This document shows positions 1-10,998 of a DNA stretch of 10,998 nucleotides, piece by piece. Source of the stretch: a virus (lineage: Duplodnaviria; Heunggongvirae; Uroviricota; Caudoviricetes); IMG/VR virus record IMGVR_UViG_3300019867_000001, positions 93,244 to 104,241 of that record; one strand, given 5' to 3'. Within the stretch, counting starts at the first letter, position 1. Every line of letters starts with the position of its first letter. The translations under genes and the position numbers were made by a program. The notes under the pieces were generated by a model that worked only from the letters and a program-made list of their open reading frames with translations, was not told the origin of the DNA and did not search any database.

Positions 1-194
1 GAGTAACCATCATGATTATAATATTGTTTATTTTCAAATTTTACACACCAATATCCTTCAATATTTGGCGAACCTACTATTTGCCCAATCTGTATCCAAT
101 TTCCTGGACTAACTTTCCAATATATTGAACCATTTTTATATTCAATCAATTTAATGAGTTTCAAACCAATTGTTTCCAATCTTACTCTCTCCAT
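1..194 (-). CDS. N-terminal part of a free-standing HNH endonuclease-like ORF overlapping the DNA polymerase 3' end (runs off the window; start 194 or 164)
   Basis: LIEYKNGSIYWKVSPGNWIQIGQIVGSPNIEGYWCVKFENKQYYNH resembles the N-terminal leader of HNH-AP2 endonucleases, including the intron 3 and 4 ORFs. The HNH core is not in the window. Confidence 0.55.
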   Translation of the reverse strand, partial: MERVRLETIGLKLIKLIEYKNGSIYWKVSPGNWIQIGQIVGSPNIEGYWCVKFENKQYYNHDGY

Positions 195-2022
195 TCATGA
201 TACTAATCTTTAAAAGTAAAGGACCATCTTTAAAAGCTTTTTTTGCAATATTTGCTGTTATTTCTGAATATTCTTCAGGAACACCTATTTGTATTTCATC
301 ATGATAAAAGATATATGGTTTATAGGGTATATTTTGTTTTTCTAATTCCTCGACAGTAAGCATTAATGCTATAGCACATGTTGCTTTTTCACAAGCTTGA
401 AGCAAATATACAAGTAATTTATGGAAGCCATCACAATAAATCTTATTACCAGCAATTCCGTAAATATACCCAGGACCAAACTGAGAAGTTTTTGCAAATA
501 CTGCTTCAAGTTTTTCAAGTAAGTCTCTAAATCCTGGTATTGCTTTTAAGAATTCTTTTTTAAATTTCTTTCCAAGTTCATCATCAATTACACTAAATAA
601 GTATGACCAAAGCTTAGGTCCAGACGCACCAAAAAGTGTAGCATATAATATTCTTTTAGATCTGCCTCTAAGATTATCTGGTATTTCGGAAACTTCTAAT
701 TTTTTAAGAATTTTTAAGATTATATCAGCATTACGTTGATGGATATCACCACTAAGTAATTCATTAGTAAATTCTTCTTTATTTAAGTAGTATGCTAGCC
801 CTCGTGCTTGATTTCCTGATGAATCGGCACCTACTATTTTCCATCCAATTTCAGTAATAAATAATTTTCGCATTTCAGAGCCATAAATACTATCTGGTGT
901 AGGTACATTAACTATAACGTTATGTCTTGCGCGCATTGAAGGAGTACCAATAGTGAAACAATCACCATGTAATTTACCATTAGTATCACAATTTTCAATC
1001 CAAGTTTTTAATATTGAAAATCTAGATCTTACAGTTAAAAAATCACAATATAATTTACCATTACCACTTAGCATACCTTCAAGGCTATCTTCTGTAATTT
1101 TTGGTGAGCTTCTTATTTTTTTACCTGTTTCTGGATCAACCTTAAAATTCCATTCAGTTGGTTGCCAACCGTTACGTTCAAGAAAAATCTTAACATCTGT
1201 AACACTATCTATATCTAAATGCTTAAATTCAACTCTACAATATTCACCTTCAATAAGTTGATTTTTATATCCGCCAGTATCTGGATCAATACCAAACCAA
1301 TTGGCGGTATGTATATTATAAGCACCATTTTTATTCCATTTAGGCCATTTAGGTTCTACAACTCCAAGTTTTTTATCTATAGCAACGCATTTGCTTCCAA
1401 GTAATGGAAGTACTTTACTTCTTGTTTCATTCATAATTATTTCTAATTTACTAAATAATTCTTTAGCTTTATTTAGATTAAATGGCCATCCTTCTAATTC
1501 AGCTTGTGCGCAAAATTGTGCTACTGCATGTTCTGCTTTTAAGTAGATTCTTATATTTTCTGTTTTAGCTACTATTGTTTTAAACTCTCTGAGTAAGTAG
1601 TTATAAACTTTTTCTGTTAGAAATAAATCATTCTTGCAATACTCAAGCATTTCTGGGCTATACTGAGTGAAGTCTATAAAGCTACCCTTCGGGAAATCTA
1701 AGAATTCTCCCCAAGAAGCTAAATTATGTGAGTTATCAGAAAAACGCTTGTAGTTTAGTATCTGTGAAAATAACATAGTATCATGTACAGTTACACCTAC
1801 TGGTAACTTATAATTAAAAAGTTTTTTAAGCATGATTAAGTCAAACTGGATTACTCGATGACCAATCACAATTGTAGCTTTATTTAACATATCTTGCCAA
1901 CTTAAATCTCCTTCAAGAAACATATATGTTTGATGTGTCTCTAGATTTAATAAACCTACAATCCAGCAATGAGTTCCTCCTTTTAATAAATCATTAGTTT
2001 CTATATCAAGAATGTATCGCAT
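151..2022 (-). CDS. Family A DNA polymerase with 3'-5' exonuclease, T7 gp5-like, 623 aa
   Basis: Exonuclease motifs DIET, FDL and Y..ND; motif A GADSSG..AR; motif B R-x3-K-x3-Y-x3-FG; motif C YHDEIQ; C-terminal NWFETH; thumb insertion where T7 binds thioredoxin. Confidence 0.95.
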   Translation of the reverse strand: MRYILDIETNDLLKGGTHCWIVGLLNLETHQTYMFLEGDLSWQDMLNKATIVIGHRVIQFDLIMLKKLFNYKLPVGVTVHDTMLFSQILNYKRFSDNSHNLASWGEFLDFPKGSFIDFTQYSPEMLEYCKNDLFLTEKVYNYLLREFKTIVAKTENIRIYLKAEHAVAQFCAQAELEGWPFNLNKAKELFSKLEIIMNETRSKVLPLLGSKCVAIDKKLGVVEPKWPKWNKNGAYNIHTANWFGIDPDTGGYKNQLIEGEYCRVEFKHLDIDSVTDVKIFLERNGWQPTEWNFKVDPETGKKIRSSPKITEDSLEGMLSGNGKLYCDFLTVRSRFSILKTWIENCDTNGKLHGDCFTIGTPSMRARHNVIVNVPTPDSIYGSEMRKLFITEIGWKIVGADSSGNQARGLAYYLNKEEFTNELLSGDIHQRNADIILKILKKLEVSEIPDNLRGRSKRILYATLFGASGPKLWSYLFSVIDDELGKKFKKEFLKAIPGFRDLLEKLEAVFAKTSQFGPGYIYGIAGNKIYCDGFHKLLVYLLQACEKATCAIALMLTVEELEKQNIPYKPYIFYHDEIQIGVPEEYSEITANIAKKAFKDGPLLLKISIMNGESKIGNNWFETH

Positions 2023-2062
2023 AATTAAACTTTCGTTTTAATATATAAGAGCATAACTTTGT

Positions 2063-2479
2063 TCATAATGATCTGAATGCCGCATCTAATGTATTAAATC
2101 TAATAACTCTTTTATCAAGAATCCATGATCCTATAGGGCGCATAGTACGCCCTATTGTTGTAATATCTTCTAATACAGCAAATACTGGCTTATTCATTGC
2201 AAGTGCCATTCCAACTTCAACTAAAGCACCTTTAAGTGGAAGGTCTTCTTCACCATGAACATAAAATACTAATACTGTAGATTTTCGTATCTCTGTTTCA
2301 ATTCGTGCCCATAATTCACCAAAATCTTCAATATCTCCATCACCTGGTTCATTAATCCATGTTGAATTAATTAATATACCGTTTGCTTTATAATGTTGCC
2401 ATAAAGCATAATGTTTAACACGAGAAGCAACATAAATACCACTTGATGCTACTTTAAAGTTTTCTAGGTGGATCCCCAT
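2063..2479 (-). CDS. Nucleoside 2-deoxyribosyltransferase-like / nucleotide N-glycosidase fold protein (likely start ATG 2479)
   Basis: IYVAS first strand, W..I..EI..STVLVFY, and the GALVEVGMALAMNKPV signature with the catalytic-type Glu. RBS GAGGA precedes 2479. Confidence 0.7.
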   Translation of the reverse strand: MGIHLENFKVASSGIYVASRVKHYALWQHYKANGILINSTWINEPGDGDIEDFGELWARIETEIRKSTVLVFYVHGEEDLPLKGALVEVGMALAMNKPVFAVLEDITTIGRTMRPIGSWILDKRVIRFNTLDAAFRSL

Positions 2480-2549
2480 TACTATTTGTCCTCTTTTTAG
2501 CATTTTTCCATATTGCTATCATAATTGGATAACCAATTAAAATACCAAA

Positions 2550-2780
2550 TCATGGTTGTTTATCTCCTTTTCTTTTAAGTAATGCAGGCTTTTCTTCTAT
2601 ACGTGCAATATGTTTAAGTTGTTCTTCAGCAAATTGCACATATTCGAGATCTGCTATTACTTGCTTAGCTTGTTTAATAGTTAAACTTCCCAGTGATAGC
2701 CATTTATTAGCTATAGCTCGATTTAAATCATCTTTTAATTTATTAATTATACTATCACGAAATATTGTCATGATATGCAT
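2550..2780 (-). CDS. Hypothetical protein, about 73-76 aa
   Basis: ORF track; overlaps the upstream gene end in a packed operon. Confidence 0.5.
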   Translation of the reverse strand: MHIMTIFRDSIINKLKDDLNRAIANKWLSLGSLTIKQAKQVIADLEYVQFAEEQLKHIARIEEKPALLKRKGDKQP

Positions 2781-2958
2781 TAGTCATAGTTATATAAACT
2801 TCGCGATATACTGCTCTTGGAGATTCACCTTTAATTGCACAAATAGCATCTAGCATTTCCTCAGTAGGTTCTTTAGGAATTGTAATATAATTATCTTCTT
2901 TTTGTTTTAAATTTTGCATTGCTTTCTTTACATAAATTATTGCAGTATTGACAGGCAT
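2755..2958 (-). CDS. Hypothetical protein (67 aa; IPKEPTEEM motif seen in small phage proteins)
   Basis: ORF track; the frame stays open upstream to about 3066. Confidence 0.55.
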   Translation of the reverse strand: MPVNTAIIYVKKAMQNLKQKEDNYITIPKEPTEEMLDAICAIKGESPRAVYREVYITMTNAYHDNIS

Positions 2959-3049
2959 TTCACCTACTATGTACTGTTCACATAATTTCTCACATTGCTC
3001 AATTGTTTTAATTTTTATATTTTCACAATAAGTTAATTCTTGTTTGGTT

Positions 3050-3190
3050 TTATTTAATTTTTTCTTTTAATTCATTTATATGATTAGCTTGTAATTCAAT
3101 AAGTTTATTTAAATCACCAAAATTAAGAGAATGATATTTTTCACCATTCCACTGTTCTCTATGCTTTTGTAATAACTCAGCTAATTCCAT
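3050..3190 (-). CDS. Small hypothetical ORF (46 aa), possibly the 5' half of a frameshifted gene continuing to 2755
   Basis: RBS AAGGAATAAA-ATG; MELAELLQKHREQWNG... The +1 frame opens at an A6 run and reads into ORF 2755..2958. Confidence 0.6.
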   Translation of the reverse strand: MELAELLQKHREQWNGEKYHSLNFGDLNKLIELQANHINELKEKIK

Positions 3191-3206
3191 TTTATTCCTT
3201 TTATAT

Positions 3207-3236
3207 AATGAGAGTAGATTTTAACCTACTCTCATT
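3207..3236. other. Intergenic 11-bp perfect inverted repeat (AATGAGAGTAG / CTACTCTCATT, 8-nt loop)
   Basis: Lies between the DUF3310 stop and the next RBS. There is no U-tract on the sense (minus) strand. Confidence 0.7.
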
Positions 3237-3238
3237 TC

Positions 3239-3745
3239 TTAATCTTTTATCCGTATTGGTTTACAGTTATTTTTAATGTATTTTATAAGGAAATTTAAAT
3301 ACCACTGAGCTTTCTCGAGCTGCTCAAGCTCTATTCCTTTCTTATTAGCACGATCCAAATATTTCCGTATTTGTAATTCTAATGCTGCAATAAAATTTTC
3401 AGGATTTTGGTATCTTGGAAGATATTGCATCGTTTCTAACCATTCTAAGCCTTGGCAATAATCTTTATAATGTTTAGGATTTATTGGATCATCTTTCATT
3501 ATTATACCTGCTTCTTCAAATGGTTTCCAAGTATTAGCTCGTTCTACTCCTTCAAACCAACCATCAACCTCATTATGATTTCTAAGAGTTTTTATAAATA
3601 TTTTATCAATAAGATCAATTACATTTATATAGTAACCTTCTATAAGTTTTCCGTTTTCATGGGAATCTTTTATAGCTTCATTAAAACTAACAGCTGTTGA
3701 TACAATTTTTGAGTTTTCATCATATACATCATAGGTATACCTCAC
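3239..3745 (-). CDS. DUF3310-domain protein (T7 gp1.7-like nucleotide kinase family) with N-terminal extension
   Basis: DPINPKHY..KYLDR..K..EQLEKAQWYL signature; GTG start with RBS GGAGG. Confidence 0.8.
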   Translation of the reverse strand: MRYTYDVYDENSKIVSTAVSFNEAIKDSHENGKLIEGYYINVIDLIDKIFIKTLRNHNEVDGWFEGVERANTWKPFEEAGIIMKDDPINPKHYKDYCQGLEWLETMQYLPRYQNPENFIAALELQIRKYLDRANKKGIELEQLEKAQWYLNFLIKYIKNNCKPIRIKD

Positions 3746-3754
3746 GTATCCTCC

Positions 3755-4258
3755 TTAGAACACCTTATCGCCATCTCCTTCTAATTCAGGTTCAGGCTCA
3801 ATCCTTTCATATTCAGCGTCATCAAAGTCTTCTCTTCCTTTAGGAGTAAATACTTTATGTCTTATAACTTGTACACCCATCAGCATAGAAGCAATACCTT
3901 TTTTACCCTCATAAACATAATCATACTGAAATACTCTTATATTAGCAATAGATTCATTACCAATGCTATTTGGGTCTAAATCTCCACCTTTACCATCAAT
4001 TACTTGTACTGGAGCTGTAGCTGTTCCATCATCTTTTACTGATTTCTTTTTTAAATTTACACGCCAGTATAATACAGATGTTTCATCTGGAGACATTACT
4101 GGCTTTACATTTAATTTCATTTCATCCCATGCTTTTTTAATTGCTTTATCCTTTGTACGAATTTGCACCTCCCACGTAGGTGCCTTTGGATTAAACTTTT
4201 TAGCAGGCCTTTTGGGATCCAGCTTAGCATACCAAATCTCACAGTTCTTTATGATCAT
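3755..4258 (-). CDS. ssb: Single-stranded DNA-binding protein, T7 gp2.5-like
   Basis: OB-fold-type pattern (YAKL..P; IGNESIANI; GVQVI), acidic C-terminal tail ending in Phe, and location in a replication module. Confidence 0.8.
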   Translation of the reverse strand: MIIKNCEIWYAKLDPKRPAKKFNPKAPTWEVQIRTKDKAIKKAWDEMKLNVKPVMSPDETSVLYWRVNLKKKSVKDDGTATAPVQVIDGKGGDLDPNSIGNESIANIRVFQYDYVYEGKKGIASMLMGVQVIRHKVFTPKGREDFDDAEYERIEPEPELEGDGDKVF

Positions 4259-4296
4259 TATATTACCTTTTAAGAAATTTTAATTTACAATTACAG

Positions 4297-4313
4297 TCCC
4301 AGTAGGGTAAATT
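4297..4313 (-). promoter_or_regulatory. Candidate phage-RNAP promoter AATTTACCCTACTGGGA upstream of ssb
   Basis: Sits in one of the few true intergenic gaps and loosely resembles the T3 promoter AATTAACCCTCACTAAAGGGA. Only one copy is present, so no consensus can be derived. Confidence 0.25.
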
Positions 4314-4332
4314 TACAGGGTTTTTTAAGAAA

Positions 4333-4734
4333 CTATTGAAGCCCCAGACGTTCATTAATATTCTTATAATATGTAATTTCATTGCTATCGTTTTTATTCA
4401 TTTTAAATTTAAATTGAGTACCAACATTTTCTTTTGGAATAAAATATGTTATTCCGAATTCATTATTATACAGTATAATTGCCTCAAATATAGCTTCTAG
4501 TTTTAAATAGCTTATAGCTTCCCATAGACATAAATCTTTATAATTTAAATCTTCAAATTTATCACATTCTTCTTTGTTTTCAACATAAATAAAATAGCCA
4601 TCCCTTTCAGGATTATATGGATCTTCACCAAATGAATAATTAGTTGTAAACATCATAAATATTTTTATTATTAAATTTCTATGTGATAGATTTTTTATTT
4701 TTTCTATATCATTTATAGTTTTAATTTCAATCAT
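4333..4734 (-). CDS. Hypothetical protein (likely start ATG 4734, 133 aa)
   Basis: An ATGA overlap with the upstream stop favours 4734 over the track start 4749. Confidence 0.6.
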   Translation of the reverse strand: MIEIKTINDIEKIKNLSHRNLIIKIFMMFTTNYSFGEDPYNPERDGYFIYVENKEECDKFEDLNYKDLCLWEAISYLKLEAIFEAIILYNNEFGITYFIPKENVGTQFKFKMNKNDSNEITYYKNINERLGLQ

Positions 4735-5051
4735 TTTATATTTCCCCAAAAAGAATATGGGTTATTATCTATTTGTTCCGCAATTACTTTTCTTCCAAAT
4801 ACTTCACCAAGTATAATATGATTAATTAATAGATTATTGGTACTTACTTCATGCATTTGCGAATCATACTCAAAGAAATCTGGAATTGTATAAATTTTAA
4901 GATATACTTCTTTATACATAAAATCTTGGATATCTATGATATCATTTAGATTTTCAGTATTCAAATAATACATATAAATTTTACCAATAAATTTATAATC
5001 ATTAAAAAATTCAACTAAATCTCCATTATACTGTTCAAGTATTGAATACAT
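4731..5051 (-). CDS. Hypothetical protein, 106 aa
   Basis: TAATG overlap with the upstream gene; RBS AAGGA. Confidence 0.65.
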   Translation of the reverse strand: MYSILEQYNGDLVEFFNDYKFIGKIYMYYLNTENLNDIIDIQDFMYKEVYLKIYTIPDFFEYDSQMHEVSTNNLLINHIILGEVFGRKVIAEQIDNNPYSFWGNIK

Positions 5052-5491
5052 TATGGCCTATCCTTATATTCAATTTTTGGCATATAAGGAAATACTATTG
5101 GTACACAACTATCTGAATTTTGAAAGCATGCACCATCTGGATTTCTGAATATAATACCACGGCTATCATAGGCCTGTCCATCAAACCTATCAACTTGTTT
5201 AAATACATGCGAACATCTGATATTTTGATATATAGCAGGATCTATAGTATTATTCCATTCAGAATCTCCACCTGTTAATGGAGTTAATATTTCCCAAGAT
5301 GCTAGTTCCCTAAATAGCTCTATTGCATATGGAGCACTGGAACCTGAATGCCCATGCGTACTAAATATCTTAAGTAATTCAATTATTTGTTTACATAGTA
5401 ACTCTTGCATTTCATCTTCAAATTCATGCTTATCATTCATCCATCCAGCTATTCTAAACTCTCGCCAGGCATGTTCTTCGTATTTACTCAA
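5051..5491 (-). CDS. Conserved phage hypothetical protein (GHSGxSA / LTPLTG / YQN motifs), 146 aa
   Basis: TTG start with RBS GAGGAG. I recognise the motif pattern as a recurring phage family of unknown function (from recall, not searched). Confidence 0.75.
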   Translation of the reverse strand: MSKYEEHAWREFRIAGWMNDKHEFEDEMQELLCKQIIELLKIFSTHGHSGSSAPYAIELFRELASWEILTPLTGGDSEWNNTIDPAIYQNIRCSHVFKQVDRFDGQAYDSRGIIFRNPDGACFQNSDSCVPIVFPYMPKIEYKDRP

Positions 5492-5672
5492 AATTTTAAC
5501 TCCTCTAAATAGATCCCTTGTTTACTCCTACAAATACGTAATATGCATATACCATTTACATATACATGTACATGTAATACATTCCTATTCTGATCATGTA
5601 CTATTTGTGGTTCTGTAATATCAGTAAAAGCATTTATAATTTTTCAGGTGTTAGTCTAAGTAGCCTTATCAT
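5488..5672 (-). pseudogene. Unannotated about 61-aa gene broken by a one-base deficit in an A5 run (5640-5644)
   Basis: RBS AAGGATAATAA-ATG with an ATGA overlap upstream and a TTGA overlap downstream. Adding one A gives MIRLLRLTPEK-IINAFTDITEPQIVHDQNRNVLHVHVYVNGICILRICRSKQGIYLEELKF. Confidence 0.6.
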
Positions 5673-5881
5673 TTATTATCCTTTAAGCTCATACAAATTC
5701 TTTCTGCTTCTTCTAATGTAGTTTTATTTTTAAGCATTTCTATAACACAATTACTATATTCATGGCGTTTATTTGAAACTGAAGTTGCAGCCCAAAATAA
5801 CAATAACATAAAAAATAGTAATACAATCGATAAAACAACACCAGTACCATTATCTTCAAGCCACTGTAAGAAATATCTCAT
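5669..5881 (-). CDS. Hypothetical protein with N-terminal transmembrane helix, 70 aa
   Basis: RBS TAAGGATAATAA-ATG directly after the RNAP stop; hydrophobic GVVLSIVLLFFMLLLFWAA. Confidence 0.75.
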   Translation of the reverse strand: MRYFLQWLEDNGTGVVLSIVLLFFMLLLFWAATSVSNKRHEYSNCVIEMLKNKTTLEEAERICMSLKDNK

Positions 5882-5890
5882 TTATTATCC

Positions 5891-6570
5891 TTATGCAAAA
5901 GCATATTCGCTATCTAATATAAGTGAAATATCTAAATTTCCTATATCTACTTTTTTAATATCGCTATTTATATCTTTCATTAATGTATAAAGTGGTTCTG
6001 CTTTATATAAATCTACAAATGTTTCTCGTACAATAACATATAACTCAGACATATCTCCAAGTAAGCATCCAAATGAATCATGAACTGTTGTTACATGAAA
6101 ATTAGCTTTATTTACAATTAGCATCATGTGCGCTGCATCTAAGCTATGTATTGCATTCGGACTTGCACCTTGTGATTGTTTACGTTTTGAAGGTCGTATA
6201 TTTTCTATATAGCAAATATTCATTTGTAATGTATTATTAAGATAACCAGACATACTCCTCTCACCATCTGGTGGACCATATCGAACATATGTTTTCTTAG
6301 TTATGCCCTCTACATAATGCTGAACTACAGGGAATCTAGTAATAGACACAGTCCATGAAAGAAAGGTTCCAATCGATTCCGCTACTTTACCTGCTTCTTC
6401 AAATACTGATAGTAATAACATAGGTCTTTTGAGTGAAACTTTGCAATTGTTGAATACGGTATGTCCAAGATATGAAGCCCATTTATGTTCTAGATTATAA
6501 AGTAGCTCTATGCTATGTTTACGTGCGTCATCAATTATTTGCTGCGTCAAGCCGTAGGCTGTACCTCCAT
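5891..6570 (-). CDS. RNAP exon 5 (GGTAYG through specificity loop, motif C HDSF and C-terminal YAFA)
   Basis: Track ORF 5891..6550 extended 20 nt upstream to the omega-G of intron 4. Confidence 0.93.
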
Positions 6571-9500
6571 CGTTTTGTTGTACTATGCGTTAAATAGTAC
6601 CTGTAATACTTTAAATTAAGAATCTGCAAATTCGCCATACAGTTTCTTACGGTTAATAATAACACATTCATTTGCTTCTTTCGCGGTATCAAATAATCCT
6701 AAATATAACTGTATTCCATTATGACCTAAACGTGCTTGGTATTTACCATTTGGTGTTATAAATACACCTTTAAAACCTGTTGTATTAGTTTTAGGTAATT
6801 TTTTATTTATCTGATTTTGACTTTTTGTTGCTAATCTTAAATTTTCTATTTTATTATTTAATGGATTTCTATCTTTATGATCCACTAAATAACCTTCAGG
6901 TATTGGCCCATTAAACATTTCCCAAATAGTACATGCTAACATATAATTTTTACCTAAATATTCAAATTGAATATAACCACAGCTATTTATCCAGCCTACA
7001 TGTTTATGCTGATTATTTGAGTCTAATCTAATTAATTTACCATTTTCATACTTAAAAATTTCATTCCAATCCATTAATTTATCCTTAATTCTTTAAAGTA
7101 CTACAGCTGCATATTACTATGCAGACCAGACTATATCATAGCTAATTTAATTAGCTGAGGGCGTTTCCAATCTACTTAGATTGTACTTCCTTTCGGAATA
7201 GTCGTTACACCTTCAAATTATAAATCAAGTATACTTTGTATACTAAATTCAAAATAAGCTTGGCTCGGTATTGTCCATGGCGAATGGATGTTCACCGAAT
7301 TAACCCTCTTTTACTTCCGCCTAAAGTGTTAACGGAAGAACCATAACATTCAAAATATTAATAACTATTCGTTAGATAGTTACCAACTTATAATCTTACA
7401 AACTCACCATATCTTTCAATAGCTACTTCACAATATTTTTTATAAGCTTCTTCTGGAGTATCAAAAAAGCCTAAAAATTTATTTTTGCCATCTATTTTAA
7501 TTTGGGAAACCCATTTCTTTTTATGCCAACAGACACCTTTAAACCCACTTTTATTATTAGATTGTTTTGTTCTATTAAAATGATTTTCTTGGAAAGTGCC
7601 TATCCTAAGATTATCAATTCTATTATTATTTCTTATCCTATCTATATGGTCAATAAATAGACCTTCAGGTATTGGTCCGTTAAACATTTCCCAAATTACA
7701 CGGTGAGCGAATAAATATTTTCCATTTAGATAAATACCGACATAACCATCTTTTCTTAATGTTCCTGCTAAACTACCAGCAAGCATTCGGCCAGTATTAT
7801 TGGCCCAAAGTAAGTTACCAGTATAGTTATCATAAATGAAAAGATTATTATAATCTATTAAATTATCCTTAAGATTAAGTTGCTGCATATTACTATGCAG
7901 TTTAGACTATATCATAACTAGTTAAACTAGTTGAGAGCGCTTCGAACAGACTTCTGTTCTACTCCCCGAAGGGATAGTCGTTGCACCTTAAAACAAACTA
8001 AAATAAGGATAATTTTTCCTTATTATAGTAAGTAGTCTTGGCTCAGGATTGACCTATAAGGTTGTTCCCTGAATTCACTCTCTTTTATAAGCGCCATATT
8101 TAACGCTTAATTATCTTACGTCTTTGTACTTTCTCTGTAATACGCATCCAAAATACACTTGAAGCCTTTGCAATCAATTCTTTATTATCTTGTTTAAATT
8201 TTATAATTTCAGCAATTAATATTTTTCTTTTATCAGATTTTAATGGACATTCATTTATTTGATTTTTATAATAAATTAAGTTATCAATTAAATTATCGCA
8301 ATCTATTATTTCTTGCTTGGTAAGTAAATTATAATCTTTTTCTATTACTGCCCATACATTATCAGCGACATATGAATATAAATCACCAGGTAAATCTTGC
8401 GGAACTAAATTAACTAATGGCGCTGTTATTTCATCTCTTGATAATGCGGCTAAATGCTGTGACATTAATGTTAAATGGAATCGTTAGTTCCATTTTGCTA
8501 TGATACATTCTTTCCAAATTTCTTTCATTTTATTCCTTAAAATAACGCCAATTATTTAAGGTATCATAGCAACTATATATTACTATATAGATCAGACTAT
8601 CTCTTCAAGTAATAAGTATTTATTACTTGCTGTGCGCTTCCCAAGGACTTCCTTGGTACTTCCTTTCGGAATAGTCGTTACACCCGATTAAACTTGGCTC
8701 GGTATTGTCCTTAGCTTTACCTATTAGGAGTTTCACCGAATTCACACAGTTTTAAAATGGCAACTTTACCATTTGTGCTGCCGTCAATAGATACTTCAAT
8801 ATGAGACACATACTCATATAAATCATTACCTTGTGCTTCCCATTCTCGTGCTTTTTTTAATTCAAAACAAGCAGCTAAAAATTGCCAAGGTTTCGCTGCT
8901 TGCATCCAGCCTTGATTTACTTTTGGATTCTCAGCATAACTTAGAAGTATCTCCTCATTGTCAAGTGACCAATAAACTCTATCATTTAATGGTATTTTAT
9001 CTGTACTGAATCCATTTGAATCACCAGCCCAATTATTAGCAATACTAATCATAAGCCAGAAAAATCCTTGTTGTTCTATTATTTTACTATCTGCTCTTAA
9101 TAAGAGACCTCTTGCAAGATCTGGTCCCATCTCGCTTAAGAAAGCAGTAGCGGGGTATCTACGGCCTCTGAAATCGAGATAATAAAGCATTATGTTCAAT
9201 ACTATTCGTTAAATAGTATTCTGTTAAAGTTTAATATGAGACCAATTACGACCAGTACGAATACAATTAATAGTACCAGGATGAACATTAAAAATTTTAG
9301 CTATTTCCCTATTAGAACATCCAAGTTGAATAAGCTTTTTAATTTCAATAACACTAATATCATTCAATTTACTATTTATTGCAGTTTCGCCTCTAGTCAT
9401 AAGCCCATGCTCTTTAGCATGTTGTACATTTTCAAGTTGTGTACACCATTCCAAATTAATAACATTATTATTTCTTTTATTTAAATCCTTATGGTTTACT

Positions 9501-10749
9501 TTTGGTAATTTATTAGGATTTTCTATAAAAGCTAATGCTACTAATCTATGGACTCTTTCGGATTTGTTTATACCATTATGGCAGAGTGAAACTTGAAGAT
9601 AGCCATGCCCATTATCAAACTGCTTCAAGATACGGCCTTCTTTAATATAAACTCCACCATATGTACTATAGACCTCTTTCGTCTTACTTTTAACATTTCC
9701 GAAAGTTGATACTTCATATTGTTCATTTATATCTTTCCAGATTTCCATTATATTCTCCGAATATAAACAGCTATACGTTACCGTATAGATCAGACTATAT
9801 TATAATTAATTCCATAATTCCCTGCGCTTCCACCGGACTTCCGATGTACTCTACTAAGTTCTTAATCGCATCCGCGATAGCTTTTCGATAGTCGTTGCAC
9901 TTTACTTTACAAATTTTGTAAAGTCTAGCTCAGAATTGACCTTGTAAGGTTATTTTCTGAATTCACAGGGTTTACTACCACCTAAAATTAATGGTAGAAT
10001 ACTTGTCCTAAATATCTTCCAGCTATATCTCCTACAGCCGTAGTTTCTCTAAGCTTACTAGTTCTAGATTCTAAGTTTCTGATATCCCAAATATCTTTAA
10101 AAGCATCTGTTTTATTTCTAAGTGCCCATAAGTATATTTCATATATTGGTTCATTAATCATCCACCCAACATGTTGTGCTTTATTAACACAATTAAAAAT
10201 TAAAGGATGAGTTTGCGGCGTTATTTTATTTAGGACATCGCGATTTGAAGTTTTTACAAGTAATAAACCTGTTTCATGTTTTGTAGATATCCAATCTGCA
10301 TAAGGGGCAATAACAGGTAATTTTTCAGTTGAGCCAATTTTTAAAGTTTCCCATAATCTGCACAGTTTATTATCATCTAGTATATTAATTAGATATGCAG
10401 CATGACCATTTGTTGAACGTCCAAGTTCTACTTTTAAAATTCCAAATAATTCAAAAGTATAAAGTATAAAAGCACCTGCTTTTGCTGCAATTGCAGAGTC
10501 ACGTTTTAATTTATATTTTTTACGGATTAAATGCCCAATAGCACAAATTACTTCGCTCATTAATACTATTTGCTTATTATTACCTTTTCCTCTACGAGTA
10601 TACAGGTATAGTATTTGTATTGAAAGATTAATTATATCTTCATAATTAATCTCTGGTATTAACAGAAATTTAACGGGATTTTGTGGTACAATTTCTGTTT
10701 CACAACGATAGATCAGAGAAGCGATTAATTTTTGTTTCATCGTCTCCAT
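5891..10749 (-). CDS. T7-type single-subunit DNA-dependent RNA polymerase, spliced; join(complement 9991..10749, 8768..9187, 8103..8462, 7332..7350, 5891..6570), 745 aa
   Basis: Exons total 2238 nt = 746 codons with no internal stop. The joins rebuild FYH|LYYLDFRGRRYP (DxxGR), IDGSTNG|SQHLAAL (motif A), RRKIIKR|NVMVLPY|GGTAYG (motif B: R-x3-K-x7-YG), then PNAIHSLDAAH, VHDSF (motif C) and a C-terminal YAFA like T7 FAFA. RBS AAGGA precedes ATG 10749. Confidence 0.95.
6571..7331 (-). mobile_element. Group I intron 4 (761 nt) with HNH-AP2 ORF
   Basis: P1: CUUCCGU/GCGGAAG. P3: GAGGGU/GCCCUC. P7: GACUAU/AUAGUC. P9: CUGCAU-AGUAAU-AUGCAG. A 15-bp P9.1 stem CUGUAGUACUUUAAA/UUUAAAGUAUUACAG encloses the ORF. 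P9.2 has a UAACG loop. Omega-G at 6571 splits the Tyr codon T|AT. Confidence 0.92.
6616..7074 (-). CDS. Intron-encoded HNH-AP2 homing endonuclease, 152 aa
   Basis: WEMFNGPIPEGYLVDHKDRNPLNNKIENLRLAT (HNH) and TGFKGV..KYQARL..YLGLFDTAKEA..YGEF (AP2). RBS TAAGGA precedes the ATG. A 36-nt stretch matches the intron 3 ORF with 2 mismatches. Confidence 0.9.
   Translation of the reverse strand: MDWNEIFKYENGKLIRLDSNNQHKHVGWINSCGYIQFEYLGKNYMLACTIWEMFNGPIPEGYLVDHKDRNPLNNKIENLRLATKSQNQINKKLPKTNTTGFKGVFITPNGKYQARLGHNGIQLYLGLFDTAKEANECVIINRKKLYGEFADS
7332..7350 (-). CDS. RNAP exon 4, 19-nt micro-exon (NVMVLP plus first base of the catalytic Tyr codon)
   Basis: AATGTTATGGTTCTTCCGT is the only segment that restores frame and motif B between introns 3 and 4. 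It is not in the ORF track. Confidence 0.88.
7351..8102 (-). mobile_element. Group I intron 3 (752 nt) with HNH-AP2 ORF
   Basis: P1: UAAGCGU/GCGCUUA. P3: GAGAGUG/CGCUCUC. P7: GACUAU/AUAGUC. P9: CUGCAU-AGUAAU-AUGCAG. P9.2 has a UAACG loop. About 5 bp of P10 form between the guide and exon AUGUU. Omega-G at 7351. Confidence 0.9.
7388..7858 (-). CDS. Intron-encoded HNH-AP2 homing endonuclease; the SD-aligned start codon is ATA (7858)
   Basis: AHRVIWEMFNGPIPEG..IDHIDRIRNNNRIDNLR (HNH) and SGFKGV..WVSQI..LGFFDTPEEA..YGEF (AP2). The track start at 7888 lies inside the P9 stem with no RBS. Confidence 0.85.
   Translation of the reverse strand: MDYNNLFIYDNYTGNLLWANNTGRMLAGSLAGTLRKDGYVGIYLNGKYLFAHRVIWEMFNGPIPEGLFIDHIDRIRNNNRIDNLRIGTFQENHFNRTKQSNNKSGFKGVCWHKKKWVSQIKIDGKNKFLGFFDTPEEAYKKYCEVAIERYGEFVRL
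8103..8462 (-). CDS. RNAP exon 3 (120 codons; SQHLAAL through motif B R-x3-K)
   Basis: Track ORF 8100..8465, whose ATG is really the intron 2 terminal AUG and whose TAA is the start of intron 3. Confidence 0.92.
8463..8767 (-). mobile_element. Group I intron 2 (305 nt), ORF-less apart from an endonuclease remnant
   Basis: P1: AAAUGGU/GCCAUUU. P3: CUGUGUG/CGCACAG. P7: GACUAU/AUAGUC. P9: CUAUAU-AGUAAU-AUAUAG. 12-bp P9.1 stem. P9.2: AAAUGGAA-CUAACGA-UUCCAUUU. Ends AACAUUAAUG. Splicing gives DGSTNG-S-QH, the spacing expected for motif A. Confidence 0.92.
8484..8528 (-). pseudogene. Remnant of a NUMOD4-type homing endonuclease gene (minigene MKEIWKECIIAKWN)
   Basis: TAAGGAATAAA-ATG AAA GAA ATT TGG AAA GAA TGT lies in the same intron position as the other endonuclease ORFs. 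MKEIWKE matches the MEIWKD start of the intron 1 enzyme. Confidence 0.75.
8768..9187 (-). CDS. RNAP exon 2 (140 codons; DFRGR through motif A DGSTNG)
   Basis: Central part of track ORF 8717..9199, bounded by omega-G 9188 and the P1 U.G at 8768. Confidence 0.92.
9188..9990 (-). mobile_element. Group I intron 1 (803 nt, IA2/td-like) with NUMOD4-HNH ORF downstream of P9
   Basis: P1: exon CUACCAU / intron GUGGUAG with U.G at the splice site. P3: CCCUGUG/CGCAGGG. P7: GACUAU/AUAGUC. P9: CUAUAC-GGUAAC-GUAUAG. P9.2: AAUACUAUU-UAACG-AAUAGUAUU. Ends GAACAUAAUG (omega-G at 9188). Splicing restores the frame. Confidence 0.93.
9224..9748 (-). CDS. Intron-encoded homing endonuclease, NUMOD4-HNH with C-terminal HTH (I-HmuI-like), 174 aa
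   Basis: MEIWKDI..YEVSTFGNVKS (NUMOD4), VHRLVALAF..VNHKDLNKRNNNVINLEWCTQLENVQH (HNH), SNREIAKIFNVHPGTINCI (HTH). RBS GGAG precedes the ATG. Confidence 0.92.
   Translation of the reverse strand: MEIWKDINEQYEVSTFGNVKSKTKEVYSTYGGVYIKEGRILKQFDNGHGYLQVSLCHNGINKSERVHRLVALAFIENPNKLPKVNHKDLNKRNNNVINLEWCTQLENVQHAKEHGLMTRGETAINSKLNDISVIEIKKLIQLGCSNREIAKIFNVHPGTINCIRTGRNWSHIKL
9991..10749 (-). CDS. RNAP exon 1 (253 codons; short N-terminal domain and start of polymerase domain)
   Basis: ORF 9988..10749 ends ...GQVFYH-TAA. The TAA is the first three intron bases after the P1 U.G pair. VNKAQHVGWMIN resembles T7 INIAQNTAWKIN. Confidence 0.92.
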
Positions 10750-10758
10750 TACTGTTCC

Positions 10759-10914
10759 TTAAATTAAATAAAGAATAATTGCAATAAGAATTATAGCATC
10801 TATTGAAAATTTAGTAAATAAAAGTAATATAGTTACAATTATAATAAGATGGAAAATTTTAACATCAATGATAGTATTAGTATAACCATTAATGCTTGTA
10901 TTATTGTCTTCCAT
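10759..10914 (-). CDS. Small hydrophobic, probably membrane, protein (about 51 aa from ATG 10914)
   Basis: MEDNNT..IFHLIIIVTILLLF..AIILIAIILYLI. The track extension to 10992 runs through the A22 tract and is not trusted. Confidence 0.5.
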   Translation of the reverse strand: MEDNNTSINGYTNTIIDVKIFHLIIIVTILLLFTKFSIDAIILIAIILYLI

Positions 10915-10962
10915 AACTAGACCTATATTAAAAAGTTCTGCCAAACTATATGTTTGGATAGT

Positions 10963-10984
10963 AAAAAAAAAAAAAAAAAAAAAA
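10963..10984 (+). repeat. A22 homopolymer near the window end, probably a sequencing or assembly artefact
   Basis: 22 consecutive A followed by low-complexity CAAAACAACCCACC; nothing similar occurs elsewhere in the window. Confidence 0.7.
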
Positions 10985-10998
10985 CAAAACAACCCACC

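Follow-up and report, generated by a model that had tools for sequence, protein, structure and literature searches.

The minus-strand segment 10749..5891 of the window (the whole stretch of DNA analyzed, 10,998 nt) is very probably one gene for a T7-type RNA polymerase (RNAP) of 745 amino acids that contains four separate group I introns and is spliced to an intact mRNA. This reading draws on the structure of the gene, on the membership of the interruptions in a ribozyme family, on covariation between their paired bases, and on the presence or absence of introns at the same sites in relatives. The source is a complete, uncultured 104-kb tailed phage from soil. The locus covers 4859 nt and consists of five exons (759, 420, 360, 19, and 680 nt) and four introns (803, 305, 752, and 761 nt), the latter adding up to 2621 nt, i.e. 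53.9% (54%) of its length. After intron removal, an ORF of 2238 nt remains, which is open throughout and encodes 745 residues (a protein of ~86 kDa). A sequence-only reading of the same DNA had proposed this arrangement, and its coordinates, strand, counts, and totals were all reproduced; the 745-aa polymerase with D388, K512, Y520, and D684 was likewise recovered from the joined exons.

Exon 1 (9991..10749, minus strand, as are all features below) comprises 253 codons, ends in FYH with U as its final base, and accounts for residues 1-253 in a tblastn search with the spliced protein. Exon 2 (8768..9187, 140 codons) runs from LYYLDFRGR to motif A (SIDGSTNG, with D388), while exon 3 (8103..8462, 120 codons) extends from SQHLAALSRDE to RRKIIKR and carries K512. 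Exon 4 (7332..7350) is a micro-exon of 19 nt that encodes NVMVLP, the centre of motif B, together with the first base of the Tyr520 codon, and exon 5 (5891..6570) supplies the last two bases of this codon, 225 codons with motif C (HDSFG, with D684), and the stop. The Pfam profile PF00940 was matched in order by exons 2, 3, and 5 (2e-20, 1.7e-9, and 1.1e-25) at its positions 3-96, 98-141, and 169-374. In the spliced product, D388 lies in SIDGS, K512 and Y520 in RRKIIKRNVMVLPYG, and D684 in HDSFG; we take these residues to be the counterparts of D537, K631, Y639, and D812 of the T7 enzyme (motifs A, B, and C). A search for intron-free homologues, as suggested in the sequence-only reading, yielded ten uninterrupted metagenome proteins (742-769 aa) that are collinear with the spliced polymerase over its full length, with 58-65% identity, 738-745 residues aligned, and no gaps at the junctions. 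The homologues agree with the exon 1/exon 2 junction at FYH|LYY and with the joined frame of exons 3, 4, and 5 at KR|NVMxxP|YGG. The product of exon 5 is 56-69% identical to the homologues listed, and the best cultured relatives of the polymerase are those of roseophages DSS3_PM1 and DSS3_VP1 (37% identity). The sequence thus supports the assignment of the interrupted gene to the T7-type single-subunit RNA polymerases. The introns are located before the DFRGR segment, inside motif A beside the catalytic D388, and on both flanks of the six motif B codons between K512 and Y520.

All four interruptions were recognized by the Rfam group I model (RF00028), a check that had been proposed beforehand. 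Searches of 240-350-nt stretches gave matches to the full model (positions 1-253) with 68.4, 78.2, 78.4, and 63.9 bits for introns 1-4, respectively (E = 1.1e-17, 2e-20, 1.2e-20, and 3e-16), compared with a curated gathering score of 50 bits. An Rfam scan of the whole window with E up to 1 matched nothing, and a genome-wide RF00028 search missed intron 4. Since the introns were matched only when short stretches were searched, a blank result from a long stretch is not evidence of absence here; the whole-window miss fits the stated behavior of the speed filter and shows that the models are insensitive in this setting. In each intron, a P1 helix of 6-7 bp with the terminal U.G pair was read directly from the sequence (CUACCAU/GUGGUAG, AAUGGU/GCCAUU, AAGCGU/GCGCUU, and CUUCCGU/GCGGAAG for introns 1-4), and the terminal (omega) G was found at 9188, 8463, 7351, and 6571, where the reading frame is restored in agreement with the homologues. 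Covariation was assessed in an alignment of the four RNAP introns with six other introns from the same genome: 22 of the 33 predicted pairs of P3, P4, P5, P7.2, and P9 showed changes on both sides, and there were no broken pairs in P3 and P4 among the 10 introns. The P7 strands, GACUA and UAGUC, aligned to P7 of the model and were invariant in all ten introns, hence P7 shows no covariation; it cannot be drawn by RNAalifold, as P3 and P7 form a pseudoknot. The terminal hairpins share a UAACG loop on differing stems, with folding z-scores of -3.0 to -4.5. Thus, the P1 with U.G, the covarying P3, P9, the UAACG-looped terminal hairpin, and the omega-G that had been described from the letters alone were all seen again in the sequence, the alignment, and the folding. 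Furthermore, two hairpins (e.g. UUCCGAAAGGAA and CCAAGGAAGUCCUUGG) are found in introns 2-4 in the segment that separates GACUA from GAAGCGC, which is where IA2 introns have P7.1 and P7.2 (after the first strand of P7 and before the second strand of P3); in intron 1, the insertion there is longer. These sequence features support a classification of the four introns as group I, of the phage IA2 type with the extra P7.1/P7.2. Every group I feature that could be computed was found in all four introns, and this agreement is far beyond chance. We infer that all four would be spliced.

Introns 1, 3, and 4 share one layout, in which an endonuclease gene sits between P9 and the terminal hairpin. Intron 1 (9188..9990) has its P1-P9 core at 9990..9771 and its endonuclease ORF at 9748..9224, followed by the UAACG hairpin (z-score -4.45) and G9188. 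In intron 3 (7351..8102), the core extends over 8102..7883 and the ORF over 7888..7388, and in intron 4 (6571..7331) they occupy 7331..7107 and 7074..6616, with the UAACG hairpin and the terminal G again in place. Intron 2 (8463..8767) is without an endonuclease gene. The 3' splice site of intron 1 rests on the homologue alignment and on the likeness to the tail of intron 2, because its P10 is weak (2-4 bp). A candidate site at G9197 was rejected: it gives a protein of 748 aa with 2612 intron nt and leaves NIM inserted relative to ten out of ten homologues, and this three-residue insertion is removed when G9188, nine nucleotides downstream, is used.

The three intron ORFs are intact, and all contain an HNH_3 domain (Pfam). 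The intron 1 endonuclease (9224..9748, 174 aa), with GGAG 8 nt upstream of its ATG, combines NUMOD4 (2.9e-10), HNH_3 (2.3e-5), and HTH_38 (2.5e-6), and it matches I-HmuI (PDB 1U3E) with E = 2.9e-12; the same structure was matched by a second intron endonuclease (E = 3.7e-4). The intron 4 endonuclease (6616..7074, 152 aa) has HNH_3 (2.1e-19) and an AP2-like tail, with AAGGA 8 nt upstream of its ATG. The intron 3 endonuclease (7388..7888, 166 aa as listed) has HNH_3 (9.5e-21) and AP2 (7.4e-7) and is 38% identical to that of intron 4, the alignment beginning at residue 11 of the intron 3 protein. At the position where this paralogue starts, intron 3 has ATA, and the sole in-frame ATG upstream lies within the P9 hairpin. 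Because ATA replaces the ATG of the paralogue, the intron 3 endonuclease may be poorly translated or decaying. The endonucleases may cut intron-free alleles at specific sites, and the RNAP introns may home, which is supported indirectly by the occurrence of both filled and vacant sites among relatives. A trace of such a gene seems to persist in intron 2: a stub of 14 codons (MKEIWKEC...), preceded by an AAGGA ribosome-binding site, resembles the 5' end of a NUMOD4-HNH gene that has been deleted, and a 27-nt segment made up of the ribosome-binding site and first codons is an exact match to annotated HNH endonuclease genes of Enterococcus phages. A Rhizobium phage has a split ribonucleotide reductase gene whose gap is 81% identical to intron 2 over 99 nt, and T4-like phages have, in the intron region of their split nrdB genes, a stretch of 33-36 nt that is 97-100% identical to intron 4 (bases 7103-7138). 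When the locus was compared with cultured phages by megablast, the only hits were short ones within introns and endonuclease genes.

In the mechanism that we propose, the whole RNAP gene would be transcribed into one precursor. Each ribozyme would fold, its P7 would bind guanosine, and cleavage would take place after the U of the P1 U.G pair; the exons would be joined after the terminal G, and four such reactions would produce the mRNA for an intact polymerase. The 19-nt exon would have to serve both of its neighbors, since a P10 is predicted between its bases 2-6 and the AAUAU of the intron 3 guide region, and its bases 13-19 form P1 of intron 4. Two ribozymes that share so short an exon could interfere with each other, and skipping of this exon would shift the reading frame; the arrangement is a compact natural test case for exon sharing and exon skipping. 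In a mixed infection, the HNH endonucleases would cut intron-free alleles, and repair would copy the intron in. The position of the introns, within or next to the best-conserved coding segments, is as expected from HNH homing endonucleases. Intron 2 would have lost its endonuclease gene, with introns 1, 3, and 4 retaining theirs. A bolder interpretation, by analogy with known phages and in our opinion rather unlikely, is that the intron load goes beyond passive parasitism: the HNH endonucleases might act as weapons against the RNAP genes of intron-free relatives at co-infection (as is reported for PhiPA3 against PhiKZ), and ribozymes acting in a fixed order at the 19-nt exon might make the RNAP output depend on RNA folding and guanosine, which would serve as a timer for the switch to phage transcription.

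The comparison with relatives revealed the same sites in occupied and empty form. L001 and two further contigs have an intron near site 1, L004 and L007 have one at site 3, and L005 and L006 have one at site 4; these sites are empty in many other relatives. Intron 3 and the L004 intron, inserted at the same site (KR|NVM), are 66% identical over 713 nt, and intron 4 and the L006 intron, also at the same site, are 68% identical over 714 nt, the endonuclease gene being included in both cases. In L007, an intron inserted 9 nt upstream of site 2 carries an intact NUMOD4-HNH gene (186 aa), and in L009 the intron position is past YG. Similar introns of relatives occupy three of the four sites used here and three other positions, usually with one intron per gene; the clade as a whole uses six insertion positions or more (sites 1, 3, and 4, site 2, 9 nt upstream of site 2, and past YG). 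A related-locus search of viral contigs with exon 5 confirmed no relative. Single-intron versions of the RNAP gene are common among metagenomic relatives and two-intron versions exist; since relatives usually carry one intron per gene, the four-intron state looks rare. The RNAP gene emerges as an intron hot spot in a large clade of uncultured 70-104-kb phages, whose RNAP sequences fall into several hundred 90% clusters, and the occupied and empty alleles are ready substrates for studying endonuclease specificity at motifs A and B.

Three other explanations of the locus were weighed. According to the first, the gene is decaying: at least one intron no longer splices, this RNAP copy is a pseudogene, and a second RNAP or the host enzyme transcribes the genome. 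The mobile parts do show decay, as the intron 3 endonuclease is without the ancestral ATG and intron 2 is without an endonuclease gene, and the same genome contains a second, highly divergent T7-type RNAP region with a weak PF00940 match. However, no stops or frameshifts interrupt the five exons and every catalytic residue is kept, compensatory changes preserve the helices, with no broken P3 or P4 pair and with P1 and the terminal G intact in four out of four introns, and the loss of an endonuclease gene with retention of the ribozyme is the expected course for an intron that still needs to splice. We therefore regard decay as improbable. A tblastn search of the phage's own genome with the spliced RNAP did not find the second RNAP gene, its divergence being too high for this. 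The two T7-type RNAP genes together carry nine or more introns, and the idea that introns were transferred between the two paralogues at equivalent sites was dropped, as those of the second gene lie at different codon positions.

The second explanation is that endonuclease genes have broken the gene into pieces without RNA splicing, and separately translated fragments assemble into an active enzyme. Gene callers do yield separate RNAP fragments: as foreseen in the sequence-only reading, they break up the locus, and pieces of 219 and 121 aa are stored as separate database proteins. Split yet functional phage enzymes are also on record, namely NrdA of phage Aeh1 and the heterodimeric N4 RNAP II (PMC5418858). 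Nevertheless, such an assembly is very improbable here, since (i) the core of a group I ribozyme is present in full in each interruption and scores above the Rfam threshold, (ii) the 19-nt exon 4 is untranslatable alone, (iii) exons 2, 3, and 5 start in the middle of motifs, at junctions with neither a start codon nor a ribosome-binding site, (iv) intron 2 splits motif A though it has no endonuclease gene, and (v) intron removal restores the frame exactly. The fragments have a practical consequence under the spliced-gene reading as well: because gene callers report them, surveys of phage polymerases will miscount or miss such genes.

The third explanation, that a metagenome assembler joined intron-like pieces of different phages, is hardly conceivable. 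In its favor, the record comes from metagenome assembly, short stretches of the intron cores are shared with other phages of the same habitats, and loose ends occur at 7097 in runs X5 and X6. Against it, relatives from unrelated samples carry introns at the same codon positions, and a second soil sample from another study provided contigs with zero differences from the locus, one of which, from 6828 to 8503, begins within intron 4, ends within intron 2, and contains all of exon 3, intron 3, and exon 4. Because of these identical contigs, an assembly artefact can be dismissed as the source of the intron arrangement. In runs X5 and X6, the relatives cover the locus only in parts. When contigs of four DNA runs were compared with the locus, no joints were seen, hence no intron-free DNA variant in those runs. 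Among the sequencing runs listed as containing the sequence, none was of RNA.

Turning to novelty, the sequence-only reading had mentioned no earlier T7-type RNAP with multiple introns. This held in the literature, as our search retrieved no paper that reports introns within a gene for a T7-type RNAP, which is weak evidence of absence, few subscription journals having been covered. It must be qualified by the single- and two-intron relatives in metagenomes and by the intron-dense phage genes already published (crAss-like phages, Twort); the part for which no precedent was retrieved is the T7-type RNAP as host gene together with the intron density.

The introns of phage T4 self-splice, and those of nrdB (as well as td and nrdD/sunY) are group IA2 introns with P1-P9 and P7.1/P7.2, like the ones described here. 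The T4 introns, too, interrupt the gene of an essential enzyme in a conserved catalytic part. However, nrdB is a gene of nucleotide metabolism with one intron, whereas the gene described here is a T7-type RNAP gene with four, and its endonucleases differ in being of the HNH type and in their placement between P9 and the terminal hairpin. Several group I introns per gene, some of them with HNH genes, are found in Twort orf142 and in the DNA polymerase and terminase genes of Bastillevirinae, as in the present locus, but these genes are reported to contain at most three introns and none of them is in an RNAP gene, in contrast to the four introns and the 19-nt exon seen here; exon skipping is named in the title of the Twort paper that PMC11878797 cites. 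In uncultured crAss-like phages, there are up to 14 group I introns per genome, one capsid gene is in five pieces, three of the four gaps between them hold intron-type domains, and the genes for RNAP subunits are interrupted too (Yutin et al. 2021, PMC7886860). The crAss-like RNAP, however, belongs to another enzyme family (multisubunit-like, with the DxDxD motif) than the T7-type enzyme, and those introns were recognized through protein domains, whereas the four ribozymes presented here were recognized at the RNA level, with junctions fixed to the base from the sequence. The jumbo phage PhiPA3 (and AR9) resembles our phage in having an HNH-encoding intron in a phage RNAP gene, and, according to PMC11878797, the PhiPA3 endonuclease harms the RNAP gene of PhiKZ at co-infection; its RNAP is multisubunit with a single intron, unlike the single-subunit RNAP with four. 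At the protein level, a close parallel is I-HmuI, the HNH nicking enzyme of the SPO1 DNA polymerase intron, which the intron 1 endonuclease matches over the HNH core. Both proteins have the same size (174 aa) and the same NUMOD4-HNH-HTH layout, and they differ in the target gene. With the locus described here, the T7-type single-subunit RNAP joins the list of phage genes colonized by group I introns.

Every long reading frame of the window lies on the minus strand, and the coding sequence for a T7-type single-subunit RNA polymerase (RNAP) is spread over five stretches within 10749-5891 (-). Three of the five matched the Pfam profile PF00940 in collinear order (profile positions 3-96, 98-141 and 169-374), and between the stretches we found three ORFs with an HNH domain and one 305-nt segment without a long ORF. 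The junctions were set by inspecting the sequence and by scripted joining of the pieces, which gave exon 1 (10749..9991, -), intron 1 (9990..9188, -; 803 nt), exon 2 (9187..8768, -), intron 2 (8767..8463, -; 305 nt), exon 3 (8462..8103, -), intron 3 (8102..7351, -; 752 nt), exon 4 (7350..7332, -; 19 nt), intron 4 (7331..6571, -; 761 nt), and exon 5 (6570..5891, -). The introns make up 2621 of the 4859 nt of the locus (53.9%), and the joined frame of 2238 nt encodes 745 amino acids, including D388, K512, Y520, and D684. Re-joining the pieces reproduced exactly the locus coordinates, the intron number and share, the protein length, and the four catalytic residues that had been proposed from the sequence-only reading.

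Across its full length, the predicted spliced protein shows 58-65% identity to uninterrupted metagenomic proteins of 742-769 amino acids, which are encoded on contigs reaching 97 kb and, in one case, 155 kb. The alignment with these homologues was free of gaps at all four joins (FYH|LYY, DGSxNG|SQH, KR|NVM, and xxP|YGG), which bore out the earlier claim that removal of the introns leaves an intact polymerase. The joins therefore place intron 1 in front of the DFRGR segment, intron 2 within motif A, five residues past the catalytic Asp, and introns 3 and 4 on either side of six motif B codons, between Lys and Tyr. Ending intron 1 at G9197 would likewise preserve the reading frame, but this 3' end was rejected: it creates a three-residue insertion relative to ten uninterrupted homologues, at this junction and at no other place. 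G9188 was adopted because the insertion then disappears; with this end, the intron 1 tail past the last hairpin (AACAUAAUG) is the same as that of intron 2 (AACAUUAAUG). Contigs from a second soil sample, obtained in another study, matched the locus with zero differences, and one of them spans 6828-8503, a range that starts within intron 4, takes in exon 4, intron 3, and the whole of exon 3, and ends within intron 2. Among the sequencing runs on record none is of RNA, and the spliced junctions are predicted ones.

An Rfam scan of the whole window returned no match because of a filter effect. When the 5' part of each intron was searched as a 240-350-nt stretch, as a check against the group I model suggested earlier, all four matched the full RF00028 model above its gathering score of 50, with 68.4, 78.2, 78.4, and 63.9 bits for introns 1-4 and E-values of 1e-17 to 3e-16 or better. 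In each intron, the end of the preceding exon pairs with a guide sequence located 7-12 nt inside the intron to form a P1 of 6-7 bp, a U.G pair closes this helix, and the terminal base of the intron is G. The four introns were then aligned with six others of the same genome and folded; 22 of the 33 predicted pairs were kept through changes on both sides. Single positions of P3 vary between CG, UA, GC, and AU with no broken pair among the ten introns, and P4, P5, P7.2, and P9 covary likewise. P7 (GACUA...UAGUC) is invariant in this alignment and therefore fits the model and gives no covariation. The segment that separates P7 from the 3' strand of P3 contains two extra hairpins, P7.1 and P7.2; they mark the IA2 subgroup, of which the T4 introns are members. 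Each intron has near its 3' end a hairpin with a UAACG loop, whose stem sequence differs from intron to intron (z-scores of -3.0 to -4.5), followed by six to ten nucleotides and the terminal G. The Rfam scores, P1, the covariation, and the terminal hairpins therefore uphold the features read from the sequence beforehand, namely P1 with U.G, P3, P9, the UAACG-looped hairpin, and omega-G; the P7 that was read with them fits the model. Whichever segment of the cores (7107-10001, -) is compared, the closest similarity is that between introns 3 and 4 (60%, 70%, and 84%). P4 (UCGGU) and P7.1 (UUCCGAAAGGAA) are common to introns 2 and 4, and a CUAUA-type P9 is common to introns 1 and 2.

The last seven bases of the 19-nt exon 4 serve as the exon strand of the intron 4 P1, while its bases 2-6 (AUGUU) can pair with the AAUAU adjoining the P1 strand of intron 3, plausibly as a P10. 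Skipping of this exon would shift the frame, since 19 nt is not a multiple of three.

All three endonuclease genes follow P9 and precede the terminal hairpin, and a clear ribosome-binding site is present in two of them. The product of the intron 1 gene has 174 amino acids, a NUMOD4-HNH-HTH layout, and a match to I-HmuI of phage SPO1 (E 2.9e-12). Those of introns 3 and 4 are HNH proteins whose tail is of the AP2 type, and they are 38% identical to each other. At the start of the intron 3 gene (7860-7888, -), an ATA aligns with the ATG of its intron 4 paralogue, and the sole upstream in-frame ATG falls within the P9 stem of the ribozyme; this gene may be weakly expressed, controlled by structure in its translation, or starting to decay. 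Intron 2 retains AAGGA and an ATG with 14 codons starting MKEIWKE, resembling the start of the intron 1 protein, and a 27-nt stretch comprising this ribosome-binding site and the first codons has exact matches in Enterococcus phages, under genes annotated as HNH endonucleases. We read the stub as a putative remnant of a deleted endonuclease gene.

As to kinship, a stretch of 33-36 nt in intron 4 (bases 7103-7138) shows 97-100% identity to the split-nrdB intron region of T4-like phages, and intron 2 matches, over 99 nt at 81%, the gap that splits a ribonucleotide reductase gene in a Rhizobium phage. Among the four RNAP introns themselves there are signs suggestive of module exchange. Contigs from a freshwater sediment run and from another soil run match the intron 4 core (7097-7276) and diverge exactly at 7097 (-), the downstream edge of this core, where the endonuclease region begins. 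Elsewhere, as judged from the contigs, the intron 4 ribozyme module carries a different insert.

The RNAP clade is large, with 286 clusters of longer and 207 of shorter proteins above thresholds. Among the matches listed, 104 of 240 proteins are full length, and many of the others are C-terminal pieces starting at a junction, the counts of such pieces being rough, since some proteins are cut by contig ends. The pieces begin with MNVMTLPYGG or MTLPYGG (site 3, the insertion position of intron 3), after YGG (site 4), around SNNGSQH (near site 2), or with LYYxDFRGR (site 1); a search for stand-alone exon-3 pieces yielded only two clusters besides the window's own. Long contigs of relatives carry an RNAP gene with one interruption only: L001 and two others near site 1, L004 at site 3, and L005 and L006 at site 4. 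Over their whole length, endonuclease gene included, the introns of L004 and L006 show 66-68% identity to introns 3 and 4 of the window, and that of L005 is an internally shortened copy. A further contig, L009, has an intron at yet another position, past YG, and L007 and L008 have two introns each, at site 3 and, near motif A, after DG. Introns are therefore common in the RNAP gene of the clade, at several positions that are each occupied or empty depending on the phage; such a pattern is what mobile introns would produce. In most relatives the motif A intron follows DG (GAUGGU|), 9 nt upstream of that in the window, which follows NG (AAUGGU|). Comparison of window 8768-8780 (-) with L007:815-830 showed that both follow ...AUGGU and that their guides differ by the matching base (GCCAUU in the window vs GCCAUC in the relatives); this intron may have moved to a neighbouring look-alike site. 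Four introns in one RNAP gene look rare in the data reached.

The phage genome is a single record of 104,241 bp, rated complete, and six further RF00028 matches above threshold lie outside the window, five in G000:C1:37842-42959 of this record and one at 54114-54402. Together with the four in the RNAP gene, these bring the group I introns of the phage to at least ten. The group of five (37.8-43 kb) falls within a second, very divergent PF00940 region, in which the polymerase matches are weak and the intron codon positions are not those of the window's RNAP gene; two of its matches (39918-40182 and 40256-40566) are only ~70 nt apart. Downstream of the RNAP gene, the window holds small genes, Tad3-like, DUF3310, and deoxyribosyltransferase-like genes, and a family A DNA polymerase, and the core of this order (RNAP, small genes, DNA polymerase) is common to the relatives. 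The Tad3-like ORF (5051-5491, -; 146 amino acids) is separated from the upstream RNAP gene by ~400 nt and a single small ORF and matches PF25185 (Tad3, an inhibitor of type I Thoeris defence; E 9.7e-34, 116 bits); it is likely an anti-defence gene in the early region. In other phages, introns usually target the DNA polymerase gene; here it is uninterrupted (151-2022, -; 623 amino acids). In L004, an HNH gene overlaps the end of the DNA polymerase gene.

Group I introns with HNH endonucleases are established in essential phage genes such as td, nrdB, and nrdD of T4 and the DNA polymerase gene of SPO1. Our literature search, incomplete in coverage, found no T7-type single-subunit RNAP gene described as carrying an intron; the supposed novelty of a multi-intron gene of this type is narrowed by the relatives with one intron, which are common, and by the two-intron relatives L007 and L008. 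Several introns per gene are known from Twort orf142 (three) and from the DNA polymerase and terminase genes of Bastillevirinae (up to three) (PMC11878797). In crAss-like phages, a genome can have as many as 14 introns, and a capsid gene is broken into five fragments, three of its four gaps containing intron-type domains (PMC7886860). The multisubunit RNA polymerase genes of PhiPA3 and AR9 also contain introns (PMC11878797, PMC7886860). The four-intron RNAP gene is a real and well-built finding; its introns are no new kind of element, and what the locus adds to a known kind is a new family of host genes and an unusual density.

What the first reader, a model, noticed from the sequence alone, without database searches (positions are those of the whole stretch)
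7332..7350. 19-nt micro-exon carrying the core of motif B between two introns
The exon encodes NVMVLP and one base of the catalytic Tyr codon, so the O-helix R-K-Y is spread over three exons. Nucleotides 2-6 serve as P10 of intron 3 and nucleotides 13-19 as P1 of intron 4, so both ribozymes dock on 19 nt. Skipping it would frameshift the gene. Typical homing sites are longer than 19 bp, so each intron probably alters the other's target, forcing co-inheritance or ordered invasion.
Basis: partly seen in the sequence, partly recalled or inferred. Interest (0 to 1): 0.8.

Follow-up and report, generated by a model that had tools for sequence, protein, structure and literature searches.

The report
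19-nt exon between two phage introns
A phage RNA polymerase gene really does contain a 19-base exon, coding for the heart of the enzyme's active-site helix, between two self-splicing introns; this is a rare but recurring double occupancy of an intron hot spot, not a new kind of element.

Summary
Confirmed. On the minus strand, window 7350-7332 (AATGTTATGGTTCTTCCGT) is exon 4 of a T7-type single-subunit RNA polymerase gene (10749-5891) split by four group I introns. Joining E3 (ends 8103, ..KR), E4 (NVMVLP+T) and E5 (starts 6570, AT GGA..) gives RRKIIKRNVMVLPYGGTAYG. This aligns without gaps to intron-less relatives (KRNVMTLPYGGTAYG), to DSS3_VP1 and to T7 (R627/K631/Y639 = R508/K512/Y520).

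Both flanking introns pass Rfam's Intron_gpI cut-off when scanned in short pieces. They also show compensatory changes in P1, P3, P4, P5, P7.2, P8 and P9 across 13 orthologues.

E4 nt 13-19 form P1 of intron 4. E4 nt 2-6 plausibly form P10 of intron 3.

The claim of forced co-inheritance is not supported. In relatives each intron, with its own site-specific HNH endonuclease lineage, occurs alone. The double allele with the same 19-nt exon recurs in two other divergent phages. A third intron site lies 45 nt downstream of the first.

No RNA data exist, so splicing is inferred. Precedents exist (Twort orf142, phiNIT1 reductase, organelle mini-exons). The same genome holds an 18-nt micro-exon in motif B of its second polymerase gene. 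An earlier scan note on this window already listed the four-intron gene.

The parts
9991..10749 (-). Exon 1 of the single-subunit RNA polymerase gene (codons 1-253, ends ..FYH)
   Evidence: tblastn of an intron-less relative (L012, 765 aa), 62% identity; boundary read
9188..9990 (-). Intron 1 (803 nt), group I, with an HNH/NUMOD4 endonuclease ORF at 9748-9224
   Evidence: P1 CUACCAU/GGUGGUAG and a terminal G; nhmmer core hit; Pfam
8768..9187 (-). Exon 2 (codons 254-393, LYYLDFRGR .. IDGSTNG)
8463..8767 (-). Intron 2 (305 nt), group I, no ORF, inserted in motif A (DGSTNG|SQH)
   Evidence: P1 AAAUGGU/GCCAUUU and a terminal G; nhmmer core hit
8103..8462 (-). Exon 3 (codons 394-513), ends AAG CGT = K512 R513; contains R508 and K512 of motif B
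7351..8102 (-). Intron 3 (752 nt, 'site A'), group I; starts with an in-frame TAA and ends in G
   Evidence: Rfam RF00028 78.4 bits against a cut-off of 50 on 7883-8112; covariation; orthologous introns at the same site in L025, L026, L034, L058, L061, L122 and L278
7388..7888 (-). HNH_3 + AP2 homing-endonuclease ORF (166 aa) in the P9.1 loop of intron 3; its ATG lies inside the P9 stem
   Evidence: Pfam HNH_3 9.5e-21, AP2 7e-7; 62-69% identical to endonucleases of other site-A introns, 38% to that of intron 4
7332..7350 (-). Exon 4, the 19-nt micro-exon AATGTTATGGTTCTTCCGT: N514 V M V L P519 plus the first base of Y520. Nt 2-6 = proposed P10 partner of intron 3; nt 13-19 = 5' strand of P1 of intron 4
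6571..7331 (-). Intron 4 (761 nt, 'site B'), group I; ends ..AACAAAACG
   Evidence: Rfam RF00028 63.9 bits against a cut-off of 50 on 7107-7354; 36-nt 97% match to the T4-type nrdB intron; covariation; orthologues in L031, L040, L046, L047, L063, L072, L083, L089, L122 and L278
6616..7074 (-). HNH_3 homing-endonuclease ORF (152 aa) in the P9.1 loop of intron 4
   Evidence: Pfam HNH_3 2.1e-19; 62-66% identical to endonucleases of other site-B introns
5891..6570 (-). Exon 5 (starts AT GGA GGT = rest of Y520, G, G ..; ends ..EYAFA, stop)
   Evidence: the acceptor after G6571 is fixed by homology to YGGTAYG and by alignment with the 3' ends of site-B orthologues

Best explanation
Window 7350-7332 (minus strand) is a genuine 19-nt internal exon of a T7-type single-subunit RNA polymerase gene. 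It lies between two independent mobile group I introns. Their architecture looks like the IA2 introns of T4 (for example nrdB). Each carries its own HNH homing-endonuclease gene in the P9.1 loop. The two introns have settled in two neighbouring sites of an intron hot spot in motif B: site A, KR|NVM, and site B, inside the Tyr codon.

In the pre-mRNA, intron 3 selects its 5' splice site by pairing GGCGCUU with the end of exon 3 (AAGCGU). It aligns its 3' splice site by pairing AAUAU with micro-exon nt 2-6. Intron 4 selects its 5' splice site by pairing GCGGAAG with micro-exon nt 13-19 (CUUCCGU). The two docking segments do not overlap, so each ribozyme can act on its own and in either order.

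Correct removal of both introns restores KRNVMVLPYGG, the O-helix carrying K512 and Y520. At the DNA level the two elements are separate homing units that occur alone in relatives. The double allele arises from time to time and is stable.

Shown here: exon boundaries by homology, group I membership, covariation, and the distribution of alleles. Inferred: actual self-splicing, its order, P10, and endonuclease activity.
For: Gapless alignment of the E3+E4+E5 product to DSS3_VP1 RNAP (36% identity), T7 RNAP and intron-less relatives. The five-exon splice gives a 745-aa open frame. Both intron cores exceed Rfam's Intron_gpI gathering score (63.9 and 78.4 bits against 50). RNAalifold on 13 site-A and site-B introns gives 48 pairs, 28 of them with compensatory changes. 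These include P1 with an invariant U.G at the splice site, P3, P4, P5, P7.2, P8 and P9. Every intron follows a U and ends in G. The endonucleases are site-specific: 59-76% identity within a site, 34-49% between sites. Single-intron alleles exist for both sites, and double alleles with the same 19-nt exon exist in L122 and L278. Exon codons next to the introns go with intron presence: AAGCGT in all A-carriers found without requiring it (7 of 7) against 6 of 52 empty alleles; (C/A)UUCC(G/A)U in all 11 B-carriers against 6 of 52 empty alleles. A contig from a second sample carries the same arrangement.
Against: There is no RNA evidence of any kind, because no RNA run holding this sequence could be listed. 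Whole-window Rfam scans found nothing; the hits appear only when 270-300-nt pieces are scanned. P10 of intron 3 is only 5 bp with one G.U, and its covariation rests on two sequences. The P10 of intron 4 with exon 5 is weak (3-5 bp, with G.U pairs). Two ~250-nt ribozyme cores docked 6 nt apart might hinder each other, which is untested.
Confidence: 0.88

Rival explanations
1. The polymerase gene is physically split by free-standing endonuclease genes. The pieces are translated separately and assemble without splicing, and the 19 nt are untranslated spacer that merely looks like motif B.
For: Split phage genes with inserted HNH genes are known from established literature. The exon-3 and exon-5 frames each have possible start codons nearby (ATG at 8465, TTG at 6550).
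Against: The enzyme would lack NVMVLPY, including the conserved Tyr, which is present in every intron-less relative. The insertions are bona fide group I ribozymes with guides complementary to the exon ends. The 19 nt sit exactly between a terminal G and a U.G splice-site pair, in the frame needed to restore the protein.
Confidence: 0.03
2. The two introns and the micro-exon mostly behave as one unit. Exon 3 is often joined directly to exon 5 (exon skipping), so that much of the transcript yields a truncated protein and the micro-exon acts as a leaky or regulatory step.
For: Exon skipping by phage group I introns has been seen experimentally: in Twort orf142, and in over 47% of transcripts of one SIOphi gene (PMC11878797). 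Exon 5 begins AUGGA and the micro-exon begins AAUGU, so intron 3's proposed P10 guide could pair with 3 nt of exon 5 (my reading).
Against: Skipping gives ..KIIKRMEVQPTA-stop, which lacks motifs B-C and so cannot be the functional product. The same 19-nt arrangement persists in three divergent lineages, which argues that enough correct product is made. There is no RNA evidence for skipping here.
Confidence: 0.07
3. The gene is a decaying pseudogene overrun by mobile elements, and the micro-exon is a relic with no expressed function.
For: 54% of the locus is intron. The genome carries a second RNA polymerase-like gene.
Against: All five exons are open and in register, and the conserved residues are intact. 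All four ribozyme cores keep their paired elements. Synonymous exon positions remain matched to the intron guides.
Confidence: 0.02

Closest known systems
Phage T4 nrdB / nrdD (sunY) / td group I introns (IA2 type) with homing endonucleases
   Same: Core architecture with P7.1/P7.2. A 36-nt stretch of the intron 4 core (window 7138-7103) is 97% identical to the nrdB intron of T4-like phages. The endonuclease ORF sits in a 3' peripheral loop as in sunY. A stop codon lies just inside the intron. The insertions are in highly conserved codons of an essential enzyme.
   Different: T4 has one intron per gene. Here there are four in one gene, two of them 19 nt apart. The host gene is a T7-type RNA polymerase. 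The endonucleases are of HNH_3/AP2 type.
Staphylococcus phage Twort orf142 (three group I introns, exon skipping; Landthaler and Shub 1999) and Bastillevirinae introns (Weglewska et al. 2025, PMC11878797)
   Same: Several group I introns in one phage gene. [quoted passage not shown]
   Different: Different genes and hosts. The size of the phiNIT1 small exon is not given in the text I could read, and the Twort paper was not held. Here the exon is 19 nt, carries both docking sites, and was found in three lineages.
Mini-exons between self-splicing introns in organelle genes and clustered rDNA group I introns
   Same: Very short exons flanked by autocatalytic introns are tolerated. An example is a 1-nt 'mini-exon' between two group II introns in Ophiostoma rnl (PMC12308204). 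From my own knowledge, myxomycete rDNA has group I introns 13-14 nt apart.
   Different: Those are eukaryotic organelle or nuclear rRNA genes, often needing protein cofactors. This is a protein-coding phage gene where the frame must be kept.
I-HmuI / I-BasI / I-PfoP3I-type HNH endonucleases of phage polymerase introns
   Same: An HNH endonuclease encoded in a group I intron of a phage polymerase gene (PMC3428280 for I-PfoP3I, listed).
   Different: No cleavage data here. The DNA-binding module is AP2-like. The target is an RNA polymerase gene, not a DNA polymerase gene.

Membership tests
Group I intron (Rfam RF00028) | Match to the covariance model at or above the curated gathering score | tested here: met
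   Intron 4 core 7107-7354: 63.9 bits. Intron 3 core 7883-8112: 78.4 bits. Cut-off 50. Missed in whole-window scans, probably through the speed filters.
Group I intron (Rfam RF00028) | 5' exon ends in U paired with G in P1; intron ends in G | tested here: met
   U.G invariant in 13 of 13 aligned introns (columns 10/22). All four window introns and all orthologues end in G.
Group I intron (Rfam RF00028) | Conserved paired core (P3-P9) supported by compensatory changes | tested here: met
   28 of 48 predicted pairs show double changes. P7 (GACUAU/AUAGUC) is invariant and was read by eye; RNAalifold cannot draw it because it forms a pseudoknot with P3.
Group I intron (Rfam RF00028) | Self-splicing with guanosine cofactor | not testable with these tools
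   No RNA run was listed; an in vitro assay is needed.
Subgroup IA2 (T4-like) | P7.1/P7.2 hairpins between P7 and P3'; similarity to T4 introns | tested here: inconclusive
   Two hairpins with covariation sit between P7 5' and P3 3', and there is a 36-nt match to the nrdB intron. No formal subgroup classifier was run.
HNH homing endonuclease | HNH nuclease domain | tested here: met
   PF13392 HNH_3 at 9.5e-21 and 2.1e-19, both above the cut-off.
HNH homing endonuclease | Site-specific cleavage of the intron-less allele and homing | not testable with these tools
   Indirect only: orthologous endonucleases travel with the same insertion site, and nearby synonymous exon codons go with intron presence.
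T7-type single-subunit RNA polymerase (PF00940) | Pfam RNA_pol domain and motif A/B/C residues in register with T7 | tested here: met
   PF00940 is precomputed on exon 5 and on all relatives. The alignment to T7 covers R627/K631/Y639 and HDSFG..FAFA.

The most novel reading that the evidence does not exclude
Motif B (the O-helix) of phage single-subunit RNA polymerases is a multi-site landing pad for competing intron-endonuclease elements. There are three sites within 45 nt: A, B at +19 and C at +45. Neighbours constrain each other through the few shared exon bases, which must at once encode the helix, pair with one ribozyme's P10 guide and pair with the next ribozyme's P1 guide. The 19-nt exon would then be a natural minimal substrate. 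It would show how close two group I ribozymes can sit and still splice accurately, and whether the endonuclease of one element can mobilise both by co-conversion. The loss of the endonuclease ORF from intron B in L122 hints at such piggy-backing. The same phage repeating the trick with an 18-nt exon in motif B of its second, very distant polymerase would make this a general property of that helix.
Probability: 0.3. Interest if true: 0.65.

Novelty: new member of a known kind. Interest (0 to 1): 0.45.

Why it matters
The case shows that annotation of uncultured phage genomes can miss essential residues hidden in exons far below gene-caller limits. Here the gene is called as separate fragments, and the catalytic-helix core lies in none of them.

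It also offers a compact natural system with three alleles and both single-intron controls. This could be used to test how tightly two group I ribozymes can be packed, whether exon skipping is avoided, and how overlapping homing sites interact.

I found no paper describing group I introns in a T7-type RNA polymerase gene, but my search was limited. The underlying biology (group I introns with HNH endonucleases in conserved phage genes, small exons between them) is established, so this is an extension and not a new principle.

Tried and rejected
- Whole-window Rfam scans at the gathering and E-value thresholds gave no group I hit. This was a false negative, resolved by scanning short pieces.
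- No RNA holder was listed in either search of public runs, so there is no expression or junction evidence.
- Laying DNA contigs of four runs showed no intron-less joint. The two 'joints' listed are cross-matches between paralogous introns.
- A single-protein search of IMG/VR found nothing. An alignment query was needed.
- The double-intron pattern in metagenome contigs gave 28 hits, all false. In IMG/VR it gave one true hit (L122) and one false (L123), and it missed L278.
- I first considered acceptors for intron 4 at ..CAG|CC and ..GCCT|AC (giving LPSYG or a non-G intron end). I rejected them in favour of ..AACAAAACG|ATGGAGG, which keeps K-to-Y spacing, matches YGGTAYG and aligns with the orthologues' 3' ends.
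- I considered the alternative register KRFMVLPSYG (donor CGTT, acceptor AATG) and rejected it, because the relatives read KRNVM.
- The Twort 1999 paper was not held.
- Ribozyme core identity does not separate sites A and B cleanly; only the endonucleases do.

Full report
**What is there**

All long frames in the window lie on the minus strand. Five of them are pieces of a T7-type single-subunit RNA polymerase ending ..SEYAFA. The window is the last 11 kb of a 104-kb IMG/VR phage record with 33% G+C. Reading 8200-6480 on the minus strand shows three things in order:
- exon 3 ending AAG CGT;
- the 19 bases AATGTTATGGTTCTTCCGT at 7350-7332;
- a frame that resumes at 6570 with AT GGA GGT ACA GCC TAC GGC.

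**Check of the observation**

I spliced 8465-8103, 7350-7332 and 6570-5891 in silico. The product reads ..VQRRKIIKRNVMVLPYGGTAYGLTQQIIDD... Across both junctions it aligns without a gap to two intron-less polymerases:
- roseophage DSS3_VP1 (36% identity, RRKTVKRNTMTLGYGGTEYGMGQQVIED);
- T7 RNA polymerase (TRSVTKRSVMTLAYGSKEFGFRQQVLED).

A search of 5.8 billion proteins found a large family at 57-69% identity. Its uninterrupted members read KRNVMTLPYGGTAYGLGQQ.

With an intron-less 765-aa relative as guide I fixed all boundaries:

| Part | Window coordinates (minus strand) |
|---|---|
| E1 | 10749-9991 |
| I1 | 9990-9188 |
| E2 | 9187-8768 |
| I2 | 8767-8463 |
| E3 | 8462-8103 |
| I3 | 8102-7351 |
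| E4 | 7350-7332 |
| I4 | 7331-6571 |
| E5 | 6570-5891 |

The spliced gene encodes 745 aa with no internal stop. R508, K512 and Y520 correspond to T7 R627, K631 and Y639. R and K are both in exon 3, and the Tyr codon is split T|AT between E4 and E5. A contig from a different sample and study covers 6828-8465 identically.

**The acceptor of intron 4**

Several G residues near 6560-6571 are candidates. Only the one after G6571 meets three conditions. It keeps the K-to-Y spacing of eight residues. It reproduces YGGTAYG. It also aligns with the ..GAACAAAACG ends of the orthologous introns.

**The flanking insertions are group I introns**

Whole-window Rfam scans were blank. Scanned as 270-300-nt pieces, the intron 4 core (7107-7354) scores 63.9 bits and the intron 3 core (7883-8112) scores 78.4 bits against Intron_gpI, whose cut-off is 50. 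An ORF-less orthologue (L072) scores 80.5 bits.

A 36-nt stretch of intron 4 (7138-7103) is 97% identical to the nrdB intron of T4-like phages.

I aligned 13 introns from the two sites. RNAalifold predicts 48 pairs, 28 of them with compensatory double changes:
- P1, with an invariant U.G at the splice site;
- a 7-bp P3 with four covarying positions;
- P4, P5, P7.2, P8 and P9.

P7 (GACUAU/AUAGUC) is invariant. By eye, the endonuclease ORFs sit in the loop of a long P9.1 stem. In intron 4 this stem is CUGUAGUACUUUAAA paired with UUUAAAGUAUUACAG. It is followed by a P9.2 hairpin with a UAACG-type loop. Intron 3 begins with an in-frame stop, and the frame entering intron 4 stops after three codons.

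**Docking on the 19 nt**

Nt 13-19 (CUUCCGU) pair with GCGGAAG of intron 4. In relatives the exon and the guide change together: CUUCCAU with GUGGAAG, and AUUCCGU with GCGGAAU.

Nt 2-6 (AUGUU) can pair with AAUAU, which lies just 5' of intron 3's P1 guide. Across seven site-A introns, exon position 3 (T or C, synonymous for Asn) goes with A or G in the guide. The C/G form is in L026 and L122. This P10 is plausible but thinly supported.

The two segments do not overlap, so nothing in the sequence forces an order of splicing.

**Survey of relatives**

Of 452 IMG/VR relatives, the best 80 loci were fetched. Their state at the two sites was as follows:

| State | Loci |
|---|---|
| Uninterrupted at both sites | most |
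| Site-A intron, no site-B intron | 6 (5 distinct sequences; one of them, L061, also has a site-C intron) |
| Site-B intron only | 8 |
| A and B together | none |

A third site, C (YGLG|QQ, 45 nt after A), is occupied alone in L154. It is occupied together with A in L061, leaving a 45-nt exon.

Targeted pattern scans found the A+B allele, with a 19-nt exon at the same boundaries, in two more phages:
- L122: AACGTAATGACTATTCCGT. Only 47% protein identity in exon 5. Its intron B has no ORF.
- L278: AATGTTATGACACTTCCGT.

The endonucleases fall cleanly by site: 59-76% identity within a site and 34-49% between sites.

Three of 12 distinct A-carriers also carry B, against 8 of 73 non-A loci (Fisher p=0.18). 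So there is neither exclusion nor obligatory linkage.

Synonymous exon bases next to the introns go with intron presence:
- KR is AAGCGT in all 7 A-carriers found without requiring that sequence, against 6 of 52 empty alleles.
- The last 7 nt of the would-be micro-exon are (C/A)TTCC(G/A)T in all 11 B-carriers. Only 6 of 52 empty alleles have that form: 5 CTTCCGT and 1 CTTCCAT.

This is what co-conversion, or selection for P1 pairing, would produce.

**Mechanism**

I conclude that two separate homing units occupy adjacent sites. The micro-exon is kept in the mRNA by two independent splicing reactions.

Skipping it gives ..KIIKRMEVQPTA-stop. Using the AAUG acceptor 4 nt downstream gives ..KRLWFFRMEVQPTA-stop.

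That each intron changes one flank of the other's DNA target follows from geometry. Whether this matters depends on where the HNH enzymes bind, which is unknown.

**Comparison with what is known**

- Multiple group I introns in one phage gene, and exon skipping, are documented for Twort orf142.
- Mini-exons between self-splicing introns occur in fungal mitochondria (PMC12308204).
- I found no paper on group I introns in a T7-type polymerase gene, but the search was limited.

Earlier notes of this scan already listed the four-intron gene on this window and the five-intron second polymerase elsewhere in the genome.

**Verdict**

The 'forced co-inheritance' inference is contradicted by the single-intron alleles. 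This is an extreme but recurrent case of a known kind of element, still lacking RNA proof.

Noticed in passing
own genome G000:C1:40190-40173 (minus strand; L152 3691-3674), outside the window: A second micro-exon, 18 nt (GCAAAATATGGTCACCTT), in motif B of the phage's other, very distant RNA polymerase-like gene (the MuF-fused one of earlier notes). Splicing gives ..DLRKASK MQNMVTL YGAGKRTG.., which matches EBPR siphovirus 1 gp47/gp49 (..DLRKAAKAQNMVTFYGAGERTG..). Both flanking introns pass Rfam (97.8 and 83.9 bits). The sites are 1-2 nt off from sites A and B of the window's gene.
   Followed up: partly
whole genome G000 (nhmmer): Ten related group I intron cores in one 104-kb phage genome: four in the window's polymerase gene, five at 37.8-42.9 kb and one at 54.1-54.4 kb.
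   Followed up: partly
L061 3589-4630; L154 1855-2280: A third intron site (C) in motif B, after YGLG and 45 nt downstream of site A. It occurs alone (L154), or with a site-A intron, leaving a 45-nt exon (L061).
   Followed up: partly
L278 (reverse strand) around 13302-14070: In this double allele the first ~60 nt after the P1 guide are nearly identical in introns A and B (TAAAAGAGAGTGAATTCAGGGGACACCTATTTA..). This suggests sequence exchange between the neighbouring introns.
   Followed up: no
L122 4000-4276: In this double allele intron B is ORF-less (277 nt) while intron A keeps its endonuclease. This would be expected if one endonuclease can carry both introns by co-conversion.
   Followed up: no
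window 7888-7883 and 7900-7880: The start codon of the intron 3 endonuclease lies inside the P9 stem (CUGCAUAGUAAUAUGCAG), so ribozyme folding may mask it. The intron 4 ORF instead has a free AAGGA 8 nt upstream of its ATG.
   Followed up: no
window 1-10998, Rfam scans: Rfam's default and 'evalue' filters missed four true group I introns in an 11-kb or 5-kb scan of this AT-rich DNA, but found them in 300-nt pieces. Blank whole-window Rfam results on such DNA should not be trusted.
   Followed up: yes
window 151-2022 (minus strand): A family A DNA polymerase gene (623 aa) with no intron, downstream of the polymerase gene and a set of small ORFs. The closest named relatives of the RNA polymerase are Naomviridae roseophages (DSS3_VP1/PM1).
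   Followed up: no
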